Shown here: positions 1-20,133 of the stretch, one piece after another
How positions within the stretch are numbered: position 1 is the first letter of the stretch
Layout: every line of letters begins with the position of its first letter
Origin: a virus
Lineage: Duplodnaviria > Heunggongvirae > Uroviricota > Caudoviricetes
Reading direction: 5' to 3' (one strand)
Virus record (IMG/VR): IMGVR_UViG_3300020160_002689
Location: 1 to 20,133 of that record
Length of the DNA stretch: 20,133 bases
Position numbers and translations under genes: made by a program
Notes under the pieces: model-generated
What the model was told of the DNA's origin: nothing
Databases searched by the model: none
What the model saw: only the letters and a program-made list of their open reading frames with translations

Positions 1-30
1 TTATACAATACTCTAATTTTATTTGTAATC

Positions 31-62
31 AAAAAAGCCTGTTAGAAAACTAACAGGCTTTT
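31..62 (-). terminator. Intrinsic terminator downstream of leader ORF 88-186 (candidate attenuator terminator)
   Basis: Minus strand AAAAGCCTGTTAG-TTTT-CTAACAGGC-TTTTTT: perfect hairpin followed by a U-tract. Confidence 0.85.
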
Positions 63-87
63 ATATTTTTATTAATACTTTTATATA

Positions 88-186
88 TTAACTTAATGTA
101 AAGACATAGTTAGTTTGGTTCGTAAAACAATCCTGATCCTGCATCGGCTGCGGCATAACTACTATATTTTTATTTACATTTTTCAT
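88..186 (-). CDS. Putative leader peptide, 32 aa (MKNVNKNIVVMPQPMQDQDCFTNQTNYVFTLS)
   Basis: Hand-translated ATG(186) to TAA(88). Upstream promoter block and downstream terminator match the leaders at 8588-8677 and 9715-9816. Contains a GC-rich codon run CCG CAG CCG ATG CAG GAT CAG GAT. Confidence 0.7.
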   Translation of the reverse strand: MKNVNKNIVVMPQPMQDQDCFTNQTNYVFTLS

Positions 187-191
187 AATAC

Positions 192-250
192 TATATATTA
201 ACTTTTTATTGTTCCTTTTTGTTTTTTTCTATTTTTATACTACAAAAGTA
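192..250 (-). promoter_or_regulatory. Tandem promoters: Bacteroidota-type -7 box TACTTTTG (243-250) and TTAATATATA motif (192-201)
   Basis: Block closely repeated at 8683-8752 and 9822-9881; TAnnTTTG is the known Bacteroidota housekeeping -7 consensus. Confidence 0.7.
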
Positions 251-275
251 ATATAAAGTTTTCAATCAACCTAAT

Positions 276-437
276 TTATTCTTTAAATTTTTTAAAATTT
301 TTTATTTTTTTTGTCTTTTCCTCAAAATTTAACTGATTTCTAAGGTTATTAATAGTTGCATAACTTGCACCAGTCATTAAAGTAATACTTGTATTACTTT
401 CACCTTGTTTTATTAATCTTTTGATTTGTTCATTCAT
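276..437 (-). CDS. Small putative helix-turn-helix protein, 53 aa (not in ORF track)
   Basis: Hand translation MNEQIKRLIKQGESNTSITLMTGASYATINNLRNQLNFEEKTKKIKNFKKFKE; HTH-like pattern; TATCTTTG box at 442-449 ends 4 nt before the ATG. Confidence 0.6.
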   Translation of the reverse strand: MNEQIKRLIKQGESNTSITLMTGASYATINNLRNQLNFEEKTKKIKNFKKFKE

Positions 438-474
438 TTGACAAAGATACAACTTATTTTTAAATCACCAAACT

Positions 475-1419
475 TTAATTTAAGATTGATTCATTTTTAT
501 AATTATGATTTAAGGTAATTCTCAAGAAAGTTCTACGTTTACCTTTACTAATAAGTAAAGTTTCATGAGGTGTATTACTTGACATAAAATATAATTGATT
601 CTTTTCAAATATAACTTTTCTATCATCAGTTAATTGGTCTTCCATTTCAGTAAAAGCTCCTTCTCCTAAAATCTCACCATAGAACTCACCATCCCAAGCT
701 TGACATCCAACTTCTGTTGATACAGTTAAGATACCACCTTTACTTTCTGATACATAGTCTGCAATTGGAATAATAATATCTTTATATGGTAATACCCAGT
801 CCATTTTAACATGTGAGTTATCTGCTTTTTCTTCATATTTATCAGTATAACTAAATCTTGCACCACCCCAAGTAGCACCACCCCAGGATGATTTTAAATG
901 CTTGTCAGTTTTATATTCTGCACCACCCCAACTTGGTAAAGGTTCTGCACCACCCCAAGAAGCTTTAAATTCATCTTCATATTCATCAACATCATCAAAG
1001 AAATCAGGATCTAATACATCTTCAATAGTTGTCTCATTAATTTTTCTAAACTTAGGATCCACACAGAAGTTACCATCAATGTGTACTCCTTCTCTTCTTA
1101 GAAATTCATCTGTAGTGAAGAATTTTGTATCTATTGTAATATAGTGTTTGTTTGCACCTTCTTGTAAAGGAATTTTTTTAAGAACATCATTAAATGATTG
1201 TTCCCATATTTTAAATCCTTCTGGTAGAGAAACCCATTCTCCAGTATTTTCAAATGGCATTACACTTAATTTTAAATCACCAAACTCAGGGTCTGGAAGT
1301 TGAACTTCTCCTAATTGTTTAACATGAGTCTTATGAAAGTTAACATTCTCAATTAACTTAATGGTTGGTTTACTTTCTAAACTTGCTTTAAATTTTTCAC
1401 TATTCTTTAAGTATTTCAT
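475..1419 (-). CDS. Putative 2OG-Fe(II) dioxygenase-like protein with acidic/WGG-repeat insertion
   Basis: HxD (REGVHIDG), distal His (NTPHET) and C-terminal RTFLRIT strand, as in the double-stranded beta-helix oxygenase fold. Confidence 0.6.
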   Translation of the reverse strand: MKYLKNSEKFKASLESKPTIKLIENVNFHKTHVKQLGEVQLPDPEFGDLKLSVMPFENTGEWVSLPEGFKIWEQSFNDVLKKIPLQEGANKHYITIDTKFFTTDEFLRREGVHIDGNFCVDPKFRKINETTIEDVLDPDFFDDVDEYEDEFKASWGGAEPLPSWGGAEYKTDKHLKSSWGGATWGGARFSYTDKYEEKADNSHVKMDWVLPYKDIIIPIADYVSESKGGILTVSTEVGCQAWDGEFYGEILGEGAFTEMEDQLTDDRKVIFEKNQLYFMSSNTPHETLLISKGKRRTFLRITLNHNYKNESILN

Positions 1420-1436
1420 ACTATTACTTTATTTTA

Positions 1437-1679
1437 TTATACTAAACAAGCATCTATATCAATTGTTTGTTGTTCAGTTAAACCTTCTGAGAACCAATCT
1501 TTGTCTAACATAATTCTTAAATGTTCTACATTTCTATTTAATCGGTCTTGTTCTTCTTCTGTTAAAGAGGGTTGTGATTTCAATTCATTAATTAAATTAA
1601 CAGAATCAAATGCAGCAGATATAGATCTTTGTAATTGTTCAGTGGTTTCTTCTTCTGGACTAAGTGGTTGTAATTTCAT
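1437..1679 (-). CDS. Hypothetical phage protein
   Basis: 80-aa ORF in the minus-strand gene run; SAAFDSV...RNVEHL motif recalled from small phage proteins. Confidence 0.65.
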   Translation of the reverse strand: MKLQPLSPEEETTEQLQRSISAAFDSVNLINELKSQPSLTEEEQDRLNRNVEHLRIMLDKDWFSEGLTEQQTIDIDACLV

Positions 1680-1684
1680 AATAA

Positions 1685-2245
1685 TTATTTATTTTTTCTT
1701 TTTATTCTAAATGATTGATATGATTGTATATATTTAATATTTTCAACATAAGTATAACTATCTTTATATTTATCAATAAATGTAAAATCTTTAGAGTCTA
1801 ATTGAAATCCAAATCTATTAAAAAATTCAACTAATTCTCTAATAGTTTCATCCTCAAATCCAAATTCTGTTTCTTTATCAAATTTAGATCCAAATCCATT
1901 ATAATGTGTAACATTAACCTCACCTGGCATTGATATTGTAAATGCAGAGACCATTGAATCTCCATATGTTATATCAATATTAAGTTTAAGATTATCTGGA
2001 TTTGCATCAGTGCCATCATTTGTTTTAACCATATGAATATCAAATTCTATAGTATCTGGTTCACCATCATCATTTACATCATTTGGACCTTCAAATGTTT
2101 TTTGATACCAAATAGCTTGTATCAAATCACCATTTATAGTTAAATCTGTTTGATTCAACTCAAAGTCACCATTATCAGTAACTAGTTTTAATTTCTGTGG
2201 TAAATATTTTCTCCAATATTCTTTATCAAAAATTGATATAGCCAT
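1685..2245 (-). CDS. Hypothetical protein (likely start MAISIFDK at 2245 rather than 2323)
   Basis: Long ORF; TTTATATATA motif variant at about 2264-2273 lies upstream of ATG 2245; the 2323 start would overlap the upstream gene. Confidence 0.7.
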   Translation of the reverse strand: MAISIFDKEYWRKYLPQKLKLVTDNGDFELNQTDLTINGDLIQAIWYQKTFEGPNDVNDDGEPDTIEFDIHMVKTNDGTDANPDNLKLNIDITYGDSMVSAFTISMPGEVNVTHYNGFGSKFDKETEFGFEDETIRELVEFFNRFGFQLDSKDFTFIDKYKDSYTYVENIKYIQSYQSFRIKRKNK

Positions 2246-2306
2246 TATTATATTTCTTTTATGTATATATAAAAAAATAAAGTCAAGATTTCTCTTGACT
2301 TCACTT

Positions 2307-3566
2307 TTAGTATAATAATTCACTTTCTATATAAACATCATAATCTTCTAATACATCTAAATCTTTAAAATCTAAATCTGGAAGATACTCAATTATATCA
2401 TTTCTATCACATTTTGTCTTATGACCACCATTTTTAGTTGTATAGAAAACATTTAGATTAAATCCATTCCATTCAATTCTTGAATAATGTACTTCTAATG
2501 AAGTTAACAATTCTTCAATCTTTCTTTTCTCATATTGAACTCTTTTCTCATGTAAATCTACTGCAACTATTTTAGTTGTTGTATGATTAATATCTATATA
2601 AGAAACATAATTAAATGGTTTATCATGAATATAGTTTCTTTTAATTTCAGGTTTTGATTGTAATGAACCATAAGCATAAGTCTTATCAAGATTTTTTGCT
2701 TGGTAGTTTGCCAATGCTGCAATGTTCTCTTTTTTACCAGAGTAATTACCTGTATTGAATCTACTATCATAGTATTCATCATCCCAACCTGCACCCCATC
2801 CATAAGATGTACCACCATACCAATCATCATACTCAACTTTTGAAGGATCTCTATCAACAGGTAATTCATTCCAACTAACAGTCAAACAAGCAACTGCAAG
2901 TTTTCTTAAATGTTCAATATCTTGTCTTTCAGAGAAAGTATGTTCAGAGTAATAACCTACAGAAATGTTTGTACACTCTGGATAGATACTTGTAAATTGA
3001 ATAGAGTCTGTTAAAACACCATTCTTATCTAATTTATAATCAAATGTTTTGTTAATTAAGTTTAATTCATCAGCAAGAGCTTGACCAAATTTATCTGAAC
3101 AAGAACGTTTAGAACTTTGAAATGTAATAATTGAATCTGTACCTCTTCTATCAAATGATATAACTTTGTTTATACCTGGTATTTTTTCTACTTTTTGTAC
3201 ACCTGCTACTTTTTTAGAACCTATACAACCTACTTCTTCACCTAAGAAAAAGTAATAAAGACCTGGTACATTATGTTCAATCATATACAACATAATTGTA
3301 ACACCTGCTTTATCATCTGCACCTAATATAGATTTACCATCAGTTTTGATAATGTTTTTTTGAAAGATATGGTTAACCTTACAAAGTGCTTTAGTTGCAG
3401 TATCTAAGTGAGAAGTAAACATAGCATCACTCTCACCAATCTTGATAAATAAGTTACCAAACTCATCTTCTTTCAAATCTTTGTTAAGAAGGTGGAATAG
3501 CTCTCTCTCAGTACCATGAGGGTAAGTTCTACTTGTTAATTCTAAAAACTTTTTTGTAATATTCAT
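2307..3566 (-). CDS. Zinc metallopeptidase, M28/M20 clan
   Basis: SHLDT, GADDKAG, GEEVG, FDRRG, TDS and distal EH metal-ligand motifs; TATCTTTG promoter box at 3593-3600. Confidence 0.85.
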   Translation of the reverse strand: MNITKKFLELTSRTYPHGTERELFHLLNKDLKEDEFGNLFIKIGESDAMFTSHLDTATKALCKVNHIFQKNIIKTDGKSILGADDKAGVTIMLYMIEHNVPGLYYFFLGEEVGCIGSKKVAGVQKVEKIPGINKVISFDRRGTDSIITFQSSKRSCSDKFGQALADELNLINKTFDYKLDKNGVLTDSIQFTSIYPECTNISVGYYSEHTFSERQDIEHLRKLAVACLTVSWNELPVDRDPSKVEYDDWYGGTSYGWGAGWDDEYYDSRFNTGNYSGKKENIAALANYQAKNLDKTYAYGSLQSKPEIKRNYIHDKPFNYVSYIDINHTTTKIVAVDLHEKRVQYEKRKIEELLTSLEVHYSRIEWNGFNLNVFYTTKNGGHKTKCDRNDIIEYLPDLDFKDLDVLEDYDVYIESELLY

Positions 3567-3653
3567 TTTGCTTTTTTTTGCTCTATTAAATACAAAGATA
3601 TAACTTTTTTTGATTTAATCAAAAGAATAACTAATTATTTTAATATATATCTT

Positions 3654-5897
3654 ATGTTTACAATAAATTCAAATTCTTTAGATGGTACAATAACCATATC
3701 AGACAAATTTAATATATCTGCCACTGCATCTGATGTAGATGCAACTCCATATCTTAATGAAATAGATTCTGAATATATTCTTAGTTTTGGTAACTTAGAA
3801 GGTGTTAGTAAATTTACCAAATTTATTTATGATACACTAGGAATGACTGATACAAGATATTTAGTTCAATATTATAGACTATCAAGAGATGGTGAGAGAT
3901 GGACTGATTGGTATGATCTTAAAAAGAATATTGATAACTTTCCTACTATTGATCCAAAAGATAAACTAAACATTGATATTAAATGGGTAAGAAAAGGAAC
4001 TAATAAAATTGGTTCTATTAGAATATTGGAATATTCATTAGAAGGCATTATTGAAACAACATCTGTAATAGATGATGGTTCGACTGCTGTAATTGATGCA
4101 GGTGAGACCCAAATTATAAAACCACCTTACATCTTCAAAGTTTTTAGAATTGATGATGTAGAGATTATATCATCTACTGGTGTACCTGATGATTCTCTGA
4201 AATACAGATACTCTCAAGATAATGCAAGAACTTGGTCTAATTGGGAAGTTTTAACTAAAGAAAATATTAAAACTAAAAGATTTACTCCAGTAAGATTCTT
4301 CCAAGTTGAATACTCAATAGAAAATACATCAGGTTCTCAAATAAGAGTTCAGGATATTAATCTTATTGGTAACTTTCAAAATGTAACATTAGATTCTCAA
4401 AAAAGTAACTTATATGGGATAAGAGAATGTTGTCAATCTAATATAAATGGTGCTTATGATGCAAATGGTAATTTCATACCTAATACTAACTTAAACTCAA
4501 GTAGTTCAAGTTCTGGTGCAGCAGGTGGTGGAAATTGTGCAACACCAGCCACTTATAAACCAATGACTGCTGACCAACAAGCACTTCTTTATAATCCATA
4601 TAATCAAAATACTGCAGTTAATCTTCTTAATCAATTAAGTAATGATGCTCAGTTAATGTTTGGACATCAAGTTATTTATTTTGCAACAGACCCAGATAAA
4701 AATGGTTATGACTATTCATTACATGAATACTCTTTATATAATATAGTTTGTCAAGGTGACCTTAGAATATCAGTTGAGAATAATAATTTTCCTGATAGTC
4801 AAGTAGTAATGAATCAGTTTGATTTGAACTTATTCTCAACAATGGAAGTTCATGTTACTAAAGAACAATTCAAACAAATATTTGGTGTTCAAAGAAGACC
4901 AAGCAAAGAAGACTTTTTATACTTCTGTAATCTAAATAGAATGTATATTGTTGATCATGCTCAACAATTCAGAAGTTTCAACAACTCTGCAGTTTATTAT
5001 AAATTGATATTGAAAAAATACAACCAAAAAGCAAATATTCAATCTGGTACAACTGAAATTAAAAACCAAATGGATATGCTTACACAGAACTCAACTATTG
5101 ATTCATTATTTGGAGTTGAAATAGCACAAGATAAAGCAAGTATTGCCAATAAAGACCAATTCAAACCTTTAACTAAAGATCCTATCAGATTAAAATATCT
5201 TGCCACAATAGATAAAGAGTTAATTGAAAATTCTTCTACTGTAATATCTAAATCTCACTATGATTTATCATCTGTTGATTTTGGAACACCTGCAGTTGAA
5301 TATTTCAATTTAGATCCTTTATTAGAAGTATCTGATAATATTGGTTTCACTATATGGTTTAGTATTAATAATTATATATTAGATGAATATTATAATATGT
5401 TTGACTATTATGATAATCCAAATAGTTTAGGTTGGTCTGTTAACTTACAGAATGATAAAATTATAGTAATGTTAAATGAAAATCAATATGACTTTGACTT
5501 TGGTACAGGTGATGTAATTGAGTTAGAAGAAGAAACTTGGTATTGTTATGTACTTAATGTAGACCAAAGAAACAGAACAATTTCACAATATATCTATAAG
5601 AGAAATGTTGAATTTGAAGATGATGCTGCTAGATTAACAAGTACAGTATTAAAGAAAGTTCACTCTAATGAACAAGTTATTGAACCTGTTAATTATCAAC
5701 TTGAAGGAGTTGACCCTGTTATATTAGGTTCTGATATGAAGTTAACAAATGTTAGATTATTCCTTGATGTAATTCCAGAAGATACACATAATAAGATACT
5801 TAACCAATATGTAATTAGAGAAGACTCTAAATATCTTGTATTTGCAGATAATGCAAATACAAGATTATACTTACCAAATTTTCCTTTATTTGAATAA
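3654..5897 (+). CDS. Virion structural protein: T4 gp14-like neck/head-closure domain plus C-terminal LamG-like domain
   Basis: Central FGHQVIYF...EVHVTKEQF...RPSKEDFLYF...YKLILKKY resembles the gp14 family; C-terminal FTIWF...WYCYVLNV is LamG-like; TTAATATATA at 3640-3649. Confidence 0.65.
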   Translation: MFTINSNSLDGTITISDKFNISATASDVDATPYLNEIDSEYILSFGNLEGVSKFTKFIYDTLGMTDTRYLVQYYRLSRDGERWTDWYDLKKNIDNFPTIDPKDKLNIDIKWVRKGTNKIGSIRILEYSLEGIIETTSVIDDGSTAVIDAGETQIIKPPYIFKVFRIDDVEIISSTGVPDDSLKYRYSQDNARTWSNWEVLTKENIKTKRFTPVRFFQVEYSIENTSGSQIRVQDINLIGNFQNVTLDSQKSNLYGIRECCQSNINGAYDANGNFIPNTNLNSSSSSSGAAGGGNCATPATYKPMTADQQALLYNPYNQNTAVNLLNQLSNDAQLMFGHQVIYFATDPDKNGYDYSLHEYSLYNIVCQGDLRISVENNNFPDSQVVMNQFDLNLFSTMEVHVTKEQFKQIFGVQRRPSKEDFLYFCNLNRMYIVDHAQQFRSFNNSAVYYKLILKKYNQKANIQSGTTEIKNQMDMLTQNSTIDSLFGVEIAQDKASIANKDQFKPLTKDPIRLKYLATIDKELIENSSTVISKSHYDLSSVDFGTPAVEYFNLDPLLEVSDNIGFTIWFSINNYILDEYYNMFDYYDNPNSLGWSVNLQNDKIIVMLNENQYDFDFGTGDVIELEEETWYCYVLNVDQRNRTISQYIYKRNVEFEDDAARLTSTVLKKVHSNEQVIEPVNYQLEGVDPVILGSDMKLTNVRLFLDVIPEDTHNKILNQYVIREDSKYLVFADNANTRLYLPNFPLFE

Positions 5898-6277
5898 TGA
5901 GAGTAGTTAAAACATTTGAAGATTGGAGTAGTCAAAGTTTTGGATTTCAATATAAGCCATATAATGATAAGATAGAAGAAGACTTAAATGGACTTCTTGT
6001 TGAAGTTATGGATATGGGAATTGATATAAAGATTAGTCGGATAGGTAGTAATGGATTTATGTTAGATTTTTCATCTAATAAGGGATTTGATACAGAAGTA
6101 TTAGTTGAGTATGTTTTAACTATTGAAGATTATATTGTAGATAAATATGGTAGTAAATACTCATTTGAATATAAATTGGCACCTGTAGGGGATGATAAAC
6201 CATATATTAGGCATAAAAAGCTAGAAGGTGGTATATTAGTAACTAATTTAACAATGGAAGTTATGAATAGAAAATAG
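5897..6277 (+). CDS. Hypothetical protein, coupled to the upstream structural gene
   Basis: TAATG stop/start overlap at 5897; N-terminus MRVVKTFEDW. Confidence 0.75.
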   Translation: MRVVKTFEDWSSQSFGFQYKPYNDKIEEDLNGLLVEVMDMGIDIKISRIGSNGFMLDFSSNKGFDTEVLVEYVLTIEDYIVDKYGSKYSFEYKLAPVGDDKPYIRHKKLEGGILVTNLTMEVMNRK

Positions 6278-6457
6278 TTAATATTTATTAACTTTTTCCT
6301 CATAGCCATGTCCTGTTTCAGATATGGCTATTTTGATTTCTAAACCAGTTTTATCATCTATGACAATAACTGACTTTTTATTAACTTTTATAACTTTACC
6401 AGTGTGAATGTGTTTTGTATGGGGTACATGAAACTCTATTATATTACCTACTTTCAT
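6278..6457 (-). CDS. Small SH3/KOW-like protein, 59 aa (not in ORF track)
   Basis: Hand translation MKVGNIIEFHVPHTKHIHTGKVIKVNKKSVIVIDDKTGLEIKIAISETGHGYEEKVNKY; TAATG overlap with the nucleotidase stop. Confidence 0.65.
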   Translation of the reverse strand: MKVGNIIEFHVPHTKHIHTGKVIKVNKKSVIVIDDKTGLEIKIAISETGHGYEEKVNKY

Positions 6458-6897
6458 TACTTTATCAAATAATCAGTTATTGATTTCCAATCAGGGAATT
6501 TTTCTTTACCAAAGTGTAACCACTCACCTTCAAACTCAGGTTGACCAGCTTTATTATCATCATCAATTAATAAATCACCTTTTAATAATGATTTATCACC
6601 TGCCATAATAGTTTTTTGTACAACATCATATCCTAAGTAATCCCAAACCCATTGAGCTTTCTCAGTTAATGAATTAACATTTCTAAATGATGGTCTTGTT
6701 AAAATCCAAACATCGTAATGTTCTTTAAGTAAATTAAATGCTTCTATTGCTCCTTCCATTGGTTCAAGTTTTAGGAAGAATCCCCATCTAGATTGTGGGT
6801 ATTTTTGACTTGGTGTTTCTAATAAGTCTTTCTCAAATGCTCCTCTGAAATTACAAAGGACACCATCCATATCTATGTATAATCTTTTCTTTTTCAT
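6457..6897 (-). CDS. 5'(3')-deoxyribonucleotidase, HAD superfamily (NT5C type)
   Basis: YIDMDGV motif I, ILTRP motif II, K...GDLLIDD motifs III/IV; TATCTTTG box at 6921-6928. Confidence 0.9.
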   Translation of the reverse strand: MKKKRLYIDMDGVLCNFRGAFEKDLLETPSQKYPQSRWGFFLKLEPMEGAIEAFNLLKEHYDVWILTRPSFRNVNSLTEKAQWVWDYLGYDVVQKTIMAGDKSLLKGDLLIDDDNKAGQPEFEGEWLHFGKEKFPDWKSITDYLIK

Positions 6898-6935
6898 AAT
6901 TATTATATTAAATTATTTTACAAAGATACAAAAAT

Positions 6936-6969
6936 AAAAAGACATTATCAAATTAGATAATGTCTTTTT
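6936..6969 (-). terminator. Intrinsic terminator closing tRNA array A
   Basis: AAAAAGACATTATC-TAATTT-GATAATGTCTTTTT hairpin immediately after the last tRNA. Confidence 0.85.
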
Positions 6970-6973
6970 GTTG

Positions 6974-7054
6974 AGCTAGTGACAGGATTTGAACCTGCGA
7001 CGTTGGAGTTCCTACTTACAAGGTAGGTGCAATCGACCACTATGCGACACCAGC
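6974..7054 (-). tRNA. trnT: tRNA-Thr(TGT), extended variable region
   Basis: GCTGGTG/CACTAGC acceptor; CCTAC-CTTGTAA-GTAGG anticodon arm; 12-nt variable region; GCAGG-TTCAAAT-CCTGT T arm. Confidence 0.9.
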
Positions 7055-7062
7055 ATTTTATG

Positions 7063-7136
7063 AGCTTCTCATTGGATTCGAACCAATAACATCCACATTA
7101 CTAAAGTGGTACTCTGGCCAGTTGAGCTAGAGAAGC
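7063..7136 (-). tRNA. trnT: tRNA-Thr(AGT), A34
   Basis: GCTTCTC/GAGAAGC acceptor; CCACT-TTAGTAA-TGTGG anticodon arm (U31-U39 mismatch); standard T arm. Confidence 0.85.
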
Positions 7137-7145
7137 ATATTTTAG

Positions 7146-7233
7146 AGGTATAGGTAGGATTTGAACCTACGATGATGAAATTAATCATTACAGTTTTGCA
7201 GACTGCACCTTTCGACCACTCAGGCACTATACC
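7146..7233 (-). tRNA. trnC: tRNA-Cys(GCA), long variable arm
   Basis: GGTATAG/CTATACC acceptor, U73; GCAGT-CTGCAAA-ACTGT; 19-nt variable region. Confidence 0.9.
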
Positions 7234-7242
7234 ATTTTTCAG

Positions 7243-7315
7243 AGCTTCTGGACGGGCTCGAACCGACGACATCCTCATTACAAGTGAGGTGCTCTACCAA
7301 CTGAGCTACAGAAGC
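7243..7315 (-). tRNA. trnT: tRNA-Thr(TGT)
   Basis: Canonical cloverleaf; CCTCA-CTTGTAA-TGAGG. Confidence 0.95.
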
Positions 7316-7320
7316 ATTAG

Positions 7321-7391
7321 AGGTGCTGACTGAATTTGAATCAGTGTAGGAGGTTTTGCAGACCTCTGCCTAACCACTCGGCCACAGCACC
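7321..7391 (-). tRNA. trnC: tRNA-Cys(GCA)
   Basis: Canonical cloverleaf; GAGGT-CTGCAAA-ACCTC; U73. Confidence 0.95.
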
Positions 7392-7393
7392 AT

Positions 7394-7972
7394 TTATTTT
7401 ATTTCTAAAAGATTTTCATGTATTTCTCTATGACAATTTGCACATACTAAAATACACTTATCTAATTCATCTTTAATCTTATCCCAAGCTGTACACATAT
7501 TTTTTGATAGTGTAAAATCTTTTTTAGAGGGATCCAAATGGTGAAACTCTAATGCGGATACACACTTATTATATTCACATATAACACATTTACCACCTTT
7601 ATATTCTACTGCTTTTTCTTTTGTTCTTTTTCTAAATGTTTTTGTTCTTATATAGTTAGACTTTCTTCTATCATCATCACTATCAAATGTAAACTTTTTA
7701 TTCTCACCATATTTGGTAACGGTACTTCTACCTACACCAAATTCCTTCATTGTTTCCTCTATAGAATTTAGTTTATAAAATTCTTTCAATTTTTCAATTT
7801 CATCTTTATCTAACTTTTTACCAGAATTAAGACCTATATCATTTAACATTTCACTCTTACAAAAGTAAGAAATTAAACTTCTAGAACAATTTAATTCTTT
7901 TTGTATTTCTCTATAGCTTTTACCTTGTTTTCTTAGTAAAATTATATTTTCTTTTTTAGAACCTTCAACCAT
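7394..7972 (-). mobile_element. HNH homing endonuclease with N-terminal HTH, inserted in tRNA array A
   Basis: HTH (GKSYREIQKELNCSRSLISY); CxxC...LEFHHLDP...CANCHREIH; own TTAATATATA motif at 7990-7999. Confidence 0.9.
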
Positions 7973-8019
7973 AACATATCTTTTTATGATATATATTAAT
8001 TTTTTGGTTCTACCTTTTG

Positions 8020-8092
8020 TTGGTACTGTGGGTTACGATCCCACTACCTTTCGCGTATCAGGCGAATGCTCTACCGAGTGAGCTAAGTACCA
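8020..8092 (-). tRNA. trnI: tRNA-Ile(GAT)
   Basis: TGGTACT/AGTACCA acceptor; TTCGC-CTGATAC-GCGAA; atypical T-loop ATCGTAA. Confidence 0.9.
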
Positions 8093-8100
8093 ATATATTG

Positions 8101-8174
8101 TGATTCCTGTAGGATTCGAACCTACGACCTCTTGCATGTTAAACAAGCGCTCTTACCAGCTGAGCTAAGGAATC
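8101..8174 (-). tRNA. trnV: tRNA-Val(AAC), A34
   Basis: Canonical cloverleaf; CTTGT-TTAACAT-GCAAG. Confidence 0.9.
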
Positions 8175-8179
8175 TCTTG

Positions 8180-8262
8180 TAGGTCTACTCGGACTCGAAC
8201 CGAGATTATACTTCACGTCTCTTCCATGTAAAAGAAGGATGTTGCCATTACACCATAGACCT
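8180..8262 (-). tRNA. trnV: tRNA-Val(TAC), extended variable region
   Basis: AGGTCTA/TAGACCT acceptor; CTTCT-TTTACAT-GGAAG; 16-nt variable region. Confidence 0.88.
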
Positions 8263-8268
8263 ATTTAG

Positions 8269-8349
8269 TTGGCACAGAGGGATTTGAACCCACATTTTCA
8301 ACAACCATTTACAGTTCTCCAACTTATCAGGTTGGGCTGGTATGTGCCA
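8269..8349 (-). tRNA. Arm-rearranged tRNA-like RNA with Ile(GAT) anticodon arm
   Basis: Perfect 7-bp acceptor TGGCACA/TGTGCCA and a T arm; anticodon arm CCAAC-CTGATAA-GTTGG only 7 nt after the acceptor; D-loop-like TAAATGG lies 3' of it. Confidence 0.75.
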
Positions 8350-8354
8350 ATATG

Positions 8355-8441
8355 CTACTGGGGTGGGATTCGAACCCACGGTGGAGCTGTGCTCATCAGA
8401 TTAACAGTCTGAACCGTTCGGCCAACTACGGCAACCCAGTA
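8355..8441 (-). tRNA. trnN: tRNA-Asn(GTT), long variable arm (Tyr-like scaffold)
   Basis: TACTGGG/CCCAGTA acceptor, G73; TCAGA-CTGTTAA-TCTGA; variable hairpin GAGC-ACA-GCTC. Confidence 0.88.
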
Positions 8442-8447
8442 ATTTTG

Positions 8448-8518
8448 CTCTCCCACCAGGACTCGAACCTGGAATAACTGATTAACAGTCAGACGTGATA
8501 CCATTTCACCACAGGAGA
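8448..8518 (-). tRNA. trnN: tRNA-Asn(GTT)
   Basis: Canonical cloverleaf; loop CTGTTAA; G73. Confidence 0.93.
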
Positions 8519-8527
8519 ATATTTATA

Positions 8528-8563
8528 TAAAAGAAAAGACCCAAACTTTATGTTCGGGTCTTT
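8528..8563 (-). terminator. Intrinsic terminator between leader A and tRNA array A (candidate attenuator)
   Basis: AAAGACCCGAAC-ATAAA-GTTTGGGTCTTT-TCTTTT, ending about 10 nt before the first tRNA. Confidence 0.88.
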
Positions 8564-8587
8564 AGAAATTGTTTATAATATATGAGT

Positions 8588-8677
8588 TTATACTATACAT
8601 AACTGCTTACCCGATGTTGTGTTATTCACACAATTCGTAATCGTAATCACATTAATATTTATAGTAGTTGTTTTCAT
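8588..8677 (-). CDS. Leader peptide A, 29 aa (MKTTTININVITITNCVNNTTSGKQLCIV)
   Basis: Hand-translated; 22 of 29 residues are T/I/N/V/C, the amino-acid set of the downstream array. Confidence 0.85.
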   Translation of the reverse strand: MKTTTININVITITNCVNNTTSGKQLCIV

Positions 8678-8682
8678 TGTTT

Positions 8683-8752
8683 TATATATTAAATTTTTAT
8701 TGTCCCTTTTTGGTTTTTTTGTTTTTCTTTGATTATTTATAGTACAAAAGTA
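8683..8752 (-). promoter_or_regulatory. Tandem promoters for array A: TACTTTTG (8745-8752) and TTAATATATA (8683-8692)
   Basis: Same block as 192-250 and 9822-9881. Confidence 0.7.
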
Positions 8753-8772
8753 ATATAAAGTTTTTAATCTAC

Positions 8773-8997
8773 CTAATCTTTTATTATTTTTTTTAATTTA
8801 TTTTCTCTTTCTTCTCTAAGAGTAACATCTTCAGCTATTTCTTTATTGAATATAAGATATGTTGATCCACAACTATCACAATACCACCCATCAGTGTTCC
8901 AAGGTAAATCCTCAGGTGAATATTCAATTTCATCCTTCTTACAATGTAAACAAGGTTTCACTTCATATATCTTATCTTCAACTTTAATTAGTTTCAT
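8773..8997 (-). CDS. Small zinc-ribbon protein
   Basis: CLHC and CDSC pairs; C-terminal RENKLKKII motif. Confidence 0.75.
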   Translation of the reverse strand: MKLIKVEDKIYEVKPCLHCKKDEIEYSPEDLPWNTDGWYCDSCGSTYLIFNKEIAEDVTLREERENKLKKIIKD

Positions 8998-9010
8998 ATC
9001 TTAGTTTTTG

Positions 9011-9091
9011 TACAGGTAGTCGGACTCGAACCGACACTCTTTTCAGAACACGGTCCTAAGCCGTGCGCGTATACCATTTCGCCATACCTGC
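9011..9091 (-). tRNA. trnL: tRNA-Leu(TAG)
   Basis: CACGG-CTTAGGA-CCGTG; class II variable arm; A73. Confidence 0.95.
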
Positions 9092-9102
9092 ATATTTTTT
9101 TG

Positions 9103-9185
9103 TACCGAGAGCGGGACTCGAACCCGCACATCCTTTCAGATAATAGCCTCTTAAACTACCGTGTCTACCATTCCACCACCTCGGC
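9103..9185 (-). tRNA. trnL: tRNA-Leu(AAG), A34
   Basis: Leu scaffold GCCGAGG...TCTCGGT-A; GTAGT-TTAAGAG-GCTAT; a shifted register giving TAA does not pair. Confidence 0.85.
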
Positions 9186-9195
9186 AGGTGATTAG

Positions 9196-9276
9196 TACCC
9201 CAGATAGGATTCGAACCTATATTTTCAGTTTCCAATTACCCGTAGTTGTTTAGAAGACAACTGGGACTACTGAGGC
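9196..9276 (-). tRNA. Arm-rearranged tRNA-like RNA with Arg(TCT) anticodon arm
   Basis: GCCTCAG/CTGGGGT acceptor; GTTGT-CTTCTAA-ACAAC 8 nt after the acceptor; D-loop-like TAATTGG 3' of it; ATAGG-TTCGAAT-CCTAT. Confidence 0.75.
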
Positions 9277-9284
9277 ATATTTTG

Positions 9285-9369
9285 TATCGGGAGAGGGACT
9301 CGAACCCTCACGGACATTACTGTCCACAGATTTTTAAGACCTGCGTGTCTACCATTCCACCACCCCGAC
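9285..9369 (-). tRNA. trnL: tRNA-Leu(TAA)
   Basis: CAGGT-CTTAAAA-ATCTG; class II variable arm GGAC-AGTAAT-GTCC. Confidence 0.95.
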
Positions 9370-9372
9370 AGA

Positions 9373-9459
9373 TGGTACCGAGAGCGGGACTTGAACCCGC
9401 ACGCCACAAGGGCACAAGATTTTAAGTCTTGCATGTACTACCAATTTCATCACCTCGGC
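9373..9459 (-). tRNA. trnL: tRNA-Leu(TAA), with encoded CCA
   Basis: CAAGA-CTTAAAA-TCTTG; 3' end TCTCGGT-A-CCA. Confidence 0.95.
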
Positions 9460-9466
9460 ATTATTT

Positions 9467-9570
9467 AATTAATAGTAGGACTCGAACCTACACTAAGTTT
9501 ATTTCATCCTTAGCCATATCCTCTATATCTCTGTATAAAGTTAGGTGTTTACCAGTTCCACCATATCAAT
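9467..9570 (-). ncRNA. 104-nt tRNA-like element with no canonical anticodon arm
   Basis: ATTGATA/TATTAAT acceptor, Leu-type D arm GTG-GAACTGGTAAA-CAC, T arm GTAGG-TTCGAGT-CCTAC; 52-nt non-canonical middle. Confidence 0.6.
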
Positions 9571-9572
9571 TG

Positions 9573-9644
9573 TGACCCCACAGGGATTCGAACCCCGATT
9601 GAAAGCTTAGAAGGCTTTAGTCCTATCCATTGAACGACAGGGCC
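9573..9644 (-). tRNA. trnR: tRNA-Arg(TCT)
   Basis: Canonical cloverleaf; AAAGC-CTTCTAA-GCTTT. Confidence 0.95.
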
Positions 9645-9653
9645 AATTTAAAA

Positions 9654-9687
9654 CAAAAAACCCAAAACTTTTTGAGTCTTGGGTTTT
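9654..9687 (-). terminator. Intrinsic terminator between leader B and tRNA array B (candidate attenuator)
   Basis: AAAACCCAAGACT-CAAAA-AGTTTTGGG-TTTTTTG, ending about 10 nt before the first tRNA. Confidence 0.88.
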
Positions 9688-9714
9688 GTTATTTGTTATA
9701 ATACTTTTAATTGA

Positions 9715-9816
9715 TTACCAACTAAAATCATTTCCAAATTGAGCAAAACCCATCCCTTGTCTTAAAGATAAGACAGTCAGTGTTAAGTTTCTTCTATTTA
9801 GAATTGTTGTGTTCAT
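9715..9816 (-). CDS. Leader peptide B, 33 aa (MNTTILNRRNLTLTVLSLRQGMGFAQFGNDFSW)
   Basis: Hand-translated; 5 Leu and 3 Arg (all AGA) codons within codons 6-19, matching the Arg(TCT)/Leu array. Confidence 0.82.
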   Translation of the reverse strand: MNTTILNRRNLTLTVLSLRQGMGFAQFGNDFSW

Positions 9817-9821
9817 AATTG

Positions 9822-9881
9822 TATATATTAAAGTTTTATTCTCTCTTTTTGTTTATTTGTTATTTTTATAGTACAAAAGTA
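9822..9881 (-). promoter_or_regulatory. Tandem promoters for array B: TACTTTTG (9874-9881) and TTAATATATA (9822-9831)
   Basis: Same block as 192-250 and 8683-8752. Confidence 0.7.
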
Positions 9882-9906
9882 TAAAAAGTTTTCTATTGTA
9901 CCTAAT

Positions 9907-10110
9907 TTATTTTAATTTATTTTTAATTTTTTCTGTAATCTTCTCTAAACTTGATTTAGATTTAGGTTTTTGTTTTGGAAATCTACCATGGTTTCCCATA
10001 CTATCATAGTCTGTACATTGATATGCTGCAGGTGATGGTAATCCACTATAGTAACAGAATTCTTCTTCACTAAGTATTTCTTCTTGTTCTTGGTTTTCTT
10101 TTGGATTCAT
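9907..10110 (-). CDS. Hypothetical protein
   Basis: 67-aa ORF coupled to the upstream gene; FCYYSGLPSP motif. Confidence 0.7.
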   Translation of the reverse strand: MNPKENQEQEEILSEEEFCYYSGLPSPAAYQCTDYDSMGNHGRFPKQKPKSKSSLEKITEKIKNKLK

Positions 10111-10346
10111 TATTTTAATATTTCTTTTAATTTCTCTTCTCTTTTTTCTTCTAAAGACATGTTTTCTATCTTTTCATTGGTATAGTTAGACCATCCAACT
10201 AAACTAAAGAATAATATAAAGTATATCCATACAAATATTTTATTATTTGCAATACTATTAGGTAAAAAGAATGGTATTACAAACATCATTAATATTGCTG
10301 TTATACCTGTAACTAATGTTAGTTTACTTTTAGTTTTAGAAGTCAT
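10110..10346 (-). CDS. Small membrane protein (two predicted TM helices)
   Basis: Two hydrophobic stretches; C-terminal REEKLKEILK. Confidence 0.75.
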   Translation of the reverse strand: MTSKTKSKLTLVTGITAILMMFVIPFFLPNSIANNKIFVWIYFILFFSLVGWSNYTNEKIENMSLEEKREEKLKEILK

Positions 10347-10729
10347 TACTCAGCTTTTAATTTAGCAAGTTTTTCTTCCATTTCTTTGATTTGTCTTTGT
10401 TTCAACAATTCTTTTTTTGCATTGGCTGCTTCTTCTACTGCCTGAACTTCTTCATCAGTAGATTTTCTGTAATTGAAGCCATAAACATCAAGTTCTTGGT
10501 GATCACAATGCCAGTCACAAGCTACATAGTTTGCACCTTTATCTTTTAGTTCTTGAAGAATAGTAATTAATTCATCAATTTTTACTAAACCTGCATCAGA
10601 TTGGTTAACATCACCAGTTTCTCTATAATCATCATCAATTTCATAATCAAATCCATTATCTTCTTGTGGATTAGAAGTTAGATATTTTTTCCCAATAAAT
10701 TTATTTGTAAAATAGCTTATTACTTTCAT
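10346..10729 (-). CDS. Hypothetical acidic protein with C-terminal coiled coil
   Basis: 127-aa ORF; TATCTTTG box at 10750-10757. Confidence 0.8.
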   Translation of the reverse strand: MKVISYFTNKFIGKKYLTSNPQEDNGFDYEIDDDYRETGDVNQSDAGLVKIDELITILQELKDKGANYVACDWHCDHQELDVYGFNYRKSTDEEVQAVEEAANAKKELLKQRQIKEMEEKLAKLKAE

Positions 10730-10783
10730 AGTATCTCTGTTTTGTTTTACAAAGATAAGGAATGTTTTTTAATTACAAAAATT

Positions 10784-10948
10784 TTATTCTTCTTTTTGTT
10801 GTCTTTTTCTCCAAGCTGCTATATCATTCTCCATATACTTTCTAATTCTCTTAGAAGCATTCATTGAGTTTTCATCACAAAATTTTTGATACTCTTCCAA
10901 TAATTTTTCTGATACTCTGATTCCAAATATTCTATCTTTACCTGCCAT
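10784..10948 (-). CDS. Ribbon-helix-helix (Arc/CopG-like) DNA-binding protein, 54 aa (not in ORF track)
   Basis: Hand translation MAGKDRIFGIRVSEKLLEEYQKFCDENSMNASKRIRKYMENDIAAWRKRQQKEE; beta-strand plus two helices; AAATATATA motif at 10971-10979. Confidence 0.75.
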   Translation of the reverse strand: MAGKDRIFGIRVSEKLLEEYQKFCDENSMNASKRIRKYMENDIAAWRKRQQKEE

Positions 10949-10996
10949 TGTTTACACTTATTTTTACAAGTATATATTTGTATATGCAGTCTGTAT

Positions 10997-11329
10997 TTAG
11001 ATTTTTTTCTCAACATAGGTAACTATTTCACCAGTTTCAAATCCTTTCTCAATTAATAAAGGTAGTGATGAATCTTTACACCAAGCATAAATAGTGTAGT
11101 CTTTGTAGTTCTCTAATACATATTCCCATCTGGTTTCCCATAAAAGTCTGTATATTCCCATTCTTCTGTAGTCAGAATGTACCCAAGCATCAAGAAACTT
11201 TATCTTGTTATCTTTCTCAATATTCATAAATATATGACCAACTGCAAAGTTGTTTGTTTGATCATTTGCAATCCACATTTCTAAGTTCTGTGCATTTGTT
11301 TTAAGGTGAGTGATAATAAGGTTTTCCAT
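10997..11329 (-). CDS. GNAT-family acetyltransferase
   Basis: WVHSDYRRMGIY motif A and LLIEKGF motif B. Confidence 0.8.
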   Translation of the reverse strand: MENLIITHLKTNAQNLEMWIANDQTNNFAVGHIFMNIEKDNKIKFLDAWVHSDYRRMGIYRLLWETRWEYVLENYKDYTIYAWCKDSSLPLLIEKGFETGEIVTYVEKKI

Positions 11330-11354
11330 AAACTATATATCACAAAAATAAATG

Positions 11355-11379
11355 AAAAAACCTATATTTCTATAGGTTT
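11355..11379 (-). terminator. Intrinsic terminator after the exonuclease gene
   Basis: AAACCTATA-GAAA-TATAGGTTT-TTT. Confidence 0.65.
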
Positions 11380-12037
11380 AGTAAATTTTTTGTGCAACTC
11401 TTATACAAGATGTAACATCCTTTTCACAATATGTTTTAACTTCTTCAACTTTACCATCCCAAAAAGCAACATGAACTTCTGATCCATTCATATTATCTTT
11501 AGGTGATTCAACTCCTAATTCATAACACATTTCATCAAATGAAAAAGCCCAGGCAAATTTTCCTTTCCAATCATCTGACATATCAGTGATTCTCATTTCC
11601 CAAGGTTTTTTATTGTGTGTTACAATAATATCAGCTGGTTGAATACCATATTTGTTTAATTTATGAAGTAACCAAGGAATATCAAAGTAAGCTATTCTGA
11701 ATCCTGACAAATTAAAGTTTTTTGTTTCAATTTTTTTAAGTAGTTCATTGAATTTATTAACTATGTCTTTTTCATCATCACCATAAAAGCTTGATACTCT
11801 TTCTTGACCATTATCTAAGTAACCAAATGAAATACAAACTATTCTACCATAAGTTGGTACAATACCAGCATTATCTAAGTATGCTTCATAAATGTTGTCA
11901 TACTTTTCTTCCCAGTTCATTTTTTTATATTTGTTTTTGAAAAGGTTAGCTCCTCTTTCATCTTGTTGTTCAAATGTTTGAAAGTCTTTATATTGGCCAG
12001 CAGTTTCTATATCGAACATAAATAATTCAGTATTCAT
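11378..12037 (-). CDS. Stand-alone PolB-type 3'-5' exonuclease (DEDD)
   Basis: FDIET (ExoI), FDIPW (ExoII), YCEKDV (ExoIII). Confidence 0.88.
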   Translation of the reverse strand: MNTELFMFDIETAGQYKDFQTFEQQDERGANLFKNKYKKMNWEEKYDNIYEAYLDNAGIVPTYGRIVCISFGYLDNGQERVSSFYGDDEKDIVNKFNELLKKIETKNFNLSGFRIAYFDIPWLLHKLNKYGIQPADIIVTHNKKPWEMRITDMSDDWKGKFAWAFSFDEMCYELGVESPKDNMNGSEVHVAFWDGKVEEVKTYCEKDVTSCIRVAQKIY

Positions 12038-12094
12038 ATTTTTTCACTTTGATTTTTTAATATATACATTATATGAAAAATTAGTATAAAAGTT

Positions 12095-12961
12095 ATGAAG
12101 ATATGTAAAAGGTGTGGTGTAGAAAAAGATTGTGATAAATTTTCTATAACTAAGACATCAAAGGATGGTTTGAATTCTTGGTGTAAAGATTGTAAAAGTG
12201 AGTATAGTAAATCTAAAAGAGAGAATAGAGTAATAAAAGAGACTGGGACCAAATTTTGCACAAATTGTGAAATTGAAAAAGGTGTTGTATTGTTTGGCAT
12301 AGGTAATAATAAAGATGGTTTAAATAATTGGTGTAAAGATTGTAACAATGAATATGGTAAGAAATACTATGTTGAAAATAAAGAGAGATTAAAACCTATA
12401 AGGAAAGCTTGGAAGGAAAATAATTTAGATAGGTTAAAAGATTACCAAAGTATTAGATATACTAAAATAGATAAAGATAGGTTAAGGTTATATTATATTA
12501 ATAATATAGATAAAATAAAAGAAAATAAATCTAAATATAGGAATACTAATGAATATAAAAATTGGTTAAAATTATACAGACTAAAAAATAGTTGGAAAGA
12601 TAGATATAGATCTAGTCTTAAAAATGTTTTGAAGGGATTTGGTAAAGAAAAACATGATAAAACTAATATAATTTTAGGTTATTCATCATTAGAATTTAAG
12701 ATTCATATAGAATCTCAGTTTAATGATACAATGAGTTGGGATAATAGAGATAGTTTTCATATAGATCATATAGTTCCTATATCAGGATTCAGAGAAGATA
12801 CTCCTATAAATATAGTAAACTCATTAGAAAATTTAAGACCATTAAGTGGTATTGAGAACTTATCAAAAAATAATTCTATTGATTATAGTAGATTGGAACT
12901 TTATAATAGGTATATTAAGTATTTAAAAGAGGATTTTGTAAATCTATTAAATAATATATAG
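12095..12961 (+). mobile_element. HNH homing endonuclease with two N-terminal zinc-finger repeats
   Basis: Two CxxC..K...F...KDGLNxWCKDC repeats; FHIDHIVP...NLRPL...NLSK; TTAATATATA at 12057-12066. Confidence 0.88.
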
Positions 12962-12965
12962 TAGT

Positions 12966-13541
12966 ATGATATATTTACAAACGTTTGAAGGGTTTTTACC
13001 AAAATTTGCTTTGGTTACAAGTAATGCAAGAAAGATTAGAGAATATAGAGAATTAATACCTAATCTTAGAGTAGAAGAAGGACAAGATTTACCAGAAGTT
13101 GATGCAGATGATGAAACAGTTGCTATTTATAAAGCAGTTGATAATGGACCATTTACAATATCAGAAGATACATCATTAGAAGTTGAAGGTGAAGATATTG
13201 GTGTTAACTTGAAATGGTTTAAAGAAAAGATACCAACATTTGTAGGAAAGAAAGCTTATTGGAAAGTTTTATTAGCTAAGAATGATGGTGAGTATATTAA
13301 AGTATATGAGGGATTTGTAGAAGGTGAAATTGTAGCAAGTGATGATACATCATCTTTTGATAAATACTTTAAAGTAACTAAGTTTGACAAGTTATTAGGA
13401 GAATTAAAAATGACAGACACTGATCCTGCTTTATATTCTGCAAGAGCAATGGCTGCCAAAAATTTAAGAGAAGATAGATTTATTGCTAGAAAAAGAATTA
13501 AATTTATTCCTAAGTGGACTGGTAAGTATCAAAACTCTTAA
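12966..13541 (+). CDS. Ham1/ITPase-like non-canonical purine NTP pyrophosphatase
   Basis: VTSNARKIRE and EDTSLEVEG motifs; C-terminal SAR in place of SHR. Confidence 0.8.
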   Translation: MIYLQTFEGFLPKFALVTSNARKIREYRELIPNLRVEEGQDLPEVDADDETVAIYKAVDNGPFTISEDTSLEVEGEDIGVNLKWFKEKIPTFVGKKAYWKVLLAKNDGEYIKVYEGFVEGEIVASDDTSSFDKYFKVTKFDKLLGELKMTDTDPALYSARAMAAKNLREDRFIARKRIKFIPKWTGKYQNS

Positions 13542-13993
13542 ACAAGATATTGTTTAGTCATATCTTTACCACCAAATTGTTCGATCTTTCTAATTGCAGA
13601 TGATGAAATATGTTCATATTCTCTATCACAAGTAAGATAAATTACATTTACATCTTTTTTGAAATCATCCACAAATCTATATTGATTTACTTCATAGTCT
13701 AAGTCAACACCATTTCTTAGACCTCTAATGATAACTACTTTATAACCTTCTTTCTCATAGTCTTCAATAAGTTCATGTAGAAACTTATTATAAGTAATTA
13801 TCTTTCTATTGATTCTTTGTTCTAATAAGTGTAAATCTTCATCAGACTTTGGTGTACTTAACTTATCAGGATTAACACCAACTGCAATTAGAACATTACC
13901 TCTACCAAATATTCTTTCAGCTTTCTCAAGTATATTAATGTGTCCAATGTGCATTTTGTTAAAGGAGCCTGGATAAATTGCTATTGTTTTCAT
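13538..13993 (-). CDS. coaD: Phosphopantetheine adenylyltransferase
   Basis: AIYPGSF..HIGH, IIRGLR..DLDYE, ISSSAIR. Confidence 0.85.
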   Translation of the reverse strand: MKTIAIYPGSFNKMHIGHINILEKAERIFGRGNVLIAVGVNPDKLSTPKSDEDLHLLEQRINRKIITYNKFLHELIEDYEKEGYKVVIIRGLRNGVDLDYEVNQYRFVDDFKKDVNVIYLTCDREYEHISSSAIRKIEQFGGKDMTKQYLV

Positions 13994-14895
13994 AATTCTT
14001 GTTGTATTATATAATTTATTAATTTCTTATCTTTATAAGATATTCTTATTAGTTTAATATTATTTGATAGACAATAATTGGTTTTAATATTATCATTTTT
14101 AACTACTTCATTAAATCCTTCAATACCACCAAATCTTTCAATTGGCTTGTAATGTTGAACACCATCAAACTCAATACAGATATTATAATCTGGTAGATAA
14201 AAATCAAATGGTAAAGGTCTTTTGATTCCTCTACAATTTTCAAATGTCTTCTCTTTAATATATTTAACTTTTTTTTCTATTAGTATATTTTCTACCTTAG
14301 ATTCTCCTTTACTTGAACTTTTACACAATTTACAGATTGAACCACTAATTAAATTAATAGGTTTTATTTCAAAAGCACCATGTTCTTTACAAATTAGTTT
14401 TATAGGTGTTAAAGTATCAATATAATTAATTTGTTTGAAATCATATTTATTACTAAATAGACCTCTTTCTTTTAGTCTTTTGATAAAATCATCATTGGTT
14501 AATCTATTATTTCTTGATATTTTTTCTCTTACTTCTAATCTTTTTGCAGGATTATTATCTCCTGTAATACTAGGTACCTTAGTACCATATTTTGGATTAT
14601 CTTCTCCAATTAATCCAAATATTCCATTCTTTTCACCTTTTTTACCACAACTTCTACAAAAATGTTCATTTATTTCTATATAAATATCTTGTAGTCTCTT
14701 TTCTATTATATTTTTACAACCATCACATAATACTTTAATTTTACTCCTTCTTAGTGTAGATTTTCTTAATAGTGACCAGTGAACATTGTATTTATACCCA
14801 ATTTCTATTTCTTCATTGAGAAGTTTTTCTAAAAATATTTTATTTTTAGTATTTGATACATATATTTCTATTTCTTCATTTTCTTTTATATACAT
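13990..14895 (-). mobile_element. Homing endonuclease-like protein: zinc-ribbon/NUMOD repeats plus Vsr/PD-(D/E)xK-like nuclease domain
   Basis: CxxC pairs, NPAK repeat, SKGE...LPFDFYLP..NICIEFDGVQHY; TTAATATATA at 14917-14926. Confidence 0.8.
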
Positions 14896-14940
14896 TTTTA
14901 TAAAATTACTTTTATATATATATTAAAAATATGATGTCCC

Positions 14941-15252
14941 CTATGAATTGGTTATTCCTAATTCATTAAGTTTCTCTTCTCTTGCAATATGTTTTGGTTT
15001 AACCTCAACTTCATTTTTATGATATGGTGTACCATTAGTAGAGATAATATGTGTATTATTAATTTTTGCAATAATTCCAATAGTAGGTTCTTTACTATAC
15101 TTTGATGTATAATAGAACTCTGCACCTGGATAAGGTTCATTACCACATTTACAAACTAAGACCTCTGGATCATTTGAATGCATAATAGTAATTGGATGTG
15201 TGTTAATTGGATTTATTGCCATTTGTTTCATTTTAATTTGTATAGGTAACAT
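14941..15252 (-). CDS. Hypothetical protein (true start possibly 15231 or 15222)
   Basis: ORF in the gene run; C-terminal REEKLNELGI motif. Confidence 0.7.
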   Translation of the reverse strand: MLPIQIKMKQMAINPINTHPITIMHSNDPEVLVCKCGNEPYPGAEFYYTSKYSKEPTIGIIAKINNTHIISTNGTPYHKNEVEVKPKHIAREEKLNELGITNS

Positions 15253-16225
15253 TAGTTACTTCTTCTAATCTTTCTCCAATATTAGAGATAAGATTTTCAT
15301 TATATATTTTGTTGATAAGGTTAGTAACAATATCTCTGTACTCTGGAGCTATTTTAGTTCTTACACCATAATAGTTACTTAGATCTTGTATCTTAACCCA
15401 TTTTGTTTCTAAATCTTTCAAAGCTGATTGACCTGTACCAAAGTTATAATCTGCTAACATAATTGTAGTCATTATACTTGAAGATTCACCTTTATGTCTC
15501 CAGTCAGTGAATTTAGTACTTGTAATATATCTAACATTATTAATGTTTAAATTATTACTTGTTACTTCATTTAGATTTCTTTTTGAAGTTTGTTCAATAC
15601 TATCATCACCATCTTTTACAAAGTCTCCAAGTAAATGGTAATACTTTTCATCTTTATACTTACCTAAAAGTATTTCTCCTTTAAAGTTTTGAACTATTGT
15701 GTTAACAAAAGGTTTAATCTCAGGTTTATGATTAAAAGTTGAGTAAATAACACCAGCTCTAAAATCTTCTGAGTCTAAAGTTTCTCTTGCAATTTCTTTT
15801 CTAATATTTGTTGCATTATAGGTTTCACTTGGTTCAAGTTCAATCACTTCATTAACACCAGAGTAATAAGGAATAAAAGAGTCTCTACTTCCATAGATTA
15901 CAGTTTTTTTCTCACCATAAGGTATTGCAACAATCTTATCTACTTCTTCTGACCACTTTTCATTTGTCTTAGTATCACTAATTGGTAGAATATTCACTAA
16001 AGGAAATTCTTTTTGAATCATTAGTTTTCTACTTGTAAAGTCAAGTGGATTTTTAGTTGTATCAGGCATTTTAGACATACCAAGTAAGATGATTACCTTT
16101 CTGTGGTTTTCTAATGCAAAGTTTATTAAGTCTCTATGACCTTGGTGAAGTTTGTTTGTTTGGAAACGACCAATTATCACTCCAACCTCAAAGTCTTTTG
16201 GATCCATTGTTGGTTTTATTTTCAT
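15233..16225 (-). CDS. NadM-Nudix-type NMN adenylyltransferase with a degenerate Nudix domain
   Basis: GRFQ...HQGH and NPL motifs; SRDSF; NATNIR; Nudix-like C-terminal domain. Confidence 0.85.
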   Translation of the reverse strand: MKIKPTMDPKDFEVGVIIGRFQTNKLHQGHRDLINFALENHRKVIILLGMSKMPDTTKNPLDFTSRKLMIQKEFPLVNILPISDTKTNEKWSEEVDKIVAIPYGEKKTVIYGSRDSFIPYYSGVNEVIELEPSETYNATNIRKEIARETLDSEDFRAGVIYSTFNHKPEIKPFVNTIVQNFKGEILLGKYKDEKYYHLLGDFVKDGDDSIEQTSKRNLNEVTSNNLNINNVRYITSTKFTDWRHKGESSSIMTTIMLADYNFGTGQSALKDLETKWVKIQDLSNYYGVRTKIAPEYRDIVTNLINKIYNENLISNIGERLEEVTNVTYTN

Positions 16226-16246
16226 ATTGTTTTTATTTTAAATTAA

Positions 16247-17116
16247 TTATTCATTTTTAAAAATATACAAGTCTTTAAATGGTTTATAATTATTCTTCAA
16301 TGCTTCTTGTATATTGTGTCTATTAACACCCAGTTTTATTGCAGCATCAGTTCTACTTTCAAATTCTTTAATTAGATTATCAGATATATCATATTGATAT
16401 ATTTTTTTAAATTTACTTTTTGATATTTTACTTTTTGTATCTTCTGAACGTTTTAAATTTTTACCACTTAAAGATATTTTAATTTTAGATTCTTCTGTAT
16501 GTTTTCTACCAACATTAATATTTTTTACTTTTTCAGATATTAGTATTAAATTTTCTAAATATTCTTTTTCAAAAGAACATTCCTTTAAAGTCCAAATATA
16601 GTTATATACCTTTTTATATTTTCCTAAATAACAATTAGATATGTAAGCAGGTACATAGTCTGTATTATCTCTAATCTCTACTAAATTTTTCCACTTTTTT
16701 ATTAATAATCCTGATAAATCATACTGAAAAATAGGTATATCTCTATTTTTATAGTGTTCCTCTAATGATTTAATAATTTTGTTTCTACTTTCTTCTGAAT
16801 ATACACATTTTATATCATTATAACTGGTAAGTTTTAGATTTAATCCAATGTTCTTATTTATAACATTATAAAAGTCTTGCCAATATCTTTCTCTAATTTT
16901 TAATTCTTCAAATTTACACTCTTCAATTATTTCAAATGTGTGAAAACTAACATCATATTTTTTAAATGAGTTATATAGTTTTGTTTGACTTTTACAAGAT
17001 AGTTTTTTATAATCTAACCATCTATTTTTTATATTTTTACTCTCACCAATATAAATTTTACCAGATGGACTAGTTATTTTATAAATACCACATATATTTT
17101 CTGTTAAATGAATCAT
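16247..17116 (-). mobile_element. GIY-YIG (Seg-like) homing endonuclease with NUMOD3/NUMOD1 repeats (likely start 17116)
   Basis: CGIYKIT...KIYIGES; HTEESKIKIS and RSEDTKSKIS; IYQYD...IKEFES; TTAATATATA at 17121-17130. Confidence 0.9.
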
Positions 17117-17154
17117 ATAGTATATATTAAATTCTATATGATTCATAACATAAA

Positions 17155-17457
17155 CTATTGATAAACAGTTATTTCAACTTGTTTTGGTTTTACTATTTTC
17201 CCATATCCTTCATCAAAGTAAGTTCCATCATAAGATGAATACCAACCATCAGTTCTAATGTAAACATCATGCTCTACAAAGTATTGAACTTTATACCAAG
17301 TTGATCCTTTGTCTTCTCCACCATATTTATCAACTACTTTTACTTCACCTAATTCTAATTCCTCAGAACTATAATCTTCATAAGCAAATTCTTGTACACT
17401 CATGTTTGCTTGGATTTTCTCCAAGATTTGTTCACCTGTTAATTTATTGCTTGTCAT
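17155..17457 (-). CDS. Small acidic protein, tandem paralog 4
   Basis: YF..HDVYI...G.YSSYDG...VKPKQVEITVY. Confidence 0.85.
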   Translation of the reverse strand: MTSNKLTGEQILEKIQANMSVQEFAYEDYSSEELELGEVKVVDKYGGEDKGSTWYKVQYFVEHDVYIRTDGWYSSYDGTYFDEGYGKIVKPKQVEITVYQ

Positions 17458-17806
17458 ATACTGTTTGTGTTACTTGTTTAGGAAATACTTGTGTTACTTT
17501 ACTATTATAGTAGTGTTCATATTGACCATATGAATCATATGTACCTGTTATTTTAACATATACATCTTCTACTGGAAAGTGAATTACTGACCAAAACTCT
17601 GATGTATCAGATCTACCTGCTACTTTTTTATATTCTTTTGGAAGACCAACTGATTCTAAATAAGCATCTGCTGTTTCAAATTCACCTTCTTCATCTAACT
17701 CTTCTAAAAGATATTCTTCATCATCAAAACAATCAAAAAGTGCTTTTTGTAATCCTTTATCTTGAATGATTTTAATAATTTCTTCTGCTGTTTGTACTAC
17801 TGCCAT
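17444..17806 (-). CDS. Small acidic protein, tandem paralog 3
   Basis: HF..EDVYV...G.YDSYG...VFPKQVTQTVY. Confidence 0.85.
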   Translation of the reverse strand: MAVVQTAEEIIKIIQDKGLQKALFDCFDDEEYLLEELDEEGEFETADAYLESVGLPKEYKKVAGRSDTSEFWSVIHFPVEDVYVKITGTYDSYGQYEHYYNSKVTQVFPKQVTQTVYDKQ

Positions 17807-18090
17807 ACTGTAATTGTTTTTTCTATTTTTTTAACTTCTTTCATATCTGTCCACTCTTCTCCATCATAAGATGATCTATTACCTGAGAACATAACATTGA
17901 TGTCATATTTCTCAAAGTAGATAACTCTTTCTAAGTCTGTATCTTCATTACCATATGAGTCATAATTAACATCATCATTGTTATCAATTAGTTTACCACC
18001 AAATGATTCTCTGTAAAAATCTTCCATATAATCATAGATAGATTCAAATTTTTCATCAAACTCTTGTTTGAACTCTTCAAATTTTGTCAT
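17797..18090 (-). CDS. Small acidic protein, tandem paralog 2
   Basis: YF..YDINV...G.RSSYDG...VKKIEKTITVW. Confidence 0.85.
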   Translation of the reverse strand: MTKFEEFKQEFDEKFESIYDYMEDFYRESFGGKLIDNNDDVNYDSYGNEDTDLERVIYFEKYDINVMFSGNRSSYDGEEWTDMKEVKKIEKTITVWQ

Positions 18091-18099
18091 ATATTTTAA

Positions 18100-18354
18100 T
18101 TATTTAATTGTTTGATAATCTGTAATTGTTTTTGTTACTGGTTGTACAAATTGTAATTCAGTAAGTTCAGGTTCATTTCCATAAGAGTCAACTTTAATTG
18201 TTTCTTTAAGGAATAGACCATCACCAACATCATAGATGTTTGTTGAACTTGGTCTGAATTCACCATCAGATTCTTTGGCTACAGATTTGTACTTGCTTGA
18301 GAAGTTTCCAATTTTGGAAAGTACTTCATTAATTTTTTTGATTTCAATGTTCAT
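18100..18354 (-). CDS. Small protein, tandem paralog 1
   Basis: DGLFL...VDSYG...VQPVTKTITDY. Confidence 0.8.
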   Translation of the reverse strand: MNIEIKKINEVLSKIGNFSSKYKSVAKESDGEFRPSSTNIYDVGDGLFLKETIKVDSYGNEPELTELQFVQPVTKTITDYQTIK

Positions 18355-19099
18355 ATTTATAATTCTTATTTATTAGTTCTCTATAATTTACTTTAACTGT
18401 TTCCAGGTTTCTATAATTCTCAATTGCAAACATTGCAATATAAGGTGGAAAGTGTTTAATAATATTATCTTTTAATTGTAATTTATATCCTTCTCTCCAG
18501 TGGTTGTTTTTATATCTTTCCCACGCCATTACAGCAGTTTCTTCATATACAACTTTTGTCTTATCTTCATATGAAAGATTATGCCATTTGTTTTCATCTA
18601 ATTCAACTTCTGCACCATCTTTTAAAAGTAGGGTGTACATAGGGATTGGATTGATAAGTGTATGAATATAATCATGTTGGTGAGTATCTTCATTTACAGC
18701 ATTACTAAAGAAATCTTCTTTAGTCATTTGTAAGTTTGATTTCTTAACTTTTTTATGAATATCATTCCAGAATGGGATTAGTTCATCAACAATTTCTTTA
18801 TTGTATTGTATTCCTTTAGAAATAAGGAATTGTACATCAAAGATATGTTTGAACCAGTTAATATCATGGAAAAGGTGAGATATTTTAAGTGACAGAAGTA
18901 ATTCTGGTTTAAGATACCCATCTTTTTGATATTTCAGAATAATTGGATTGTAGAGATATTCTGTGTTATCAGAGTTTTTGTTATCTTCATTAGTGCCTTG
19001 CACTCTGCTTGCAGTATCTACTACATAATCTAAGTCTTTTGGATTTCTTGGGAAATCTGGAAAGAAATTCTTTATTGCTGTTGAGCCTATTATTAACAT
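18344..19099 (-). CDS. Pol-beta-type nucleotidyltransferase-fold protein
   Basis: N-terminal IIGS...PKDLDY (GS/DxD); LSLKISH...WFKH and HDYIH conserved-looking blocks; TAACTTTG box at 19114-19121. Confidence 0.7.
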   Translation of the reverse strand: MLIIGSTAIKNFFPDFPRNPKDLDYVVDTASRVQGTNEDNKNSDNTEYLYNPIILKYQKDGYLKPELLLSLKISHLFHDINWFKHIFDVQFLISKGIQYNKEIVDELIPFWNDIHKKVKKSNLQMTKEDFFSNAVNEDTHQHDYIHTLINPIPMYTLLLKDGAEVELDENKWHNLSYEDKTKVVYEETAVMAWERYKNNHWREGYKLQLKDNIIKHFPPYIAMFAIENYRNLETVKVNYRELINKNYKYEH

Positions 19100-19133
19100 G
19101 TTTTATTTTTTTACAAAGTTAATGAAAAATTAT

Positions 19134-20133
19134 TTATTTTACACTATTAATTAGTTCAATTTCTTCTTTAGTTAATTCAAAATATTCAAATAGTGTTTCA
19201 TCTGTCCAAGTTATTGATAAATCTATTTTTGGGAAAATTTTTATATTTTTTTCATCAGAAAATCCATTCAGTCTAAATTGTGTTAGCCAGTATTTAACTA
19301 TTTTACTTTCTATAATTGATTTAAAATTATTAAATTCTAGTTCATTTTCAATTTCAATATAACATATATTATCAGTTAATAAATAGTTTCCTGTACTATC
19401 ATAAGATGGACATAAATATCCACTTCTATTCATTACTATTTTCTTTTTACTATCTGAAAAGTCTCTATCTATGAAGTATAATTTACCTGGAAATGGGTTA
19501 GATTTATTAATACCATCAATAACAGGAAATATATGAGTTTCTGTTATTAGTTTGGTTACTAAACCATCATCAACTTGTTTTTTTCTTATTCTTAGTTCTC
19601 TATTTTTATTAGCTAATGGAATTGACATTACTTTAATATCAAAAAAGTCTTTATTTTTTCTTAACTTTTCAATTATTGTAATATCATTCTTAGATAATCT
19701 ATTTGGTATACTTTTTCCTTTTTCTAAAAGAATATGTGACTCTTCCTCTTTCTTATCAAATAGAAATTTAATTTTAGTTTTTCTTGTGTATAATTCTTTT
19801 TGTATAAGAAAATATGCAAATGTTGATCCAACCCCTTTAAAGTAAACACTTGGTGTGTCTATTGCTAAATAATGAACTTGATAGAAGTTATCAAAGTAGG
19901 TTCTATTTTTATCACACTGTAGTATATAATCTATTATATTTTTTGGAGTTACAAATAGTAGGAATTTGTTGTCATTAAGTATTTTAATTGATTTTCTACT
20001 AAAGTCTAGGTATAATTTATTATCACCTGTAGCATCACTTGTTTGATATGGTGGATTTCCAATAACAATATCAAATTTATCAACATTCCAAATATTTTTC
20101 ATATGGTAGTCAAATCCTTCTTCTAAGAAGGAA
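19134..20133 (-). CDS. N6-adenine DNA methyltransferase (Eco57I/TaqI-like), 5'-truncated by the window edge
   Basis: FDIVIGNPPY motif IV; frame stays open upstream of ATG 20102 (SFLEEGFDYH) to the window end; SAM-binding motif I presumably outside. Confidence 0.85.
   Translation of the reverse strand, partial: SFLEEGFDYHMKNIWNVDKFDIVIGNPPYQTSDATGDNKLYLDFSRKSIKILNDNKFLLFVTPKNIIDYILQCDKNRTYFDNFYQVHYLAIDTPSVYFKGVGSTFAYFLIQKELYTRKTKIKFLFDKKEEESHILLEKGKSIPNRLSKNDITIIEKLRKNKDFFDIKVMSIPLANKNRELRIRKKQVDDGLVTKLITETHIFPVIDGINKSNPFPGKLYFIDRDFSDSKKKIVMNRSGYLCPSYDSTGNYLLTDNICYIEIENELEFNNFKSIIESKIVKYWLTQFRLNGFSDEKNIKIFPKIDLSITWTDETLFEYFELTKEEIELINSVK

Follow-up and report, generated by a model that had tools for sequence, protein, structure and literature searches.

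Sequence evidence for a probable leader-peptide attenuator ahead of a Gln/Pro/Asp tRNA array in a phage genome

At the left end of the window, by which we mean the whole stretch of 20,133 nucleotides analyzed here, the minus strand carries a compact cassette (cassette 3) that is probably a trp-type, ribosome-mediated (leader-peptide) transcription attenuator gating an array of tRNA genes for glutamine, proline, aspartate and possibly methionine. Computationally, the cassette has the hallmarks of such attenuators: a leader ORF, control codons matched to the genes downstream, an intrinsic terminator, a pairing of the leader with the terminator (2:3) and a competing pairing (1:2). It departs from them in its target, as the regulated genes are tRNA genes and not genes for amino-acid biosynthesis, transport or aminoacyl-tRNA synthetases. 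An earlier note on this DNA had read the cassette as the third attenuator in the window, and this reading is supported by permutation tests, by the frame specificity of the codon match, by the choice of rare codons and by conserved 2:3 and 1:2 pairings.

The anatomy of the cassette is directly observed. The 32-codon ORF, the perfect terminator and the promoter block proposed in the earlier note are all present, and every coordinate given there proved correct. From the promoter side towards the contig end, the features are as follows:

269..274, minus strand: upstream element TTAGGT (-33-like), conserved in all cassettes of five phages
243..250, minus strand: TACTTTTG, conserved in cassettes 1-4 and also found upstream of ordinary genes
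192..201, minus strand: TTAATATATA, a phage promoter-like motif, 5 nt ahead of the leader-3 ATG
88..186, minus strand: leader ORF of 32 codons plus stop, called as an ORF and open in homologues
156..173, minus strand: segment 1, 5' strand of helix 1:2 (anti-antiterminator), from the RNAalifold consensus and RNAfold of the window's own leader
130..156, minus strand: control codons 11-19, ATG CCG CAG CCG ATG CAG GAT CAG GAT (MPQPMQDQD), an identical 27-mer in 4 IMG/VR contigs
109..116, minus strand: antiterminator site AAACTAAC, codons 24-26 within the ORF, pairing with 54..47
96..112, minus strand: segment 2, 3' strand of helix 1:2, with a 4-nt overlap with the antiterminator site
31..62, minus strand: intrinsic terminator with 5' arm 62-50, loop 49-46, and 3' arm plus T-run 45-31, from folding and a terminator scan
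1..16, minus strand: probable 5' end of a tRNA-Gln gene, its first 16 nt, cut by the contig end; 14 of 16 bases equal those of the relatives' first tRNA-Gln(UUG)

The window comprises bases 1-20,133 of a phage contig from IMG/VR that measures 84 kb, has a G+C content of 28% and is estimated by CheckV to be 40% complete. This contig breaks off 30 nt past the cassette-3 terminator and the record holds no DNA to the left of position 1; with its own array off the contig, the blind test of cassette 3 was therefore run on relatives. A search of IMG/VR returned the exact terminator in no other contig, while the 27-base core of leader 3 is identical in four contigs of 79-132 kb, which show an identity of only 75-86% across the cassette. 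A degenerate core pattern yielded 18 true homologues in metagenome contigs; nine further IMG/VR matches to this pattern were discarded, as they all represent a single unrelated phage gene, richer in GC and not accompanied by tRNAs. BLAST against GenBank phages located the cassette at about 70% identity in the megaphages LR745206.1 (635 kb) and LR756502.1 (642 kb). The records of these two megaphages (~640 kb) carry no annotation of any kind. For those of their own genomes that exceed 634 kb, Al-Shayeb et al. predicted replication in Bacteroidetes (PMC7162821; PMC9723777).

The homologues retrieved with the degenerate pattern were chosen for their core, so the conservation of that core is unusable as evidence. 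A query made from a flank without the core recovered the same four contigs only, so that any estimate of conservation of the leader-3 core carries ascertainment bias. The five close relatives are not independent samples. Contigs from two DNA runs were placed on window 1-1500, the best of them ending at position 86, and contigs of two RNA-library runs gave short pieces only over the same interval, one of which (95-126) derives from a relative.

In all 20 related loci with downstream DNA, the two GenBank megaphages included, the only tRNAs assigned in the array behind cassette 3 are those for Gln, Asp, Pro and Met. The 138 tRNA genes in these loci comprise 52 for Asp, 46 for Gln, 31 for Pro and 6 for Met, with 3 left unassigned by ARAGORN, and no tRNA for any other amino acid was found among them. 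Gene order and copy number differ between loci and the amino-acid content is constant. The earlier note had predicted tRNAs for exactly these four amino acids downstream of the cassette, and the prediction was borne out in 20 of 20 loci, all of them in relatives; a model built on two arrays thus correctly predicted an unseen third. Its further, optional suggestion of Asn, Val and Lys tRNAs failed: none occurs among the 138 genes, and the corresponding residues come from an N-terminal MK(T/N)-type stretch that is alike in all of the leaders. We note that Pro, Gln, Asp and Met are the amino acids left over after the other arrays, and that the prediction could consequently have been reached by elimination; the permutation tests described below are unaffected by this.

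The window's own array evidently starts at position 16 and runs towards position 1, with the contig breaking inside the first gene. The 16-nt tRNA-Gln-like start lies at the same distance from the T-run as in the relatives. Across the loci the T-run and the first tRNA are separated by about 14-25 nt, which leaves no room for a promoter and implies that the array is transcribed only via readthrough of the terminator.

The arrays also contain elements that are not conventional tRNA genes. Several relatives have, as the first gene past the cassette-3 terminator, a tRNA-like sequence that ARAGORN does not call (L052, L059 and L061 as the first gene; further such sites at L063:6290-6370, L064:6260-6340 and, in G002, near 98369, oriented coordinates). 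Its presumed anticodon loop, TTGGA, would make it a Pro-UGG species, its D region is odd, and it may be a non-canonical tRNA. ORFs with HTH/NUMOD-type domains, judged by eye in the relatives, interrupt the tRNA arrays at differing places (window 7394-7972, minus strand; also G001, G002 and G004). These ORFs look homing-endonuclease-like and may drive rearrangements of the arrays.

The cassette-3 terminator is a perfect 13-bp stem closed by a 4-nt loop (62..33), with a T-run that reaches position 31. Within the first 10 kb we found 12 terminator-like sites against 2.9 expected, and the three strongest are the terminators of cassette 3 and of the window's two other cassettes. Among the homologues the stem of this terminator exists in at least six versions, whose outer pairs show compensatory changes. 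In every variant 25-32 nt lie between the stop codon of the leader and the hairpin, despite ORF lengths of 31-35 codons and differing spacers.

The pairing of the ORF with the terminator that had been claimed earlier was recovered: AAACTAAC (116..109) pairs with GTTAGTTT (54..47), spanning the 5' arm and part of the loop, through 8 bp at -7.7 kcal/mol (shuffle P 0.09). The alternative pairing is conserved across relatives. An in-ORF (A/G)ACTAAC, invariant but for the A/G, is complementary to GTTAGT(T/C) in the 5' arm or loop of the terminator, and GTTAG(T) is kept in at least six otherwise differing terminators. One change is compensatory, the window having AAACTAAC/GTTAGTTT where most relatives have AGACTAAC/GTTAGTCT; one stem type accepts a G-U pair in its terminator while retaining GTTAGTC, and one unrelated stem bears TTAGT in its loop. 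All ten variants of the cassette-3 terminator pair best with the same site in the ORF (shuffle P 0.001-0.09). When duplexes between the ORF 3' halves and the terminator 5' halves were compared across the six cassettes of a genome, the cognate set ranked second of 720 permutations in three genomes and fifth in a fourth.

Competing with this duplex is a long hairpin, helix 1:2, which joins leader nt 14-31 to nt 75-91 through 16 pairs and places the control codons in its loop. In an RNAalifold consensus of 15 sequences this helix is 94% paired with four pairs changed on both sides, a level reached by 1 of 500 shuffles, and controls in which the partners were slid by 1-3 columns gave 22-52% pairing. 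The four compensatory pairs are all contributed by a single megaphage lineage (W02), and the other megaphage (W01) breaks several pairs. RNAfold of the window's own leader returns the same long 1:2 hairpin together with the terminator. We regard helix 1:2 as supported but not proven by these comparisons.

These pairings suggest a mechanism of the following kind. Transcription would start at the shared promoter block, and a ribosome would translate the 32-codon leader. Were the nine control codons (CCG, CAG, GAT and ATG) decoded quickly, the ribosome would pass over the in-ORF ACTAAC, helix 1:2 would re-form behind it, the terminator (3:4) would fold and transcription would end. Were tRNA-Pro, -Gln, -Asp or -Met limiting, the ribosome would stall in the loop that separates segments 1 and 2, keeping these apart and leaving ACTAAC free to capture GTTAG(T) of the terminator 5' arm (2:3); no terminator would form and the polymerase would read into the tRNA genes. 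The net effect would be negative feedback on the supply of those same tRNAs. We infer translation of the ORF, ribosome-polymerase coupling and the direction of the switch; the coupling, and leaderless initiation in the presumed Bacteroidota host, enter the model as assumptions.

The window's own 2:3 duplex is weak in comparison with the terminator (-7.7 versus -13.6 kcal/mol), which would require a kinetic switch, like that of the trp leader. Equilibrium folding of the full leader always retains the terminator, and the switch is seen only in a model of the nascent RNA, where a ribosome placed at codons 12-14 before the 3' arm has been made lets the RNA fold into 2:3. A modelled ribosome at the stop codon likewise frees ACTAAC, and the truncated RNA again shows 2:3, so that equilibrium folds alone do not fix the direction of the switch. 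This would also suit a reverse, feed-forward arrangement, where smooth translation of the leader with plentiful tRNAs would give readthrough and stalling would give termination. We nevertheless consider such an arrangement improbable: the control codons lie upstream of the antiterminator site in the loop of helix 1:2, which is the classical geometry of induction by shortage, a ribosome stalled on them frees segment 2 instead of covering it, and feed-forward control would bring no homeostasis.

The leader ORF is open in 18 distinct homologues, including the two 70%-identical megaphages (31 and 35 codons), and in G002 it is open only from an internal ATG. At the leader start of G002 (L010:2728-2757) three small changes close the frame after three codons (ATG AAA ATG TGA); the same changes also give this region perfect complementarity over 13 nt to the ORF's 3' end, and the core is in frame from the internal ATG, where translation of this leader would have to begin. 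L060, the nearest metagenome relative of G002, has an intact leader start.

Nine consecutive Pro, Gln, Asp and Met codons form the core of leader 3. The earlier note had remarked on its GC-richness, which is genuine and reflects an anomaly of codon choice: in 59 long ORFs CCG makes up 0.00 of the Pro codons and CAG 0.11 of the Gln codons, whereas the core uses CCG twice and CAG three times. Compared with random back-translation, the synonymous choice in leader 3 has P<5e-5 and the six leaders together give z=-12.9, and, relative to phage genes, the six leaders favor the rarest synonymous codons. CCG and CAG are the codons that tRNA-Pro(UGG) and tRNA-Gln(UUG) read through U-G wobble, the weakest form of reading. 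Wobble-read codons are what would be expected of a sensor of tRNA supply, and this explains the GC-rich core. The cassette-3 leaders of the megaphages have different cores (..PVNPQPQDQDPM.. and ..QVQRQVVVDQDQPD..), keep the enrichment in Pro, Gln and Asp and still stand before Pro/Asp/Gln arrays.

A specifier sequence would likewise be complementary to the anticodons it reads, as the leader codons are to those of the array. Direct sensing in the manner of a T-box would exploit this: without any ribosome, triplets of the leader would bind free tRNAs at their anticodons and thereby stabilize one fold. The match is, however, specific to the reading frame. Over all leaders 37% of the triplets in frame 0 match the array, against 12-13% in frames +1 and +2, and for leader 3 the in-frame count of 8/31 compares with 0/31 and 3/31 in the other two frames. 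Conservation extends to the start codon, to the open frame and to the fixed spacing between stop codon and hairpin, and direct sensing would need nine different adjacent triplets to be read simultaneously. A search of window 1-10100 against Rfam at E<=1 returned tRNAs and sub-threshold chance matches to unrelated families, with no T-box, riboswitch or leader family; nothing was matched in cassette 3 at this threshold, where neither a T-box Stem I with its specifier loop nor the T-box sequence is seen. We thus judge direct tRNA sensing very unlikely, and ribosome-mediated attenuation remains our preferred reading.

Cassette 3 is part of a larger system. This genome and four close relatives each have six such cassettes where the contig covers them, and cassettes 1, 2, 4, 5 and 6, re-derived here in the genome and its relatives, likewise consist of a codon-matched leader, a terminator and a tRNA array:

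Cassette 1: array of Arg-UCU/Leu tRNAs
Cassette 2: array of Asn/Ile/Val/Cys/Thr tRNAs
Cassette 3: array of Gln/Pro/Asp tRNAs
Cassette 4: array of Lys/Trp/Phe/His tRNAs
Cassette 5: array of Tyr/Glu/Ile-UAU/Gly/Ala tRNAs
Cassette 6: array of Arg-ACG/Ser tRNAs

Cassette 6 lies within the region of the Lys/Trp/Phe/His array (genome 34499-34576, oriented) and its leader is rich in Ser and Arg (..SSSSSSRSS..). It precedes tRNA-Arg(ACG) and tRNA-Ser(UGA), as it does in G001, G002, G004, L065 and L069, and bears a TTAATATATA-type element only, without the upstream promoter block.

For every combination of leader and array we took as score the fraction of leader codons readable by the array's anticodons, and all pairings were permuted. 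With six leaders and six arrays there are 720 possible pairings, and the true one scores higher than any other in G001, G002, G004, LR745206.1 and LR756502.1, at the codon and the amino-acid level alike; in two incomplete genomes it is the best of 120 and of 6. The leaders of the megaphages LR745206.1 and LR756502.1 are strongly diverged, and their arrays, laid out differently from those above, amount to natural experiments. In both megaphages, arrays 1 and 2 are merged (L067, L071) and share a leader containing a mixture of Leu, Asn, Thr, Val, Ile, Arg and Met codons, and array 5 is split (L066, L070) into a Glu/Tyr block with a Tyr/Glu-rich leader and an Ile-UAU/Gly/Ala block with an Ile/Gly/Ala-rich leader. 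The composition of the leaders changes to match the merging and splitting of the arrays, which is co-evolution of the two. Small ORFs and hairpins abound in AT-rich phage genomes, and an ordinary small gene with its own terminator, with the array expressed by leak-through or from an unrecognized promoter and the amino-acid match incidental, is hardly credible given that the true leader-array pairing is uniquely best in five genomes, that no downstream tRNA among the 138 is assigned outside the four predicted amino acids, that leader codon usage is unlike that of phage genes, that leader composition follows the array merges and splits, and that the gap between T-run and first tRNA is no more than about 14-25 nt.

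The promoter block upstream of the leader is, as had been claimed, common to the cassettes. Identity of 77-81% links window 180-316 to three other blocks: those at 8671-8817 and 9812-9932, ahead of the other two small ORFs in the window, and one at genome positions 51331-51444. Within it, TTAGGT, 18 nt upstream of TACTTTTG, is a putative promoter element, and TACTTTTG itself fits the -7 promoter motif of Bacteroidota, TAnnTTTG. A scan for the sigma-70 consensus was uninformative, with 57 matches against 60.7 expected. The third element, TTAATATATA, is found nine times in the window, where 0.73 occurrences would be expected, and its copies stand 4-28 nt from start codons. Its behavior suggests a promoter rather than a ribosome-binding site, and as such it would yield a leader mRNA that is leaderless or nearly so.

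A second exact copy of TTAATATATA lies at window 82-91 (minus strand), between the stop codon of leader 3 and the terminator, and is found in this genome only. Transcripts begun at this copy would not contain the antiterminator site, and all of them should terminate; the copy may be due to chance. On the other side of the promoter block, ending 2 nt ahead of it, is an ORF of 58 aa (window 276-452, minus strand) with a weak Pfam match to an HTH of the Trp_repressor family (E=7e-4, below the cut-off). Next to this is a 314-aa ORF (window 475-1419, minus strand) that contains four repeats of an SWGGA/TWGGA-type motif and has no match in Pfam; its region shows about 71% DNA identity to a stretch of the megaphage LR756504.1.

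A sensor of ribosome speed that gates tRNA genes would show giant phages matching tRNA supply to demand for each codon family. Attenuation would also explain why the arrays stay sorted by amino acid despite shifting gene order and copy number. Beyond cassette 3, we tentatively suggest, as a possibility we hold with some doubt, that the six cassettes form a modular, codon-family-resolved feedback network running a nearly complete phage tRNA set, with sensors placed in the weakest, wobble-read (NNG) codons that would measure decoding capacity and induce no tRNA block other than the one in short supply. Such a network could serve as an inducible counter-defense and a natural, re-programmable tRNA sensor; if it exists, depletion or cleavage of tRNAs by a defending host would, for example, induce the block concerned, and phage tRNA genes would be linked to the tRNA-targeting defenses of the host. 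At about 160 nt, and apparently re-programmable, the sensors are compact parts.

Leader-peptide attenuation is a textbook mechanism that has been described for amino-acid and synthetase genes, and the control of tRNA genes is generally thought to be at the promoter. A full-text literature search, together with the megaphage papers (PMC7162821; PMC9723777), returned no description of leader-peptide attenuation of tRNA genes, and the text of the Nature megaphage paper contains neither 'attenuat' nor 'leader'. On the present reading of the sequences, what would be new here is the use of tRNA genes as the target, the giant-phage carrier, the six parallel sensors over nearly the whole code and a possibly leaderless transcript.

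The closest counterparts are the multivalent leader-peptide attenuators of enterobacteria, thr (with Thr and Ile codons) and ilvGMEDA (with Leu, Val and Ile codons), which stand beside trpL, hisL, leuL and pheL. Like thr and ilvGMEDA, cassette 3 combines a short leader, translated in those systems and predicted to be so here, with clustered control codons for several amino acids, segments pairing as 1:2, 2:3 and 3:4, and an intrinsic terminator. Rare synonymous codons appear as sensors in the enterobacterial attenuators as well, the rare CUA codon of leuL being an example. The differences lie first in the target, since thr and ilvGMEDA control biosynthetic enzymes and thereby amino-acid supply, whereas cassette 3 would control tRNA genes and close the loop on tRNA supply. 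Moreover, cassette 3 is phage-borne and has five parallel sensors beside it, the six together covering nearly every amino acid; its control codons are located in the loop between segments 1 and 2, and its transcript may be leaderless.

In the pheST attenuator of E. coli, a leader peptide with codons for one amino acid controls phenylalanyl-tRNA synthetase. Both pheST and cassette 3 would thus govern a component of the translation apparatus that serves the amino acids of the leader; pheST is cellular, controls a synthetase and senses a single amino acid, whereas cassette 3 is viral. T-box riboswitches resemble cassette 3 in using codon-anticodon complementarity and a choice between terminator and antiterminator. 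A T-box, however, senses the state of a specific tRNA without a ribosome, through one specifier codon and conserved Stem I and T-box motifs, whereas the match in cassette 3 is frame-specific and the Rfam search found none of these motifs. Also close are cassettes 1 and 2 of the same window, which share the promoter block, the codon-matched leader, the terminator and the tRNA array, and from which cassette 3 differs in the amino acids it would sense, Pro, Gln, Asp and Met.

Follow-up and report, generated by a model that had tools for sequence, protein, structure and literature searches.

Five putative leader-peptide attenuators ahead of tRNA arrays in a huge-phage genome fragment

The window analyzed here is the whole 20,133-nucleotide stretch presented above, corresponding to bases 1-20133 of an 84-kb IMG/VR contig (28% GC) that carries 42 tRNA hits. 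On sequence grounds the contig represents part of the genome of a huge phage, kin to the 634-kb Bacteroidota-type phage LR745206.1 (uncultured; 634,780 bp), which has ~74% nucleotide identity to the source phage in shared genes. tRNA genes were called with ARAGORN and Rfam; an ARAGORN run permitting unlimited introns returned only artefacts and was discarded. Relatives were obtained by exact-pattern scans of IMG/VR, which yielded five related contigs, and their tRNA regions were compared. Together with LR745206.1 these make up a comparison set of six other genomes. Note that the relatives are few and that some are close kin, so several of the counts given below are non-independent.

On the minus strand of the window, a promoter-like block (P1) and the motif TTAATATATA (P2) precede an ORF of 29 codons, a predicted intrinsic terminator and 11 tRNA genes (cassette A, Table 1). 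This order had been described in the initial annotation, and all of its coordinates were confirmed. P1 contains TACTTTTG, which fits the Bacteroidota sigma-A -7 consensus, TAnnTTTG. The block is kept at four cassettes of the source genome and also in relatives; because it is missing from the A- and F-type cassettes of some relatives, it appears to be dispensable. The P2 motif may serve as a phage-specific promoter or as a start context, and if it is a promoter, the mRNA would be nearly leaderless. It occurs 27 times in the contig versus ~6 times expected, and an ATG is found 4-6 nt after it also at ORFs of 73-747 amino acids. Since this spacing is common to long ORFs, the leader ATG lies in a bona fide gene-start context.

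Residues 3-21 of leader A are 19 consecutive Thr, Ile, Asn, Val or Cys. ARAGORN and Rfam agree on the composition of array A (two Asn, two Ile, two Val, two Cys and three Thr tRNA genes), which is limited to these same five amino acids, as the initial annotation had it. One of these tRNAs (8269-8349, 34.5 bits) is non-canonical and several are 82-89 nt long. The array is split by an inserted endonuclease-like ORF that carries its own TTAATATATA motif at 7999, and the second half of the array is also reachable from this motif. The inserted ORF is missing in some relatives, and one RNA-library contig joins 7393 to 8100.

The hairpin of terminator A was calculated at -16.7 kcal/mol, and the fold of leader A as a whole has a z-score of -3.4. 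A scan for terminator-like sites returned 8 in 4 kb versus 1.8 expected. The first tRNA of array A begins at 8518, ~7-10 nt past the T tract, so a promoter has no room there. We also considered a promoter inside the terminator itself (TAAAGTTTG, in the loop and 3' arm). This candidate was rejected, as its spacing is wrong for TAnnTTTG and it is not conserved in the other cassettes.

Table 1. Positions of the cassette features on the contig (window, bases 1-20133). Single positions are those given for TTAATATATA.
Feature	Position	Strand	Description
Source window	1-20133		part of 84-kb IMG/VR contig
P1, cassette A	8737-8752	minus	promoter-like block TACTTTTGTACTATAA
P2 motif, cassette A	8683-8692	minus	TTAATATATA, 5 nt upstream of leader ATG
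Leader ORF A	8588-8677	minus	29 codons + stop; regulatory run codons 3-21 (8615-8671)
In-ORF hairpin	8617-8633	minus	6 bp; codons 15-20
Antiterminator segment A	8609-8614	minus	TCGGGT; codons 22-23; complementary to ACCCGA in terminator 5' arm
Predicted intrinsic terminator A	8525-8563	minus	12-bp stem (8563-8535), 5-nt loop, T tract TCTTTTATAT
Array A, first half	8019-8518	minus	Asn(gtt), Asn(gtt, 88 nt), Ile(gat)-like (81 nt), Val(tac, 84 nt), Val(aac), Ile(gat)
Inserted ORF	7394-7972	minus	192 aa; HTH/NUMOD1-type, HNH-like C-terminal Cys/His motif; splits array A
Array A, second half	6973-7391	minus	Cys(gca), Thr(tgt), Cys(gca, 89 nt), Thr(agt), Thr(tgt, 82 nt)
Terminator closing array A	6936-6969	minus	from terminator scan
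Cassette A	8692	minus	leader Thr/Ile/Asn/Val/Cys; array Asn, Ile, Val, Cys, Thr
Cassette B	9648-9881	minus	TTAATATATA at 9831; P1 9866-9881; P2 9822-9831; 33-codon leader 9715-9816
Cassette B, leader and terminator		minus	Leu x5, Arg-AGA x3; antiterminator TGGGTTTTG 9744-9752; terminator 9657-9687
Array B	9010-9644	minus	Arg(tct), Leu(taa) x2, Leu(aag), Leu(tag), two odd tRNA-like genes
Cassette C	51347	minus	leader Phe/Lys/His/Trp; array Lys, Trp, Phe, His
Cassette D	31-250	minus	TTAATATATA at 201; P1 235-250; P2 192-201; 32-codon leader 88-186; terminator 31-62
Cassette D, leader core		minus	codons 11-19, MPQPMQDQD (Met/Pro/Gln/Asp); antiterminator AAACTAAC 109-116
Cassette F	49650	minus	leader Ser run + Arg-CGT; array Arg(acg), Ser(tga), Ser(gga), Ser(gct)

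Cassette A is one of five on the contig, all on the minus strand and all with the same layout: TTAATATATA, a spacer of 5-8 nt (5 in four cassettes), ATG, an ORF of 25-34 codons, an intrinsic terminator and tRNAs. The terminator stems are 12-13 bp long and GC-containing. The distance from the end of the T tract to the first tRNA is 4-15 nt in every cassette, which leaves no space for a promoter behind the terminator. The genes downstream of the putative attenuators are tRNA genes only, plus the inserted endonuclease ORF. A sixth array, E (from 33751; Met, Tyr, Glu, Ile-tat, Gly, Ala), has TTAATATATA directly before it and no leader ORF. Neither a leader nor a terminator was found at array E in any genome compared, and none of the leaders compared has a run enriched in array E residues.

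Codon content was evaluated using 20-residue or 20-codon windows of the phage's own sequence as the null (from long ORFs and from all open frames, respectively). In leader A, 19 of 20 residues at codons 2-21 belong to the array set, versus ~6 expected. This value is reached by none of the 20-residue windows of the phage's long ORFs and by a fraction of 4e-5 of open 20-codon windows. Under strict wobble rules, 18 of these 20 codons are readable by array A anticodons. For the five leaders, amino acids of the own array are enriched 3.2-, 3.5-, 3.7-, 3.3- and 5.0-fold at codons 2-21, with binomial P values of 1.5e-9, 1e-3, 1.1e-5, 6.8e-4 and 2e-6, respectively. The true assignment of leaders to arrays is the single best among 120 permutations, and no off-diagonal cell is significant. 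The two highest off-diagonal values, leader B to array A and leader C to array F, involve tandem neighbours; in each case the array follows the leader's own array directly, and its codons are therefore sampled by the upstream leader as well. For Arg, the match extends to the choice among synonymous codons, which follows the anticodon: leader B has three AGA, for tRNA tct, and leader F has CGT, for tRNA acg. Leader F uses four kinds of Ser codon, and each of them can be assigned a cognate tRNA from the set Ser(tga), Ser(gga) and Ser(gct).

Leader composition also tracks array content in homologues, as the comparison of the five paralogous cassettes with the six related genomes revealed. The array of cassette D runs off the contig start, and from leader D we predicted, before the relatives were seen, that this array holds Pro, Gln, Met and Asp tRNAs. 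Behind the D-type leader, four relatives carry Gln(ttg), Pro(tgg) and Asp(gtc), to which one of the four adds Met(cat). A frameshift affects the N-terminus of leader D in one near-identical genome. A-type leaders of three relatives show five differences within the run, of which two are synonymous, two stay within the set (Thr to Asn and Ile to Val) and one falls outside it. When relatives were aligned, indels within the ORFs measured 3, 3 and 27 nt, and those past the stop codons were of arbitrary lengths. In LR745206.1, arrays A and B have become one (Asn, Arg, Leu, Val, Ile, Thr, Met, others) behind a single leader, the first 25 codons of which comprise Thr, Met, Asn, Leu, Val, Ile, Cys and Arg; ARAGORN finds a tRNA in the fused array for all of these but Cys. 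The C-, F- and D-type leaders of LR745206.1 match their arrays, and its Met/Glu/Tyr/Gly array is leaderless.

Asn/Ile/Lys/Thr-rich frames are common in a genome of 28% GC, and AT-rich spacers might by chance yield short ORFs rich in Ile, Asn and Thr that are followed by unrelated terminators. However, the window statistics already take this genome's own frames as the null, and AT bias leaves the Phe/His/Trp, Pro/Gln/Asp and Ser/Arg(CGT) leaders unexplained. All five cassettes match their own array, the blind prediction for leader D came true, and only 1 of the 120 permutations scores this well. An origin by chance is effectively refuted.

In nine cassettes, a segment that follows the codon run and lies inside the ORF pairs with the 5' arm of the cassette's own terminator. 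These antiterminator segments are partial copies of the terminator 3' arm (e.g., TGGGTTTTG, AAGTTCGG, CTGAGGGTT and GATTCGA). For cassette A, the complementarity between TCGGGT and ACCCGA had been pointed out in the initial annotation and was verified, and in A-type relatives it reaches 7 bp (TTCGGGT). The corresponding pairs are TGGGTTTTG with CAAAACCCA in cassette B, AAGTTCGG with CCGAACTT in cassette C, CTGAGGGTT with AACCCTCAG in the fused leader of LR745206.1 and GATTCGA with TCGAATC in the F-type cassette of the same genome. In D-type cassettes of all genomes, ACTAAC pairs with GTTAGT, which sits where arm and loop meet in three unrelated terminators. The duplex of cassette A was calculated at -10.4 kcal/mol (P ~0.01-0.02 versus shuffles or genomic segments), and P is ~0.02 each for cassettes A, B and C. 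The antiterminators of D and F in the source genome are weak, at -7.2 to -7.4 kcal/mol for D (P 0.26) and -6.5 kcal/mol for F. CAGG repeats, tried as the antiterminator of leader D, were at chance level, and the conserved ACTAAC/GTTAGT pairing fits better.

The segment changes together with the terminator, in line with the pairing proposed at the outset. Across 13 cassettes, pairing of an ORF with its own arm averages -10.5 kcal/mol, versus -6.8 kcal/mol for cross pairings, and 0 of 20,000 permutations were as good. Covariation was read from alignments, in which there are few distinct sequences per cassette type. Comparison of type B with three relatives revealed a three-way change, T to C in the antiterminator, A to G in the 5' arm and T to C in the 3' arm, such that T/A/T in the alignment becomes C/G/C. 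In the antiterminator, this is part of a replacement of ATG by CCG, i.e., of Met by Pro, which is non-conservative for the peptide and compensatory for the RNA.

The last observation bears on whether the small ORFs could encode functional micropeptides, with terminators that just end them or insulate the arrays. Their conservation in relatives and their gene-like start contexts would suit this reading. Yet the peptides are of low complexity, they differ wholly between paralogous cassettes with conserved flanks and they change with array content. Such a role would also leave tRNAs without a promoter of their own behind a terminator, and the Met-to-Pro change makes sense at the level of RNA. We regard functional micropeptides as very improbable.

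Equilibrium folding of full-length leaders returned the terminator every time. Because such folds cannot separate the two states, truncated transcripts were used instead. In transcripts cut before the 3' arm, the minimum free energy (MFE) structures of A, B and C pair the 5' arm with ORF codons 19-25, and the antiterminator forms in truncated folds even without a ribosome. Ribosome occupancy was modeled by masking. With the A site at codons 2-16 the antiterminator pairing is kept, and with the A site at approximately codons 17-27 it is abolished, which is the classical pattern for stalls at regulatory codons. The 6-bp hairpin inside ORF A, also noted in the initial annotation, is present in both MFE and centroid folds, where it is lengthened by CGA/TCG. 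So extended, it would sequester part of the antiterminator and is a candidate 1:2 element. An upstream hairpin of the 1:2 type is partial in A, clear in B (MFE) and not evident in C.

The stop codons come 5-13 codons downstream of the antiterminator and are separated from the terminator 5' arm by 25-40 nt. Given this distance, a terminating ribosome cannot melt the terminator. In equilibrium folds of A, B and C, a ribosome at the stop codon leaves the antiterminator unmasked, and termination in the unstalled state must then rely on kinetics. The same folds would be expected if the parts served an opposite or different logic, in which efficient translation promotes read-through or stalling alters precursor processing or stability. 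We consider this improbable. Besides the distance between stop codon and 5' arm, the antiterminator directly follows the regulatory run on its 3' side, the placement known from classical attenuators, and positive feed-forward would give no reason for a leader to match its own array.

None of the Rfam leader families (Thr_leader, His_leader, Leu_leader, Trp_leader, Bacteroid-trp and others) matched, and only tRNA hits were obtained in the window. Likewise, there was no Rfam hit to a T-box in 8500-9900, either at the gathering threshold or at E values up to 1. These searches are relevant to the alternative that an untranslated RNA senses tRNAs directly through codon-like sequence in T-box fashion. 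It would have the same terminator/antiterminator output, and pairing of the codon run with anticodons is conceivable. Against it stand the lack of leader hits to the T-box or any other Rfam family with E values as high as 1, a single uninterrupted frame that begins with ATG in the motif context of long genes and ends with a stop, and indels that keep the frame. In addition, 19 different specifier codons in a row would be without precedent. Direct sensing of this kind is, in our estimate, highly unlikely.

The leader was found in contigs of RNA-type libraries from freshwater, wastewater and marine samples. A 189-nt RNA-library contig (8525-8713) was considered as a terminated transcript and dismissed, since its ends are strain-variable homopolymers (poly-A at 8713 and the T tract). 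The RNA-library contigs have a depth of 2-13 and may stem from DNA carry-over, and they were not counted as showing a terminated transcript.

Cassette A is most probably (at roughly 0.85, as judged from sequence) one of five leader-peptide transcription attenuators that gate phage tRNA arrays by ribosome stalling. The ribosome-stalling reading was put forward in the initial annotation, and codon matching, covariation and masked folds all support it. By this mechanism, transcription would start at P1 and/or the TTAATATATA motif, and a ribosome would translate the short leader. When cognate aminoacyl-tRNAs are scarce, the ribosome would stall in the Thr/Ile/Asn/Val/Cys run (A site at approximately codons 3-16), leaving the segment at codons 21-24 free. 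This segment could then capture the terminator 5' arm as it emerges, allowing RNA polymerase to read through into the tRNA genes. With fast decoding, the ribosome would be passing over codons 21-24 during synthesis of the terminator, such that the hairpin forms and transcription stops ~10 nt before the first tRNA. For termination in the unstalled state, kinetic options include a ribosome on codons 17-27 during terminator synthesis, trailing ribosomes and refolding of the upstream or 1:2 hairpin. We infer translation of the leader, stalling, termination at the hairpin and the direction of the switch from these features; for translation, the gene-like start context and the indels that preserve the frame lend indirect support. 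The phage thus probably makes a tRNA set only when ribosomes slow on the matching codons. Since the regulated genes would be the tRNAs that read the test codons, the arrangement amounts to a negative feedback in which the supply of each tRNA group is matched to decoding demand.

Control by leader-peptide attenuation has been in textbooks for some fifty years, and enterobacterial examples include thrL (Thr/Ile), the ilvGMEDA leader (Ile/Val/Leu), trpL, hisL, leuL and pheL. The phage cassettes resemble these in their short ORF with a run of codons for several amino acids, in the terminator placed before the regulated genes and in an exclusive antiterminator that would form upon stalling, and leader A is similar to the thr leader in its Thr/Ile-rich composition. 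They differ in that they are phage-borne and number five per genome, in that the antiterminator lies inside the ORF and in that the mRNA is probably leaderless or nearly so. Moreover, the enterobacterial attenuators target biosynthetic enzymes, whereas the phage cassettes target tRNA genes, which would close the loop on tRNA rather than on amino-acid supply. In Escherichia coli, the pheM leader attenuates pheST, encoding phenylalanyl-tRNA synthetase, by decoding of cognate codons. This is likewise leader-peptide attenuation of a component of the translation apparatus, but its target is a synthetase and a single amino acid is involved, whereas the phage targets are tRNAs in groups of two to five amino acids. 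T-box riboswitches also sense tRNA status and choose between terminator and antiterminator ahead of translation-related genes. However, they bind uncharged tRNA directly and are untranslated, whereas the sensor of the phage would be a translated ORF.

To our knowledge, described leader-peptide attenuators control only genes for amino-acid biosynthesis, transport and synthetases. The phage cassettes would differ from all described attenuators known to us in their target, namely tRNA genes. Our literature search found no publication on attenuation of tRNA genes, an absence that is no proof.

Al-Shayeb et al. 2020 (PMC7162821) reported a 634-kb genome of the Mahaphage clade with a predicted Bacteroidetes host. 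They described tRNA counts and translation genes of huge phages, which carry many tRNAs thought to redirect translation (PMC7162821). These are the same kind of genome as the source phage, and neither 'attenuat' nor 'leader' occurs in the text of that paper.

On a broader scale, it is possible, though we hold it only tentatively, that the cassettes form a genome-wide regulon of decoding demand that doubles as a counter-defence sensor of host tRNA cleavage or depletion (anticodon nucleases, host shut-off). As a regulon, the five attenuators would each meter one tRNA group and, with the constitutive sixth array, cover nearly the whole code. As a counter-defence sensor, loss of a host tRNA would cause stalling on the matching leader and turn on exactly the replacement tRNAs. 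Whether the specific trigger would be starvation or host anticodon nucleases of the PrrC, AriB or PtuAB type is speculation.

The five paralogues and their homologues in six genomes constitute a natural mutagenesis series, in which the leader is rewritten whenever array content changes. Being compact (~170 nt) and modular, the cassettes could be put to use as natural sensors that report on the availability of particular tRNAs. A connection to the arms race that involves tRNA-cleaving defence systems is also plausible. If the switch acts on the tRNAs that read its test codons, it would provide direct feedback between decoding speed and tRNA supply. Attenuation by leader peptides would thereby offer a concrete, testable answer to the question of how the tRNA sets of huge phages are regulated, and it would explain why their arrays are sorted by amino acid.

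Where two arrays lie in tandem, the upstream leader seems, on its codon content, to sample the codons of both sets. Leader B, which precedes the Arg(tct)/Leu array, additionally contains nine Asn/Thr/Ile/Val codons, and the next array downstream is A (Asn/Ile/Val/Cys/Thr). Leader C, which precedes the Lys/Trp/Phe/His array, contains four Ser codons, and the next array downstream is the Ser/Arg array F. In the near-identical genome G004 (tRNA region L117), leader D has lost its first 10 codons to a frameshift, and the ORF reads MKM-stop. An in-frame ATG is kept immediately 5' of the Pro/Gln/Asp core, and the terminator of this D-type cassette has a wholly different stem, with GTTAGT retained at the arm/loop junction.

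Over the whole contig, the motif TTAATATATA was found in 27 copies versus ∼6 expected, and its distance to the ATG was either 4-6 nt or 17-26 nt. These two spacing ranges suggest that the start contexts fall into two classes, or that the motif is a putative promoter yielding both leaderless and leadered mRNAs.

Each of the HTH/NUMOD-type, HNH-like ORFs inserted in the arrays had its own TTAATATATA. Their presence varies among relatives, and in one RNA-library contig the ORF at 7394-7972 is missing, with position 7393 joined to 8100. They look like mobile homing elements aimed at tRNA arrays. In G001 and G005 (related genomes), the interval between arrays B and A is too short for the 74-aa CxxC ORF; only ∼100-120 nt separate the last Leu tRNA from the TTAATATATA of cassette A, and the promoter-like block P1 is absent.

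For many tRNAs of the window, a canonical gene had a partner of 81-104 nt that shared its anticodon and had either a long extra arm or rearranged arms. Some of these partners (9196-9276, 9467-9570) were overlooked or mis-typed by ARAGORN. In four tRNAs, namely Val(aac), Leu(aag), Thr(agt) and Arg(acg), position 34 is A. To our knowledge, A34 in bacteria is normally confined to Arg(acg). The set suggests that inosine is formed on non-Arg tRNAs or that A34 decodes unmodified.

Features of the leaders and tRNA arrays.
Feature	Window	Contig	Remarks
Leader B	9715-9816		
Leader C		51225-51329	
A34 tRNAs	8100-8174, 9102-9185, 7062-7136	49414-49499	
Partner tRNAs	8354-8441, 8179-8262, 7145-7233, 6973-7054, 8269-8349, 9196-9276, 9467-9570		examples: Asn(gtt), 88 nt; Cys(gca), 89 nt
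HTH/NUMOD-type, HNH-like endonuclease ORFs	7394-7972	about 48500-49270	inside arrays; other arrays too
74-aa ORF	8773-8997		two CxxC pairs; weak DUF7836 match; between arrays B and A
Array E		33751 downward	Met/Tyr/Glu/Ile(tat)/Gly/Ala

For window positions 6900-10000, at least six studies had freshwater, wastewater or activated-sludge metagenomes that contained the phage or close strains, with 56-98% of sampled words present.

The first tRNA of array E lies ∼25 nt after TTAATATATA. Neither leader nor terminator was found before this array in any genome examined (the contig and regions L108, L112, L119 and L123), and it therefore looks like a constitutive array, alongside five gated ones.

What the first reader, a model, noticed from the sequence alone, without database searches (positions are those of the whole stretch)
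9196..9276. Second arm-rearranged tRNA (Arg-TCT) with the same 81-nt architecture
Seen: GCCTCAG TA GTCCCA [GTTGT CTTCTAA ACAAC] TACGGG TAATTGGAAACTGAAAAT [ATAGG TTCGAAT CCTAT] CTGGGGT A. It has the same length as the Ile element and an 18-nt TAA(T/A)TGG....TGAAAAT segment before the T arm. CCC/GGG closes around the anticodon arm. Stems and anticodon differ from the Ile element. Inferred: conserved geometry with diverged stems points to a selected RNA family rather than decay. Its anticodon matches the AGA codons of leader B.
Basis: partly seen in the sequence, partly recalled or inferred. Interest (0 to 1): 0.82.

Follow-up and report, generated by a model that had tools for sequence, protein, structure and literature searches.

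The report
Phage arginine tRNA with rewired core
This 81-base gene is very probably a working arginine tRNA whose inner parts lie in a swapped order; it belongs to a widespread, conserved phage family that ARAGORN mostly misses and that I could not find described.

Summary
Window 9196-9276 (minus strand) has a 7-bp acceptor stem, U8-A9, a normal anticodon arm (UCU), a normal T arm and discriminator A, but no D hairpin. A 3-bp helix (CCC/GGG) closes around the anticodon arm, and a D-loop-like UAAUUGGA segment follows it. Rfam tRNA scores it 39.5 bits; ARAGORN does not call it.

It is not decay. Anticodon-blind searches found 70 distinct members in 55 viral records, including cultured Pseudomonas phages. 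All four helices covary (98% of cells paired, 0 of 500 shuffles as good).

The relocated segment behaves like a real D loop. The base after GG is A in 46 of 46 arginine members (the ArgRS determinant A20) and U in 17 of 20 isoleucine members. Its third base covaries with the base before the T stem (A:U or G:C), like the Levitt pair.

Anticodons are almost only Arg and Ile. In phage PA11 it is the only tRNA-like gene ARAGORN or my model found. In one 27-tRNA array it fills the only missing amino acid.

Best reading: a chargeable AGA decoder with a permuted core. Expression and charging are not shown. Earlier AI notes of this scan report the same family on other DNA. I found no published description.

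The parts
9196..9276 (-). Whole rearranged tRNA-Arg(UCU) gene, 81 nt. The 5' end is at 9276 and discriminator A at 9196. No CCA is encoded; the 3' flank is CUA.
   Evidence: Sequence. Rfam tRNA 39.5 bits. Own model R1 96.8 bits. Identical copy in a related 113-kb phage contig.
9270..9276 (-). Acceptor stem, 5' strand (GCCUCAG). It pairs with 9197-9203.
   Evidence: 7 of 7 pairs. All 7 pairs show compensatory changes across the family.
9268..9269 (-). U8-A9 connector, present in nearly every member aligned.
   Evidence: Invariant columns in alignment A1; one gap (L049:10164) in A4.
9263..9265 (-). Helix X strand (CCC). It pairs with 9239-9241 and takes the place of one D-stem strand.
   Evidence: X:Y pairs in A4: C:G in 32 of 33 at the outer pair; CG, GC, AU and UA types at the other two. 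15 different paired X/Y trinucleotide combinations, some with G-U pairs, in 70 members.
9245..9261 (-). Anticodon arm: 5-bp stem and loop CUUCUAA. The anticodon UCU is at 9252-9254, with U33 and A37 present.
   Evidence: Rfam alignment. All 5 stem pairs covary.
9239..9241 (-). Helix Y strand (GGG), the partner of X. It lies 3' of the anticodon arm after the linker UAC.
9221..9238 (-). Relocated D-loop-like segment plus variable-region-like linker (UAAUUGGAAACUGAAAAU). My proposed equivalents are A14, A15, G18, G19, A20 and U48.
   Evidence: The motif is conserved across the family. A follows GG in 46 of 46 Arg members. The third base of UAR covaries with the base before the T stem: A:U 59, G:C 2, A:A 1.
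9204..9220 (-). T arm: stem AUAGG/CCUAU and loop UUCGAAU.
   Evidence: The pair next to the loop is G:C in all 31 scorable sequences.
9197..9203 (-). Acceptor stem, 3' strand (CUGGGGU).
8269..8349 (-). Sister element in the same genome: rearranged tRNA-Ile(GAU), 81 nt, with closing helix CAG/CUG, U after GG and discriminator A.
9572..9644 (-). Canonical tRNA-Arg(UCU) in the same array, the ordinary partner with the same anticodon.
   Evidence: ARAGORN. Rfam 53.2 bits.
9010..9644 (-). tRNA array B that holds the element: Arg, a 104-nt tRNA-like element, Leu, Leu, ArgX, Leu, Leu. Spacers are 1-10 nt.
9657..9831 (-). Upstream signals of the array: a TTAATATATA motif (9822-9831), a 33-codon ORF with three AGA codons (9715-9816) and a terminator-like hairpin (9657-9687).

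Best explanation
The element is a functional phage tRNA-Arg(UCU) with a permuted core.

Proposed mechanism (inferred):
- It is transcribed with the rest of the minus-strand tRNA array, trimmed at both ends like its neighbours, and given CCA by a CCA-adding enzyme, because CCA is not encoded here.
- It is charged by the host ArgRS through A20, C35, U36 and A73.
- It decodes AGA, which is 90% of the phage's arginine codons.

Structure:
- In a normal tRNA the order is D 5' strand, D loop, D 3' strand, anticodon arm, variable loop.
- Here the order is one D-stem strand, anticodon arm, the other D-stem strand, D loop, variable loop.
- The 3-bp X:Y helix therefore stacks on the anticodon stem as one long hairpin, as the D stem does in the L shape.
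- The relocated D loop can still reach the T loop through G18-G19, and U8 and base 48 through A14 and R15.

Shown here: the sequence, the secondary structure with covariation, the family, class-specific identity bases, Levitt-type covariation, and gap-filling in arrays.

Inferred: transcription, processing, charging, decoding and the three-dimensional fold.
For: 1. Structure. On a MAFFT alignment of 11 Arg members, 98.2% of cells are paired, 16 of 20 pairs have compensatory changes and 0 of 500 shuffles reach this. On 33 distinct Arg and Ile members, 98.0% are paired, the covariation score is 1.007 against 0.226 shuffled, and slid partners pair at only 36-45%.

2. Family. An anticodon-blind grammar finds 70 distinct members in 55 viral records, 75-92 nt long. 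29 of them encode CCA.

3. tRNA hallmarks. The members keep a 7-nt anticodon loop with U33 and R37 and a T loop of UUCRAnn. U8-A9 is conserved in nearly all members aligned.

4. Identity elements.
- The base after GG is A in 46 of 46 Arg members and U in 17 of 20 Ile members.
- The discriminator is A in 20 of 20 Ile members, and A, G or U in Arg members.
- This fits the bacterial identity sets listed in PMC9976931: Arg has A20 and A/G/U73; Ile has U20, U21 and A73.

5. Tertiary signal. The third base of UAR and the base before the T stem are A:U in 59 members and G:C in 2. Three more G:C cases are visible. G:U and A:C never occur.

6. Use.
- In the complete genome of cultured Pseudomonas phage PA11, ARAGORN finds no tRNA and the only R1 match is a rearranged Arg-UCU with encoded CCA.
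- AGA plus AGG are 45% of Arg codons in PA11's long ORFs.
- PA11 and its relative HHBS10_2 differ by two compensatory T-stem pairs.
- In L324, 27 ARAGORN tRNAs cover 19 amino acids. Only Arg is missing, and a rearranged ACG member is present.

7. In this genome AGA is 695 of 768 Arg codons. The element is spaced in the array like its neighbours.
Against: - No direct evidence of transcription, end maturation, CCA addition or aminoacylation.
- The RNA-library contigs that hold the element cannot exclude DNA carry-over.
- A canonical tRNA-Arg(UCU) lies 300 nt away in the same array, so the element is not needed in any obvious way here.
- The X:Y helix has only 3 bp, and in 21 of 70 members only 2 of 3 pairs form at the best position.
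- Thermodynamic folding of the single sequence is not exceptional: z -1.9, and the MFE fold does not form the T arm.
- The three-dimensional model is my inference; no structure prediction was possible.
- The search patterns were built from Arg and Ile members, so the restriction to these anticodons may be partly an ascertainment effect.
Confidence: 0.7

Rival explanations
1. It is a conserved tRNA mimic that is not used for decoding. It could be a decoy that soaks up a host tRNA-cutting defence nuclease or another tRNA-binding factor while the canonical partner does the translating.
For: The same array carries a canonical tRNA-Arg(UCU), and likewise a canonical tRNA-Ile(GAU) beside the rearranged one. 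12 of 77 family occurrences have a canonical partner with the same anticodon within the fetched stretch. tRNA-cutting defences are well documented, for example Septu cutting the variable loop of tRNA-Tyr (PMC13096335 abstract).
Against: PA11-type phages carry only the rearranged copy. In arrays such as L324, L246 and L293 no canonical Arg tRNA lies in the fetched stretch. Class-specific synthetase determinants away from the anticodon (A20 against U20, and A73) are kept; a decoy for an anticodon nuclease would not need them.
Confidence: 0.17
2. It is a decaying tRNA pseudogene, or a chance tRNA-like string, left from array turnover.
For: ARAGORN does not call it. The Rfam score is low for a tRNA (39.5 bits). 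The array is mosaic: neighbouring tRNAs differ between this genome and its 92%-identical relative.
Against: There are 70 distinct homologues in 55 records with compensatory changes in all helices. The element is 100% identical in the relative, while the neighbouring canonical Arg and Leu genes have been replaced. It is near-identical (0-1 mismatch) in contigs with unrelated flanks from three further studies.
Confidence: 0.02
3. It is a structured RNA with another role that merely reuses tRNA parts, for example a processing or regulatory element of the array, a homing-endonuclease target, or a primer.
For: It sits near homing-endonuclease-like genes. An HTH protein gene lies inside the array at 7394-7972, and in PA11 the element overlaps the end of an HNH endonuclease CDS. 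A 104-nt tRNA-like element with no recognisable anticodon arm lies in the same array.
Against: The anticodon loop is canonical, and its anticodons are confined to a connected set of sense anticodons with matching identity bases. A non-decoding element has no reason to keep these.
Confidence: 0.08

Closest known systems
Canonical bacterial or phage tRNA-Arg(UCU) (Rfam RF00005; E. coli argU type; the window's own copy at 9572-9644)
   Same: 7-bp acceptor stem, U8-A9, 5-bp anticodon stem with a 7-nt loop (U33, UCU, A37), 5-bp T stem with loop UUCGAAU, a GG motif followed by A20, an A15:U48-type pair and discriminator A. It sits in a phage tRNA array.
   Different: There is no D hairpin between the acceptor and the anticodon arm. 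The two D-stem strands flank the anticodon arm, the helix has 3 bp and not 4, and the D loop lies 3' of the anticodon arm, next to the variable region. It is 81 nt long against 73-77.
[quoted passage not shown]
   Same: No D hairpin, and a three-way junction of acceptor, anticodon and T arms. The helix under the anticodon stem is lengthened.
   Different: The mitochondrial tRNAs are shortened, lose the G18-G19 to T-loop elbow and are flexible. This family is longer than normal, keeps a full D-loop motif and a Levitt-type pair, and occurs in phages of bacteria.
Permuted and split tRNA genes (Cyanidioschyzon merolae permuted genes; archaeal split tRNAs; overview in PMC4033280, which I listed but did not read)
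   Same: The parts of a tRNA occur in a non-standard order in the gene.
   Different: From my own knowledge, in those cases the mature tRNA is a normal cloverleaf after processing or joining, and the break lies between the 5' and 3' halves. Here the acceptor ends are in the normal order, and the permutation is internal and presumably stays in the mature RNA.
allo-tRNAs with 8/4 or 9/3 acceptor/T-stem configurations (PMC5389517)
   Same: Non-canonical tRNA shapes found by mining genomes and metagenomes, some in phages.
   Different: allo-tRNAs change helix lengths but keep the cloverleaf order. This family keeps the 7/5 configuration and changes the order of the core parts.

Membership tests
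tRNA (Rfam RF00005, canonical cloverleaf) | 7-bp acceptor stem closing the molecule, with an unpaired discriminator base | tested here: met
   7 of 7 pairs. All 7 pairs covary in the family.
tRNA (Rfam RF00005, canonical cloverleaf) | D hairpin (stem 10-13:22-25 with its loop) between position 9 and the anticodon arm | tested here: not met
   Rfam aligns only 3 nt where 13 are expected. The pairing partner of that strand lies 3' of the anticodon arm.
tRNA (Rfam RF00005, canonical cloverleaf) | Anticodon arm with a 5-bp stem and a 7-nt loop carrying U33 and a purine at 37 | tested here: met
   Loop CUUCUAA. All stem pairs covary.
tRNA (Rfam RF00005, canonical cloverleaf) | T arm with the conserved T-loop sequence and the G53:C61 pair | tested here: met
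   Loop UUCGAAU. The pair next to the loop is G:C in all 31 scorable sequences.
tRNA (Rfam RF00005, canonical cloverleaf) | Core tertiary set: U8, A14, R15:Y48, and G18-G19 facing the T loop | tested here: inconclusive
   All these bases are present and conserved, but in a relocated segment. A:U and G:C covariation at the proposed 15:48 positions supports the fold. No three-dimensional test was possible.
tRNA (Rfam RF00005, canonical cloverleaf) | Score above the family's gathering threshold | tested here: met
   39.5 bits against 29.
Bacterial tRNA-Arg identity (ArgRS substrate) | A20, C35, U36 or G36, and A, G or U at 73 (PMC9976931) | tested here: met
   A follows GG, the anticodon is UCU and the discriminator is A. 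A follows GG in 46 of 46 Arg members.
Bacterial tRNA-Arg identity (ArgRS substrate) | Actual aminoacylation with arginine | not testable with these tools
   Needs an ArgRS assay or charged-tRNA sequencing.
D-armless mitochondrial tRNA type | Loss of the D loop and of the G18-G19 elbow contact; a shortened molecule; mitochondrial genome | tested here: not met
   A full D-loop motif is retained, the length is 81 nt and the genome is a phage.
Permuted tRNA gene (3' half before 5' half, with a circular intermediate) | The acceptor 3' strand and T arm are encoded upstream of the acceptor 5' strand | tested here: not met
   The acceptor strands are in the normal order and close the element.
allo-tRNA | 8/4 or 9/3 acceptor/T-stem configuration | tested here: not met
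   The configuration is 7/5.

The most novel reading that the evidence does not exclude
The rewired core is a stealth body plan. These phage tRNAs still fold into an L shape and are charged by host ArgRS and IleRS, but they escape host immune nucleases, or a phage's own host-shutoff nuclease, that recognise the canonical D-arm and variable-loop side of tRNAs. If so, phages keep AGA, CGN and AUH decoding alive when ordinary tRNAs are destroyed.
Probability: 0.2. Interest if true: 0.92.

Novelty: new variant of a known kind. Interest (0 to 1): 0.8.

Why it matters
[quoted passage not shown] If these RNAs are charged and decode, four things follow.

- They would be natural tRNAs in which the order of core elements is permuted while, as far as covariation can tell, the L-shape contacts are kept. 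The cloverleaf order would then not be required for translation in bacteria.
- They would give a natural test case for how ArgRS, IleRS, RNase P, EF-Tu and the ribosome read tRNA shape.
- ARAGORN, one of the routine tRNA finders, missed 71 of 77 occurrences here. Phage tRNA inventories, codon-usage arguments and some "tRNA-free" phages such as PA11 may therefore be mis-described.
- They could serve as scaffolds for orthogonal tRNAs.

Tried and rejected
- **Near-identity BLAST of the array against GenBank phages.** It found only a 58-60-nt tRNA-Thr match to T4-like phages.
- **MAFFT alignment of Arg and Ile members together (A1).** It put the anticodon arms one column out of register. I used an Arg-only alignment (A2) and a model-fitted one (A4) instead.
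- **An alternative 5-bp helix in this sequence** (CAGUU with AACUG in the segment after GG). I checked other members by eye and it is not conserved, so I dropped it.
- **Single-sequence folding.** It gives z -1.9 and does not form the T arm, so it is not informative.
- **Bacterial genomes.** No rearranged member was seen, but nothing can be concluded. Model R1 found nothing at E <= 1e-6 in 151 Bacteroidota genomes, with only about 31 candidates scored per genome. The family was not found in those searched; that is not absence.
- **Expression.** RNA runs holding the whole 2.8-kb array region had only 6-7% of its words. For the 96-nt query, three RNA-labelled runs from three studies hold short contigs (151-254 nt). 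These carry the element at 0-1 mismatch with flanks unlike the window. Contigs cannot show transcription, ends or strand, and DNA may be present in such libraries.
- **Phage-encoded ArgRS or IleRS.** None in the 84 kb held, which is about 40% of the genome.
- **Literature.** Six full-text searches and three papers read in part gave no description of this architecture.
- **Structure and complex prediction tools.** They take proteins only, so there is no three-dimensional test.

Full report
**Setting.** The window is the first 20 kb of an 84-kb IMG/VR virus record that is about 40% complete, with 27-28% G+C. The DNA recurs in freshwater, wastewater and activated-sludge metagenomes. The minus strand between 6973 and 9644 carries two tRNA arrays. 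ARAGORN tRNAs there. Rfam adds three weak full-length matches: 9196-9276 (39.5 bits), 9467-9570 (35.9 bits) and 8269-8349 (34.5 bits). The whole record has at least 37 tRNAs.

**The observation.** Rfam aligns the acceptor stem, U8-A9, the anticodon arm (loop CUUCUAA) and the T arm (loop UUCGAAU) without trouble. It has only 3 nt where the 13-nt D arm should be, and it pushes 21 nt into the variable region. The Ile-GAU element at 8269-8349 behaves the same way. In both, three bases just before the anticodon stem pair with three bases just after it: CCC/GGG here and CAG/CUG in the Ile element. What follows is G-UAAWUGG-NNNN-UGAAAAU and then the T stem.

**Is it more than chance or decay?**
- Two anticodon-blind DNA patterns taken from the segment between the anticodon arm and the T loop were run over IMG/VR, followed by a looser third pattern.
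- A covariance model (R1) was built from 11 arginine members and run over the fetched loci.
- A simple grammar with no anticodon constraint then found 70 distinct sequences in 55 records, 75-92 nt long.
- On a plain MAFFT alignment of 11 members, 98.2% of cells are paired, 16 of 20 pairs have changes on both sides, and no shuffle of 500 reaches the observed values.
- On 33 distinct Arg and Ile members aligned to the model, 98.0% are paired and the covariation score is 1.007 against 0.226 for shuffles. Sliding the partners by 1-3 columns drops pairing to 36-45%.
- The small X:Y helix has an almost invariant outer C:G pair (32 of 33) and two inner pairs that take CG, GC, AU and UA forms.
- Across the 70 members there are 15 different paired trinucleotide combinations, some with G-U pairs.

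Decay is therefore excluded.

**Cultured phages.** BLAST of the element finds about 77-80% identical copies in the PA11 group of Pseudomonas aeruginosa phages. None is annotated as an RNA gene. There is also a copy in a 635-kb uncultured phage record. A UCG member matches Limnohabitans phage DC31; I did not inspect that match. PA11 and HHBS10_2 differ by two compensatory T-stem pairs and by G-U to G-C changes in the acceptor and anticodon stems. This is the pattern expected under selection for structure.

**What the relocated segment is.** After helix strand Y comes U-A-R-Y-U-G-G-N. This reads like A14, R15, Y16, Y17, G18, G19, N20 of a D loop. Three findings support the homology.
- The base after GG is A in all 46 arginine members. 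It is U in 17 of 20 isoleucine members, often UU.
- The identity review PMC9976931 lists A20 as the main ArgRS determinant in bacteria, and U20, U21 and A73 among the bacterial isoleucine determinants. The discriminator is A in all 20 Ile and all 3 CAU members, and A, G or U in the Arg members, again as listed there.
- The third base of UAR covaries with the base just before the T stem: A with U in 59 sequences and G with C in 2. Three more G with C cases are visible. No G:U or A:C occurs. This is the behaviour of the R15:Y48 Levitt pair.

Variants of 89-91 nt insert an extra hairpin just before the T stem, where the variable arm of class II tRNAs sits.

**Model (inferred).**
- The normal core order is D 5' strand, D loop, D 3' strand, base 26, anticodon arm, variable loop.
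- Here it is one D strand, one linker base, anticodon arm, a 3-4-nt linker, the other D strand, D loop, variable loop.
- The stack of D stem on anticodon stem, which makes the long arm of the L, becomes a single continuous hairpin.
- The three new joins connect positions that are neighbours in the canonical fold as I recall it: 9 near 22-23, 44-45 near 10, and 21 near 46-48.

I could not test this in three dimensions.

**Does it decode?** There is no direct evidence, but several indirect lines point that way.
- Anticodons are confined to UCU (21), ACG (17), UCG (5) and CCU (3) for Arg; GAU (14) and UAU (6) for Ile; CAU (3); and one UGU. These form a network joined by single base changes, which suggests one origin followed by anticodon shifts. 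Each class carries the matching identity bases.
- In the complete PA11 genome ARAGORN finds no tRNA, and the only R1 match is the rearranged Arg-UCU with CCA encoded. AGA plus AGG are 45% of arginine codons in PA11's long ORFs. From general knowledge, these codons are rare in its G+C-rich host.
- In locus L324, 27 called tRNAs cover 19 amino acids. Only arginine is missing, and a rearranged ACG member is present. L246 and L293 are similar.
- In this genome AGA is 695 of 768 arginine codons.
- No phage ArgRS or IleRS is present in the part held, and none is annotated in PA11. Host enzymes would have to charge it.

**Points against.** A canonical tRNA-Arg(UCU) lies in the same array, so a non-decoding role such as a decoy is not excluded. 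I give that 0.17. Between this genome and its close relative (the flanking 747-aa gene is 92% identical in DNA), the element is 100% identical. The canonical Arg and three Leu neighbours have been swapped for other versions. Contigs from three RNA-labelled libraries of different studies carry the element with other flanks. That shows conservation, not expression.

The leader ORF upstream has three AGA codons. AGA is the default arginine codon here, so this adds nothing specific.

**Known or new?**
- Rfam has no separate family for it.
- ARAGORN misses 71 of 77 occurrences and mis-models the rest.
- None of the cultured-phage records whose annotation I saw marks it as an RNA gene.
- Six full-text searches and partial reading of three papers gave no description.
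- Earlier AI notes of this same scan report what appears to be the same family in other phages: a phi92-like coliphage, a crAss-like phage and huge phages. Those notes also found no publication.
- These notes are not independent evidence. I reached the same structure from this window's data. Their Tyr family and their count of 139 were not tested here.

**Verdict.** This is a real, conserved, rearranged tRNA gene, most likely a working tRNA-Arg(UCU). It is a new variant of a known kind.

Noticed in passing
window 9467-9570 (-): A 104-nt tRNA-like element with a good acceptor stem, D arm and T arm, but about 45 nt (two predicted hairpins) where the 17-nt anticodon arm should be. No obvious anticodon. 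Rfam tRNA 35.9 bits. 99% identical in the related contig L002.
   Followed up: partly
window 6973-7054, 7145-7233, 8179-8262, 8354-8441 (-): tRNAs with Thr-UGU (82 nt), Cys-GCA (89 nt), Val-UAC (84 nt) and Asn-GUU (88 nt) anticodons carry 12-17 extra nt in the variable region, in some a clear stem-loop. Normally only Leu, Ser and Tyr tRNAs of bacteria have this. Three (Thr, Cys, Asn) lie near a normal-length copy with the same anticodon; the Val-UAC one lies beside a Val-AAC tRNA. The rest of the 84-kb record shows the same for His, Trp and Arg-ACG.
   Followed up: no
window 7062-7136, 8100-8174, 9102-9185 (-): Three tRNAs with A at the first anticodon position: Thr-AGU, Val-AAC and Leu-AAG. 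This is unusual for bacteria-type tRNA sets.
   Followed up: no
window 7394-7972 (-); L094:1070-1522: A 192-aa protein with N-terminal helix-turn-helix domains and a Cys/His-rich C-terminus sits inside the tRNA array. In phage PA11 the rearranged tRNA overlaps the last 27 nt of an annotated HNH endonuclease CDS. This suggests homing-endonuclease-driven mobility of tRNA cassettes.
   Followed up: partly
window 8528-8760 and 9657-9831 (-): Both arrays are preceded by the same layout: a TTAATATATA motif, a short ORF rich in codons read by the downstream tRNAs, then a strong terminator-like hairpin directly before the first tRNA.
   Followed up: partly
L078:660-751, L083:847-931, L087:77-164(-), L319:5228-5318(-): Longer family members (85-92 nt) have an extra helix (GGAC/GUCC, CCUU/AAGG, GUGU/ACAC, GGC/GCC). 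It encloses helix strand Y and the D-loop-like segment, so X:Y would form a pseudoknot with it. It looks like a variable arm whose loop supplies the D strand and D loop, which may hint at how the rearrangement arose.
   Followed up: partly
L302:3840-3919 (-): The single family member with a UGU (Thr) anticodon. It has an Arg-type body, but U after GG and A:A at the proposed 15:48 positions. It may be a recent anticodon shift or a dying copy.
   Followed up: no
L324 (13.7 kb), rearranged member at 7680-7770: A viral tRNA array with 27 ARAGORN tRNAs for 19 amino acids. Arginine is the only one missing, and a 91-nt rearranged ACG tRNA is present.
   Followed up: partly
window 9010-9644 against L002:16587-18029: Array turnover between two phages whose flanking gene is 92% identical. 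The rearranged Arg, the 104-nt element and one Leu-UAA are 99-100% identical. The canonical Arg-UCU has no BLAST match, and three Leu genes match only at 75-82%.
   Followed up: partly

Follow-up and report, generated by a model that had tools for sequence, protein, structure and literature searches.

What phages gain from large numbers of tRNA genes, and by what means these genes are controlled, are open questions, and both arise at a tRNA-rich phage locus. The window, i.e. the whole stretch of DNA analysed (20,133 bases), is the start of an 84,133-bp contig with 28% G+C that holds at least 37 tRNA genes in several arrays. One of them, array B, is preceded by a cassette (cassette B), and every part of both lies on the minus strand. 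In the 5′ to 3′ direction, a promoter-like block is followed by an A-rich 5′ region, a 33-codon open reading frame, a terminator, tRNA-Arg(TCT) and Leu tRNAs. What could such a cassette do for the genes behind it? The analysis described below makes it probable that the Arg(TCT)/Leu tRNA array is gated by cassette B through ribosome-mediated (leader-peptide) transcription attenuation. The parts of the cassette are as follows:

9863 to 9905, minus strand: putative promoter-like block, recognised by sequence pattern (TTAGGTA, 9905-9899; AAACTT, 9891-9886; TTTGTA, 9877-9872; TATAAAAA, 9870-9863)
9822 to 9831, minus strand: TTAATATATA motif, found by sequence, which ends the A-rich 5′ region 5 nt before the leader ATG
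9715 to 9816, minus strand: leader ORF B, 33 codons plus TAA (stop codon 9717-9715), translation MNTTILNRRNLTLTVLSLRQGMGFAQFGNDFSW
9784 to 9791, minus strand: segment 1, predicted anti-antiterminator, GAAACUUA, codons 9-11, from minimum-free-energy folds
9758 to 9775, minus strand: 7-bp hairpin UGUCUUA-UCUU-UAAGACA, codons 14-20, RNAalifold consensus
9744 to 9752, minus strand: segment 2, antiterminator strand, UGGGUUUUG, codons 22-25, pairing with 9688-9680
9705 to 9727, minus strand: predicted hairpin with the leader stop codon in its loop (G000 fold)
9647 to 9687, minus strand: predicted intrinsic terminator, 13 pairs followed by TTGTTTT (5′ arm, 9687-9675; loop, 9674-9670; 3′ arm, 9669-9657; T-tract, 9656-9647)

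The genes downstream of it, all identified with ARAGORN and the Rfam tRNA model, are:

9010 to 9644, minus strand: tRNA array B as a whole
9644-9572, minus strand: tRNA-Arg(TCT), the first gene of the array
9570-9467, minus strand: odd tRNA-like gene of 104 nt
9459-9373, minus strand: Leu(TAA), first copy
9369-9284, minus strand: Leu(TAA), second copy
9276-9196, minus strand: odd Arg(TCT)-like gene of 81 nt with a TCT anticodon loop
9185-9102, minus strand: Leu(AAG)
9091-9010, minus strand: Leu(TAG)

For the two odd genes, the intron and low-score options of ARAGORN gave unreliable identities.

The targets of cassette B are hence seven tRNA or tRNA-like genes and not biosynthesis enzymes or synthetases. 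The gap between the T-tract and the first tRNA gene amounts to 2-3 nt, which leaves no space for a separate promoter. On neither strand does an ORF of at least 50 codons overlap 9654-9881, and the adjoining small ORFs (9907-10110, 10110-10346 and 10346-10729) gave no match in Pfam. Among 24 public sequencing runs, parts of the stretch were present in six RNA libraries, four of which were compared with the window, all as contigs. A 347-nt contig from a relative of about 92% identity spans 9454-9799, including leader, terminator and tRNA-Arg, and a second RNA-library contig covers 9811-9934. Since these contigs come without 3′ ends, strand or levels and may represent DNA carry-over, we draw no conclusion on expression from them.

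The promoter-like block can be condensed into the pattern TT[AT]GGT[AT]-N5-9-AAACTT-N8-12-TTTGTA. It has exactly four matches in the 84-kb contig, all of them at leader/terminator/tRNA cassettes, and it also occurs at homologous cassettes on other contigs. Judging from the sequence, the block of cassette B is probably a promoter. The TTAATATATA motif is of a different kind. When it was sought with an ATG following within 3-12 nt in a 634-kb phage record (LR745206, see below), 68 matches were obtained versus two for the reversed-pattern control, and many of them are located at ordinary gene starts. It is the usual gene-start context in these phages, and possibly a second, late-type promoter as well. 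The presence of two promoter-like elements upstream of the leader would also fit factor-dependent or timed antitermination, in which a phage protein or a modified polymerase overrides the terminator and the ORF serves to load ribosomes or to protect the RNA without any codon sensing; early and late transcription programmes are, after all, common in large phages. We regard this explanation as unlikely, because it accounts neither for leaders that are written in the amino acids of their own arrays, nor for the complement of its own terminator arm in each leader, nor for an Arg codon choice that tracks the downstream Arg anticodon.

The first of these features becomes apparent from the leader peptide. 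A preliminary description of the locus had noted an Arg/Leu leader of the same architecture as that of another cassette (cassette A, see below) in front of array B, with the relevant codons at positions 6-19, and the translation agrees with it: the leader contains L6 (CTA), R8 and R9 (AGA), L11 (TTA), L13 (CTG), L16 and L18 (TTA) and R19 (AGA). Leu and Arg make up 8 of the 19 residues from 2 to 20, compared with 11.4% in the long ORFs of the contig (binomial P = 7e-4). The proposal that these are the codons read by the array B tRNAs is borne out under strict wobble rules, according to which the anticodons of the array read all eight Leu and Arg codons of the leader. CTG, which leader B uses along with CTA, is very rare in the contig (15 of 1628 Leu codons). 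The remaining content of the leader includes four Thr, four Asn, one Ile and one Val, so that it is less pure than leader A; all four belong to the set of array A, which follows further downstream on the same strand without an intervening terminator. The amino-acid sets that had been described as disjoint are therefore disjoint at the level of the arrays, but not at the level of the leaders.

Among 13 variants of cassette B (alignment A1) the leader ORF stays open throughout. Two internal indels are found, each of 3 nt, and the reading frame is therefore preserved. Together with the gene-start motif, the 3-nt indels suggest that leader B is translated.

Cassette B is not the only one of its kind, as the 84-kb contig holds five cassettes, of which A, B and D are inside the window and C and E outside. 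The four sisters of cassette B are:

8528 to 8776, minus strand: cassette A, with the same promoter block, leader 8677-8588 (MKTTTININVITITNCVNNTTSGKQLCIV) and terminator 8563-8535; the leader, MKTTTININVITITNCVNNTT.., precedes tRNAs for Asn, Ile, Val, Cys and Thr
31 to 274, minus strand: cassette D, with the same promoter block, leader 186-88 (MKNVNKNIVVMPQPMQDQD..) and terminator at about 61-34; its array is beyond the contig end
outside the window: cassette C, with leader MRTNFKHTSFSKSFKWFSHKF.. before tRNAs for Lys, Trp, Phe and His
outside the window: cassette E, with leader MKTIISTSSSSSSRSS.. before Arg(ACG); it lies inside an array and has the TTAATATATA element only, without the promoter block

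In leader A, 18 of the 19 residues from 2 to 20 are cognate to array A (P = 5e-9). When the composition of the five leaders was compared with the five amino-acid sets of the arrays in a background-divided 5 x 5 matrix, the diagonal was the maximum in every row. Enrichment for the amino acids of the own array ranges from 3.1- to 5.2-fold, and among all 120 permutations the true assignment alone comes first, which is the outcome of the permutation test that had been suggested for leader composition against array content. Even the Arg codon follows the anticodon: AGA is used before Arg(TCT), whereas the Ser/Arg leaders that precede Arg(ACG) have rare codons, namely CGT, which accounts for 29 of the contig's 676 Arg codons, and, in relatives, CGC and CGA. 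One tRNA array, at contig position 33.7 kb, has no leader.

The same design, with diverged sequences, is present in the 634-kb uncultured-phage record LR745206, which contains the following leaders:

LR745206: His/Lys/Phe/Trp leader before His, Phe, Trp and Lys tRNAs
LR745206: Ser/Arg leader before Arg(ACG) and Ser(TGA)
LR745206: fused leader, MTTMNLNMTMNLTLNVVNITLCNIR.., before a fused array of Asn, Arg, Leu, Val, Ile, Thr and Met tRNAs
LR745206: Pro/Gln/Asp leader before Pro, Asp and Gln tRNAs

In the fused leader, 18 of 19 codons are readable by the fused array. D-type leaders, which are rich in Pro, Gln and Asp, were found in five other contigs, and the tRNAs behind them are those for Gln, Pro and Asp, in some cases joined by Met. 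This agrees with what cassette D had led us to predict for the array that is beyond the contig end. When IMG/VR and metagenome contigs were scanned by pattern, 52 distinct cassettes with the promoter block and nine of type E were obtained, all of which belong to the same families and have matching arrays. The megaphage contigs that carry them are up to 476 kb in size and stem largely from freshwater and wastewater samples. The notion of a modular system with matched leaders, which had been put forward on the basis of two arrays, can thus be extended to five cassettes in one contig and to the same families in other megaphage contigs.

In all families, a complement of the cassette's own terminator 5′ arm is located at about codons 20-25 of the leader. 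The antiterminator strands are:

family B: (U/C)GGGUUUUG
family fused AB: (U)CUGAGGG(UU)
family A: UUCGGGU
family C: (A)AGUUCGG
family D: (A)GACUAAC(U)
family E: GAUUCGA, AAUCCGA or GGUUCGA

Complementary runs have a mean length of 7.5 nt for cognate combinations versus 5.2 nt across families, and when the families are permuted in all 720 ways, the true pairing comes first. Replacements of the whole helix also occur. In one cassette (L077), GAACTTGG pairs with CCAAGTTC (in RNA, GAACUUGG with CCAAGUUC), and in the E leaders GATTCGA, AATCCGA and GGTTCGA match TCGAATC, TCGGATT and TCGAACC, respectively. Where the terminator has been replaced, as in L077 and the E variants, the complement in the leader has followed.

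These comparisons bear on the simplest view of the locus, according to which a plain small protein gene ends in a terminator of its own, the tRNAs are expressed otherwise and the match in composition is a coincidence. Phage genomes often contain small ORFs and terminators, and leader B taken alone is only moderately enriched (P = 7e-4). The same geometry, however, recurs in five matched cassettes of the contig and in at least 52 elsewhere, each family has a distinct complement that matches its own terminator arm, and the short distance from the T-tract to the tRNA gene likewise speaks against this view. We consider it very unlikely.

How the attenuator might switch can be read from the helices of cassette B. 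Perfect terminator stems of 11-13 bp are formed by all 13 B variants when each sequence is taken singly. In alignment A1, only 76% of the terminator cells are paired, as MAFFT placed the 3′ arm one column off in the majority of rows, and the sequence-by-sequence calls were therefore used. The competing helix is formed by TGGGTTTTG (9752-9744) and CAAAACCCA (9688-9680) in the terminator 5′ arm. The complementarity of nine nucleotides between codons 22-25 and this arm had been pointed out before, and all nine pairs are indeed perfect; the antiterminator strand is a 9-nt copy of the terminator 3′ arm. In codon-shuffled versions of leader B, a run of at least 9 nt complementary to its own 5′ arm arises in 0.9% of cases. 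On its own, the terminator helix has a calculated energy of -15.3 kcal/mol, and the antiterminator helix of -8.8 kcal/mol.

The loss of this complementarity in close homologues had been named as an observation that would speak against an attenuator. It is not lost: the antiterminator helix has 9-10 bp in 11 of the 13 B variants and 8 bp in the other two, and 98.3% of its cells are paired. Eight of the nine pairs are invariant, including two third-codon positions. The remaining pair, 65/144, is C-G in seven variants, U-A in four and C/A in two, and the terminator 3′ arm mirrors the change from U-A to C-G, UUUUGGG occurring with CCCA and UUUCGGG with CCCG. One position thus changes together in three strands, the antiterminator strand and the 5′ and 3′ arms of the terminator, which is what two mutually exclusive helices predict. 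The covariation within family B is thin, and the single covarying pair may go back to one or two events.

Without guidance, RNAalifold returned a consensus of the 7-bp hairpin and the antiterminator. The hairpin, which the preliminary description had placed at 9758-9775, is confirmed; in the 13 B variants 97.8% of its cells are paired, its loop is variable, and the sole changes are from U-A to U-G. The 172-nt leader RNA as a whole folds at -44 kcal/mol versus -25.9 kcal/mol for shuffled sequences (z = -4.9). Such a strong structure, together with the fact that tRNAs are both regulated and sensed, as in T-box logic, might point to a sensor made of RNA only, in which tRNA would be bound by the leader RNA itself and the ORF would play no part. 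A cmscan of 6500-10200 (E<=1), however, gave no Rfam amino-acid leader family and no T-box; the cis-regulatory rows consisted of plastid UTR models only, located over tRNA genes and far below gathering scores. An incidental ORF is also hard to reconcile with a frame that stays open in 13 variants, with internal indels that are both of 3 nt and with the phage's normal gene-start context, and a single specifier codon cannot account for several amino acids per leader. Direct tRNA binding therefore appears most improbable.

For the leader-peptide attenuator that we favour, a fourth segment has to be considered. When folded to minimum free energy, every one of the 13 B variants, like most of the other families, is predicted to pair a segment 1 (GAAACUUA in leader B) with its antiterminator strand, and AACTTAAC of segment 1 is invariant in 13 of 13 B variants. 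Upstream pairing was as good in 57 of 300 (19%) codon-shuffled B controls, and with codon-shuffled upstream halves of most other representatives tested it was as good in 5-46%; for cassette C of this contig, the shuffling test gave no far-upstream pairing of the antiterminator strand. Since codon-shuffled controls often pair equally well, the 1:2 pairing is to be taken as a prediction only. A further hairpin is predicted at the leader stop codon. In most B variants a hairpin occupies the equivalent place, albeit with differing sequences, and it may have a role in cassette B.

On these grounds the following course of events can be envisaged. The cassette's own promoter block would initiate transcription, and ribosomes would translate the 33-codon leader. 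If Leu (CTA, TTA, CTG) and Arg (AGA) codons are decoded fast, the ribosome would pass the antiterminator strand and reach the stop codon, the 13-bp terminator would form, and transcription would stop 2-3 nt short of tRNA-Arg. If charged tRNAs are scarce, the ribosome would stall at codons 6-18, leaving UGGGUUUUG free to pair with the emerging 5′ arm. In this case no terminator would form, and the polymerase would enter the tRNA genes until the shortage is relieved. In four-segment logic, stalling would correspond to 2:3 pairing and read-through, and full translation or no translation to 1:2 plus 3:4 pairing and termination. The signal would be the rate at which Leu and Arg codons are decoded, which reflects how much charged cognate tRNA host and phage jointly supply. 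Cassette B would thereby close a negative feedback loop on tRNA supply, as one of at least five such modules in the phage.

Folding calculations were used to model these states. In nascent-RNA folds the antiterminator forms once the 5′ arm is out (RNA 1-140 and longer), and the full RNA prefers the terminator. Folds constrained by a ribosome with a 28-nt footprint gave a free antiterminator strand that pairs with the 5′ arm when the A site is at codon 8, 9, 11, 13, 16 or 18; from codon 19 onward the strand is covered. With the ribosome at the stop codon, the terminator forms and the strand is paired back to GAAACUUA, enclosing the 7-bp hairpin. From these models we infer the direction of the switch. 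The opposite direction, in which stalling leads to termination and fast translation to read-through, would amount to positive feedback. It gains some room from the fact that the direction is deduced from models here and from the weak statistics of the anti-antiterminator. The same folds argue against it, because a ribosome at codons 8-18 leaves a free antiterminator strand that pairs with the 5′ arm and a ribosome beyond the strand gives the terminator; moreover, in all families the regulatory codons lie 5′ of the antiterminator strand, as in classical attenuators. We judge a reversed logic to be very unlikely.

In the preferred direction, the least straightforward state is that of the ribosome at the stop codon. 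Its footprint covers about RNA positions 85-112, and both the antiterminator strand and the 5′ arm are outside of it. Termination would therefore rest on re-pairing of segments 1 and 2 or on steric blocking. At this position the ribosome melts the stop-codon hairpin, and it would sit within the 55-nt antiterminator loop. It is plausible from the models that a ribosome at the stop promotes termination; geometry alone leaves termination unexplained, which is a point in favour of timed antitermination as introduced above. None of the four alternatives, however, accounts for the match in all three respects, i.e. in leader composition, in the choice of Arg codons and in complementarity to the own terminator.

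If cassette B and its sisters are viewed together, we lean slightly towards the idea that megaphages possess a modular tRNA homeostat with a codon-matched attenuator for each sub-array, which would be the first known leader-peptide attenuation of tRNA genes that senses its own product. If this is true, the phage would gauge the decoding of its AT-rich genes per codon set and replenish only the limiting tRNAs, whether the limitation is caused by codon-usage mismatch, by host shut-off or by host anticodon nucleases. An attenuator for each array would mean that the phage itself measures and corrects its tRNA supply, set by set. The role of phage tRNAs would thereby become testable, i.e. compensation of codon usage versus replacement of depleted or cleaved host tRNAs. 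Leader-peptide attenuation would be extended to stable RNA genes whose product closes the loop on its own sensor, and the cassettes would offer compact natural parts for reading out how fast chosen codons are decoded.

To our knowledge, the targets of described leader-peptide attenuators are all amino-acid biosynthesis enzymes or synthetases, and we found no description of leader-peptide attenuation of tRNA genes in a full-text literature search whose scope excluded most subscription journals. T-box riboswitches regulate synthetase and amino-acid genes by binding uncharged tRNA directly and without translation, and they have a conserved Stem I and T-box sequence. Cassette B shares with them a terminator/antiterminator switch that would answer to tRNA status. 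Four defining features of leader-peptide attenuators are found in cassette B: a leader ORF, cognate codons, a terminator without a later promoter and an exclusive antiterminator; a fifth, the anti-antiterminator, is predicted only. As its targets are tRNA genes, it would work like these attenuators on a new class of target.

The closest parallels are the multivalent attenuators of enterobacteria, i.e. ilvGMEDA with a Leu/Val/Ile-rich leader of 32 amino acids and thr with a Thr/Ile-rich leader of 21 amino acids. Cassette B resembles them in its short leader enriched in several amino acids, in its intrinsic terminator and in an antiterminator that competes for the 5′ arm, and by analogy stalling at the regulatory codons would be expected to cause read-through. 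It differs in that it resides in a phage and would gate tRNA genes instead of biosynthetic enzymes, in that its antiterminator strand is part of the ORF and ends some 10 codons short of the stop, and in that there is no relation in sequence or Rfam model. The leu operon leader has four Leu codons, including the rare CUA. Leader B would likewise use particular and partly rare codons as sensors (CTA and CTG), as do the leu and trpL/hisL attenuators, yet its codons are scattered over positions 6-19 without a tight run, and Arg AGA would be sensed too. The leader-peptide attenuator class represented by leu and trpL/hisL has been modelled (PMC1183508). Both the cassettes and the pheM-pheST system would place a component of the decoding machinery under leader-peptide attenuation. 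There the target is a synthetase gene and one amino acid is concerned, whereas the cassettes described here precede tRNA genes and address sets of 2-5 amino acids. In E. coli, pheM-pheST has a Phe-rich leader that controls phenylalanyl-tRNA synthetase. Since cassette B would gate the tRNA genes themselves, its sensor would read the supply of its own product.

Cassette B, the Leu/Arg leader with its terminator before the Arg(TCT)/Leu tRNA genes of array B, is followed by a small ORF and then by cassette A, which precedes the Asn/Ile/Val/Cys/Thr tRNA genes of array A.

Window 8773-8997, minus strand: 74-aa Cys-rich ORF with a weak DUF7836 match, between array B and cassette A.

As there is no terminator ahead of this ORF, transcripts reading through terminator B would enter leader A and subsequently encounter terminator A. 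With the elements arranged in this order, attenuators B and A would act in series. Array B also contains two non-canonical tRNA-like genes, both of which went undetected by ARAGORN at default settings.

Window 9467-9570, minus strand: tRNA-like gene of 104 nt, Rfam tRNA score 35.9 bits.
Window 9196-9276, minus strand: tRNA-like gene of 81 nt, Rfam tRNA score 39.5 bits, anticodon loop CTTCTAA (TCT).

Instead of two cassettes, A and B, some relatives have one fused Met/Asn/Leu/Thr/Val/Ile/Cys/Arg leader ahead of one long array.

Fused-leader loci: the uncultured-phage record LR745206 (L004 15610-18340), L039, L047, L095, L115 and L146.

The fused leaders carry three internal Met codons, and a Met(CAT) tRNA gene is present in those arrays that are complete, which suggests that leaders and arrays have been split or merged jointly. 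Three further cassettes occur in G000, the phage contig that contains the window, one of them inside the window.

Window 31-274, minus strand: cassette D, i.e. the promoter block also seen in cassettes A and B, leader MKNVNKNIVVMPQPMQDQDCFTNQTNYVFTLS and a terminator.
Contig G000, loci L002, beyond the window: cassettes C and E, at 49500-49650 and 51140-51421.

The cassette C leader is of the Phe/Lys/His/Trp type, with Lys, Trp, Phe and His tRNA genes behind it. Cassette E, which is located within an array and has no upstream promoter block, has a Ser-rich leader containing a single rare CGT codon ahead of an Arg(ACG) tRNA gene. The contig ends 30 nt past the cassette D terminator; in five other contigs, D-type leaders are followed by Gln, Pro, Asp and sometimes Met tRNA genes, and it is these tRNAs that are absent from contig G000. 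Gating does not extend to every array of this contig.

Contig G000 about 33650-33810 (locus L001): start of a Met/Tyr/Glu tRNA array, preceded by a promoter-like AAAACTTT..TTAATATATA..ACTATAAAA element.

This array begins right behind the element, with neither leader ORF nor terminator in between. ORFs resembling mobile endonucleases are interspersed among tRNA genes.

Window 7394-7972, contig G000 50620-51026 and 30790-31410, and L031/L056: mobile-endonuclease-like ORFs.

HTH/NUMOD1 domains were assigned by Pfam, Cys-rich HNH-like and GIY-YIG-like sequences by eye. In L031 and L056 the ORF is placed after the terminator and before the first tRNA gene, so that a read-through transcript would include it.

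Several leaders (L016, L031, L046, L082) end with TAG rather than TAA. TAG is reassigned late in infection in some megaphages; if this also holds for phages with TAG-ended leaders, leader reading would then extend beyond the TAG codon.
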